A DNA stretch of 64,000 nt from Spizellomyces punctatus DAOM BR117 (GCA_000182565.2 KQ257454.1), one strand, 5' to 3'; counted from the first letter of the stretch, positions 1-64,000 are shown. Program-made: numbers and translations. The notes: generated by a model not told the origin, from the sequence alone.

Positions 1-268
1 GTTCTCGTTGACGTGCGAGTTCCGCTTCAATCGCTTGACGACGCCGCACCTCCATTTCTATCGCCCGACGCCTCTCCAGCTCCTCTTCAATTGCTCGTCG
101 CTGGATCTCTTCTTCGAGGGCTCGTCGACGCAACGCATCTTCGTAAGCTCTGCGACGCTGGGTTTCCTCGAACGCCCGTTGCCGTTGGGCGTCAAGTAGT
201 TGTTGACGGAAAAAGTCCCCAGGGTTTGCAACGGTATAGCGTGGTTCGTTAGGATATATATAGTACAT
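1..268 (-). CDS. 5' part of a gene running off the window; E/R-rich repeat helix protein of unknown function
   Basis: ATG at 268 opens a frame with no stop to base 1: MYYIYPNEPRYTVANPGDFFRQQLLDAQRQRAFEETQRRRAYEDALRRRALEEEIQRRAIEEELERRRAIEMEVRRRQAIEAELARQRE. Not in the ORF track because it has no stop in the window. Confidence 0.7.
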   Translation of the reverse strand, partial: MYYIYPNEPRYTVANPGDFFRQQLLDAQRQRAFEETQRRRAYEDALRRRALEEEIQRRAIEEELERRRAIEMEVRRRQAIEAELARQRE

Positions 269-917
269 GTTTGTCGCCTTGTATTTTGGTTTAACTTTCC
301 AGGTATGTAGTTTGGAAAACGTATGCAGTATTTGACGGGGGTTTTTATAGACCCCAAGGCTCACCATCCCATTACTAACTAGATGACTGTGCCACCTACG
401 TGATCTCATCCTCCAGCAAGTTCTACAAAGTTCTTCTGTACTCGCGTAGCCCCTAGATATGCCGACGAGCTACGTGAGCTTTCTAATATAACACTTGCCC
501 CTGCTTACAATTAACTTACTGACAAATGCTGTGGAGTTCTGGCGTAGAATAATCATCATACTGCTGTAGCTTTTCGCAATATGAGTAGTAATATCAAGCC
601 TCCCATCTCTTGCTGCAGTCGACAAAATGGATTGGGAGAACGAAATCATACAAAAAAAAACGTTACTTTTCGCCAAATCTGTGTAGCCACATCTTCACCA
701 ATTTGTTACAGATATATTCAAAATATTCAGCTATAACAAATGTCGCCAGATTACGGTATAATCTTTGTGCTTAAGTGAACTTTGCATTCACAAGAACACT
801 AGAAGTTTTTTGTGGATATTATAAGTACAGTGATGTGACATGCGCGTTCATGATGCTGGTTGTCTGTAGTAATGCAATGCTGCGATCCTGTGCAGCCCCT
901 TACCACCACTTAGCAGA

Positions 918-3900
918 CTATTGGATGTTTCTCCGAGTCCATCCACAGTCGCTATCAGGATCTCTTATCAACTTAAAATACACGTTCAGCAGGTCATAGC
1001 AGATTCATTCTGACAAAACTGGTTCTCACCTCAGAGGTAGGCCAATAATGCAGACCGAGCTTTATGCTCAATACGCATGGCACTAGATCAAAACTGATTG
1101 TCTTAATCCGTACGTATTCATTATCGGGCAAGCCCTTTACAGCATCAACGAAATCATCCAATGTGGTTACTTTCCGGCCGTTGACCGCGGTGATCCACTG
1201 TGTTGGAACAATTCCGTACATATACGATGGTGACCCTTTGGCACGGCCTGAGACGTAGATTCTCGAGGGAAGCTTTTTGGACTGTTGGAGAGCTGCGCGG
1301 TGCGGTTCTGTAATTGGAATCCCAATCGTTACCAACCGTTACGAGCGCGTGGACATCAAATCCTCCAATGACCTACCATGCAGGACAGCACCCGCCCAGA
1401 AAACTATCCGTTTTGTTCCTTCATTGTCAAACTCAGTCGTCGGTACCTTAACAGTAATTTCCTTCTTGGCTCTCAAGATCGTCACTTCCACATCACTACC
1501 CCATTCCTCATGAAGTTCCAACTCTTGAACTCGTGTGATGGTTTTTCCATTGACAGCTAAGATCAAATCCAGATCCTGTAGAACCTTAGCGGTCTCCGAC
1601 CCATTTTCTGTTCTTCGGATCAAAAACAATTGGCGCCGCTCCTTGTTTGCTGCCTCTACCTTTCGTACCCAGTCTTCGGATAGACCCTAAGGAAGGCATT
1701 CTGAGCAAGTGTCACGTCAATGTAAAAAAAAAAACACCAATCAAAGTACCATATGCCGAGCTTGAGACATCTGCACAGGCGTCACCTCAACAGCCAAACC
1801 CCTCAATTTTGGGGTCGCGTCTAGTCTCAATCGGCTTAGAATTGGTAGTAGGGTATCGATTCCGATGCCAAGGTGGTACTCTGTATCATGACCCGAATTC
1901 GTTCGCTCTCCCAGATAGCTCAACCACAAGCCTTGCGCTCGACCGTCCGCATCCACCAGTACCCCCGCAGAACACTGCTGAGCGAGAGGGGTGTCTAATG
2001 TGATAGCATCTACAGTAAGGATATTGACAAAAGTTAACTGTCTTCCATACTAATTTTGGTTAATGATCTTTAGGTGAGCTCTTACCAAAATTGATCGCAC
2101 GGAATCTAGGTGTTCCCGAATACGGAATTGTTACCGTGGTTATATCAGTAACTGTTGTTTCAATGGCAACTGGACGCTGGTTGTGATTCAATGCTACCAG
2201 TGACACGCGATGTCCTTGTCCAAGCTTTATTGGACTGACTGGTGCACTCTTGACGGGAGTCTCGCCGACCAACTGGGGATCATACGAAACGATTGCAAAA
2301 TTGTGCGTAGGATGTAGGAACACCGCTTTTCCCGGAACAATAATCGAATCGGCAAAAGTCAAAAGAATATCTCCCATGGTGAAAGGGACAATGTTACGAC
2401 CAACTACGACCAAACCCTTCTCTGCGTCGATTACAAGTCCTGCGCCCATTTTCTAGACAGAGGGAATGATGTGAAACTCGTTTCAAAGCCGGAAAAAGGC
2501 AACTCTCAGGCCGACTTCACCTGAATTTCTCTTACCCTTGACTTTGGAAAGCCTTCTATTCGGCAGGGAATGTACATACTGACTTTGACCTTTGCAAAAT
2601 GTCACTATTCACTTCCGAATGAAGCAGCCAAACAGACAAAGTAGCTACCAGTGAATGGAATAGGCTAGCTGCAGCTCCAAGACTTTGATCTAGTGTTGCA
2701 AATGTAGCGGTCATCGGCTTCAATGGCCTTGGGGGAGGAGGGCTGCCGAGATCGGTGAAGTCCCAAAGTCCTGTCTTATCTGCAGTTCAAAGCATCGCCA
2801 TTGTTAATATACAAAGACCTGTTAAGATAAGACCACAATGTATCACTGTACCGTTTCTGACTGCCAATCTGAACCCAGACCAATGTCGCTCTGCAGTCAC
2901 AACCGCCACGGATTTCGTGTGGACATCCAAAATAGAATAATATTCGACTGGGATTCTCTCGCGGTCCGGGATTTCTTTGAATGCCGCAATAAATTCATCC
3001 AAATTCGGTGTTGGCTTTGTATCGATGCTGCTGATAATCCAGCCATGATCCGAACCGTCTAAACGAAACATCCCGGCAGGCTCTGAGACATAAATACCCT
3101 CAACAGGCACACAAAACTGGCGTGCCAGCTGATATGAGACGTTGTTGAGCTTTGCCCCGCCAACCTCAAGATATCGATCCGGGGATCTGTGGACCTCGCA
3201 AATATGAGGTTTCATGCAAAGCTAGTCGGAGAGAAAACAGAAGGCGATACTCACATGCTATGCAAATCTTGCACAGTGAGAGTGAACTCCATGTCAGCAC
3301 CACCACGTTGGATTTTTATTTTGATCTCCTTTCCAACGCTAGCGTGACCCAATCAGAGATTTGAGACTTGGCAGGCAGAAATCAGTGTCTCCATTAGCAA
3401 CGCACCTGCTGTCAAGCACCTCCTCCAACGGGACAAATTTTGTCAGGTAATTATCGTTGACACTCAACAATATATCTCCTTCCTCGAGAAACGCTGACGC
3501 TGGACCTTTGGGTACGACAACCTCCGCAACGAGCATGCCAACTTCAGTAGGGAATAGATTTCGAATGTGCGCCTCAGTGGAGTCTGTAAGGCCGAGACGG
3601 CGAACTTCATCAAACGGCCGGTGACTAATATATAATCGTTGGTCATCACAATTATCAACATTGCTACCGGCAAATATGAGATGAACTCACAGGAACTGCA
3701 CTTGTATTGTGCCGCGGGGCACCACTTTGCCCTCTTGAATATACTTCAACGCTCTTGCCACCCCTACATTGGAATGTCCGCTCTATCTCAATTTCATCCA
3801 TAACAACATTAAAAAGTTACTTACGATCCAGAGGAAAGAAGAAATCCGTAGCCGCTCTCATATGCCCTCCCGCTTGAAGAGCAACCGCTTTTCCTTCAAT

Positions 3901-5020
3901 GTTCAATACCGGTGATCCTGATGACCCACCACTTGTACTTGACGCCGCTTGGAGGTAAAATCTGCATTCGAAAAGCTCTTAATATGTACCCAGCAGGATA
4001 TACTAAAACCTGTACAAGACAGTCTTACGTGTTGAAATCGTTGTACTGTTTGCGGTAACATGACGAGTGCGGGTTCAGCGAGAAAGAAAAGCAATAAAAG
4101 ACGAATCAGTTCCGCCCTACCGTCATCTCTCCATACTCTGGAGCATTTCTATCCAGCCGGGAAATGGATCCCGCCAAGATACTCAATTTCTCTCCCGCAT
4201 CGTTACTACGTAGCACGAATTAGCCCCATCCGACGGAGGGGAAGGGACATGTTCCTTACCCTACAACTCGAATATCCAATCCAACCTGGGCTAGGTCTGG
4301 CGCAAGCTGAATTTCAGTAACTGGCATATAGCGTATCTTTTTCGGATCAAATTTGAGTACGCTAATCACATCCATTAGCAAGATCTTGAGTTGCAAAATA
4401 CGATCATGAAGCTCACCCGAAATCATGCACCTTAAATTTGCAGTTATACACTGAGTCAGCAAGGATTTGTACATGATAAGTGCAAGCGGCCTACCGGATC
4501 CCGATATACTGGAAACACATCCACCTCCTCATGATCATGAAATACTGCTTCTCCAACGAAGGGACCTGCGCATGCCACATGTCGGTTTGTCAAGATAAGT
4601 CCCGCTGCGGCGTCTACTACGAAGCCCGACGCTAATTTTCCCGGGTCGCAAATATCAACCAAATAATCTGACTACATATAATGCCAAATGGTTGAATTGA
4701 TATGTACCTTCTGACGTATCGGGCCCGTCGGTATCGAATGCCGCAACTTGAGAAAATCTAATACTAACTATGGATGTTATGGCCCGTTCAATGGTACCCT
4801 GCCATTGAGGCTGGTGAGCAGCAGGGTATCCCAACGAAGGCTCCACCAGCGCTCCGTTTGAGGTGGAATGGTCGAGCTCTGGACGTTTTGCGACAGGAGC
4901 GGACACACCGTCCGAACGAGAGCGTTTTCGCTTTTGCGTAAGAGAGGGCTCCGTGGACGGGATAATATTCGACAGTTCCATATCCTCTTCTCTAGGGACT
5001 ACAGTTGGGTCGAGTTCCAT
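918..5020 (-). CDS. NMA111: Nuclear HtrA-like serine protease Nma111/Ynm3 (two protease-PDZ modules), multi-exon
   Basis: Catalytic motifs LTNRHV, VHDFG (14-nt exon 4417-4430) and SGGSSGSP; duplicated protease-like domain ([15 protein letters not shown]); PDZ-like segments; basic N-terminal NLS QKRKRSR; last exon ends ...GWTRRNIQ* at 918. Confidence 0.93.
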
Positions 5021-5108
5021 AGTGTGTGCTGTGCGTAATTGCAGGTGAAATACGATCTGGAACTGCTATTCAAAGGCCCCACATCGCCATTCTGGTCAGG
5101 TCAGTTTT

Positions 5109-5122
5109 GTTGCCATGGAAAC
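5109..5122. promoter_or_regulatory. X-box (RFX-family binding site) GTTGCCATGGAAAC
   Basis: Exact match to the palindromic GTTNCC-AT-GGNAAC consensus, in the ~230-bp divergent intergenic region between NMA111 and the small membrane-protein gene. Confidence 0.55.
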
Positions 5123-5252
5123 ACCAGATCCACCAGATCGCCCAACTTTAAGTTACCCGACCCCTTTGTTTGTGCTGCTGCGCACTCCCTACCCGCACAA
5201 AACGCGGCCACGGACACAGGGTTCCTTTTGGTCTCTTGGCTCGCGCTGTGCT

Positions 5253-5983
5253 ATGGCAATGTTAAGTAGGAACCTGTTCCAGAGTATAATCGTTGCTGTC
5301 TCCTCGTGGGTACCATTTTTGTCCATTAATGGGGGAATTGAGATACTAACGTATTCTTTTAGTGTGCTCTTTGCATTATGGGCACAGGATATCTCTAGCC
5401 CTTGGATTCGTCTCTTATTCTACGCCGAAGCTGCAGGTTTGTAAATTTCGCGTCACAAAAGAGCTGGGATAGCATTTGATGCAATGTGTTCAATTCCCAG
5501 TCCAAGCATTGCTCTCGCTTTCTGGGTTCATCAACAATGGCTCCCGTGGTAAAAAGGGATTCTTGTATCACGAACACGGCAATGTGTATCTGCACAATCT
5601 GATCGCCGTCAACACAGGGTTCGGTTCAGCTTGTATTTAACTTTGCTCGACGATACTCCTGTTGATGCTGACAAAATAATCTTTTTTTTAGAGTTTTGGT
5701 CACTATCCGCCTTTGTCTTGTTTTTCACGTTCAGTACCAGGAGAAACGTGCATTGCCGGTGGTAGCAGCAGGAATGTTATTGCGACATTTGAAGTTCCAC
5801 CAGGCATTCGGAATCCTGATTCTGGTCAACTTCATCTGGGCTTGGGTCGACCAGTCGTTGGCAGTGGCATTATACAGCGTGAATTGCGCTGTGGCTTCTA
5901 TTCTGAAAGGCAGGTTCCCGTCCTGGGCGGCCGAGATTCTGAACATTTCGATATGGTTCTTCATGAAGCGTGATTTCTCGTAA
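5253..5983 (+). CDS. Small multi-pass membrane protein of unknown function (~175 aa, 4 exons)
   Basis: Three GT-AG introns join in frame to give MAMLSRNLFQSIIVAVSSVLFALWAQDISSPWIRLLFYAEAAVQALLSLSGFINNG...NLIAVNTGVLVTIRLCLVF...FGILILVNFIWAW...WFFMKRDFS*, with several hydrophobic segments. Confidence 0.65.
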
Positions 5984-6222
5984 TAAATCGGAACGGACAT
6001 TATGGACATAATATATGGTGGGTTAGGGATATTAGGGTATTATTCAGTCCATTAAAATAAAATGGCCCCGTTTCTATTGACACGGTTATTTGCCAATATG
6101 TATATCCTCGCTTTGTGCTCTATTTGTTGTCCATAGGTGGACCACCAACATCACGTCCCTTCTTCTACATGGCATTAACAAATCTTCTGAAATGCCAAAG
6201 AAGAGTAAATAGGTTTTAAGAA

Positions 6223-7191
6223 TCAGGCTACCCTCCAAACCACACCAGTGGTAAATGCATTTTCCTCAAGATACTCCGTTGTCTCCTTAACCATCTCGTA
6301 CTCTCCAACCTTATCCAATACGAGGTCCCCGATTTCCACAGTTTTGCTGCCAGTGTCCAACATTTCGTCTGAAAACGCATGACGTCCTGGATCTCCAACG
6401 AAGACTTCCATGCCCATGTTCCGTGCCTCTTTGATCCAACGACGGACAGACAATGACATATCTGAGTCATAAAACATGTCTCCTATCCAAGCTATGTCTA
6501 CACCTTCAAATACAGCGGGTGATGGGGTCAAGCAATTTCTGGAATCCAATATAAGGCTTTTAGCAGAACCAAGATTGGAAATTACATTCACTTTTGACGC
6601 TGCTAATGCGTAAGGATCAACGTCATTCGCAATAGCCAGTTTTGCACCGTTAAGGAGGGCTGCAGCACAAACTGAGCCACAGCCAGAACCCAGGTCGAGA
6701 ATGACTTTGTTCCTAACCAGAGAAGGTGTTGCGAGGATATGCTTTGTAAGGGCTTGTCCACCTGTTACATAATGTGTGGGGCTTCAATAGGTGTTCTACA
6801 TTGTAAACGGCACACTATCTCAATCATACTCACCTGGCCAGTAGACAGCCCAATAAGGAATGCCAATCCCACTGTTATCCAGCTCGTATTCACCCCAGGT
6901 CCACATTGATGACTTTGGAGTTATGAGGTTTAGTTGCAACTCTGGTGTTAGTTTTGGACGAATAAGGGTCGTATTCCCCTTCACGAACCGCTCATGAGAG
7001 CTCGAAATGGCGGGTCCCCATCCTGCTTGCTGCAATACAGGTCCTCTTTGCGAGCAAGATAAACGGGCATGGGGTGTGAGTATCTTCACTGTAAACTTCA
7101 AGGCCCACAAAGTTCGCCTTCCTCTCATTGGCTGTGGTAGGACAGGACGTTCAAGGGCAATGTAGTTTTTAGCTTGAGTCATCTTTTGCAT
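6223..7191 (-). CDS. ETFBKMT: Protein-lysine methyltransferase, ETF-beta methyltransferase (METTL20) family
   Basis: PELQLNLITP, PYWAVYWPGGQAL across one intron, SAM motif I ILDLGSGCG, NDVDP, GDMFYD and VFVGDPGR. Start codon uncertain. Confidence 0.85.
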
Positions 7192-7449
7192 TTGGGGGTT
7201 ATAGCCACGTGATCCGGGTTACGTAAAGTCGGACTGAACCAAATTCTCCGAGGTCGACAATATATTATCTCGAAAATAACTTGGAACGCAACTGAAGTAT
7301 TTTCACATATAGCCAGATCTTTGCTTTTCTAAGCCAGTTCTGGTCGCCTGCTGACTGAGAGTGGGTGAAGGGTTCATCGCAAACAGTAGGTTCAGCTTCC
7401 GTCAATCTAAATGTTGGGTATACTGATTATCTGGAAACAGCGGCAAGAT

Positions 7450-10015
7450 ATGACCGAGATACGTACAGCTTCCCGGGATAAGATCCCCTTCCTCCCAGGA
7501 AACTCCATTAGAGATACAGCTGTAAGGCCTGTTTCGTGATCAACGGAAAGGATCACAAATCTAACATATCAAGTACTGCGGGACTTGACAGAGATCCGAC
7601 TTCCGTCTTTGTCAAACCTTGGACTACAAAAACGGCTATCCTATTCGTCGCGTGGAGCTTCCTCCTGACCTCCAATCACCAGAACAGCTATTGAACGCTG
7701 CTGGGGCAGACCCATGGATAACTTATGCAGAGCAGACGGGACATGGTCGTCTTTCTAGAAGTGAGAGCAGAGGAGCGTCAGCAGCTGAAGAAGAACGCTT
7801 TGTTCCAGCGCACGTTGCATTTGACAAAGTGGTGCGTAGATTTGTTTGCTGGAAGCGAAAAGTTTTGTAAAGATGCTCATTACATACTCCAGGTTCTTCG
7901 TTTCGACGCATACTTTAAACAAACCGTACATGAATCCATTGAACAATATCATCTTCGTCGTGTTCGTATTCTGTACTATGTCGAAGACGATTCGATCGCT
8001 GTTGTCGAACCGCCTGTCGAAAATAGCGGTATACCACAAGGAGTTTTAATTAAGAGGCAACGCATGCCCAAAGATACTACCTCGTTTCTACACTATCCGT
8101 GATTTCAATAGGGGTTTGAATGTGACCTTCTATGGGAAAACGTTTAGAATAGTTGGATGTGACAAGTTTACTGAGGTGGGCGTTCCGGAACCGTCAAGCC
8201 CAACAACATCGCCGATAAGACGTATCTAAATCTAACCCTTCCCTCTATAAGTCGTACATGCAAGAGACCGAACACATAGCCCTAAACCCTCCGGAGCCTA
8301 TGCCTGTAGACCCTCACGAAGTGATCCGCTCTCGTCCAACTCGAATATATACCGCAGGATCAAAGGGCCCTGATAAGTTGAAGAGGTTTCTCGAGAATGA
8401 CCGGAAAGTATTGCGATTTTACTGCATATGGGACGACCGGGATAGCATGTTTGGGGAGCTGCGAGAATTTGTAAGTGCAAGAGGTCCACTGCTGTACGCT
8501 CCCGCTGCAGATAATGCTCAAAAAAACCTCAATCAAGGTCCTCCACTATTACCTCGTCGACGACAGCGTAGAGGTCCGTGAGGTGCAAAAGCCTAACAAT
8601 GGTCGTGATCCATTTCCTATTCTGTTGAGGCGACAACAATTACCCAAGGCCTTCAAAGATCTGTCTGGTAAAGTATAAGGTAACCCTTTGGGAGCTAACC
8701 GGACGCTGACATGAATATGCCAACCTCCTTACAAGATGTCAGCGATACAGCCAAATACACCTGGAAAGACTTCCGCGTAGGCAATGTCATCAACGTACTG
8801 GGACGACCCTTCCTCATGTGAGATATATTCAGGACACATCAATGACTCACAAGAAGCTCAATTCTGTCTTTCAGTCGAGACTGCGATGACTACACACGTA
8901 AATTCTATGCAGAGCACCTGAATCTTGCTCCCAACGACATGAAACCTTTGGATCTCAAGCTAGACAAAACCGACAAAGACGTGGAGGTTATATTGTTAAC
9001 ATTAACGTCAGCATTTGCATGAAAATGAGTTGCTAATTAGTTTTTCTCAATCAGGAAATACCTCCATACAACGGTTTTGGTTCTGTGGAAGACTCTCTTG
9101 GATCCGTCAAGTATCTTGTACTAAAGCCTCCGAAGAAAGACTTCATAAAAATGCTCGAAAACGAGCACAAGGTGCTACGCTTTGTTGCCAAAATGGTATG
9201 TTGTTGAGCAAGCATGACCGGCCAATTACTGGTCGCCTCATTTTCGTGTTAGGGCTCCAAGCATAAAGAAGACCGTGATCGTCGTTTTGTTATTACTTAT
9301 CGTCTCGCCGATGATATGATGACTATCTACGAGCCCCCTCAAAGGTAGGGTGACAGTTCACTTGCGAGTTGAACATTTACTTTTTAGCTAAGTCTGGCAT
9401 CTCTCCAATATAGAAATGCGGGAGTTATTGGCGGAAAGTTCATGGAGCGCACTCGTGTTCTTCTTCCTGGCTCGTCCTTGTCAGATCCGCGCGGTCCGCG
9501 ATATTACACTGCAAAAGATCTCTATGTTGGTGCTACTGTTACAGTCTTCGCTCATCGCTTTATTCTGCTGGATGCCGATGAGTTAGTCAAGTGTGAGGAC
9601 GTTTTTCTTGCCAAAATACTGACTGCTCATTTCTCCCAGATATGTCTTCAACTATATGGAAAAAGACCCGGCATCGTTTCCCCAGAGCGACTGTGGACGG
9701 ATTCTTACAAGAGCGCGTTCTTTAATCAAACAGTGTGGTGGGGATGCCGCAAAAAAGCAAGTTGAAGATGTATGTGCCCGTGAAGACGCTACCGGCTCGG
9801 GAAGATGTGCACGGCAAACTCTCGTCGCAGCGGGTCGAGAAATCTGGGGTATCGACTTGAGTGACCATGTAAGCAAATATGTTATTGATGGGCAGAAAGT
9901 TAATTTCACTGGGACTTCTAACAACATTCTGCTGCAGGAAATTATTACGCTCGCGCGTCAGTTTGAAGATTCACAACGTCAGGTAGACTATAAGCGGCTT
10001 GTAGCTGCTCTTTGA
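7450..10015 (+). CDS. EFHC1: EFHC1/Rib72 axonemal microtubule inner protein (3 DM10 domains, degenerate EF-hand-like tail); has a +1 frameshift near 8085-8101
   Basis: N-terminal [30 protein letters not shown], three DM10 repeats (VLRF...DD...EP...NSG/NAG), PPYNGFGS linker. The exon junctions I checked (through ~9196) are otherwise in frame. Confidence 0.92.
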
Positions 10016-10315
10016 GAAGGCCCGAATAGAGTACAGATAACTGCGTCTTGCCAAGTGTAAAACTCCTTCAAAATGTGTAATTAAATGCCGCACTATTCTA
10101 GTAGTTGGTGGACTCTCCACGCTTACTGTTCAGATACGTTTTGCCCATCATGCGAGAACTGGTGCTTTCCGTAATAAACATGATCATGGTTAAACATGGT
10201 TGGAAGCTTCACTAAAATCGGATAAGGTGAAATTTATGCACGTGACTCCGATCTGGTTCAAAGTTGCTTGGGTTACTTGCAGGTGGACTTCGCTTCGTCG
10301 GTCCTCCTCGACAAC

Positions 10316-13300
10316 ATGAGCGACGCACAATTCCGAACATGGGTTTCCGATAACGTTATGAAGCTTCTCGGCATGTCCGAGAAAACTGTTGTGGATTACA
10401 TTATTGCCTCGGCAAAGTCGGCAAAGTCCGAAGCTGCTCTGTCTAGATCGCTGGAAGCAGCCGACCTACCTGCAACAGCGGACGCCAGACGGTTTGTATC
10501 AGAGCTCTATACACGCATGGATCGCCCGTTATTGTCCTCCAAAAAGTCACAACGACGAGCTGCTGAGAAAGAAACGGTTCGCCTCATACAAAAGAATCAA
10601 CAATTCGGCTTGTTGTTGGATGATGACGAAGTGGTGGATGGCATGGATATAGATGGCGAGCAGTCGAGGAAGAGGGACCGAAAAGAAAAGAAAGAAAAGA
10701 AGAAACTAAGGAAGAGAAATGAAGAGGAGACAGCAAAAGGTTGGGAGAAGGACTCAGACGATGAGCCGCCACTGAAGCGAACGAGACGAGATTCCATACC
10801 CAAGGAAGAGTCGGATGACGAATATACCAGGGACGAGAAGGCAAGAGAACAGGACTTGAAAGAGCGAGATGAGTTTGCGGCGAGGCTGCGTGAGAGAGAT
10901 AAGGAGAAGACTAAGAAGCTAGTGGAGGACAGGTCATCCAAGCAGGAGGCGGAAGCTAAGAAGAGACGCTCAATAGCGGAGGACAAGGAGGCTCGTAATC
11001 AAGCCATGCCAGACATACGTGAGCGATCTCGGCAAGAGTATCTTAAGAAGCGTGAAGATCAGCGACTCCAGCTATTGCAGAAGAGGATCGAGGATGAGGA
11101 GTTCCTGTTCCATAACGAAAAATTGACAAAACGTGAGCGTAAAGAGCATGAATTGAATAAGCAGGTACTTGAGATCACCCGGGAGAGGCTACGATTAAGT
11201 GACAAGGTGGAGGGGTATCAAATGCCGCAGGACTACATCACGGAAAAAGGAAAATTGGATAAGAAAAAACAGGAGTCTGTTTTGTATGCGCGGTATGAAG
11301 ACAACGGAGATATTGAGAGTTTCGTTACGGAGCAAGAGCAATGGGAACAGAATCAGATTGTTAAGTCGCTTGCGAAAGTCGGGACCAAGGACAAAGCAAA
11401 GAAAGACGAGGAGGACTTCGAGTATGTTTTTGATGATGAGCAACGCGTTGACTTTATTCTCGAAGCTGTGGCAGAGAAAGAGGAGCTGGCCGCGGAGACT
11501 GGCCCGCAAGTTACCGAAGCCGAGCGAAAAGCCATGTCTATGAAAGAGGTTCGAGAGTCTTTGCCGGTTTTCACTTATCGTGAAGAATTATTGTCTGCCG
11601 TGGAACAGTTCCAGGTGCTGATCATAGTTGGGGAGACGGGATCCGGCAAAACGACCCAAATACCGCAGTACTTGCATGAGGCTGGTTACACCAAAAAGGG
11701 CAAGATTGGATGCACACAACCACGACGTGTTGCAGCCATGAGTGTCGCGGCGCGTGTTGCAGACGAGATGGGGACCAAGTTGGGGTCAGAGGTTGGATAT
11801 TCCATCCGGTTTGAGGACTGCACCTCCGACAAGACTATTTTGAAGTACATGACAGATGGCATGCTTCTCCGCGAGTTCTTAACCGAGCCGGACTTGGCTA
11901 GTTACAGCTGTCTGATAATCGATGAAGCGCACGAGCGTACGCTACACACAGATATTTTGTTTGGCTTGGTCAAGGATATATCCCGCTTTCGGCCAGACTT
12001 GAAGCTTCTGATATCCAGCGCCACGATGGATGCCGAGAAGTTTTCACAATATTTTGATGACGCCCCCATCTTCAATATCCCTGGACGTCGTTTCCCTGTC
12101 GAAACATACCACACAGCAGCACCTGAGGCCAACTATCTCGCGGCCGCTATAACCACCATCATGACAATACACATCACTCAACCCAAGGGAGACATCCTGT
12201 TATTTTTGACGGGCCAGGAGGAAATTGAACAAGCTGATGAAGGCCTCCGAGCAATTTGTCGACAGCTAGGTAGTAAAATAGCGGAGCTCATCATCGTACC
12301 TTGTTACGCAAATCTACCGTCGGATTTGCAAGCCAAGATCTTTGAGCCGACCCCAGAGGGAGCGCGGAAAGTGGTACTAGCGACAAACATTGCGGAAACC
12401 TCAATTACGATTGACGGCGTGGTTTATGTGATCGATCCCGGTTTTGAGAAACAAAACAACTACAACCCAAGAACAGGGATGGAGTCATTGGTCGTAGTTC
12501 CCTGTTCAAGAGCATCGGCGAACCAACGGAAAGGTCGTGCGGGTCGTGTGGGACCCGGAAAGTGCTTCCGACTGTACACAGCTTGGGCATACCAGAACGA
12601 GCTGGAAGAGAATACCGTTCCAGAAATCCAGCGAACAAATATGGGAAACACAGTACTCCTCCTGAAATCCCTGGGAATCAATGATTTGATGAACTTTGAC
12701 TTCATGGATGCCCCGCCAGCTGAGACGCTCATCCGCGCATTAGAGCAATTGTATGCTTTAGGTGCTTTAAACGATCGAGGGGAGCTTACAAAACTGGGAC
12801 GGAGAATGGCAGAGTTTCCCTTGGACCCAATGCTCAGCAAAACCATCATTGCGGCAGAAAAATACGGCTGTACGGATGAAATCGTGTCGATCATATCGAT
12901 GCTTTCCGTCGGAAATTCCATTTTCTACCGTCCAAAAAATGAGCACGTTCACGCAGACCAAGCGCGGAAGAACTTTTTCCGACCAGGTGGTGATCACCTC
13001 ATGCTGCTGGCAGTATGGAATACGTATGTAGAGACAAATTATTCCATCAACTGGTGTTACGAAAATTACATTCAACATCGATCAATGAAACGAGCCCGGG
13101 ATCTTCGAGACCAGTTAACTGGTTTGATGGAACGAACAGAGGTGCCTCTAGTAACAAATCCAGATCCTGGCAATACAGTTCCCATCCGGAAAGCTCTTAC
13201 CGCCGGATTTTTCTACAACACGGCCCGACTCCAAAAGAGTGGGGATAGCTACCGAACAATCAAGCACAACCAAACCGTTCTTATACATCCGAGCAGTAGT

Positions 13301-13566
13301 TTATTCCAGGAGAATCCGAAATGGGTGCTGTACTTCGAGCTGGTGATGACAAGCAAGGAATACATGAGACAAGTCATTGAGATCCAGTCGGAGTGGCTGT
13401 TGGAGGGTAAGTTTTCCGTTTGATAAAACATCTGGAAATTTGCATACTAACGGCCTTATTTCACGTAGTTGCTCCACACTACTACAAAGCCAAGGAGCTA
13501 GAGGATGAATCGTCGCGAAAAATGCCAAAAAGGCAAGGGAAGGCGCCAGATGCAGGACGACTATAG
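10316..13566 (+). CDS. PRP2: Spliceosomal DEAH-box helicase Prp2/Cdc28/DHX16
   Basis: GETGSGKTTQIPQYL, DEAH, SAT, QRKGRAGR; PWI-like N-terminus, EQEQWEQ segment; one intron near 13408-13468, ending APHYYKAKEL...GRL*. Confidence 0.95.
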
Positions 13567-13843
13567 GTGTGTTAGGAAGTTACAGTGACGATTTAGACAA
13601 ACTCGGGGAGGAACTCTGTGTAAATAACTTTGAAAGAATTTACGGCTTAATCATATTTCCCAATTTTCATTGAGTTCATTAAAATTGCGTCCTCGTTGCA
13701 TCAATATTGCATACACCGCCAATTGGCAGCTGTCACATCAGAAAGCGCTACTGGGCACAAACATAAGACGTCATTATTTCAAATACAATTATCTGGCAAG
13801 CTGCACCCTAGGTACAATTCAGCGTCGAATCCAAAAGAAACAT

Positions 13844-16800
13844 CTATCCACGTTCCTCCAAAACCTTATCAATAACTTCCCTAATAAATCCAGTCCTATC
13901 TCTCAAATCTCGACGAAATCGGTCCTGCAATATCATTCGAACTTTCCGGTTGTTCAGTTCTCCAAGCCGATTTCCTGTATGCCAACAGAATGAAAGCCAT
14001 GATGAGCTAGATGCACGTGCACGGAACCTATACAAACGATGGAGATCACATACGATATTCTTGCAGAATTTCACGCACCCCCGCCTCGATTTGCCCATCC
14101 GTTGGGCCCGTAACCCCGCGCTCGTCCAGTATCTTATTTATGGCTGAGCTCACAGCGTCGTCCGTCAACTCCCGACCAAATTGCGTGTCAAGGCTCGCTC
14201 GTATTTGGTCGAGATTGAAGTGATCGGGTTGGCCTTCTGTGTAAATATCGACGTTGTTCTCGGAGGGTTAGTTACGGGACGAGTGAGTAGCAAAACTAGT
14301 TAGTACTAACCATGCTCGCCGATCAGCCGTCGCACAGCGTTTTCGATCTCCTCAACCACCGGTTGTGATTCTGAAGGTTCCTGGTTTGCCTCACCATATG
14401 AATCTCTGTCCAACTTTTGATCATGTTTCGGATTCGCCAGGTCAGAACTATCTGGTACAGGATTGTTTACGTGCTCTTTCTCCTCTGCTGCAGGACTATG
14501 AAGATCGTCATGCTTGTCGTTTTCCTCCGCCGGAGTCTCTTCCTGCGTCTCAGTCCCCCCAACAGTCCCTTGTGCTTCTTCCTCAACCGGCGAGATTTTC
14601 TCAAAATCGTCCTTCCCATCGTTGAATACTGAGGACAACTGTGACACAGGTCTGTCGACTTCGCTGCTGCGACGCGAAGCATCATGTATGACCGAGTTTT
14701 GTCTGGAAGGTAGACTTATTGAACCTCGTGGGCTGTTTGGACCCAAGGGGATAGTTGTAAAGCCTGGACTTTATGTTAGCCTCGATTTATTCGGGGAAAT
14801 TTGCGCATACGTATCTCACCTGTAGCAATCGAGAAGGTCTTCGCCACAGGGACGCGATTTTTCGGCATTTCTGGTCGCCACCAACTCAGAACTGATCCCA
14901 CAATTGGTAACATGCGCAATATGCTAGGTTGCTAGATGGTAATGAATACAGCCTGCTCATCACGATAGGCAGATATCACGGCGCACCTCTTCGGCTGACT
15001 CATTCTGTAGTTGCCTCTCAGCCTCCTCTATTCCTTTACGTATCACGTCAGCTATTCGAGCAACAAACTATTGATTGGAGGGATGTGTCAACATGCAATT
15101 TTGTGTACTCAGCAATACATATACGTACGTCACTATTTCGCTCCAACTTCATGCCTGTTTTAGTAATATCATTGACGAGTTCTCGAATGCTCTCCAAAGT
15201 GAATGGTTGAGACGCCTAATTTTTTTGCAAGTTAAAACATTAGGTTAAGATGCTAGATAGCAAGCCACACTTACCAAGCCGATTCGCACGCAGGAGCCAG
15301 CACCATCTCGTAGTGCAGTGGGAAGCGTGCCTTTGGCGGCCCTACAGCTCTGAAAAAGAGACTTATCTGCAGGACGCAGCTCGGATAGTTGGTCCGCCAT
15401 CTGCACATTAAGCCCATCCAGGTTGTTGATGACTTCGGGGGCGACGGAGTCTGCGGTCACGTCAATATAGAGTGGAGTGTATCTGTCAAAAGTGATGTTC
15501 TGATGAGACTTATTCTAAAAGGTTTGCAAACTCTCTCTGCTGCGATTCATACCGAACTGCACCCAAGCCGAACCACAGATCGTCCCCTGGTTCTGTTTCG
15601 CCGTTCTCGTTCACTTGAGGGGCCAGCGACGCTTCATCCACAAATATCAACTCTCGCCTCTTTTCCACGGTGTCACGAAAAGCTTTTCGAAAAGCAATAG
15701 CTGAGAATATTCTTTCAGCGTCTCGCACAATATTTCCTGCCGCATGTGGCATAATGCGGGTTTGTATTTCGAATGCCGAGGCTAAAATCAGTTAAGCCAG
15801 TATTATTGCTAGGGACCGCCTAATCCGCACATGGCCTCTGACACGTACCAGATGAGAAGGGCCGATAACGAATGTATAGTATACCGGCAACAGAGACTAG
15901 GTCTATGTCAAGATCAGATCTCAACTCATCCTGCAAGTGAGCGTAGATCTACACAAAGGTCGGAGTGAGTGTTATATTAACATCCAGAAACTTTCCATTT
16001 CGTACATATTTGGTTCCCAGTTGGCTTTCCGCGAGGTCGTCAAAGATGGGCGGGTTTTGCTGATCCGCTAGCGAGTCCTGGGCAGTTTGCCGAGCAGCCC
16101 TAGCGTCAAACCGTACGAGTACTACATGAAGAGGCGCTTCGGCTTGGGAATGCCCTCGTAAGAACGGCAGGGCGGTTACTCTGTTGAAAAATACTCGCGC
16201 CTGAAAGCATCCAGCCATATTCATGAGACGCCTACCTAATTTTAAAGGCAGCCAAGTTGTTCAACCTACCAGCTCCTGGCCCTTTAGGACATGCCTTTGC
16301 AACCGTCCCTCATCAATCGTCTTCATTATTATCCAGAACGGTAATGTGAATCCGATCGGGGTTGGCATTTCCGAAGTCTCCCTTCCCTTTCGCTCTGTTG
16401 GACGAGATGCCGCTGGCGGCACGTACTCCAGAATTAACCTCCCGTTCACCATACTACTGCGCAGTGGTTGAGCAGTATGCTTGATTTTCTGCTCGGTTTC
16501 ATCCAGAGTGCGGAAGAGCGCGCCGTCATTTTCAGCTAATACTTCATTGGCCCGATTTGCGCGAAAGAGCGTCTATTGGGCATGAAGTTCAATGATCATT
16601 GTCCAATATGAAAGAACACGTTAATTTTAACTACCAGTGGTGGCAGGCCGCTAATGCCAAACCAGCCTTCAAAATCGATCACAAATGAATCTGCTTTCTT
16701 GGCAAATTCGAGATGTGCAAGAGTAGTCTTTTGGCTCTCGTCCGTCTTAACGTTCGTAGCAACTAAGAATGCGAGACCCATGCTATGAAAGTGGGACTGT

Positions 16801-18716
16801 GAGAAAGCGCCAAGCCCTGAGATGGAATGTGGGAATACTTACCCGTCCACATGCAGCCACATATTGCATTTATCGCAAATTGCTCTCAATCCCATCAAAC
16901 TGTCAAATTGCCCAGTCACCGGTGTTCCTACGGGACAGTAGAAGAGGACTATGTTTACATTATGCAAGGCAGCTGACTGTCGAACCAAAACCTTACCTGC
17001 TCGTGCAATGACCATACAGGGTTTCTTCCCTTCCTGGATGTCCTCATCCACCATTCTATCTAGTGCTATGAGGTCAATAGTTTCCCCATCTTGCACACTT
17101 GGAACTGCCGCATGTGAGATCATGATGGACGATAGAGGAATATCTGCGCCGTAGTAAATGCTCACCCCTCCGCAGACGAGCTTTGGAAAATCCAAGTACG
17201 GTGCCCAATGCAGGCCAAGAGCGGAGTAAATGCACTTCGAACGCTTTCGCATTAATGTCATCCGCGTGATAAATTACACGTACGGGGAGATTAGCGCCGA
17301 TTAATTCTGGTGTTTTGAGCCAATTCTCTTTGCCGTTGCGATGTATGCAACGCAACAGTGCATTTCGGATAGCTGCCAACCAATTGTTTAGAACTCCTAA
17401 CAGGCTTCTCTAATATGCGTACTCAACACTCGCACTTACCGGACGCTACGCTAGAAAAGCCATCCGCGTTTGGGTCTGTAAACTGAACGTAACCGGTAGA
17501 GCTCAAATTGAGGGCGGTTTGGATCCAACCGATTCTGCCAGATGCGTTTAAGTTGATTGATCTATCCATCTAACCAGATACCAGGAAAACCACTCACACA
17601 GTAGATTCGATCTCCTTTTCCAGGGCTACACGTTTGTGGACCGGTACTAGCCCGGGGACTGAGATGATTGCAGCTACCTGCCTTACAAGCATTTTTGCGT
17701 AGAAAGGCTGGGATATTTGCTGTGACCTACATTCGACATTATATAAATATGCAACGCTTTTAGCAGAGAATCCGGGTTGCACTTACATATCCGCATCACC
17801 CGCTGAAGAAAGTACGCAATGCTTTCGGACAATCTCGCCAACTTTTTCTATGATAATAAGTGGATCAGGATGATCAAGCTCCGCAGAAACAGGTGAGCAT
17901 TTGGAGACATCGCTGTAGGCACCAGAAACAGCGCGACATCCATAAGCACGTGATCCGGTACCTCAGATCTGGCATATCGGAACAATACCTGCTACTTGAT
18001 AAAAGGTCGAGAAACAGTTTTTGGCAGGCTTCCAGAGATCGCTGCGTAAGTTTATTAGATGAGACTCTCTACGCTTCGCGTGACTAAACCAGGAGCCGGA
18101 ATTGTACCATGAAAGCCGTATCAACATTCGACCCCACATTCAGGTGGTCCGGATGAATCCCTTTACTCCATTCCTGCTTTCGCTGATTTGCCGATCGAGC
18201 ATCTTCCTTCATCGGAGAAGTGATCTCATTTCGTCCTTTACCAAGGATTCCAGTCACGCTAACGCGCTTCTTGGGATGGGTGGAATTAATATTGGATCGA
18301 ATGACTGGAGAGCTCTCGCTGTCCCTCGGAGACAATGGATGACCATTAAAATATCCTTCCGGCTCATGAGGTGAAACGAACTTTGGCGTTCGAATAACAG
18401 GGTCTGTTCCGGGACTGAGAACGGAAACTTCACTTGTATTATTCTCCTCACTTTGACCGGCAGTTGACAGTCTCGGTAGCCAAGATAGCACTGAAGATAA
18501 AGATGCACGACGGACTCCTGGAGGGCGCGAAGGAGGTTCGGAAGTCGTAGGAGATACAACCACAGATTGCTGCTGGCTCAAGGTTGTTATATCAAACGAG
18601 CGCCGCTCGTGCGGCCCAACTGGATGAAGCTCGAGTACCACCGGATGCGGAGTGTCTGTCGGTGCCGTGGGCTCGGCTGCCTCTGTAGGTGCTGTCTGAG
18701 GCGGAGAGTCTGACAT
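13844..18716 (-). CDS. PDXDC1: PDXDC1-like group II PLP decarboxylase-fold protein with S/P-rich N-terminus and two C-terminal DEK-C-like domains
   Basis: PCMVIARAGTPVTGQFD, WLHVDG, CVRIGL, VIRKGIEEAERQL and ILRMLPIVGSVLSWWRP match PDXDC1-family motifs; in-frame splicing continues to the stop at 13844. Confidence 0.8.
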
Positions 18717-19077
18717 GGACTTAATAGAATGAAGCCTATATGAACGACCTGTTTGGTACACGAGGCATCTACCACGATGGATTTAGCTGTCACAAGCAAG
18801 GGCAAGGAAGAATTCCAGAGAATAAGCTTTTTGGCTCCTTCAAGAATCCAAGGACCCAGCCTCGTATCGACCCGTTGTGCGTTTGGGATCTTGACGGCGA
18901 GCAGCTTGCCGTTTCTGGGACGAACGGTCAAGAAGCGCGACCGCGTCCGTCTGGCGCAGCAGAACCAAATAACCACACATTTCATTCGAAATAAACAAAT
19001 GAACTCCAATACAATGCACGCAATCCCACATAATACATAAATTCTCATAATAATAATTAATAACCATTAAGAAGGAA

Positions 19078-20894
19078 TTAGTCCTCTTTCGCTTCCTTTG
19101 CCATCGCAGGAACCGCGGTTCCATCGACGACATCGGCCATGAATTTCACTTCGTCGTCGCTGGATTTGCTATGCACATTGGTCCCATTACTGCGACCTCC
19201 TTTACTGACAACTCGACTTCTTATTTCTTGGGTTCCATATTGCGCGCCAATGCTCTGACCAAATTTCTTTAACATCCTGTTGAAGCCCAAGTATGTAAAT
19301 CCAACTTCCACAGCAATTAGCACTACGTGGACAAGATAGTAATTGGCTTTCCAAATGGTGAGCGAGCTCTCCACGGAGTGCACAACGAAGGGCGCTGCAA
19401 AGTAGTTGATGCTTCCAATAGTGGCCGCCCATCCCAGCACATCGTAGATAGGTTTTAACGGTGCCAAGCGACTAGCACCCAAAAAGAGGGGACGGACGTT
19501 TCGCCGGATGGTTCTCGCCACGACATTCAGAAGACTGCCCGATATGAACGTCAAATAAAACCCTGGACGGAAGCCGTGCCAGAATGCACTAGTAAGATAC
19601 GTCGCCACGGCAGCAGCGCCGCTAGGCTTTGTACCGGCCGGAGTGATGCGAAGGTAAACATATCGCCGAAGCCACAGACCAGTGTTTTTGTTCCAGTTGT
19701 CAAGGGCAACCTTTGAGTTGGGCGCCAGCTCGAAGCCCAGAATCGCAATGTTTTGTACGCGGTTCCACAAATGTTTGCCGGTTTTGGGATCTATGCCGTT
19801 ATATCCCACTCCTGAAAGGATGCAAGCCGCTTCCGAAAGCTTCCAGGCGACATAATACTTTGTGCGCGCTAACAGTCCGGCTAACTGCAAGTATAAAAAG
19901 CTAAACAGAATCCTAGAGTCACACGTCTGCAGCATACGCACTCATCACTACTGGAAACGTACCGTTTTGGGAACGCCAACTTTGCATACTCCGGAGTAAG
20001 GGCATAGTGGTACGGGAAGACATTTCCAAACTTGAAGAAGACGACGAGTGAGACAAATGCGGAGGCCACCGTCTTCAACGCTGGGAGGGCGGGACTTGGC
20101 ATTTGGTCAAATGGTGGCTATCAAGAGATGACATCGTTAAAGACGAAGATTCCGAAAGCAGTCTTAGTTCAAGTGTCGCACCTCATTAGTTATGAACTTC
20201 CGGTAATCCGCGAATTCAAATGCTGGACCAACAAGAAAACCGCCGAAAAAGAAGACGTAGCCAAAATATTCGATCAATCCAGGGAACTTGCGTATCGCTA
20301 GTGATCTTTGATCCGCCGACAGATCCTGAAGGAGCAGGCATTCTTTTTGTCAGATATCAAATACGATCTTCTCTTGGTTGCACGGAGGACCCACCTTGTC
20401 AGGCTTTGTGCCATCGTGGGCCGCCCACGCAAATGAGGTCAGCTTGATTGCAAGAACCATCATAGGGGCAGTATGGTCGAAATTCGCGGTGCTTTTGTTG
20501 ATTAATTGACCAAAGATGTGACTGAAATGACAATTAGTGCTTAGCATTACCGACCATCCCTATAAGAAATCAAGACGTACTTTATCGATAGCTGGCCCAT
20601 GGCACCCAAAAAAGCCAATATAGGACCCCATTTACTTTTTCTCATAGTTGCTGTCAGCACATAGATTGCCAGCGCTTCCCCGACCAACTGGATGAATCCG
20701 CTAACATTGAAAAGCGAACAAAACAGCGTGCCCGACACTCCAATTGAGAAAAGATGTCGGGCAGTAGGTGAGGACGCGGGAATGAGGCGATATAGGATTG
20801 CTGCTGGGAACGCAGCAATAAGCATTACGGCTGCCTTGAGAAGGTCCGGAGGAACCCCAGTTCGGGCGAGGCTCTCTATATAATCGTTGAGCAT
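19078..20894 (-). CDS. ALE1: MBOAT lysophospholipid acyltransferase Ale1/Slc4
   Basis: MMVLAIKLTSFAW, KYYVAWKLSEAAC, WNKNTGLWLRRYVY, catalytic-His motif SAFWHGFRPGFYLTF; multiple TM segments. Confidence 0.92.
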
Positions 20895-21317
20895 CTTGAC
20901 CAACCCGTCCAACTGGAAGACTGGTATGCTTGCGAGAGTCAAAATGGACGCCTTTGGCTGAACAAAATAAATAACAAAATAGGTTGAGAAAACTACATTC
21001 GTCTAGTCTTTCATAATAAAGCGCGCGGGCAAACTCGAACTAGATCAGTCGTTCAGACCGTTGCAATGCATCCCCCATCATTTACAGTACAACTGGCCTA
21101 CTACAGCTTACCTGAGTCTGTCGACCTTTGCGCAACACCCCACAACACGGCCTTCCCTGCCGCCGGTCGTTATTTTAGTTTTTTCGTAGCACCCTCTTTG
21201 CTCGTCATCCTCTGTTCGAGCCGGATCTAAGTTAATATCCGTTCACCCTGATCAGTGCATCGCGGCACGTGCTATAAGCTTCACAACCTGCCTGACCAGA
21301 TCTCCGCCGCCAACTGC

Positions 21318-24300
21318 ATGGTTCATTTTCCTAGGAGCCCGGGCGGACAACTGCTGCGTCAACTTTCGTCAGCCCGATTAACTTTGGAATTGAACTGCTT
21401 CCAATGTACGAAATGCCGGCCAGTCTCAGATCAGGCGTCTAGCATACTGCGGAGAAGATTCTCAACCTCTCTACGTCAACATGATCAGCAACACTATGAC
21501 CAAGCGGCACCATACGGTATTGCCAAAGAGATACAGCAGTTGTTGCCGGAATTTGCACTGGAAGATCATGTAGGAGAAGACGGGGATAAGATAGGTTTTC
21601 CCGAATCTATCCATGAGGTGAATCCGGAGGACCAAGGAATGTTGAAATCGCCAAGGTCCGTTAGCCATTTCACCACCATGCTACAAAAGGGTAGAATTCG
21701 AAAAGCACGGAAGGTTGCACACAGTCCTGTTTTTCAGTCTGATTTGGCACGTTTGTCCCAAAACGATATTGAGAGGCTCCTCCGTTTAACCGTCACAATA
21801 TCTCTATCTCAAAGAGCGACAAATATCACGAAACAGAAAGATGGAGAGGAGCATTCCACAAAAGCCACATTTTCAGCGTCCTTACTGGCGATTCGGAGGG
21901 TGTTACTTTCGACGTTGATTACCACAATAACAAACGGTCCATCCGACTCGCGTCACGGAAGCATTTCAGCATCCCGAAGTGACAATGGTCGAAAGTCCAT
22001 GGCATATGCTAGGGAGCTGATTGCGGGTAGAGCTTTGAGAGAATTTCTCATATCACCTGGTCCCTTTGACTATCAGACTCTCATCACTGCACAGGCTGCA
22101 ATTGGAGAATTGGATGGCGCGCAAGAGACAGTCAAATGGGGTTTAGATTTTGGGGTTAAACTACCACTGGCATGCTTTCAGATATTGGCAAGCGAGCGGG
22201 CAAAGAGATGGCACTGGGATGGCGTTAGATGGGTGTGGCAGGCGATACAACGCAGTGGAGCACCTTTCCATCGAGCTGGCACTCGCCTCCAACGCCATTC
22301 TGCTAAATCTGCAAAGCGTTATGTGGACGCGTTATCAGCTTTTGTTCAATTGCATGTCCATGATATGGGGGAAGAGCATCTGTCAGATTTTCTCAAAAGG
22401 CACGATCTGTTAGATATGAATGATATCGGAGATATCATCTGGTCCCGCCACCCAGAGAACAGAAAACCGCAAGCGGCTGTGCTCAAAGATCTACTTCGAA
22501 CTTTTTCGAGTTATCCATCTAGAGCTATGGATGTTTTTGCACTGCTGCGAGCTTTTACACAACCCTCCTCAGAGGATTGCGCGATTGTAATTTCATCCGT
22601 AACTTCGGAAAATGACGATCAGAAGATATTGGATCTTGATGAGATGATGCGCAAAGATGCAGTATCTCTCGATACTGAAACTCGAAGTATCATCGAAACT
22701 GCGCGAGTTCGAGTGAAGCGACGTGCTGCACGAACTGGTGACAGCAACATCCGTTTTGCCTTGCGAAGTGACCCTCCAAAGCTTAAGCTTGCTTGTCAAG
22801 AATTTTATCGTGCACGAGAGGAAGGCCGGGTTCTTCGTGCAGAAACCATGAGCGATTTGATCACGTTCCATGTGCGCGCTGACCGTAAGAATGAAGCACT
22901 GGAGTTCTATCATACCATGAAGTCATGGAGTCAAACACCGAGCAGAACTGCGTATGGAGCTCTCATATCTTCTGCGTTAAAGAATAGTCACCTGACAAGA
23001 GTTTGGACGTATTATGACGAAATGGTCAACTCTGAGGATCCTGAAAAGCGCCCAAATGCGCGGATATGTTCACGGATCCTTGCCGCTATTTCGAAGTCCC
23101 TGCCAGGTGACCTGCGTACTAAGGCCTCAAAAGTAGAGGAAGAGTGGATGAGTATGGTGGAGGACGGTGTTAAGCCGAATGTGGAAATGTGGAATGTGGT
23201 TCTTTCAGCTCATGCCAGTGCAGGTGACCTGAAAGTGGTTTTGAAGAAAGTGGCGCAGATGAGTGAAGAAGGCATCTTGCCGGATGAGTTCACCCTTCAT
23301 GCGATCATAGATGCACACATCAAAAGCCGGAACATTAAGGAAGCTAAGGGCTATATGGAGGAGTTCATCGCGAAGACTAAGGTACAGCCTCTGCGGGCAA
23401 CCATCAATCTTCTTGTTGCGAACAGTGCCGACACAGCGTCCGCCCGAGACCTTGTGATCGAGGCAGAACAGCGGTTCGGAATCATGGCGGATTCGTCCAC
23501 GCAGAGCGCGCTAGCATTTGTCGCTCGAACCGGCGCGGGTTCTCCAGGTACTCAAGAAGAGGCGAATGGAGGGTCGACATCTATATTCGATCCTACATTC
23601 CAAGCCAATATGTTGCTTTCCAAAGAAGACGACCCCACCAAATTCGGCGAAATCCTGAACCGTCCAGGTGTGAAGCCTGACGTCGTGACATACACTACTC
23701 TCGTAGGCAAGCATCTTCATCATGGTCAGCTTGCTGAAGTTGAACAACTTTATGCACGCATGAGGGATGATCCAGCTACAGCACCGCGACCCGTTACCTT
23801 CCACGTCTTAATTCATCACTTCTCCCAACTGGGTGATGTCGTCAACATGCGTCGATACATCCGGGACATGGAGTCGGCAGGAGTGGTACCCCTGCCAAAA
23901 ACATACGCTAGCCTTATCAATGGCTTCTCTCGCGCGGGCGACCTTGTTACTGCTGAAGATTTTGTCCTGAAACACATGGTGGAACATAACGTGGCACCAG
24001 ATGTGGTAGTGATGAATGCTCTGATGAATGCACGAGTCCGTGCGGGCGATTTGGTAGGAGCGAGGAATTGGAGGAGAGTTATGATGAAAAAATGGAAGAT
24101 CGTGCCGAACGCTGTAACCTTCCAAGTGTTGATTGATGGATATTGCCAAAAGGGAACAAAGCAAGCGATGAACACCGCTGTGAAATTGTTGGAGGCCATG
24201 GAAAAGGATAGGGATCCAAGGGTCAGGCCCTCTGACCATATTCCTTACACCACTCTGATTGCTGGATATGGCAAAATCGGTGATATGGAGAGCGCGCTAG

Positions 24301-25583
24301 CAAGATTTACGGAAATGCTAGCAAAGAACATTAAGCCAGGGGTGGAAACTCATAACGCAATGATTGGCGCATATTGTGCGGTAGGCGACTTTCGGGGAGC
24401 ACAAGAATGGTTTGAGCGGGCATTTTTAAATAACCATCAGGAAGGCAACACATCTCTGCACCCGGATAGCGTCACGTTCTTTATCCTCATCAAAGCGCAT
24501 GCCGATGCAAACGATGCGGACGGAGTGGCTTTTTGGCTGGATGCCATGAACCGCGCTGGGATAGTTCCATCGCCGCCTATTCGAAATGTTGTTTTCGGGT
24601 GGCTATGTAGAACGGGCAGGACGGAACAAGCTACTGAGTGGTTTGAGATTATCCGCAAGAGTGGACATGTGGGGTCGCGGACGGTTGTTGCTGCCTTGGA
24701 AGCTTTCGCTAAGAAGCGGGATCCTGAGAGTGCTGAGGAATGGTTCTCCAAGCTGACAAGTATAGGTGCTGAGATCGACGTCAAAGCATGGACAGCACTT
24801 GCCGATGCGTATGGAAAGAGTGGAGATTTAGATGGGGTAAAGAGGACTTATGAGCGTATGTTAGAGGTTGGTTGTGAACCAAGTGCAGTAACATACCTGA
24901 CCTTGTTGGATGCTTATGCGAAGAAGGGCCATGAAAGAGGAGGACTAGAATGGATACAGAAAATGACGGCGAGGGGAGTAGCTGTCGGAGAAGAGCATGT
25001 TGTTGCTTTGATGGATGCGAGAGAAAGGGCCAAGAATTTGGAAGGTGTCCGGGAGTGTTGGTCATGGATTCTGAATCGATCATGGCCAGGACGAAATGGG
25101 AATATGGCGCAGAGTCCCAACGGCGCGAACTCCAAGCTGCCGGAACCACGTTCTTCTGAGCGTGCAAAGAGCCAAAAACCCGCCGAGCCGACAGCAAAGC
25201 CCCTTCCTCTGCACAGAGCGCAAATACCGGAAGCAGCTGCATGTGTTTACCTAGACGCTCTCGGCCGTCACTCTACACATGCTGACCTGCAAGAGGCCTG
25301 GCGAGAGATTCAAACACGTGCACAAGCACTCAAGTATGATATAACCGAAAACCAGGTGTCGTCTTTGGTCGAGGCATTGGTGCGGCTCGGTCAAGTTGAC
25401 GAGGCTGTGCAAGTGGTCTTAACTGAAAAGGCAGTGGGACAAAAGGTGTTGGTTGGCTTGATTGGAGGTGTGAAAAATATGAGTGGGTTGGTCCAAGCAC
25501 GGGCGACCCTCGAGCAAGTTCACGGGGTCGTTGGGCAAGATGTAGCCAGGAGAGTGCGTGAGACGGTCTTGGCAGAAGTCTAG
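21318..25583 (+). CDS. Large intronless pentatricopeptide-repeat (PPR) protein, probably mitochondrial
   Basis: Many ~35-aa repeats (e.g. PDVVTYTTLVGKHL, TYASLINGFSRAGD, YTTLIAGYGKIGDM, AWTALADAYGKSGDL); R/S-rich N-terminus resembling a presequence. Confidence 0.9.
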   Translation: MVHFPRSPGGQLLRQLSSARLTLELNCFQCTKCRPVSDQASSILRRRFSTSLRQHDQQHYDQAAPYGIAKEIQQLLPEFALEDHVGEDGDKIGFPESIHEVNPEDQGMLKSPRSVSHFTTMLQKGRIRKARKVAHSPVFQSDLARLSQNDIERLLRLTVTISLSQRATNITKQKDGEEHSTKATFSASLLAIRRVLLSTLITTITNGPSDSRHGSISASRSDNGRKSMAYARELIAGRALREFLISPGPFDYQTLITAQAAIGELDGAQETVKWGLDFGVKLPLACFQILASERAKRWHWDGVRWVWQAIQRSGAPFHRAGTRLQRHSAKSAKRYVDALSAFVQLHVHDMGEEHLSDFLKRHDLLDMNDIGDIIWSRHPENRKPQAAVLKDLLRTFSSYPSRAMDVFALLRAFTQPSSEDCAIVISSVTSENDDQKILDLDEMMRKDAVSLDTETRSIIETARVRVKRRAARTGDSNIRFALRSDPPKLKLACQEFYRAREEGRVLRAETMSDLITFHVRADRKNEALEFYHTMKSWSQTPSRTAYGALISSALKNSHLTRVWTYYDEMVNSEDPEKRPNARICSRILAAISKSLPGDLRTKASKVEEEWMSMVEDGVKPNVEMWNVVLSAHASAGDLKVVLKKVAQMSEEGILPDEFTLHAIIDAHIKSRNIKEAKGYMEEFIAKTKVQPLRATINLLVANSADTASARDLVIEAEQRFGIMADSSTQSALAFVARTGAGSPGTQEEANGGSTSIFDPTFQANMLLSKEDDPTKFGEILNRPGVKPDVVTYTTLVGKHLHHGQLAEVEQLYARMRDDPATAPRPVTFHVLIHHFSQLGDVVNMRRYIRDMESAGVVPLPKTYASLINGFSRAGDLVTAEDFVLKHMVEHNVAPDVVVMNALMNARVRAGDLVGARNWRRVMMKKWKIVPNAVTFQVLIDGYCQKGTKQAMNTAVKLLEAMEKDRDPRVRPSDHIPYTTLIAGYGKIGDMESALARFTEMLAKNIKPGVETHNAMIGAYCAVGDFRGAQEWFERAFLNNHQEGNTSLHPDSVTFFILIKAHADANDADGVAFWLDAMNRAGIVPSPPIRNVVFGWLCRTGRTEQATEWFEIIRKSGHVGSRTVVAALEAFAKKRDPESAEEWFSKLTSIGAEIDVKAWTALADAYGKSGDLDGVKRTYERMLEVGCEPSAVTYLTLLDAYAKKGHERGGLEWIQKMTARGVAVGEEHVVALMDARERAKNLEGVRECWSWILNRSWPGRNGNMAQSPNGANSKLPEPRSSERAKSQKPAEPTAKPLPLHRAQIPEAAACVYLDALGRHSTHADLQEAWREIQTRAQALKYDITENQVSSLVEALVRLGQVDEAVQVVLTEKAVGQKVLVGLIGGVKNMSGLVQARATLEQVHGVVGQDVARRVRETVLAEV

Positions 25584-26302
25584 ATAGATTACACACGAGG
25601 TAGTTCACTAGGTTTATGTAATCGATTGTCCGTCCATGCTTTGGTGGACATCATCCTCCTATTTTCCAGAAAAATATTCAGAGCTAGTTCCGGCTACTGG
25701 CGTCGAGTTGACGGTGCCTGTGTGGTCAAGTACACGTGACTTTGGAGATACCCCACGATCTCACGGAGCCGCCGGCACCTTGGTACAATTTTGTCATCCA
25801 CCAGGTTGGTGAACAACTTTTAATGCCTTTTGAATCTAATTTCCTAAGCCCGTCCGATCACCTTTTCTTGCGCCGTATGGCTGGTGTGCAGGACGGACGA
25901 GGAAACGTGGGCAAAGTGATCTCACTTTTTGAGACCACATTTCAGGGCACACCGCACGCACTCCGGAGAAGGCGCGCCGCGAGTGGAAGGCAACGTGCAA
26001 GTCTGCTGGCACGCGCAAACAAAAGATCTGCTCTCTAAATCATCCAGGAAAGGAAGGGCAGGAATATATGCGCAACCGTACAATTTCCATGACCTTTAAT
26101 TTCTTGACCTACGACTGTACAATGCGAAGGTGATACGAGATCAGAGTCGAGAATGTTGGGACAAATTGATTTGCATTATCGTTCGTTTTGGGCGCTAATC
26201 GCAGTGACAGCGATTTTATCATGATTCGCAAGTATAAAATGGCATAGCTACTGTCATAATCCACGCATTGGCACCTTCGCAAATCCTTTTCTGAACCTCA
26301 TC

Positions 26303-27204
26303 ATGCACTCTATGCAAGGCGCTGTCGCTCTTGTGCTTCTGGTCGCATCCAGCGTTAACGCGGCTGCCTTGCCTTTTAATCCGCTCGCCCCGCGTGCGGC
26401 GGTTTGCGACGCTAATGCTCGCGCATGCAGCGCTCAATCTCCATCTCCCGATAGCTGCTGCATTCCCGAAAACGGTATCATCGTTTTTGCCCAGCAGTGG
26501 CTGAAAGGATATTGTGCGTCTTCAAGCTGCCGAATTACTCCGCCGAACTACTGGACCATCCACGGTGCATGGCCTGACACCTGCAGTGGCCAACAGGTAG
26601 GCCCACTTGTCATTATATATCGGATGATTAGTAGAAGATACATGTCTCAACTTTCTCTCTATCCAGACTGGGTCGTGTTCCGACGTTTCCTACTCCAATG
26701 TTGCGGGTTTGGTTCAAAGCTACGACAGCTCGGTTTATAACCAAATGAAGCAATTCTGGCCTAGTTACACTGGTGACAACAATGATTTCTGGACCCACGA
26801 GTGGGAAAAGCACGGTTCCTGCTACTCGCCGGCGGATGTCTCTGTAAGTATTCCCAGAGGATTCCGTCATTGGATACCATATTGAGCCGTGTTTCTAGTG
26901 CTTCCCCAACTTTAAGCAAGGGCAGGATCTTACGACCTACTTCCGTTACGGTTTGAACTTGCGCAACAAGTTTAACATTGGTACCGCCCTCAGCAACGCC
27001 GGCATCAACCCTGGTGGCAGCTACTCTTTGACTCAATTGCGTAGCGCGATTACCAAGACTTACCCGAACATGAAGATGTACTTCAAGTGCAAGGGTAAAA
27101 CCCTCACGGAGGTGTACATTGGCGTGTACGCGACCGCCACTGGAGGTGTGGCGGGTGCCTCTTTCTCGGGTTCAGACAGCTGCCCAGCGACGGTCTCGTA
27201 CTGA
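26303..27204 (+). CDS. Secreted ribonuclease T2
   Basis: Signal peptide (VALVLLVASSVNA), fungal DSCC motif, CAS I WTIHGAWPD, CAS II FWTHEWEKHGSC; two introns. Confidence 0.93.
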
Positions 27205-27673
27205 ACATAATTTGTTGAGCACCTGAGACGACTTCACGCCGCGGGGATAATGGCTGGTTCATCTAATCCCGCTGTATAGACCTCATGTATACCTGTCTCT
27301 ACGTGTAGACCTTTTGTACTCGTCTTGTGAACGGAGATCTTTGTTATGGTTCGTGACTTTCTCTGTACCTTTGTCTCCCACATTGAAACGCGATCATGAT
27401 TTACCACCACGGCGCTCGTGTAATATGAGTTTCTTGGCGATTTCCCCACTGTACAGGCAAAAGACAAGATGCACAGTGAGTATACCTTCGATACAACTAA
27501 CTTTGTAGACAATTTTAATTAAGAATATGAGCAAAGCTACTGAGACGGATAGGGAGAATATTTATATTTGCACTTAAGCGTGCAAGAATGTGTTTAGCTA
27601 TAGCATCATCAGCCGATTCCGTTTGAATTCATGTTAGAAATAGCTTTTTCACCCTTTTTGTCAGGTCCCTATA

Positions 27674-28576
27674 CTATTGACCTCGATGGTGGTGAATCGG
27701 CGCTCCCTATCACCTATCACTGTTCCGTCCATTAGCTAACCATGTATTGACCATATAAAATGCGAGGAACTTACATATCCACCGCCATATCCGCCTTGAC
27801 CGCCATATTCACCTTGACCTCCGCCATATCCGCCTTGACCTCCGCCATATCCGCCTTGACCTCCGCCATATCCGCCTTGACCTCCGCCATATCCGCCTTG
27901 ACCGCCACCATATCCACCTTGACCGCCACCATATCCGCCTTGACCGCCACCATATCCACCTTGACCGCCACCATATCCGCCTTGACCTCCGCCATATCCG
28001 CCTTGACCGCCACCATATCCACCTTGACCGCCACCATATCCACCTTGACCGCCACCATATCCACCTTGACCGCCATATCCGCCTTGAAAAGCACCCGTCG
28101 GGGCGACGTTTCCTTGCCCATATTGCTCATCCGCCAACTATTGTCAAAAGTGAGCGACACGAACGAGAGTGCGGCGACCTAACTTTTCATTACCCTATGG
28201 GCTTGTGCAATCGCTTGCTGTTTCGCTCTGTCACGATCAAGCCAATCCAGTCCTTTGGTTTCAAACAACTTGTCCACTTCTGCGGCTGCTAGCCCTGCAA
28301 GAATCTCCTTCATCTGGCTATGCGACTGGGGCTGTCCATTCGCCGCACAGTGGCGCTCGTACGATTTCATAGCTTCATACCCGGCAGCGCCTGCAATGAC
28401 TTGAAGGTTTATAATGTTAGAATATGTGACTTTTTCGCTTACAAATCGAAAGCACGTCGCATACTCTCATGCGACCAGGAACTCTTGTGATGGTGTTCAA
28501 CACGCTCGGTATTGTATACTTCCTGGTTGCGCTGTTGCGCATCACCAAACCCCAAAAGATTCTCAAAATAGCCCAT
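27674..28576 (-). CDS. CipC-like (DUF3759) protein with Gly/Tyr/Gln-rich repeat tail
   Basis: Spliced MGYFENLLGF...HKSSWSHEIIAGAAGYEAMKSYERHCAANGQPQSHSQMKEILAGLAAAEVDKLFETKGLDWLDRDRAKQQA matches the CipC/DUF3759 pattern. The last exon (GAPIHHHRGQ*) is less certain. Confidence 0.85.
27775..28083 (-). repeat. Coding 21-bp tandem repeat: 12 perfect GGYGGGQ units plus flanking variants
   Basis: Units such as ccgccaccatatccaccttga and cctccgccatatccgccttga are visible on the + strand and differ mainly at synonymous positions. Confidence 0.97.
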
Positions 28577-29946
28577 TGTCGGTTGATAAGCGGTCGTTGA
28601 AGACCTGCTCGCTAGCCTTATAACTTTGGTCTCAAGGCCAAAACGCCAACATTACATCTTTTTAGAATGTTCCATAAGGGCTTGGAGTAGAATGTTCCTA
28701 GATTTTAGAAGGGTCTTGTGTCTCCCGCCTTCCCAGCCGTCACGGATCGTATTACACGTCACCAACGACAAGTCACCGTACCGCTACAACGCTGACTGTG
28801 CCTGCATCTTTACGTGCTGAGGAAAATCAGATAAGGACTACGAAATCTTCAAAGGAGAAAGTGTTGAACGGTCAACGACGAGTGTCACGAATATGAAACG
28901 ATGCCAATAACAAGGCAGTTCAACCCCCACGTCAAACAAAGCGAGAATCTCATTGCATAACCCTAAGCAACCCTGTCCTTGCTTTTCGTCTCTGCCATCG
29001 CTTCTTACTCATTGCCGTCCACCTTCAGGCAATGTGATTCATGCGCTACATGTTTTGCTGGATGTGCATTAACGGCAGACACAATGCTGTTCCACCTCAC
29101 CAGCTCAAATGATTTTCTATGTATGCTGGCCTTTTTATTACCACTGTGAATGCACAACTCATCAACTTGGTGTACCGGATACATTGGTTCGATATGATTC
29201 ACGTGAAGGCCTTTTCCCATTGGTCAATGATCGCCATAGCAACAGCATCCTTTTAACCAAGTTGAATTTCTTTTTGAAATGTTTCCCATTTTACTTTCTC
29301 CTCGTAACCATTTGAACGCGACCACAGGGCCAGTTTCGACGCACTGCAGTTTGCACACTAGTAAACGGCACTGCAGTCGACTGGCATTGCTAGGGTGGTG
29401 CGTAGGTTTGTGGCATCCAATGCCCGCACAAGCGCGGTGTTCCAAAGTCCAGTCTCCGATGATGCCTTTAACAATTTGTCAAAGCTCAACAGACTGAATA
29501 CATTACTGTAGAGACTTTCTTCTTCACCCTGAGGAGATTCTGGACTTGGAAACACCGGTTTTGCTTGTGATGTCGCGCTGGGTGTAGCTTGCCACCCAGA
29601 AGAGGGACAGGAGGTGTCGTCAGTCATTCTCCCGAACATTTAGAACGTTGGGTTTGTTTTGATGCCCACCAGAACCTCAAAATACCATAATTATTGCATA
29701 TCATAAAGGTTGTCCGGCTATTGGACAGTGCAGCTCACTGGAAAAAGTCTCCAGGGCAATGTCATGCCCTGGCTTGCCAGCGTCCCGTCTCTCCTTGAGA
29801 AGACATCCAGTGTATTATTCCAGACGCCATTGTCGTTAAGGATCGTCAAGTGCAGATCAATGGGACCGTTGGTGGAAGCAGATCATAGAACGTCACTTCC
29901 GATCGCTTGAGTCATCAAAATGGTTCAACGATCGCGCGCGTTGTGA

Positions 29947-31800
29947 ATGCTTCCTCTGTACGTCCCAGCTTTACATCAAGGAAACACTTGTCTTGTCATG
30001 TCGTGCAGGTCATTCCTGTTGCGTTTTCCAGGCAGCACGCGGACATTTGCGCGCCAGCCGCAACTATCTCCAGCATTCAGAACCTCCCCTTTCACCTGCC
30101 CGCCCAAACGCAATGTGCAAAACATACAGCTTCGAGCATTCACAGCAACGCATTCTAGAGGGCAACGCATAATAATTCAACCCGGTCCAGAGTGGCGGGG
30201 CCGGCGAGATCAAGAATATGAGTACTTTAAACAACGTAGGTTCTAGCTGCAACAGCATATTTCAAGTTTATGGACATTTGATATATATCACCATTCACAT
30301 TCAGAGCCCCCACCCTTTTGGCAAAATAAGACATTTTTAATGTGGACTGCAGCAGGTGGAGGTCTTTTTGGAGCGTATTATGTCAGGTACCACCAGTTTC
30401 GTTGCAGAGTGCGTGCAAGGGAATGGTCCTGATTATCGATTGAAGCCATCTGGAAACAGTCCCCATAACAGGTGAGACTCGAGAATATGTCAATTTTAAA
30501 GATAATAGAGTAGGCTCATCACGATATGGCAGGCCGAAAAAGATTCATTGATGTGACTCCTCAACAAGAAAAGATGATGGCCAAGCAGGTAGGAACCCCT
30601 CTCGTGCAGATCGGTCGATTTATGATTGGTATTGGTATTGAATAAAGCGATGAATGTTCTGCTGTCCAGGCATTTCAGCAAGTGATGGCTCAGTATGGTC
30701 CGAAAATATTACCATCTTGGCATCCGTATTCCCTTTTTGTGCGCCGGGTAGCGGAGAGATTAATTAAGGGTAGGCGCACATCCACGCAAGTGACCAAACG
30801 GCAATCGACTAAGAGCTGCACCTATCTGTCTTTCAAGTGACTGGAATGAGTAATCTCCACTGGGAAGTGTACGTCATTGAAGACCCGCAGAAGAACGCTT
30901 TTGTTTTACCAGGTTATCTCTCTGAGATCGTCACACTCTTTATACATCCAAAGTCTAAGATGTGTATGATGCAGGCGGAAAAATCTTTGTCTTCACCGGC
31001 CTGATTCCCATTGTAGAGGACGAAAACGGCATGGCCGCAGTACTTGGGCACGAAGTGAGTCTCATCTTTGGAAATAGAGTGGCAATATCCATCGCTCATC
31101 ACTCTGTCCGACTTTTCAGATTGCACACCAAATTGCACGCCATTCCGCTGAAAAGCTCTCTTGGGCTAAAATATTGATTGTAGCGCAACTGCTCATGGCG
31201 TACATTTTTGACCCGGGGATGCTCTTTAGTCGTTTGTTCCTAGAGCTTGGCATCTTGATGCCTTTCTCCCGCAAAATGGAGTCGGAAGCAGACTACATTG
31301 GTACGGACAATTCGGTCCTATGAAGCTGTACACAACCTCACTAATTGCCCCACCATTGTAGGACTGAGGCTCATGGCGCAGGCCTGCTATGACCCGGTGG
31401 CGGCAGTGGGTTTATGGGAGGTACATATGAAGCATCATGATTAACACATTAATTGACGCTATCTCACAATCTGTCAACTTTCTAGCGCATGAAGGAGGCT
31501 CAGAGGAGCTCAAAGTTGCTCGAGTATGTCAGTACACATCCCAGCCCGGGTGAGTTGACTTGGGATTGGTACTAAATTACGAGGACATATCTGACGATGG
31601 GATGGATATTAGAGAAACGGATACAGAAGATTACTGAATGGCTACCCGAGGCAGAGATGATTAGAGAAGAGTCGGACTGTGAACATGTAATGTTTGGCAT
31701 CGTTGTCCAAAAGTCAAGTGGACTTGCTAACGCGAAAAAATTCCATCAGACCGCATCCATCATGGATAGCTTCCGCCACCTACCACGGCCCATTTGGTAG
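29947..31800 (+). CDS. OMA1: Mitochondrial M48 metalloprotease Oma1
   Basis: HLETVPITGRKRF, WEVYVIEDPQKNAFVLPGGKIFVFTG, HEIAH zinc motif split by an intron, FSRKMESEADYIG, STHPS. Confidence 0.92.
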
Positions 31801-32070
31801 CGATTTATTATGAATATCTATGAACATTTCGGTGAAGGCATTTTGGAGCGCTCTATCTCCTGTGTTTGAATTTTATGAACGGCGTGGCTTCACGTTAGAT
31901 TCCGATATAATGGCTTTCTCTGTTACGTTGACTGTCTTTACAACATCCAAAAAAGGTACCACTTTCCCGTTGGTATATTAAATTCTTCCTCCGTGAAATC
32001 CTTGAGTGGCTTCCTCGACTGTAGCACCCGACAGAGATTACGACCTCCTTGAAGTGCTTCTGAATTCAAC

Positions 32071-34602
32071 TTACTGGGCTGACACTGTAGCAGCAGCTGA
32101 CGCTCGTACATTATCTAACATCCGAGTTGCACTGTAATTGTTCGCACCAGCAGGTGCATAGTGCACATTTGTTTCCGATCTTGGCACCAAACTTTCCGGT
32201 TCGCGCTTTTCTGTGGGTGGGTCATGCGATTCTACAATTGTCACACGCTTCTTAATCCCCTCGGCGCTGCGAGGTGGTGTAACAGGAGCAGGCAAAGGTT
32301 TGTCCTGTGCCAGCACGTCTTCCTGCCATTTATGTAAGGTGGGTGCAGGTGTAGGCGGTTTGATGTTCGAAGGCTGTTGTGCGATAGTTCCCAGATCCGC
32401 CGGACGTTGCTTCGGGAATAATTCTGGGTGGCTTTGCATGAATTTCAGCGCGTATTCGTCCGCATCCGTCAAGATGAAGGGATGGTGGAAGAAGACAAGT
32501 TCGGCACCTGAAAGTTCATTTTAGGGCTCTCTGCTGCTGAATAGATTGATAAAAACAAATGCTTCAAACGTACCAATATGAAAGTCTTCTGCTGCGTAGA
32601 ATCCAACGCCATCTGGCTTCCTAATTCTCTGTTTTTCCAAGAACTTGCCCCCTACAATACCAGTATTTCGCGCCTTTGGCTCAAAGACACTGACAGTATC
32701 ATCTGCAACATAGAATGACACCACAAAACGTCGATCACGATCCACCTGTTTTGTTGCGCGGAGAACAGCCGAGAACCGGAGAACGACACCGTCGTAAAGC
32801 ATGAGTTTTCTGAAGTCTTTTTTGGGCGGTACAGAGGCCCCGATCATGGGCACAGCGGTTGTGGGCATTGGAGCATTGGCTTGACCAACCGCGGCTGGTG
32901 TCAAGGGTGAGGGTGGGAGCAAAAGTTCGTAATTGCCCTGCACCACATTTTGGGGGATTTCGGAAGCCGCCACGTCAGAGTCATGTTGTTCATAGTCTTC
33001 AATACGAACGGGGTCAAAAGTCTCCACTCCATACTTTTCATAGTAATAGTCCTTGGTAAAATCATCACAATCGCAAACCACAAATGGACGGCCATACAAA
33101 TGCAACACGGCTCCAATCATGAAATCCCGTTCGTTAAAATACTCGCCATCACTCGATTCATTGTTATGTCCGTACAAAAAGTGTCGCATTCTTTTGGGTA
33201 ATTTACTCCGACGTAAGAAAAGGGTGTTTGAATCTCGCCCGGCATTCGCAGGGATATGTTCACGAATCTCGATCGTATCATCGGACAGGTAGTAGTGAAC
33301 CACCATTTGACGCAGATCGCCAAACACGCTGTTGGTGTCATCCCAGACGCAGTAGAAGCGGAGGACCCGACGATCGTTCTCAAGGAACTTTTTGAGGGAT
33401 GTCTGAGGTGGACGGGGGCGAGTTGCTCGCATACGGGATTTGAGCTCGTCACGATGTGCGGTGTAGGGATCCACCGGAAAAGTGCCATTTTCGGGTACGT
33501 TTATGTTGAGTGAGTGAAGGAAATCCTGTTGCAAAAAGATGTCTTGATGAGAATCTTGTTCGTACTTAACCAAGGGAAATTTGTCACTCACCTCGGTAAA
33601 CTTGTCACAACCAACAATCTTGAACGTCCTAGCATAGAATGTAACCTCCTTTCCAACATTGAAATCTGCCACAGTGTAGTGCTGTCCAACTTCGGATTCG
33701 GGTTTTGGAATCCGATGTCGACGAATTAATGTACCTAGTGACCGAGACAAATCAGTCATCTAATGGTTAAGCAGGAAGAAGAAAACACATTTTCCATATC
33801 CAACCTTGTGGGATGCCGCTGTTTACGGTTTTTGGCTCGCTAACGTGAACGGAGTCGTCTTCAAGGTAAAAATAAATGTTCACCCTGACGTGGAGCGAAC
33901 ATGCTCAGATCAGCGATGCTGCAAACGGTAGGAGGGAATATGAACGTACTTTCGCACACGGTACTGCTCCTCTCGTCTTTCGTGAACCGCTTCTTGAAAG
34001 TATGCATAGAAGCGGAGAACCTGACCACATGAGAGATAACTTGGGTTAGCCAGATGTTGTACTGGTACGTTTCTCACATCAATCATGTCGCCAAGATTGA
34101 GCAGTAATTCCCTGCTGTCTGTGAGTACACCGCACGACCCACCTTTCGATCAAACGCAACCCAAGCAGGTACTCCCTCCCCGGCATTATCGCTATGCGGA
34201 TATAACTCGACAGATGTGTGAATCTTGCTTCGTTCCTGTCCGTGAATGGGGATACCGCCTATGAAAAAAGGAACGATTCAACCTTTGGTCGCAAAAGGAC
34301 CAACTGCGTTATTATCAATGTTTTTACCAATCCCCGGGGCTTCCTTGAAGACCGCTACTCCATTGCTGTAGTCGAATGCGTGAGATTTACGTTGATTTGG
34401 CAGGTCCTGTGGATGGAATAGAATACGCAAAGTTAAGATAAATATTGCACAAGGTTTTGCTCACATTTCACTCTCGAGAGGAAAAATACCGTATGCGCTC
34501 CAAAAGCACAGTCAACTGGAACTGTACCTTGTCCAAATCAAACTGAAAACCCGGCAAAAATGGCAGTTTGTGTTGCAGCTGGTGCAAAACCGGGTCTCTC
34601 AT
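32071..34602 (-). CDS. EFHC2: EFHC2-like Rib72 paralog (3 DM10 domains, Pro-rich tail)
   Basis: MRDPVLHQLQHKLPFLPGFQF start, PGIG, PAWVAFDRKVLRF, GTLIRRHRIPKP, three DM10 repeats. Confidence 0.85.
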
Positions 34603-35184
34603 GGTTTTCGCACGACACACAAGGAGTAAAGGAAAGCTTGCTAGTCTTGATCAAAGGACGTGATCGAAGCTGGACAAGATGAATCCGGAGAGGATTGCCC
34701 CAATTTGAAAATCTCCGATCATTTATATAATCCATAATTTCATACTTAAATTTTAAACCCCGCCTGCATTAGACTGCACATCCAGAGTAGGATACCTTCC
34801 ATAGGACTACTATCGTACTCTCCAACTCAGTACGGTTTTATATGTTACGTACATGGCAGAATCAATGATCATATTTCTTTAGGAAAACAAGAAAAACAAG
34901 ATGATCCTCAAATGAATATCCAACTTCGAAGAGCTTTGCTTGCTACCTTTTGCCTTGCAGACAACCTGCTTACGCTACCAGGTTACTCATGACTCATTCA
35001 ATTAACTTGGACCCAAACGCCCAATCTTCTGTTTGGACAGCTGCAACCACTGCCAACAGATAACCGCCATCAGTGGAGGAAAGGAGAGGTCTGCGTAATA
35101 AGCGCCTTTCATCGAGAATAACAGAGCCTGGAGTTCGTCATTCGCACAATCATCCCACACAGTCACGTCTCGCATCGGTTAGCC

Positions 35185-36055
<871 letters not shown>

Positions 36056-37080
36056 TATACGTGGTTGATCACTTACGGCACCGGACGATGCCCTTTGTAT
36101 ATTGATGATGAAGGGATGTAGAGGTCGCTGATAATACACGAATGAAAAATGCTGACAGGACAATGTTGCAATGTTTGGTTGGATTAATTTGAGTTGGGGC
36201 TTTAATTGGCCACATCAAGACATTTTCAACATTGATCCACTTGGAGGGGGTGGAGATGTCGGGAACGGGCGAAAAGGACCAATTTGCTCTGCGGGTTCGT
36301 TGGGTAATGGCGTTTGCTGGCAAGGACGGTGCAGACATTCTGCGAAAATTGTTATGGAACAGATTCCGGGCGGCCGCGAGAAAGCCAACATCATAATATA
36401 AAATTATTCCATCTTATCTCTGCAGATCGGATAAGGACATCTTCGTGGATGCTTATAACCACAATTCTGGAACTGCTCTCGCGCCCATTGCATGTGAGAA
36501 TGTGGACTTTTTATCGAATTGAATGCCTGTAAAAAAGTTTGATTACAGTTCGATTGGTTTGCTGAATGTTCCGCTTTAGTGACTGCGGCTATGCTTGTAT
36601 TTGCTAGACTGTTCTTCCAAGTCACCAGGGCTTGTCGAGCATGCGTAGCAAGTTGTTGTGTTAGTCTGCAAAAGTTACACTGCAGTTAAACCCGCTTATG
36701 GTTGTAAGCAATGCTTGCGAGTTCAGCCCAACGTTCAGGCACTACGCGGGAGACGGAATAATCTGGCTGTCTAGTCTCGTTCTAGGCTGAAGACCATATA
36801 CTCATCCTGCATCACTACGTATACAGCAACAACAACCCTATGCAGTTGCACTGGGTCACGGAGAGTGACAAGCCCAATAGTTTGTTCAACAAAGTGCTGG
36901 AACCTTGATCCCAGCAACTATGCACGTGACATTATATTACGTAATTGAAACACGTCGGTTGGCGGACTCTGCTATCCAGCGCAAGCCAATGCTAAATAAA
37001 AGCACGGGTATATTTAGTCTATCACTCTTCTTTTTGATCGGTCAGTTGAACCCTCAACCTTCATACAAGAGATCGACGCC

Positions 37081-38168
37081 ATGACACGTAGCAGTAATCC
37101 AGCTGTCACTGCCCTCTTGTCCCACTTCCCCAGACCTCCCACGCACATACCTGTCCAGGAAAAATCCAAGGACCTGTCTGAGTCACCGCCAAAAAGTGCC
37201 AAGCGGCGTGAACATCCAATAACAAGCCCAAACGGCGGAGACGACGAGACAAGGATCAGTTTGGACAGACTGGATAAGGAATTGCCGCAACTTCCATACA
37301 TTACACCATTATCGCTAGAATTTCCAGACTTTGCTGCAGATTCGCTACCTGAAATAGCTGTCCATGATGAGGACGATGTCGAGGAGGATGATGGGTTGGT
37401 AGAGGATGAGGTTATCAACGGGCGTCCACACAGGTAGAACGCTGTTATTTTGCTAGGATGGAATTCCATTACACGAGCGGGCATCTGAAATGGTTAGCAT
37501 ACCCATCCTCATAAGAATCCCTCGATTACTTCAGAGACTCCGCCACCAGCTCGTGTCACTTGAAGGTTTGACAACACCCAACATCTTTCGGGAAAGTGCA
37601 CCCGATGTGGAAGTAGAAATCAATCTATACCAGCTTGACCACTGCGAAGAGCTTACCACGACAGATGCGCTTGTACCCGCCACATGCATCAAAGTAACGT
37701 ATACATGCGCCAAGAAAAATGGAACACAGTGGCAGAAGTGATCTCAAAATATTGTTTCTGTATAGCATTACCTCCGGACCCTCCCCAACGTTCTCGCGAG
37801 CGATATCACTCTCCCTGTTGACATGACGGAAGATTCCTGTTGGCAGATCATCACCAACGATTTGCCAAGAGACAAGCGCGATCTGCTTTTATGGTGTCTG
37901 GACTTGATAGCAGTCGTCCTTCGAACCAGTGGCCAAGAAACCAACAATGTCTCCGTCTTATCGCTGGGTAAGTTTGCGTTTGCCAAGAAAAAAAAATATG
38001 TGTCTCTATTAACACAATTTTAAAGTCCGCACTTTTGCACCCAACCTTTATTCCCTTCCACCCACGAGCCCTGCACCCGACCTGATGAGGCTCACACTGC
38101 AGTTTACAAAGTTTGTTGAACTTGCACTAAAGAAAAACCTGAAAGATTCTTCAAGGCCCGTACCATGA
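37081..38168 (+). CDS. Small divergent RhoGAP-domain protein
   Basis: IPRLLQRL...EGLTTPNIFRESA (Arg finger), ATCIKHYLRTLP, NNVSVLSLVRTFAPNL; acidic/Pro-rich N-terminus. Confidence 0.7.
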
Positions 38169-38676
38169 CGCGCTGAGATAATCTTCAAGCCTTGTAACGT
38201 GATAGGAGTGTAATACGAATGACATCATAATGACATCAAACGAGAGAAAGTTGTATCTATAGTATGAAATGTGGCTTGTATCCCGACTGGCGCTGCGCAA
38301 AGGGATCGTTGGAAAGGACGATTGAATGGAAAGCAAGAGAAGGAAAAGGAGGGTACGGCGACAAGGGAAAACTTGGGTTTTTTTGTATGGAATTTCGCTT
38401 AATTTCCATCCGCAGTTGGTTTTTATTGCGAGCAACTCTCTTCTTTCCCCCCCCCCCCCCCGTCCTTCCTCCTAACGTTCGCCGCCCTTTACCCACCCAT
38501 TTTTATTTTTGAACAAGAATACCGATCGCACTTGCCCTTTGTTCGCATATCTCTCTGTTTCCTTTTTTTGTGTTAAACTAGCTCGTGTGAGGTCATTCCT
38601 ACGTGTTGGCCTGTCGCCTCCCCTATCCGCCATCGCCCCGCCGCTGCTGCTGTCTCCCCTTTTTTTTTTCTTTACC

Positions 38677-40221
38677 ATGTCGTCTGCTATGGTTTTCATG
38701 AGCGATACGCTGCCAACGCCAACGCTTTTGATGCAGCAGCCAGAAATTTCCCTGATGGACGGTCAGTATTTCCTGCCTGGGCTTTTTTTTGCCAAAAAGG
38801 AGGGCAACGGACGCTGTGTAGAGATATATCCGATTTTATGACGTTGCGAAAAAAAAACCATTCTGACCTTCATCCCTTTTTTTTGCTTGATTTGTCTGCA
38901 GACCCCGCCATTGCAACGCCGACGCGGTTCCTACAAGAGTGTTCAGAGTTCAAGTTTACGCCAGGTACATTTTTTGTTTTGTCTTTGGCCATGCCATCGT
39001 CGCCGTTTAGCTACCGGCTCGTTTCTATCAATGATTTGGTTAACGAACATATCAAAACCCCAGGCATCATCACACGCTATTGCTCCGGCGATTTCAATCC
39101 TTTTGAAAACAGCTTTAAAGAAAAGATGGAAGCTTCAGGAGTTCTTGGCGACGCAACAACGGAATCGATCCCATCCTCGACAATGCCTCCTTCTTCATGG
39201 CAGGCGCTTGCATCGTCCACACCTCTCACCATCCAGAAACGCACCTCAGTGCAACCTTTACACATACCCACACCCATGGACACGACCATCGGGTCTGGAT
39301 CTCCCGTTGATATCCATGCAACCACCATTCCACCGGTCGTTGCTCCCGCTGCTCTAGGAGTAGATCCTCATGTACACATGTACGTTAGTATGGAACCAAT
39401 GTCGATACCAATGTCAGCGCCTGCATCTGCATACCCGATGCACGTACATCCGCAGGAATTACAGCAAATGCCGCACATGCCGCAATTGGACACAATGCCC
39501 ACCATAGTGGATCCACAAGCACTAAAAGTTCATCGAGAAGAGCCGGTCGCTCCAAACCACAAGCTTCAGCGCGACAACCGGAGAGACTCTGCAATCAGTA
39601 CCACCACTTCAGAATCTGATGAACCTCGCAAGTCATCCCCTCCCCGAAACGGCAAGCGAAAAGGCGGCCCACCAACAGAAGAAGAACAAGATGAAAAGCG
39701 AAAGCGGTTCCTTGAAAGGAATCGGTTAGCTGGTAAGCAAATAATTACACGCAATCACGCATCCAAGGAGACTGTCCTCACACATGACATTTGTATAGCG
39801 TCCAAATGCCGAATGAAAAAGAAGCAGTGGCTACAAGACCTTGAAAACAGGTCAACAGATGCATCTGCCAAAAACCGACAGCTCCAAATGATTGTTACCC
39901 AGCTGAAGGAGGAAGTCATGATGTTGAAGAACCAGCTGCTCTTGCATCGAAACTGTAGCTGTAATGTCATTCAGCAGTACATTTCAACGTCGTCTCAGGT
40001 AAGATTTACCAAACCTGCAATTTTCTTTTATACTCGACTCTTATCCTCCAATTTTCTTTTTGCCATAGTTCACTGCCCACCTACACAATCCAGGTCAGCA
40101 CATGGACCCCGCTCACCTAAACGCAACGCCCCTCCCACCCTCGCACCATCCCCCAGTAGGAATGAGCCCCATGCCTCCCGTCGGCGTAGCACCCATGGTA
40201 CCAGTGGCTCAATCCTACTAA
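38677..40221 (+). CDS. ATF/CREB-family bZIP transcription factor (Atf1/ATF2-like)
   Basis: bZIP EKRKRFLERNRLAASKCRMKKKQW...LKNQLLLHRNCSC; N-terminal TPTRFL and NPFENSF motifs. Confidence 0.9.
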
Positions 40222-40879
40222 GTTCACTTACCGTAAAGAAAAGCCAGCGACCAATCCAAAATCCACTCGTCCACAAATTTTTGCAATACCGTCGTTCATT
40301 TTGTGTACAATCTTTTTCTTTATCCCTTTCTAATTATGCAGAGTGGAGACGCATGCTTTTCGCGCGGAAATGTTCTTTGGAGGATTTCTTTTGTACATTT
40401 TCTTTTTTTTGATATGGCAGTGTGAGCTGGGACATGTGTGTGCATCGTACCGTTGGAGTTACTTTGTTAAAAATTCTTGATTTATGTGCACTTGAAGTGC
40501 GTTGGTGGGGAATGTGGAATAGTGTTCCATTTTATATGGCAATTTCAAGAGTTTTATACCTCGTTAAAAACGCTGACTCAAAGTCGTTTTGGAAGACGTC
40601 AATGATACGTAGTTTGCATATGGCCTCATTCTTTTGTCATCTTGGCGGACCGCGGTCGGTACGAGGTGGTCTGACGACTGGTCTTATGCCACAAAGCTAA
40701 TATGCATTAGAGGACTGCAATAGGGCGATTAGCGGCAAATTTTGAGAAATATCTTTTGTTTATGAAGCGCAAAAGTACGTTCTTGTACAGCGAAAAGATC
40801 CGCTGGGCGTAATGCATTGTGCAATCTACCGAAATAAAACAAATATATTAATTTGAGACGGTAGTGAGTAATCAAAAAC

Positions 40880-40950
40880 GCGCTGATGGTGTAGTGGCAA
40901 CATGTGAGCTTCCCAAGCTTACGCCCGGGGTTCGATTCCCCGTCAGCGCA
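40880..40950 (+). tRNA. tRNA-Gly (anticodon CCC), intronless
   Basis: Acceptor stem GCGCTGA/TCAGCGC, D arm GTGT-AGTGGCA-ACAT, anticodon arm TGAGC-TTCCCAA-GCTTA, T arm CGGGG-TTCGATT-CCCCG; T6 Pol III terminator near 40971. Confidence 0.95.
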
Positions 40951-41211
40951 TGTCCAGGTCACCTTGCGTATTTTTTCCCGTTCAGAGATCCACCTCGTAT
41001 AGGCATCATCAATGCCATTAACATGATGATGCCATTAATAAACGTCAATAAAGGCAGCAAAAAACATACGTGAAAATAAGCTATCATTTTTACTGTAAGA
41101 TATAAACAAAAAGACCAACAATGACGACGCTTCCATCTATCCCCTCAAAACAACCCTCCTCAAAAATGTACAAAAAAGAAAAACTACACATCCAAGTGAA
41201 GAATACACCTC

Positions 41212-43273
41212 TCACATCCGAAATCCCTCAAACGATGTACTCATCATATCCACATCCTCATCCTCATCTCTCGATCCCTGAATGGCCACACCCAAAGCAC
41301 GATCGTCATCCTCTTCCTCTTCCTCATCATCATCGTCACCGTCGCTCGCATCATCTTCATCATTTTCCCATTCCTGATACAGCCCGTCAATAAAACGTTT
41401 GGAAACCGGTAAAGACATGGGATCAAATGGGAAAAAGGCTTCCAATCGCTCTGCAACATTGGAAGGGGGGATATCGGGGGTTATGATTCCGGGTGTTTGA
41501 TTCTGTGCGGGTCGAGGGTGGATAGGGAACCGACGANNNNNNNNNNNNNNNNNNNNNNNNNNNNNNNNNNNNNNNNNNNNNNNNNNNNNNNNNNNNNNNN
41601 NNNNNNNNNNNNNNNNNNNNNNNNNNNNNNNNNNNNNNNNNNNNNNNNNNNNNNNNNNNNNNNNNNNNNNNNNNNNNNNNNNNNNNNNNNNNNNNNNNNN
41701 NNNNNNNNNNNNNNNNNNNNNNNNNNNNNNNNNNNNNNNNNNNNNNNNNNNNNNNNNNNNNNNNNNNNNNNNNNNNNNNNNNNNNNNNNNNNNNNNNNNN
41801 NNNNNNNNNNNNNNNNNNNNNNNNNNNNNNNNNNNNNNNNNNNNNNNNNNNNNNNNNNNNNNNNNNNNNNNNNNCAGAAATTGTGTGCATCGCAGTTTAT
41901 GGGTGGTAGTCTTGTGCGAATCAAAGACGTTCAAAAGAACGTCAAACAAAACCCCGTAGCGGGTCTCCAGGATTCTGGGCAGCAAAATCCTGTATGTACT
42001 GAAAGACCAACCGCAACATTGCATCCAACTTTTCTACAACTTGCTTGAAATCCACCGCTATTGGAGAAATTTCCTCCTCATCATCAGAACCAAAGTCTAA
42101 ATCATCCTCATCCTCGTCACCATTAGCGTCGGTGGCCATGCCAGTTTGCGCCTTACTCCATACGCTATCCGGATTATCCGTCTCCGTAGTAAAGACTGTT
42201 CGTTGGACTTCTTCCCATAAATCATCGTCCAAATCATCCAATTCCACCTGAATTTCGACCTAAGAATGAATCAACATGTGAGCGCGTGAGATGTCTGGAA
42301 ATCGGGACAGAACGATCAAATGATCGATTGAGACAACGTTTTCCCATTTTACTTACATCAATTTGCACAATACGATCTATTATAAGCGCCAAAACTTGAT
42401 CTCGCAATACAGGAGCATATTCTACTATGCGTAGGACATTTCGAAGGTAGTATACGTGTACGTCTAGGGCTTCGCGTTTGTGAGGAAAATTTTCGGTGAT
42501 GATGGAAAGCATAAAAGATGGACCGGTGGGTATCAGTGCGAGGACACTTCGAAGCATGTTATGCACACGATCAAAGTGCAGTGAGGGCGCTATTGACGAG
42601 TTACCTCCTACAACCACCAAATGCCACTATTAATGAATGTTGCATCGTCGTAGATTCTCATGACTCTCACCTTCACGGAGGTTTCGTACAAGCATTCTCG
42701 TTACAGGGGCTACATAAACCGCATGGGCGCTGACAAGGTTTTGAATTAAATGGCCATAGACGGCCACGGTCTCGTCTTCGCACGACACCCAATCCAGTGA
42801 AAGGATCGCGTCCACCATGTCATGGAAAGTGGGTGTAAGGCTGGAAACTATTTGAGAGAAGGCGCGTAGCCAATACACCAGGGAGGATGAAGGGAGACAA
42901 CCGGATTGGGGTGGTCGTCGCGACAAGATATCAATAATAATAAGGTAAAGTGAAGAGTCACCCTACATGAATTCCAGCCAGATATACCGTTAGAACATGC
43001 ACCCTGCGGCCGCAGCTGGAACTCAGGAAACAGAACAGAGAGACTGACCTCCAATTTATTCCGTAAAGCAGTTCCAATTTGTTTCACAATAATGCCCACA
43101 TCTTGTACATTAAGCGTGGAGGTCCGCTGATTGGACGATACCTCGGCCTCAACGGACATAGGCGATAGCGGAGCGGGCATATCGAATCGAACGCTCTTCT
43201 GCGGTTTCACTGCACCCGCCTTTCTCAAGATAGTTGGAGAAGCAGTGACGAGTGGGCGGTCTATCGATACCAT
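41212..43273 (-). CDS. RRN3: RNA polymerase I initiation factor Rrn3/TIF-IA, interrupted by an assembly gap
   Basis: NLVSAHAVYV, ENFPHK, IIDRIVQIDVEIQ, KLDAMLRLVF, LEAFFPFDPMSLPVSKRFI, acidic tail; probable indel errors next to the gap. Confidence 0.88.
41537..41874. other. Assembly gap (Ns) inside RRN3
   Basis: Run of 338 N. Confidence 0.99.
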
Positions 43274-43696
43274 TGTGCGCCGCTCCCAATCGGAAACCGT
43301 GATTGTCGACTCCAATGCCTGTCTTTTGATGTCCTCCCCCTCCGTCTCGGCTATTGATAAAACTATTTCTAGACCTGTTCGCCTACCACCTTCAGCAAAA
43401 TCCTGGAGGAAAAGTCAAGATAGGATATGCTGCTTGCGTTCTGACAAAACAAACCAGGCACGTGAAACGTCATTGATTGGTTGATTGCTTCAAGTATTTT
43501 ACCCTTATATAGCCACATTATATGGTGAGGTAATCAACGTTGAGGGTCGGAGTGCGCCGATCAGGCATTGGAGAAAAGTATCCGAATCGACCAAAAATGA
43601 CTTTTTGGAAAAAGTTGCATCGCGGTGATAGAAACATAAAGTCCAACCCCTCTTGATGTGAATTACCCCAATTTTCTCTTTTTATCCCATCTCATC

Positions 43697-45718
43697 ATGC
43701 AAGCGCCGGCCTCACCTCCCCCAACACCACCCATCAAGGTCCTTCACAAAGTTCAAACCCCAACAACACATCTTACAAAATGGCATAATTCAACCCAGCG
43801 TCGACGAGGGCCATCCGACATTGTGTTTGGAGATCATCGACATTTTCCGCACACAGATCAATTCCTATCAACAATGCGCACTGATTACGACGGGCAGCGG
43901 CTAGATCCAGCGAACATCAAAGTGGCTCAGGAAACAGCCGCAAATAGATGTGGCCCTGATGTCCATGTTCCAGTGGGCCCAGCTGGAAAGCCATTGGGAA
44001 TCAATACGGCAGATAAACGAGAAGGGCATATAGCGTTTGGGGATCGGAGTAAGGTCTCTGATTCACATTTTGAGAGTGTAACTGATTCGAGCTACAAATG
44101 TCCACCGCCAATAACGGCGAAGATAAGTCGAGGTATGTCCTGAATCAATAGTTCAAAGGGCTACTGGAATTATTGCTGACTGTTTCATGTGTAATTTTTA
44201 GGCATGGGTGCTGGTGAATCTGATATCAATGTCAAGAACCTCCCTCCGTCGCAGCAGTTTCACCATAAGGCCCTGACAGCTATTAGCGCAGCTCACGTCG
44301 GCTTGGAAACCCGCAAAGACCTACCCATCGATGACAAACGGTTCCACAATTATGTGACAACTCACCAAGCTGCTTACGCTACAAAAGGTACCATGCACGA
44401 TGTGGCGGAGGGCAAGGGACAAGCTGGCGGTTATTGTAGAAACAATCGTGCTAGTGATATCCCGTTAGGTGATCCCGCCAAGGAACGAAACTATGACACT
44501 ATGGCCCGAAAGTCGTACATTGATCATGGGCGTGATGCTTACACTAAACCAAAGATCATTCCACCGCCACGACCAGCCCGTAATCTGCTGGCAATGGATG
44601 CGCGGACGAACAATGAAGACGCTACATTTACCTCCACAACGGCGCAAACATACAAGGGTCATACCATCCATCCTATTCACCGGGAGACCCAAGTAAACCC
44701 AGGACAACTCAGCAGCAAAAGCTCCATTGCATTGGGAGAAGAAGGAGCGCAATACCGTCAAACAGAAACGTCCGTTTCTCGTCGCGACTATGTGCATGAC
44801 CCGCAAGCTTCCCAAGCTGCTCGTCACTTGGCACGATCTTCCGTTGCTGATCGGTTGTTGAGCAAGCCAGGGATTCACACAGCCATCCAACCTAACCCAG
44901 TAGCTCAAAGAGACTTGGAGTCAAGCACATCGGCATCCTACCGGGTACCCGAACATATGGCGGCCTTAAAACCACTTGCTAATAGGCGATCGGCGGGAGT
45001 CCGCTCCATTGCAGCTATGGGGACCCGCGAAGGAAACGGCCACAGCAAGGCAGATATGATGGCTGTATCGACTGTCCCAACCGGTGATCCAACTCATTTC
45101 AATTTCAACACATCCACCACCACGAATTCCACCTTTTATCAGCCATATGAAAATTTCAAAATGATACCGCATCCCATTCTAGGCGCCAACATCACAAAAT
45201 CCAGTTTCAAATTCAGCGAACCCGAAGACGAACTGAAACCAGCGGATCGTTTCCGCTCTTCTACACATTCTGCGTTCATTCCACACGACGTAACCGTGGA
45301 TCCGGTCGTACACCGTCGCCCACCACGTTCCACACTACATCTCGACGGATCGGTCGAGGCGTTACCGATGTGGGCGAATGAAACAACGCAACAGGCCCAC
45401 TATCGTCCTCCAGTCACTTCAGCTGTCCATGACCGACACGGTAGGTATATGGCCGTGGCACCAAAATCGACAGCAAAGCCTCTCTTGTTTCCGGTGAAGA
45501 CAGCGCACATCACGCCTGATCAAATATACCAGTCAACGACACACAAGTTTTTCAGGTCGCGTGAAGGTCTGAACTTTGAGCATGGGGAAAATATGGTGGA
45601 TAGAAAAGTCAGAAGGGGAATGAGAGGCAGCTCGGTTCCCTTTGGTGATCAAACCGTCTCCTACTACAAGGAGCTGACAGTAAAGAAAGGACCAGAGCCA
45701 GTAGTTGCAGCGTCCTGA
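43697..45718 (+). CDS. Repeat protein resembling SAXO/TEX45-type axonemal microtubule inner proteins
   Basis: Two exons, ~650 aa, with about 11 repeats of [S/T][T/S]xxx[D/S/A][Y/F], often preceded by S-x-[I/V]-x-[F/L]-G-D. Coding status is secure; the family call is inferred. Confidence 0.65.
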
Positions 45719-45814
45719 TCATTTTTTGTTGATGCTGTTCGCGTAAACGATGGTAAAAACTAGCATGTGGCAAAGCTATCTTGTTAATAAAATCACAGGA
45801 AGAAAAATAATATA

Positions 45815-47394
45815 TCATTCATCTTCAAAACCCAATTTTTCTCTGGCATATTCTACAAATGAGTCAATCAATACAGGCCATGCACTATCTGTGTCGTGAT
45901 TGCTGAAGTTTTCGTCAGATGTTCGGATGAATTCAAGTAACTGTCCATGAAATGGGAAAAAAGGATCTGAGCATTATGCGAAGACTAATTAGCCTACAGC
46001 ACCAGCATATACCAGATTCCACGTGTCTTTGCTGATTGCTTTCCCATGTTTTTCCTGTGCGCAGAACTCATTTTAACGGCTTCAATCTATGTAGTTGAGG
46101 AAGAAACCTTTACGGGACATACCCGAAGAAACTCGACCCATAAATCTAAGTGCTTAAACTTGTCCTTCAATAATAATTCCCAAAAAGCAATTGCAGTATC
46201 TAGCCCTGTAACAGTACCCGCAAAGAAAGAGATATTAGGGTATATGAATTTGATATGGACACAGAGCCATTTACCTAAACTCTTCTGGTTTTCTGCTCGC
46301 GCAAAGCTGAAGGTATAATTATAAACGTCCCTGAATTTTGACGGGTCTTTCAGCTCTTCCCGTAAAGATGGAATGACTTCTCGCATTTTTTCGATTGTAT
46401 CACACCTATCGGGTGCATGCACGAGATCAGCATAAAGGCTTGAAATCAAAGTTCGAATCAAGATCCTACCCCAAATTTGTCCACCCTTCCATCCATCCCT
46501 TTCTTCGAAAGTCACACATTCGAGGACTTTGTAGGTGCCAGGCTAGTACGAGGGTTACGACATCGGTTGGGTCAACTTCTAGGTCATCTAGTTCCAGCGT
46601 GTGCTACCAGTTAGTAATCTTGGGCCAGCAAAAGGTCATGGTGTGTGTACTTACTACATAGCGATTCAGTGCCATCCACCAGGATAGCATCTTCGTCGGG
46701 ATCTGAAAGGGTTACAATCAAGCTCTGTAAGAGTCGGGGTATACCATACGAACAAAATTTCAATCCTACTGACCTTTGTATTTGTCGAACAGCGCGGACA
46801 GTTTACGTTGATCAGCGCCCGCCCATGTTCGCCCATTTGCAGTTGCGCCACCCGTTGCGAAAAATGCGTCTACAGCTGCCTCCAAGTTCCAGTCTACCGA
46901 TGACAAAGATTCGCGGTCATTGGTTTTTCCCTCAATCGCGCTATAAGTCTGACAAGTGGAATGCTTACTGTTTTCTTTCAGAAACTTCTGTGCGGTCTTG
47001 TCACTATAAGAGCCGGGCGGAAAAGGGTTATATTAGATTTAGTTCCATGATAATGGTCCAAGGTGTTTCAACTAGGTCATTGTGGACTCCCTTCTCAATG
47101 CTCAGTAAAGTATATCAGAGCTGTCCGAATGTTATTTTCGAGTGGTCTAAGCGTTACTCTCCTGGATAATACGCCTCCCACTTTCTATTGTCATGCCAAA
47201 TTCCCAAGCATTGTACGTGTTCACCGTTACTTGGTTCCCGCCTTACTTTGCATTGGTGAATCCCACAAACTGTTTGATCTTTTCTCGTTGGGCAGGCTTG
47301 ATTGATCCCCCTGTGAAAAATGACTTAAAGGTGTAGATGTCGATTAGCAAACATGCCCATCTTGATCCTTTGGGCGTAGTTGAACTAGTACCAT
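45815..47394 (-). CDS. DCN1: DCN1-like cullin neddylation E3 (UBA-like + PONY domain)
   Basis: QREKIKQFVGFT...NWNLEAAVDAFF, LFDKYK, FRDVYNYTFSFARAENQKSL, AIAFWELLL, WPVLIDSFVEY. Confidence 0.9.
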
Positions 47395-48691
47395 GTCTTT
47401 CTGACGTGATTTACTTTCAATCCGTGATCGGAGAGCTGGTGCAAAGTAGATTCGACAGAATGGCTGTAACAGATCGAGTACGTGATGCGCAGGTCAGCGG
47501 CGTGATGTTCTTTCCAATCCCGGTCAGACTTGCACACCATCCAATCCGTAATGTCGGGAGCAGCGCACTTTGTTAATTTAAAATTTGCCATCCGATCGAC
47601 GCTTACCTGGCTGACGTAATCGCACTGACCTCTGTCTTAATTGTGGATATCGCACACCGTCAAATGTCGAAAAGGCATGTAATGGATATAGTCAGGAAAA
47701 GAGTTACTACACTACCGTCACAAACAATGCTGGCTGTTGCTGGGTAATACTCCAAAGCCCCAACATCCGGTAAGCTATTTCTAATCATCCTGCTTTGTAG
47801 TCGCCTAGAAGGTGGAGCTCGATCCCTGCGGTATCGGGAATAAAGAAAGCCAAATACCATTGGATCAAACCAGTAGATGCAAACCAGCCGGGGAACTAGA
47901 CAGCAATGATTGAAGGGCCTTTGGTAGCGGACGCCGTGTCCGAGGTGGTTGTCGTCGGGGTAGCTCCAGGGAAGAAAGGTAAGACCTGCAGAGATGTCAA
48001 GAACTGATGAAGAAGCGAGGCACAATAGCAATCTTGAGAACGAGAAAGGAGCAGAATGATACACGAAGGAATGGATACTGCCTGCATCTTCCTTCATATT
48101 CTGAGGGCACGTGACCGTGCTGATACGACATACGTTGCAAATGCCCCGACCCAATGCTTTTCCCTTCCCTTATTTCCGCTATCTGCTTTGTATCCAGATC
48201 ATATCTCCTCAGAATTGGTGCATCGTTTTTATCCCAATATACTGCACATCATTCCAATCTATTGCCCCTTTATGACTTTTTAACTCGGTGACAATTACCG
48301 AAGATAGTAGTGTTTTTACACACTGTTAATGCAAGGTTTAATCCTTTTAGCTTTTACAATAATGGTCAGCAAAGGATCACGGATAAAGCTGAAATTATTC
48401 ATGTGTCCATTTACCTGAGCCTGCTTTTATACATCGGTGGTAGTTCCTCATGTTTGAGGATACTTCCTTACATAGAAAAATAAGTACTTTTTTCCAATGG
48501 TCACTTCCATAGGATAAGAGTAACATTCAACTGTATCTTCTTTAATTTTCCTAACTGATGATTGTCCACCAAAATACAGTACTGTAGTCCGTCATCATGC
48601 ACGTGACCACTCTCACGATCGGGGAAACCAACCAGATGAGCATGACTGTTGATCCGCGATCTCGTCGCCGAGATTCATCTCACTTGTTCTC

Positions 48692-49897
48692 ATGTCTGAT
48701 CCTGCTGTTCAAGTTTCGAACCTCACCTTTGGTTTCGGTGGTCCGTCCCCGATTTTGAAGGACCTTTCCTTCTCCGTTCCTCGCGGTGGCCGTTGCCTCT
48801 TGGTCGGCGCAAACGGGGCGGGTAAATCAACATTACTGACGATCCTCGCAGGCAAGCGTTTAGTCAAAAATAGTGGAGTGAGAGTAATTGGGAAGAATCC
48901 TTTTGATGATGGAGCACAGGTCAGTATAGTGCATGCGACCTCTTTGTCTACCCTGAGTTGCAGATTATCGGTCGAAGTTTCACACTTATCATGACGTTTC
49001 TATGCAGAATATCACTTATCTCGGCACAGAATGGGCTCATAACCCTATTGTGCGCCGGGACGTTCCTGTATCTCGTCTGCTCAGATCTCTTGGCGCACAG
49101 CGGTATCCAGATCGGTGTGCGGAACTACTGGAGATCATGGACGTGGACCCTGACTGGCATATGCACGAAGTATCCGATGGTCAACGGCGCCGTGTACAAA
49201 TTGTTCTAGGTACTGGGATGAGATTTTGCTTTTTGTCTGCAATGGACAATTGAGGATGTCAACTTTGGCTCATATTATGTGTTATTCTATGCACAGGTCT
49301 GATGGAGCCATGGTTGGTACCCCAGCTCAGTAGATTTGCGCCTTCGTGTCGCCTGCTTATACTCTCTACCTGCAAGGGAGCTTCTATTGTTGGACGAAGT
49401 CACCGTCGACTTGGACGTACTGGTGCGCGCCGAGCTTCTCTCGTTTCTGCGCAAAGAAACCGAAACACGCAACGCAACCATTCTATACGCAACCCACATC
49501 TTCGATGGCTTGGGAGGATGGCCCACGCATGTCGCACACATAGTAGATGGGGTGGTCGATGTAGTCAGAGACCTAACAAGTCCTTCTGGGTTTCCAGAGC
49601 TGACGGAAGCTAAACGGACGAGAATGGAACAGGCTGGTGCAGTCGGTGCATCCGTGCTGGACAACTCGCCCTTGTTGATGGTGGTAGAGAAGTGGCTCAG
49701 AGATGATAGTAGTAGGATCCGCAAGGAAGGAAGGAGAAATCAAGAAGGGAAAGTGATGACCAAGTGGGAAATTCTCAGTGAAAACATGAAAGAGGTACTT
49801 GCCTTCCTTGCGCTCTGTGCTAATTTTTACGGCGCAATTTAATCCTAACCTGTGGTCTTTTCAGTATGGCGACAAGTTCTATAATTATTGGAATTGA
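48692..49897 (+). CDS. CAF16: Soluble ABC ATPase Caf16
   Basis: Walker [15 protein letters not shown], signature [10 protein letters not shown], Walker [21 protein letters not shown]; ends [10 protein letters not shown]. Confidence 0.92.
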
Positions 49898-50244
49898 AAC
49901 CACATCAAAGAACGGTAACATGATGCACTGCAGATGATGCCTGGATAGCTTATAGATGCAAGTAGGCATACACCATTTTGAAGGGTAAATTATCATAATA
50001 GTGATTGACATGAGAAATGCACGAGACGGCATTTCATATCGCGTCATGTGTTCTCAACGGTACGCCCTTACTCGCTCATTGAACGCATACACCGCTGTAT
50101 ATCCATAATGATGATGTTACCGCCCCGAAGAATATATGAACAAGTATGAAGATATGCTGAAGCAAACAATTTGCTCGCCTAACGCCGTTGTCCTGCATCC
50201 CTCACCGGTGTGCCGCAAATGGACACAGGGTATCCTTGCAACCC

Positions 50245-51201
50245 TCAAGCTTCAGTCGTGTAGTAGGTCGTTCTGGAGCATTCTGTCAAGTCCCAATCTT
50301 GCCATGAGCACTTACTTTCACTTGGAGACTGTATATACGTTAGGACTTACGCTCCGCAATTTTCCGCGCCAAGTCGGCTTTCTCGAAACAATCGTCCGAC
50401 CGTAACCCCCGTTCTTGCAGAATGTTTTTGAGATCTTTCACAGAGTGTCCCATGAGATCTTCATAACTTTCCTTGACAAGAGGCAGTGCGCGTTGCTTGG
50501 GCATGTTGCGGGATGTAGCCTGTTGAGCCAAGGCTGCCAGTTTACTCTCGAATTCAGGGTCCGCGGGGTGACCTGCCCAAGCAATGCGTCCGTTGGTATC
50601 AACGAGAAAGACATGAGGGATACCACGGGCACCAGAGGGTATAAAGAGCTTATTGCGCGCATCATGCTGTGCATCTATCGCAACTGTGTAGTCCATACTG
50701 GACCCTTGCGAATTGACGAAAGATCGAATTTTCTACAAACAGTACAGTCCAATGTGAACCGGCTGGGTTGAGCAAATGCGGGCAAAAATTATGATGGCGT
50801 TCACAGCAAACAAACAAGCTATTTACATTTTCATCATTCTCATCTGTGATCCCGATGAAATAGACATCTTTGTCGCGATACTTTCGTTGAAGCTCGGATA
50901 GATGCTTGAAATGCCATTATAACATCAGACGAGGTCGGGGAAACATCGATTGTGTACACATAATACATACTGGGAAGACTTGACGGCAAGGTCCGCACCT
51001 GTGTTCCGATGCTCAGAATTAACTGTCACGGCACTGCCGCGAGGAACAATCGATTTCTGATCTTTACCAAGTTGCCCAAAACTCGATAACGAGAACACGT
51101 TTGTGACCTTCAGGGGCACTGGCCGATATCTGAACAGGCTCGCCCTTGACGAATAGGAGTCCCGAGATGGTGGGGAGCGGTTGCCCTATCAGTTGCGACA
51201 T
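50245..51201 (-). CDS. TlpA-like thioredoxin (WCGPC) with C-terminal SAP/ARMET_C-like domain
   Basis: Spliced [26 protein letters not shown]...GIPHVFLVDTNGRIAWAGHP, then SVKDLKNILQERGLRSDDCFEKADL. The 3' end is either 50340 or 50245. Confidence 0.85.
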
Positions 51202-51439
51202 TGTTGTTAGATGGAAATACGTTTCGAGGAGGAGAAACGAAATAGGTGTTTGGTCATCAAAATCCATGCACGTGAGAGCCTGTTGCTTACGTGTTCGAAA
51301 TTCCGCCAAGACGTCTATTTACGGACATCGGAGGTTTGCTCCCTGAGCGTGGCTTCTTCGCTAGATAAAGCTTTCCCTTTTTGATGCGTTTAGATTAAAC
51401 GTTTGCTTGCACGCTTTTCATACAACTCACCTTGAAGAT

Positions 51440-53460
51440 ATGTCTACCGGGGGGGCTCGCAAGGTGGTAGATGATGAGCATCAGCGGACGGCCAAGAGTT
51501 ATACTGAGCATTTTCTCCATCGTAACTCATCTTTAGCCAGCGAGACAGCCCCTGGGAGTATTTCGGTTAGCACAGCTTCTTGTTATACGTGCTAAGGAAA
51601 ACACCTAACTAGTAAACCGTCCATCATTGCACTCTAGAGGTCATGAGGGGACCGTATACAGCATTGATGTAAATGGACCCGATGTGATACTAAAACCTCC
51701 CCAAATGAAAAAAAAATCCGGGAAGGTAGAACCTCTCGGAGAGCGTGGAGATGAAGCTGATAGGAGCGTGACCCTGGTCTCAGGTGCGAGCTCTTTGAGA
51801 GATGGATTGCTAGGCTATTTCCAACACCTGATGCTCACATTTTGATTTAATAGGATCCCACGACCAAAGCATCCTGGTCTGGAATGTATCTTTGGACACT
51901 CTATCGAAGAACGCGATACTAACCAAGGTATAGTTTGCTTCCTGATGGTCTTACTACAATAAAACACGCCCATTGACGGCTACCATTCAGATGGAGCGAA
52001 TACGGACTTTACGAGGTCATACGGCTCATGTCTATAGCGTGGAAGTCTTACCCCATCCGCGTGGAAAGCCGCGGTATATGGTATCCGCCGGAGATCAAAC
52101 AGTGCGATATTGGGATTTGGAGGTCTGTAGGTGGAGAGCAAGGATCTACTGCTAGCAGTATCCTCATGAATGCAGAAAGACAGGGGAAAATCTGAAAACA
52201 CTTTCAGGGCACACAAACTACGTTGCATGTTTGCGGACCAGAGGGAAGAGGACTTTTTCAGGATCCTGGGACATGAGTCTTCGAAGTTGGAATCTCGAGG
52301 TACAGTCTTTATATTTCCACGCAGCCTACTTGAACCTCACCAACATCCTTCCATAAGACTTACAAGCCCATGCACGTCTTTAAAGGACACCGCAACATTG
52401 TTAATTGCATAGATGTGACGGACACGGACGTTTTCAGCGGTAGCTGGTAATTAACGAGGGCAACCCAGTATCTAATCACCACCCTAACTCCCGTTGCGAC
52501 TCTCCTATAGGGATATGACTGTAATACAATGGAGTCGCTCTGTATGTTCTTTACGTTCGTCCAGATTAGGCTTACTGAAGAGTTGGAGTGGCTGATATCT
52601 CAACCTAAGACAGACAGGAGAGCCAGTAAATGTTTATCGAGGGCATACGGATGGAGTCCAGTGTCTCCAAGTCTCCGGCGACTTGTTACTTACGGGGTGG
52701 GTCTCCCATTCCTTCTGTTTTTAGTGGCACTATTCGCGAAAAGCAACTCTTGACAAAGCCTACTCTTTGGGATAGATCTATGGATAGAACGATTCGAGTA
52801 TGGAGTCAAAAGGTAGGTCAATTCATGATTACAACAATCAAGACGACCGCGTCTAATGAATGCCTCTAAAAGACGGGCAAAACCAAAAGAATTCTCAATG
52901 GTCACGAAGGCGGTGTAGAATGTCTACACTTAGTAGGCCGAACGTGCTTCTCGGGATCTTACGATAAAACCATACGGTGAGTTACCGCGAGCATCTGAGA
53001 ATATCACTGCTTGATGCTCATCGAACGGATACATTCTTGATCCCCAGTTGTTTCAAAATTACGGTCAGTTGGTACTATTGTGGAGTGGTTTATCGTAGCG
53101 CGACTCGCTAAATCGCATTTTCAGACTGGAGAATGCATAGCCATTTTTGAAGGGCATACAGATGGAGGCAAGCGCAGTCGGATTATGTTCATGTTAATCT
53201 CACTACTGATCTCTNNNNNNNNNNNNNNNNNNNNNNNNNNNNNNNNNNNNNNNNNNNNNNNNNNNNNNNNNNNNNNNNNNNNNNNNNNNNNNNNNNNNNN
53301 NNNNNNNNNNNNNNCCCACGACAAGACAATACGAGCTTGGGATGCCCGAGTAAGCATGGTGGACCATTCATTTACTGACATGGGTCGCTGACAATTCTGT
53401 TAGGACTTGGTGCGATTGGGCACGGCCCCATGGTGGAAACGAATCTTTTGCTGCGGGTAG
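51440..53460 (+). CDS. WD40-repeat protein, many exons, spans an N gap
   Basis: GH...WD-type repeats: GHEGTVYSID, SGSHDQSILVWN, GHTAHVYSVE...AGDQTVRYWD, GHRNIVNCID...SGSWD, GHEGGVECL...SGSYD, HDKTIRAWD; ends PWWKRIFCCG*. Confidence 0.8.
53215..53314. other. Assembly gap (100 N, probably an unknown-size placeholder)
   Basis: Run of exactly 100 N. Confidence 0.99.
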
Positions 53461-53919
53461 ACGATACCCATCCGCAGTGCCTTTTCTTTGGATACCCATT
53501 ATATGAACATGTAGATGTTGGAGGGATAATGACACTCAGATAAATTAGCCACATTAGAAAGTAAACGGTGCAGTATGGGTCTGTGGTCGTTTTAATGAAT
53601 TAGAAAATCGTATGAGATACTGTTTCGTATACCTTCCTGATCATTTGCTAGAGTAGGGTGAATATAATTTCTGTAGATCTATCAACGTTTTCGCTCTAGG
53701 ATTCGAATATCTACCATGTTCTAATCCTTGATTCACTTACGCACTACGTGCGACCAATACCATCAAACCTACTACAAGTATATTTCGCAGCATGGCAGTA
53801 AGTAGAGGTGAGTCTCCTGAGTACGTTACGCCTGACCCCTAGCCTCATCTCGGCTTACAGATCTGATCGAAAACGCGACTTTCAAAGAGTTTTAGGCCAG
53901 AGTCCTCGGACTAGATCAC

Positions 53920-55834
53920 ATGGCAAGCCACGATTCCCATCGTCGCTCTATTGACGACGACAGCTGGCCGGACACCATCGCGGATACAGTCTTGAAATGC
54001 TTTGATGGCATTCCAAAGAAAGGGAAACCGACTGTTCGCGGTAAAAAGCCAGAGTGGACAGTCTTGGCGGGCATTGTCCAGTTGCAAAGAGCTCAAGGTA
54101 AAACCGCAAAGTGAGACCTGAACCAGAATCGATACCTGACACTCAAGAAGACAAGGACGCACACTTAAAGTGTGTTGCAATTGGGTGAGCAGCATAACCT
54201 TCTGCCTGCGACCTCGAGAGCGTCCATGCTGAACGTACGGAAAGAACAGGCCTCAAGTGTTTGAATAAACGCCAACTTGTCAAGGATGGTAGTTGTATAA
54301 ATGATAGCCACGCAGAGGTCCTATGCCGGCGGAGCTTTGTTAGGTTAGTGAAGGTCTTTACTAAGGCATTGTCTGAATTGTATTGAGTTCCCGTTTGCAG
54401 ATACATTTATTCCGAAGCCCTAAACGCTATGAAGGGTCTTCCGTCTATCCTTGTAAGAAAGACGGGACAGCAGGACACGAGTTTTCAGCTCGCAAAAGGG
54501 ATAAGTTTTCACATGTATATATCTCAGTCTGCCTGTAAGTACTCGAAGCGACTGTAAAATAATTCCTTGGATGTTGTCTAAGTCTCTTTTAGGTGGTGAC
54601 GCTTCAATGGCAGCTCTTCTGAAAAGTCAATCAGAGGAAGAGAGAAAAGCGAACGAAAGCAAGGCATTGATGTTCCTCGAGAAGAAAATGGAAACTCCTG
54701 CAGCCACCATGGTTATCGCGCCTAGTTCAAACCAGGTGCTGCGTGGCAGAGCCGATTTCACATCCATGGGAGTGCTGCGTACCAAGCCAGGGCGTGTCGA
54801 TGCGGAACCGACATTATCGATGTCTTGCAGGTCGGTGAGTCCAACGATTTCTTTGATGCATGAGTTCGAAACGTCTCAAACCACGGACTATGTAGCGATA
54901 AGATAGCCATGTGGAATGTCCTAGGTCTTGGTGGCGCTCTACTATCCCATTTTGTCGAACCTCTGTACTTGGAATCTATCGTAGTGGGAGATTTGTATGA
55001 TAGCGAGGCCATGGAGCGGGCATTCTGCGAAAGAGTTAGTGGAATAAATGGTAAGCCACGAATTCCATTCGATCCATTTACCTGAGCGTTGGTTCATGTT
55101 CTCGCCATTTGTGCTAGACCTTCCTGCACCTTATAAAGTTACCCGCCCCAAGCTTTTTGCGACAAATCGCGATTTTTTCTGGAGCAAGACCAGTGTGTCT
55201 AGCCGACATGAAATCAAGCCGATTCCTGCGGATACATGTTCGTGACGATCGTTTGCCACTTACATTATCAGCAAAGCGATTAAAATTCTCTAGGTCGTTC
55301 CAGCAATCGCCTGGAATGCAAGTCACCCGAGGGACTCTGAAGCGATCACCAACGGCCGGCGGCAAGGTTTTGCCGCAAAAGCTGGAACGTGGAGCGCTAA
55401 AGCGCGGTAAGTTATTTGGTGAGAAGTCCGCAAATGACGTCTCATATCCGTTTCTAGGTCACCAATATGTAAAGCACTGCTTTTCGAAGAATTTCAAAGT
55501 CTTCTGGAGATCATACCTCTACACGAGCGTTCAATGTCCCTAGGGTACGTTTTTAGGTATCGTCGCCATGATCCGAAAGTAATTGAAATATTTGCTCCAC
55601 TACAGACAAATAGATTTCTCGCGACTCTCATACCGTGATGTAAAACGTGCGAATACGTCTTATCAAACCGCCAAGGCGGCGCTGTTTGATCAAAAGTTCC
55701 AGAGTTGGGTGGTGAATCCTGCTGAACTTGAAGAGTTTTATATGGAGGTAGTCCCAGTGGTGGGTCGTAAGAGAAATAGGGAAGATGATCCGGAAGATTC
55801 ACGAAATGCAAAACACCGCGACGGAAGTGGATAG
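53920..55834 (+). CDS. TAD1: tRNA-Ala A37 adenosine deaminase Tad1/ADAT1
   Basis: [54 protein letters not shown]; no dsRNA-binding domain. Confidence 0.9.
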
Positions 55835-56074
55835 GATGACTAAAGCCTGGTGCCTCGTGTTATAAATGTACATAGATGGGCAAATATTAGAATACAACAA
55901 GCGCATCCATTAAATTAAGCATATTATCCAGGTTATACGATGTTAGAAAGGGAGTAACAACACTCTGGCCCTGCACGATAGGTGGTGGACACGCATCCGA
56001 ATGTGTGACAGCCCAGCAGTCGGGTATATTTCAAATTCAATGCGGGAGTGACCCGTGAGTTACAGAATATGACA

Positions 56075-58378
56075 CTACTGCTCATCCCACCTCCGTCTGC
56101 GTTCTGTGGTCGATCCACCTCCATTCTTGTCCTTTCCCACAAATGACGTTGAACTCCCTTGCGCTGACGATGCTCGCTGAAAAGCGGTAAATTTCATTCC
56201 TCCGACCCCACGGTTTGTCCCCAATTCTGCTGTGCGCGAGATGTGGTTGGGTTCGGGATTGCCACCTATGCCCACATGTCCGCGATTGCCTATCGGAGCA
56301 AGATTTGGATTACTGCCACCACCAAAGCTTCCCCTATGTCCGTTTCCGCCGCCAAATCCGGCCCCTCCACGACCCCTCCCCCGTCCTCTTCCCCGTCCTC
56401 TACCTCGCCCACGTCCACCACCTCGCTCTCGTCCTTTTCTAAAGCGGCCATTCTTTAGCGCTAGCGTCAGCAATTCTGGAGGGACCGTTTGCCCAGCGTC
56501 TTCCAAGTTTCGGACCAGCTCCCCGGCAAATTTATCCTCCTTTTGCGTAATCAACGTATACGCTGTGCCCTTTTCACCCGCTCGGCCGGTTCGCCCAATG
56601 CGATGGACATGTGAATCAATATCGCGTGCCACTGCGGGAAATAAAAGCATATATAAGCTTCAAACTGGTTACATGGAACATATTTCAAATACTTTACCAT
56701 CATAGTTAACCACTGTTTTGATAGATTTGATATCCAATCCCCGGGCTGCTACATCTGTGCTCACCAGAAGTTTAACCTTCCCGGCCTTGAAGTCATGGAT
56801 GACTTTATCCCGCTCGTGTTGTAACATATCTCCATGTAGTGGACTGCATTCGAATCCAGAAGCCTTCAAATTTGCAGCAAGTTCATCAACCCCCGTTTTT
56901 CTGCCCACAAAAACCAGTACGCTCCCGTCCACTGTGAACTTGACAAGCCTTTGTGTAAGCCAGCCCCACTTATATCCATCGTCTTCAAGAACCTGTACAA
57001 TTTGTGTGATATCCGTATTAGCTTGACCAACGCCACCAATGCTTATTCGCACGGGCTCGGTCAGCACGTCTCGCGCCAGGCGTTCCACTCGCTTTTGGAA
57101 GGTTGCACTAAAGAGTAGGGTTTGTCGATCGGGTCGGACGTTGTTACAAATGGACCGGACTTGTGGCTCAAATCCGAGATCAAACATACGATCCGCTTCA
57201 TCCAAAACCAGGTATGAAACTCTGCGGAGGTTTGTTGCCTTCATTTTCACCAGGTCAATCAATCTTCCCGGGGTCGCAACCAGAATTTCGATCCCTCCGC
57301 CCCGTAATTCCTTGAATTGTTCACCTTTTGACGCACCGCCGTACACAACACCAACCTTCAGACCGTAGGCTTTGGCAAACTTTTTCGCCTCGAGATATAT
57401 TTGATGTGCGAGCTCTCGAGTTGGGGCCAGGATTAAACCGATGGGTCCGTCCCCTTTCTCCAACTCCTCTTGATCCATCATATGCACCAGCATGGGCCAT
57501 ATGAATGCCGCAGTTTTTCCACTTCCCGTTTTTGCAATGCCAATAATGTCCCTTCCGCTAAGCGCTACTGGGACCGCTTGTCGCTGGATGCCCGTTGGTT
57601 CCGTGTATCCGTGCCTGCGGATAGCGTCAATCAAGGAGTCATCAAAGCCAAAGTGCGCAAAGGAGATGCACGGCTTGGCTATGTCATGTCCTGACACTCG
57701 CATGTCTAGGTCTCGGCGAATCTGCCATGCTTCTGCCTCACTCAGGGCGGCAATATCTGAATGTTCCTCGTAAAAATCTTTCTCAATCTCAGGGTACTGA
57801 ATCTTTGAATGATCTACAGCAGGTAACGGTTCAATTTCTCTTCTCTTCATATCTCCCAGCGCATTGTCCCCCAATCCTTCGTCATTTTCCGCCAGAGCAG
57901 CATCAACAGCGCGGGCAGTCGCATACACTTCCTCGTCCGAATCCACATCGTCTTGCTGTGCGACAGGAGCATTTTTGCCAATTTCTATGCCCTTTTTCTT
58001 CATGTGCTTGACATAGCTCTCCACAAAATCCTCTTCCTCGAAGTCGTCGCGACGTGTTGGGCCTAGTTTTGCTTTCTCTTCTACTCGCTCTTGCTGCTGG
58101 ATTTCTGCATTAATACCAGCCATAAACGCATCAAGCTCATCCTCCTCCTCCTCAGCGGCATTGGCTGAATTAAAGCCTTCCTTCGTCGTTATCTCTTCTA
58201 CAGAAGGACGCTTGTCATTGGCAGTACCGTCATCAAGATCAAGCATCCTGCGTTTTGCCGGTCGTTCCGGCTCATTAAAGGCCGCCTCGTCATCGTCATC
58301 CCAGAGGCCTCTTCCCTTCCCTGCCCCGTTTCTACTGGCTCCAAGGCCCAAATGTCCTCTCTGATTGCGTTTGAACAT
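56075..58378 (-). CDS. DDX42: DEAD-box helicase DDX42 (SF3b125)
   Basis: EDELDAFMAGI, DSDEEVY, IEPLPAVDHSKI, AKTGSGKT, DEAD, SATF, HRIGRTGRAG; RG-rich tail; one intron. Confidence 0.92.
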
Positions 58379-58441
58379 TATTCGTCGTCTTTGGAACCCG
58401 GATTGGAAAGTTAGTCCAAACTTGAATTCGCGAAGTCCAGC

Positions 58442-58465
58442 AGCACGTGACCATTAGCACGTGAC
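58442..58465. promoter_or_regulatory. Tandem AGCACGTGAC bHLH (E-box) sites in the DDX42/RPS5 divergent promoter
   Basis: agcacgtgac-catt-agcacgtgac, a perfect 10-mer direct repeat. Confidence 0.6.
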
Positions 58466-58742
58466 TATACAGAATGTTACACAAGAATTTCTGGTCTTGA
58501 CATCGGATTTTGAGCATAGCGTAGAGTTCTTCCCTTTTCGCCGTTTGTCCATCACAGGAAGGAAGGTAAAGTGTCGTCCAATCATCCATCCATCCATCCA
58601 TCCCGTCGGTCGCAGAGAATGCTACTCGATTGTTCGTTCGTCTTGAGAGATTGAGCAAACCCGACTTGTTACTGTGGAGGAGAGAGTTCGCGAATGTGAT
58701 CACGATTCTGACCGAGGCATTTGACATTTGCAGAACGCAACC

Positions 58743-59732
<990 letters not shown>

Positions 59733-60085
59733 GGAGCGAGCGATATGGATGGGCTGGCACGCGGATGTCCGTGGTGTCGGCTTTGGTGGTGCTTGGGAGG
59801 TCTGTGTACAATGCAAATATATAAACAAATTACACTTGTTGGACTACAGATCGAGACAGTGGACGTGTTAGCCAGCTAACGCCCTAAGATATCAATATAC
59901 TAATCGGACATGTGGTGGAAACATTAGTCTGCCAAGACAAGACCTATCTTGCAGGGATTTGCTGGTTTTACGTTCGACCATTTCATAATGTTCCCATAAA
60001 GGGTTAAATAATGTCCAGGTGATCGGACATTCCGAGGTTTCCCAACTTCACTTCGTTCAAAGTAAACGTGAGTGTGGGAGCAAAC

Positions 60086-63000
60086 ATGCTTGCAGCCTCG
60101 GAAATCCCTTCCCACTATGGGCGTCGACAAGAATCTTCACTTTCGCGTTTGCTGTCAGGCAAGCTGGATGCACCGTTGGAGGAACAATTGGAGACTCTTA
60201 AAGTATGATGCAGCCGGGAACACTAGTCGCTGAAAATTCTTCTCAACCCGTTTCATATTTTCATAGAGCAATGTATTCTTGACTATCATCAGGTTAGTGT
60301 AGCCAATAATTTCTGCTGTTGTTGTTCTCAACTGAAACTTCGTATAGCTACTATAAAGATTTTGTAAACTCCTATCAATACCGCTTCGACTTGAGAGATG
60401 AAATCGCCGCTCTTGCAGAACAGATAGAGGCATCACCTAAGGGAACGACGGTACATGGTACTCGCCCGCTGAGGTAGAATCAATTTCCCGTGTCTGAGCT
60501 TCCATGGTTGACATTTGATTGGTGGAGCAAAGGCGGTCGCCAATCGAGAAAGGGACTTGAAGTTGAAAACTGTCAGTCTTCTTGAAGCGATAACAAAGGT
60601 CAGGAAGCATTTTTGGCGTTCTGAGATCATCGACAGTAATCACTCAGATATTATACAGCTGCATGTCGAATTGCAAGGTTTTGATCAATTGGTGGAGACA
60701 GGAGAAATGATTACCGCCGCTGATTCAGTGATGGAAATGGTACCACCTTGAGTGCGAAGTCGAAAATGAGAACAACGGCATAACTGACTTTTTACTGGTA
60801 CAGGGATTCTTGATCGAACGACTTGTTAGCCTGAAAGACGACGCTGATTGTCCACTGGAGGTACTCAACGCCTTGAAGGTACTATTACATCGATCGTGCC
60901 ATAGTATGTTTCAGTAACATCTAACGGTTGAAATAGAAAGAAGTCACTTCAAAGCGCGCTCACTTGCAGCAAAGACTCGAGGAGCTATTTTCCGCAGCTT
61001 ACGTATTCATATCACACAATGACTACTCAGAGCTGAAAGTAACTTCACGTCTTCTCGGTAAAGGCCAATCGGTTTGACAATACGCCAACAATACAAGACT
61101 GACTCTCACTGCAATAGCCACCATCGCCAGGACCTATTTTGATAGTCCCATCAATCATGAAGACGTTAAGTTGGCAATGGTGAAAATGAACTCATTGGAA
61201 GGCGCCATGAGGCGTTTATCTCGGCGGATCACCGCGACTTTGGCCATGCCAATCATGAGGGATCCGAGCCTGGAGCTTACATTAAATAGGACAAAGATCG
61301 CGTCGACAATTCGATATGGGCCTTCTTCTGGAGTAGTAAAGACAGAAGCAAGACAGACCGAAGGTACGAAAAATAAAATAGTTTACTAGAAATATCTCAT
61401 GGAAGGTCTAAAATAATGGAACTTATCAGAATACCTACCAATGGTATTTGACAAGCTCTTGAAGCTCGCGCAACTCTTGAAGGAAACCGTGTTCAGCGGC
61501 AGCAGCTCGGATGGCGCTTGTGATCCTATCCAGATCTTCGCGGATAGCTGGTCGCCAGAGCTTGCGTCCAAGGTTCTTAGTGAGTGCCTCATGCCGTCCA
61601 TCCCTGAAGATCCAGATGCACTGGGCAAATATCATGAGCTTGTCATCGAGATACGAGGGTTTGATGAAAACATGAAAAAACTTGGTAAGTGCCCCTTTTC
61701 ATGGTGATCTTGAACACATACACAGCACCTCATGCTTCCATTTTGGATAGGTATGTTTCGAAAAGATCAGAACGATCTACTGGATTTCACCGTGCGAGTC
61801 AACCAGCATTATGCCCAGAAGAGGCGAGCAGACTTGCTGATGCTAGTTCGCGATATCTTACAAAGCGACGACCAGAATACAGTCGAGGTTCCTGGAGAAT
61901 TGGAACGAGGTAAGAATATCACATTGTTGAGCATCATGTTGGATTAGGATTGAGCAGTCATGCTACAGGTGATATATTTACCGTCACCAGTGAGACTAAA
62001 GCGGGAAAGGAAATGGACGAGACTAAGGCTGCTGCTAAAATTGGCGGTAAAGACGGCCTAGAAATGGCAGAAGCGAGATTCAAGTTGCCAACATGTCACG
62101 TAAGCAAGCAAGCGCAGGCATTGGTTGAGCTGGCTCACCAAACCCTTGAGAGTGTTGCGACTGCCGATGACAGCAGGTGTGACTGGTGGTTGTTCAATTG
62201 AACGCTTGTTTGTTGACCAGTCAACTGATTCTTTGATTATAGCAAAATCGAAGCCTTTTACTGTGCCCGAGATATTTTTGACTGCTACCGCGCGGTCATA
62301 CCGGTCCATCATGCTGATTCACTGGAGAATATCCCCGGACGAACAATGCTGTTCTATAATGATTGCGAGTATATATGCTTTCATCTTCTCGCGATGGGGT
62401 ACAAGTATAGCACACTTCTTCCGTATCCCTTGAAACAAATGGGAACGTTTCTGGACATGGTGCCAAGTTATCGCAAGTTGGGCGAAGGTTATTTTAGAAA
62501 CCAATTGGTAGGGTGCACAACTTCTGCACAAATGGATCCTGGTTTTTATCCTTTTTCGTTGTGTTGTAGCGCAAACAGCGAGACGACCTCTTGGCTCGAT
62601 TGGCCGAAGCGGGTGGCTTTGGGAGTCTTTCGGACGATATGCGCTGCGAGCAGGTTGAGAAGGCGATCAAAGCAGCGCTTTATCATTTGAATGGACTAGT
62701 AAAAGCATGGAAGGTATGTCGTTTGTCAGAAATCGGTTCTGAGTGCGCGATTTAATGGGTAAGTAACACATATTTTAGCCGATTATGCCACTTGAGATAT
62801 ATCTGAAGTCTATGGGCATTCTGGTGGACGTCATAATATCGGCGATATTGAATGATGTCGCGGAACGTTCGACCTGGACGAAGCAGGAAGGGCACCAACT
62901 GCGGTATCTTATGTCACTGATAGACAAGACCGAAGCCCACTTTCATCGTGTATCCGGAGTTGGTAAAAACAAAGAGATAGAGAGAGTAAGCGTCATCGTG

Positions 63001-63202
63001 CAAGCCCTTTTCTTTTCATACTCCTGGTCCTAACCGAATATTCCAAAAGGCACCCATTCCGAAATATTCAAATCTATGGGAAGTTTATCGCGATATCACA
63101 GATATGTTGGAAGCTGCTTCACCCGAAGCTGTGTTAGAACGGATACGAAATACACTTGAGACGGTGGGCGGAAAGGACAACAATCAGGGACGTTTGCGAT
63201 AA
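60086..63202 (+). CDS. ZW10: ZW10/Dsl1-family kinetochore and ER-tethering protein
   Basis: LSECLMPSIP, FKLPTCHVSKQAQALVEL, IFDCYRAVIPVHH...MLFYNDCEYICFHL, WKPIMPLEIYLKSMGILV. Start is approximate. Confidence 0.8.
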
Positions 63203-63269
63203 CTGCAAGCTCGCTCCGCGTGACAATACAATATATTAATTCACTTGCAACTCGGCCCATAAACATATT

Positions 63270-63687
63270 TTACTTCCGCTTTTTGCCCTTCTTTGTGCCA
63301 TCAGCCTGTGGCGGCTTCGCTTTCCCTGTCAAGACTGGACGTACTGGATGAGAAAACAGCCAGGCCAGCAGTGTGCTCTGAATTACTCAACTTACCAGAC
63401 ACCCTTGGAGGTTTGCCCCTCTTTGTCATCTCCTCCTCCCTGGCAACCTTCATCTGCTGCCACACATCCACCAATTGCAATGTTCCTAACGAAGGATCCT
63501 GAGAGGCCAATTTGGTTGAGTCGACTCCAGGTGGATAATGCGTCAAGAGCTTTTGGCGGCGGGAGGTTATTGAGGGTGTAATAGGTCGGAGGAGCTCGAC
63601 ACCAGTACTCGCTTTATGGATCGCAGAGCGAAGGGTTTGTAGCGTTCCCAATCGGGAGGAAGGTGGTGGGAGTGGAATGGGAGCCAT
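63270..63687 (-). CDS. Small basic protein, possibly mitochondrial ribosomal mS33/Rsm27
   Basis: LLTHYPP, KRGKPPR, and a spliced Lys-rich end GKAKPPQADGTKKGKKRK*; weak resemblance only. Confidence 0.45.
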
Positions 63688-64000
63688 GATTATTGTTAAT
63701 CTAAGATAAGATCAACGACTTTATATATATCTTTGGTGCACTCTCTGCATGCAATGGACCGATCACGGCCTACGCTGGCAAACATGCTCAACGTCGATCT
63801 CAATTGGAATTTTGCTGCACTCCAACCGGTGGCGTAGCACGATCAGTGTGGCGCAGTGGGCGAATATCGCAAGGCCGCCATATCTTTCATGGCTGACATT
63901 GCCAGCATTGAGAGCGACGAAGGCGCAACTATAACCGTTTGCGCAGCTCATCAGTATGAGTGTTGTCCCTTTTGTTGTCTCGACTTTTTCGATGTCAACA

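Follow-up and report, generated by a model that had tools for sequence, protein, structure and literature searches.

A PDXDC1-like protein of Spizellomyces punctatus and related chytrids with a terminal DEK_C domain

PDXDC1, described as a largely uncharacterised clade of proteins (bioRxiv 10.64898/2026.02.14.704838), combines in animals a core of PLP fold type I with the PDXDC1-like_cen2 domain and a tail made of a helix and an LP(I/V)VG motif. The catalytic lysine is reported to be missing from human and mouse PDXDC1 (PMC11016064), and the mouse protein has been called cytosolic (PMC5534953). Because a sponge Pdxdc1 is reported to rescue partially C. elegans mutants in monoamine synthesis (bioRxiv 10.64898/2026.02.14.704838), proteins of this family may not be dead enzymes. 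The protein analysed here, encoded by the chytrid Spizellomyces punctatus, shares with animal PDXDC1 the core, the cen2 domain, the tail and the loss of the lysine, and differs from it in its long N- and C-terminal extensions and in showing no match to PDXDC1-like_cen (PF22930). Its C-terminal extension ends in a DEK_C domain, which was absent from the animal proteins P0014 and P0015 and from the amoebozoan P0013.

Known proteins with DEK_C, or with a bundle of this type, resemble the chytrid protein in different respects. The closest domains were those of DEK (proteins P0022 and P0025 and the S. punctatus locus L007), with 23-25 of 58 positions identical to the last repeat of the PDXDC1-like protein (repeat 2). 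As in DEK, the domain is C-terminal and follows a charged linker, and a phase-1 intron lies in the loop after helix 1 (seen in L007). In contrast to DEK, the PDXDC1-like protein has no SAP (by Pfam, in its database entry P0001) and no HMG domain, SAP being present in the chytrid DEK P0022, and its repeat 2 carries a two-residue insertion and opens helix 2 with Asn-Asn. Class V/VII chitin synthases and slingshot phosphatases (SSH_N-DEK_C-DSPc; PMC6457024) likewise bear DEK_C on an enzyme that is not a chromatin protein; what the domain does in chitin synthases is stated to be unknown in PMC13561034 and PMC12653383. Chitin synthases are nevertheless a different host protein, the chytrid PDXDC1 having no transmembrane segment (best 19-residue hydropathy, 1.45), and their DEK_C domains in the S. 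punctatus genome are free of introns and identical to repeat 2 at only 12-19 positions. Finally, the DEK-type bundle of Uaf30/SWIB proteins shares the small fold and is a precedent for protein-protein contact, three DEK-type helices of Uaf30 being described as touching Rrn5 (bioRxiv 10.1101/2022.02.10.479882), but it is N-terminal, belongs to a nuclear complex, and its SWIB-type counterpart gave the weakest match to a repeat-2 profile among the DEK_C domains of the genome (6.4 bits).

The window, a stretch of 64,000 nucleotides from S. punctatus DAOM BR117 (GCA_000182565.2 KQ257454.1), encodes the PDXDC1-like protein on its minus strand, with the following parts:

13844..18716, minus strand: whole PDXDC1-like gene, 20 coding exons and 19 introns, 1235 aa
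18108..18716, minus strand: exon 1, an N-terminal extension of ~203 aa, likely disordered, with RRxS-type motifs
16620..17912, minus strand: Pyridoxal_deC, the large domain of PLP fold type I (Pfam PF00282)
16665..16667, minus strand: Gly codon in place of the PLP Schiff-base lysine, by alignment to the Lys of 8zpi_A
15129..15600, minus strand: PDXDC1-like_cen2, the second central domain, with a GLGAVRY motif (PF22937)
14820..15067, minus strand: PDXDC1 tail, a long helix plus LPIVGSVLSWW, where conservation is highest
14819-14764 (56 nt), minus strand: phase-1 intron between PDXDC1 tail and linker exon, GT-AG, with a CTAAC branch motif; junction also present in P0001
14363..14763, minus strand: acidic low-complexity linker, 132 aa, with 29 D/E against 12 K/R
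14115..14362, minus strand: repeat 1, 58 aa, with a phase-1 intron at 14310-14237 (74 nt) in codon 18
13847..14105, minus strand: repeat 2, 60 aa, with a phase-1 intron at 14053-13975 (79 nt) in codon 18

Joined together, the 20 exons gave a frame of 1235 codons, from the ATG at 18716 to the TAG at 13846-13844, with no internal stops, and all 19 introns were GT-AG and of 43-79 nt. The first-pass annotation had proposed, from the sequence, a PDXDC1-like protein whose frame is kept open by such introns into two DEK_C-like repeats, and this fusion proved real, in frame and conserved in 11 of the 19 PDXDC1-like proteins retrieved; the three C-terminal introns lie within 1-2 nt of the positions that it had given. 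A protein search with the middle exon as query matched P0001 (NCBI SPPG_09084, Spizellomyces punctatus) at 100% identity over the query, as well as P0002 from Spizellomyces sp. 'palustris'. The entry P0001, with 1213 aa, is 22 aa below our model, three short upstream stretches being absent from it, and has the three C-terminal junctions identical. The gene is single-copy in the S. punctatus genome, and appears, from its domain matches, the tail motif in common and the names of its homologs, to be the single PDXDC1 ortholog.

The encoded protein thus consists of a PDXDC1-like part with the PLP fold, the acidic linker, and the two repeats, separated by a spacer of three residues. The N-terminal extension is partly common to P0003 (Phlyctochytrium arcticum) and P0018, and in the structural model of P0003 both residues 1-199 and the linker had pLDDT <50, the terminal domain being confident. 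A simple scan for NLS patterns found only two short basic clusters, one of them in the N-terminal extension, which is absent from several orthologs. Weak Pfam rows (Rhv, Raptor_N, PilB3_C, and DUF7553) were all below their cut-offs and were set aside, and a search of the ESM Atlas with residues 780-975 gave no usable match.

In P0001, Pyridoxal_deC (PF00282) scored 47.7 bits against a cut-off of 27, and PDXDC1-like_cen2 (PF22937) 32.3 bits against a cut-off of 29. Pfam gave no match to PF22930 at E <= 1 in P0001 or P0002, this domain being present in the animal protein P0014 and weak in the animal P0015. A PDB sequence search with the core matched group II decarboxylases, and the model of P0003 matched in Foldseek with an E of 5e-18, with tryptophan, DOPA, and histidine decarboxylases at E of ~1e-18 to 1e-14; as judged from this model, the core keeps the structure of PLP fold type I.

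A feature that the first-pass annotation did not contain is the loss of the PLP lysine. In the alignment to 8zpi_A, a Gly occupies the position of the Schiff-base Lys after the ADS strand, and this Lys is missing from all 15 chytrid sequences of the set P0001-P0018, in which the segment varies freely. The amoebozoan P0013 and the animal P0015 have a Lys at or beside the site, and, as a control, the His-Lys pair was kept in all four other Pyridoxal_deC loci fetched from the S. punctatus genome. The Asp/Glu of the WLHVD motif was retained in 9 of the same 15 chytrid sequences. The sequence of the chytrid core therefore suggests that it is probably no canonical enzyme.

At the other end of the protein, Pfam detected DEK_C (PF08766) in repeat 2, with 30.8 bits against a cut-off of 24.8, covering model positions 1-54 of 54 and residues 1154-1209 of P0001. 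The domain had been expected twice and was found once: Pfam matched a single stretch in both P0001 and P0002, with no match on repeat 1, its exon pieces being negative as well. Repeat 1 did score 19.5 bits against an HMM built from 28 DEK_C domains of proteins other than PDXDC1 (0 of 2000 shuffles as high), and the alignment of both repeats to each other, with 19 of 58 positions identical, scored 80, compared with a shuffle mean of 23 and maximum of 53 (0 of 5000 as high). Their introns are also comparable, with 52 nt ahead of a phase-1 intron in each repeat, which points to a tandem duplication at the DNA level with the intron included. By sequence comparison, then, repeat 1 is a degenerate, DEK_C-like duplicate of the domain, and in the Spizellomyces line the DEK_C unit has been duplicated in tandem, its upstream copy having since decayed. 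The net charge of repeat 1 is -7, and that of the nine terminal domains counted ranges from -3 to +3, like that of the DEK_C of chitin synthases.

Modelled with AlphaFold2, the tandem (pLDDT 87.5, pTM 0.78) consisted of two three-helix units, the helices of repeat 1 spanning residues 2-20, 28-39, and 45-58 and the second unit having a short extra helix. Repeat 2 matched the DEK-C structure 1q1v in Foldseek with probability 0.66, TM 0.64 (by target length), rmsd 2.6 and E 2.4, and in VIA with Z 4.9 and rmsd 2.6 over 64 aligned residues, a score level with those of other small helical bundles. The VIA match to Uaf30 (7z0o_G; Z 5.0, rmsd 1.9 over 57 residues) is likewise that of a small bundle, with a score that is not significant, and the fold searches with the tandem gave no matches at E <= 0.001. 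The top VIA row, SENP3 (9me8; Z 6.0), was rejected as within the noise for small bundles, and the whole word "DEK" is absent from the main text of the SENP3 paper (PMC12292926). Clusters of DEK_C appeared in the ESM Atlas at 0.80-0.83, as a lead only. For a predicted complex of two copies of repeat 2, three runs gave 0.39, 0.20, and 0.20 against a mark of 0.32, values that speak neither for nor against pairing.

Transcript evidence was sought in four runs, of which only the RNA run X7, made of 60-nt reads concentrated near 3' ends, contained spliced reads, X1-X3 being unspliced contigs without joints. In X7, the last two exons were covered on the sense strand at depths of 5-18, and splicing of the intron 14053-13975 was confirmed by six reads from five start sites. 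Among the three junctions for which RNA reads had been proposed as a check, this was the one supported; no joint was listed in X7 at 14819-14764 or 14310-14237, where the depth was 0.2-0.27, with sparse sense-strand reads extending into the linker exon. As the RNA joints confirm the last intron only, the link from the core to DEK_C rests on sequence and conservation. No in-frame Met was found from the exon of the PDXDC1 tail up to residue 1206, inside repeat 2. Moreover, the linker exon is part of the PDXDC1 gene, since its first residues are also conserved in orthologs without DEK_C. That the DEK-like exons belong to a separate gene, which would have undone the proposed fusion, is thus unlikely as far as the sequence can tell.

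The survey of orthologs proposed with the fusion was based on the same 19 PDXDC1-like proteins, most of the ortholog sequences being predicted models. A terminal DEK_C was found in 11, of which ten come from five named chytrid genera and one is a fragment from Logan:

Carriers of DEK_C (11): Spizellomyces, 2; Phlyctochytrium arcticum, 1; Powellomyces, 1; Fimicolochytrium, 1; Geranomyces, 5; Logan-derived P0020, 1
Without DEK_C (8): Gaertneriomyces, 2; Rhizophlyctis, 2 (one partial); Borealophlyctis; Cavostelium; animals, 2; as gene models, these eight could be truncated

Five of the 11 carriers passed the Pfam cut-off, and the other six scored 18.5-24.4 bits (E <= 0.002); as our own repeat-2 profile was trained on nine of these 11, Pfam represents the independent check. 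According to the NCBI taxonomy, Geranomyces, Fimicolochytrium, and Gaertneriomyces are Spizellomycetales and Borealophlyctis belongs to the Rhizophlyctidales. In Gaertneriomyces, which is of the same family as Spizellomyces, DEK_C was absent from both models. P. arcticum is filed by NCBI under Chytridiales, and its protein is the nearest to Spizellomyces after P0002.

The claim of two repeats stood for Spizellomyces, where both are DEK_C-like by Pfam or by the custom HMM, and was narrowed elsewhere, a clear second copy being present only in the two Spizellomyces proteins. The unit upstream of the terminal domain in P. arcticum scored -0.6 bits against DEK_C profiles, which 450 and 73 of 2000 shuffles equalled or exceeded; aligned to the repeat 1 of Spizellomyces, its score was reached by 7 of 5000 shuffles. 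A full tandem in P. arcticum is therefore weakly supported, its upstream unit being not significant against DEK_C profiles, and the upstream copy of P0020 was borderline (8 and 19 of 2000 shuffles as high). Scans of metagenomes for DNA of relatives yielded no matches to the tail pattern and, with the DEK_C alignment, 164 candidates of which none was confirmed.

Conservation is distributed unevenly along the protein. The PDXDC1 tail of P0001 shows 83-90% identity to P0003, P0005, P0006, and P0008-P0012, and 30-38% when compared with PDXDC1 of amoebozoa and animals. In carriers other than Spizellomyces, identity to P0001 amounts to 40-63% for repeat 2, as against 22-34% for the PLP large domain, the fastest-diverging folded part, and this contrast suggests selection on the tail and DEK_C rather than on the old active-site domain. 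Across eight rows, 16 columns of repeat 2 are invariant, including basic R and K residues, and so is the patch LNNxKxR.

Also new with respect to the first-pass annotation is a likely donor of the domain. The S. punctatus genome contains nine DEK_C matches, which from their flanking translations were assigned to six chitin-synthase-type genes, one SWIB-type, one DEK-like (L007), and the PDXDC1-like gene. The Geranomyces DEK-like protein P0025 matches L007, and its relative P0022 has SAP, HMG, and DEK_C. The DEK_C of L007 contains a phase-1 intron in codon 16, within the loop that follows helix 1. When codons are counted from helix 2, its position coincides with that in the repeats; when they are counted from helix 1, it is displaced by two codons, as many as are inserted in repeat 2. 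This match to repeat 2 depends on the placement of the two-residue gap, MAFFT setting the intron two codons off, and comes from one genome only. None of the seven DEK_C domains of chitin-synthase and SWIB type is interrupted by an intron. Given one intron, the chance of its having the same phase and falling within three codons is ~0.017, for a window picked post hoc.

Sequence comparisons pointed to DEK as well. The best pairwise scores to repeat 2 outside PDXDC1 were those of three chytrid DEKs (121, 116, and 101), followed by 98, and the Geranomyces DEK, searched against the S. punctatus genome, was 50% identical to the last PDXDC1-like exon, compared with 31% and 26% for chitin synthases. 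With the repeat-2 profile, on the other hand, the chitin-synthase-like P0021 scored 43.8 bits, among the DEKs (41.8-45.0). A tree of 23 domains, chosen out of 40 by dropping both repeat 1 copies, the upstream unit of P0003, multi-copy proteins and three long branches, placed PDXDC1 and DEK apart from the chitin-synthase types (91/88, not starred), the other DEK_C tree having used 28 of the 40; in an AU test, a grouping with the chitin-synthase domains was not rejected (p 0.058). Because an intron of the same phase in the same loop is found only in the DEK gene L007, and because the closest sequences are those of chytrid DEK, it seems probable that the source of DEK_C was the DEK gene of this genome, whose last two exons would have been taken over together with the intron, and not chitin synthases or SWIB/Uaf30.

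Regarding the role of the fusion, the explanation that we prefer, tentatively and by analogy, is that repeat 2 may serve as a tethered protein-docking module, through which a PDXDC1 that is non-canonical, or dead as a catalyst, would be joined to a partner or a compartment. In such an arrangement, the lysine-less core of PLP fold would be followed by the flexible acidic linker and by the terminal DEK_C as a docking handle; repeat 2 would act as the DEK-type helices of Uaf30 do on Rrn5, or as DEK_C on slingshot and on class V/VII chitin synthases, and the acidic copy, repeat 1, would play an accessory part. The main rival, which we hold to be rather unlikely, is that repeat 2 retains the nucleic-acid binding of DEK and tethers the core either to chromatin or to RNA, the latter being cytoplasmic mRNA or rRNA. 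The probable donor is indeed DEK, and the DEK-C of the human protein is described as a DNA-/RNA-binding, multimerising region whose residues 332-349 contact mRNA (PMC13088671, bioRxiv 10.1101/2024.08.23.609341); from the structural alignment with 1q1v, these residues would map roughly onto the LNNxKxR patch, and several of the invariant residues of repeat 2 are basic. However, the terminal domains, at -3 to +3, are no more basic than the DEK_C of chitin synthases, and repeat 1, at -7, is acidic; SAP is given as the main DNA-binding unit of DEK, the deletion of DEK-C being described as without effect on nucleosome binding (PMC13088671); and the scan for NLS patterns left only the two clusters mentioned above.

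It is less probable still that DEK_C self-association joins PDXDC1 molecules into larger assemblies, of which the Spizellomyces tandem would be the intramolecular version. The C-terminal region of DEK is described as a multimerisation domain (bioRxiv 10.1101/2024.08.23.609341), the pTM of the tandem model is compatible with a defined arrangement of both repeats, and proteins of PLP fold type I, described as obligate dimers (PMC11016064), would present two tails. Against this, repeat 1 is decaying, its P. arcticum counterpart falling below zero bits, most genera have one copy, and the multimerisation region of DEK (residues 250/270-375) is larger than the 54-residue Pfam domain according to the same preprint. 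We regard as very doubtful that the core is still active as a non-canonical decarboxylase or as a PLP or amine binder, merely regulated or localised by DEK_C. The rescue obtained with sponge Pdxdc1, the retained Asp/Glu of WLHVD and the Lys that P0013 and P0015 have at the site or beside it would agree with it, but the chytrid orthologs have no Schiff-base lysine, the segment varies freely, and the PLP domain is the one that diverges fastest. Least credible of all is that the fusion is an artefact of the gene models or a neutral passenger, with the DEK_C exons forming a gene of their own or a minor isoform. Two upstream junctions are not bridged by RNA, the ortholog sequences are mostly predicted, and the Gaertneriomyces models end without DEK_C; nevertheless, the frame offers no Met for a separate start up to residue 1206, the same architecture appears in five named genera, whose genomes were annotated independently, as well as in the Logan-derived protein, repeat 2 is strongly conserved, and sparse sense reads reach into the linker exon.

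Beyond the docking module that we prefer, a more speculative and improbable scenario could be drawn, in which an ancestor of the Spizellomycetales copied the last two exons of DEK onto an already lysine-less PDXDC1, and the resulting pseudo-enzyme would use its PLP fold to sense a small molecule (PLP, a lipid head group or an amine) and its DEK-derived domain to couple that molecule to RNA, chromatin or partners of DEK. If so, the newly added DEK_C would have grown more constrained than the old catalytic domain, and the fusion would be a pointer to the function of PDXDC1 and of the "orphan" DEK_C of chitin synthases.

No PDXDC1-DEK_C fusion was known to the first-pass annotation. Judged by listings of the literature outside subscription journals and supplements, no description of one was found, although the architecture was already in the precomputed Pfam annotation of P0001, P0002, P0003, and P0006. 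The fusion is therefore best described as a lineage-limited form of PDXDC1 made with a known mobile domain, and apparently undescribed. Its range is narrow and its role is proposed by analogy; within these limits, it is a conserved natural fusion that offers a single gene in which domain deletion can probe PDXDC1 and DEK_C together, and a candidate case of domain capture traceable by an intron and followed by tandem duplication. In addition, the loci and proteins compared here indicate that chytrids do have DEK-like genes, whereas DEK is described as absent from lower eukaryotes in a review of 2026 (PMC13088671).

In the Logan-derived PDXDC1-like fragment P0020, the LPIVGSVLSWW motif through to the DEK_C match lies within one predicted protein. 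Its repeat-1 region carries an additional stretch exactly at the position of the repeat-1 intron of S. punctatus, which is possibly an in-frame intron read through.

Tandem DEK_C arrays exist beyond the PDXDC1-like gene, as multiple copies are carried by P0019 (Rhizophlyctis rosea, 4481 aa; six copies, plus HSF and homeodomain matches), by P0024 (Mortierella; three in tandem), and by P0033 (two copies, joined to a PARP domain). Elsewhere in the S. punctatus genome, two DEK_C-matching loci were the following:

G000:C17:392107-395259 (L008), divergent gene resembling chitin synthases, whose DEK_C match is weak (23.4 bits)
G000:C2:1798087-1801197 (L007), DEK-like gene with a SAP-type region, an HMG-like segment, and a C-terminal DEK_C

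In L008, the EDR and QRRRW motifs are changed relative to their form in loci L001 and L005. Relatives of L007 were found in Geranomyces (P0025) and Quaeritorhiza (P0022), the latter with Pfam matches to SAP, HMG_box, and DEK_C. DEK is stated to be absent from lower eukaryotes in a 2026 review (PMC13088671); in the excerpted text of that review, the HMG box is unlisted among the DEK domains.

Portions of the N-terminal extension of the PDXDC1-like gene (exon 1, window 18108-18716, minus strand) were found again in P0003 (the Phlyctochytrium arcticum ortholog) and P0018. This extension contains a short SVLSWL stretch, similar to the C-terminal SVLSWW motif, as well as RRxS/KRxS motifs that look like PKA sites. 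Across exon 1 and the upstream gap (window 18284-19000), plus-oriented reads of RNA run X7 were detected at depths of 0.6-7.3, running counter to the orientation of the gene's own 3' reads; these may correspond to an antisense transcript or to a priming artefact.

The surroundings of the gene in the window include the following features, the gene identities being presumed from motifs:

10226-13423, plus strand, convergent neighbour, 1065-codon open frame, presumably a DEAH-box splicing helicase (Prp2/DHX16-like)
19078-21002, minus strand, upstream neighbour, presumably an MBOAT-type lysophospholipid acyltransferase-like gene
21252-25583, minus strand, upstream neighbour, long open frame of 1443 codons, presumably PPR-repeat-like
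27736-28137, minus strand, Gly/Tyr/Gln-rich tandem repeat of GGQGGY units inside an open frame
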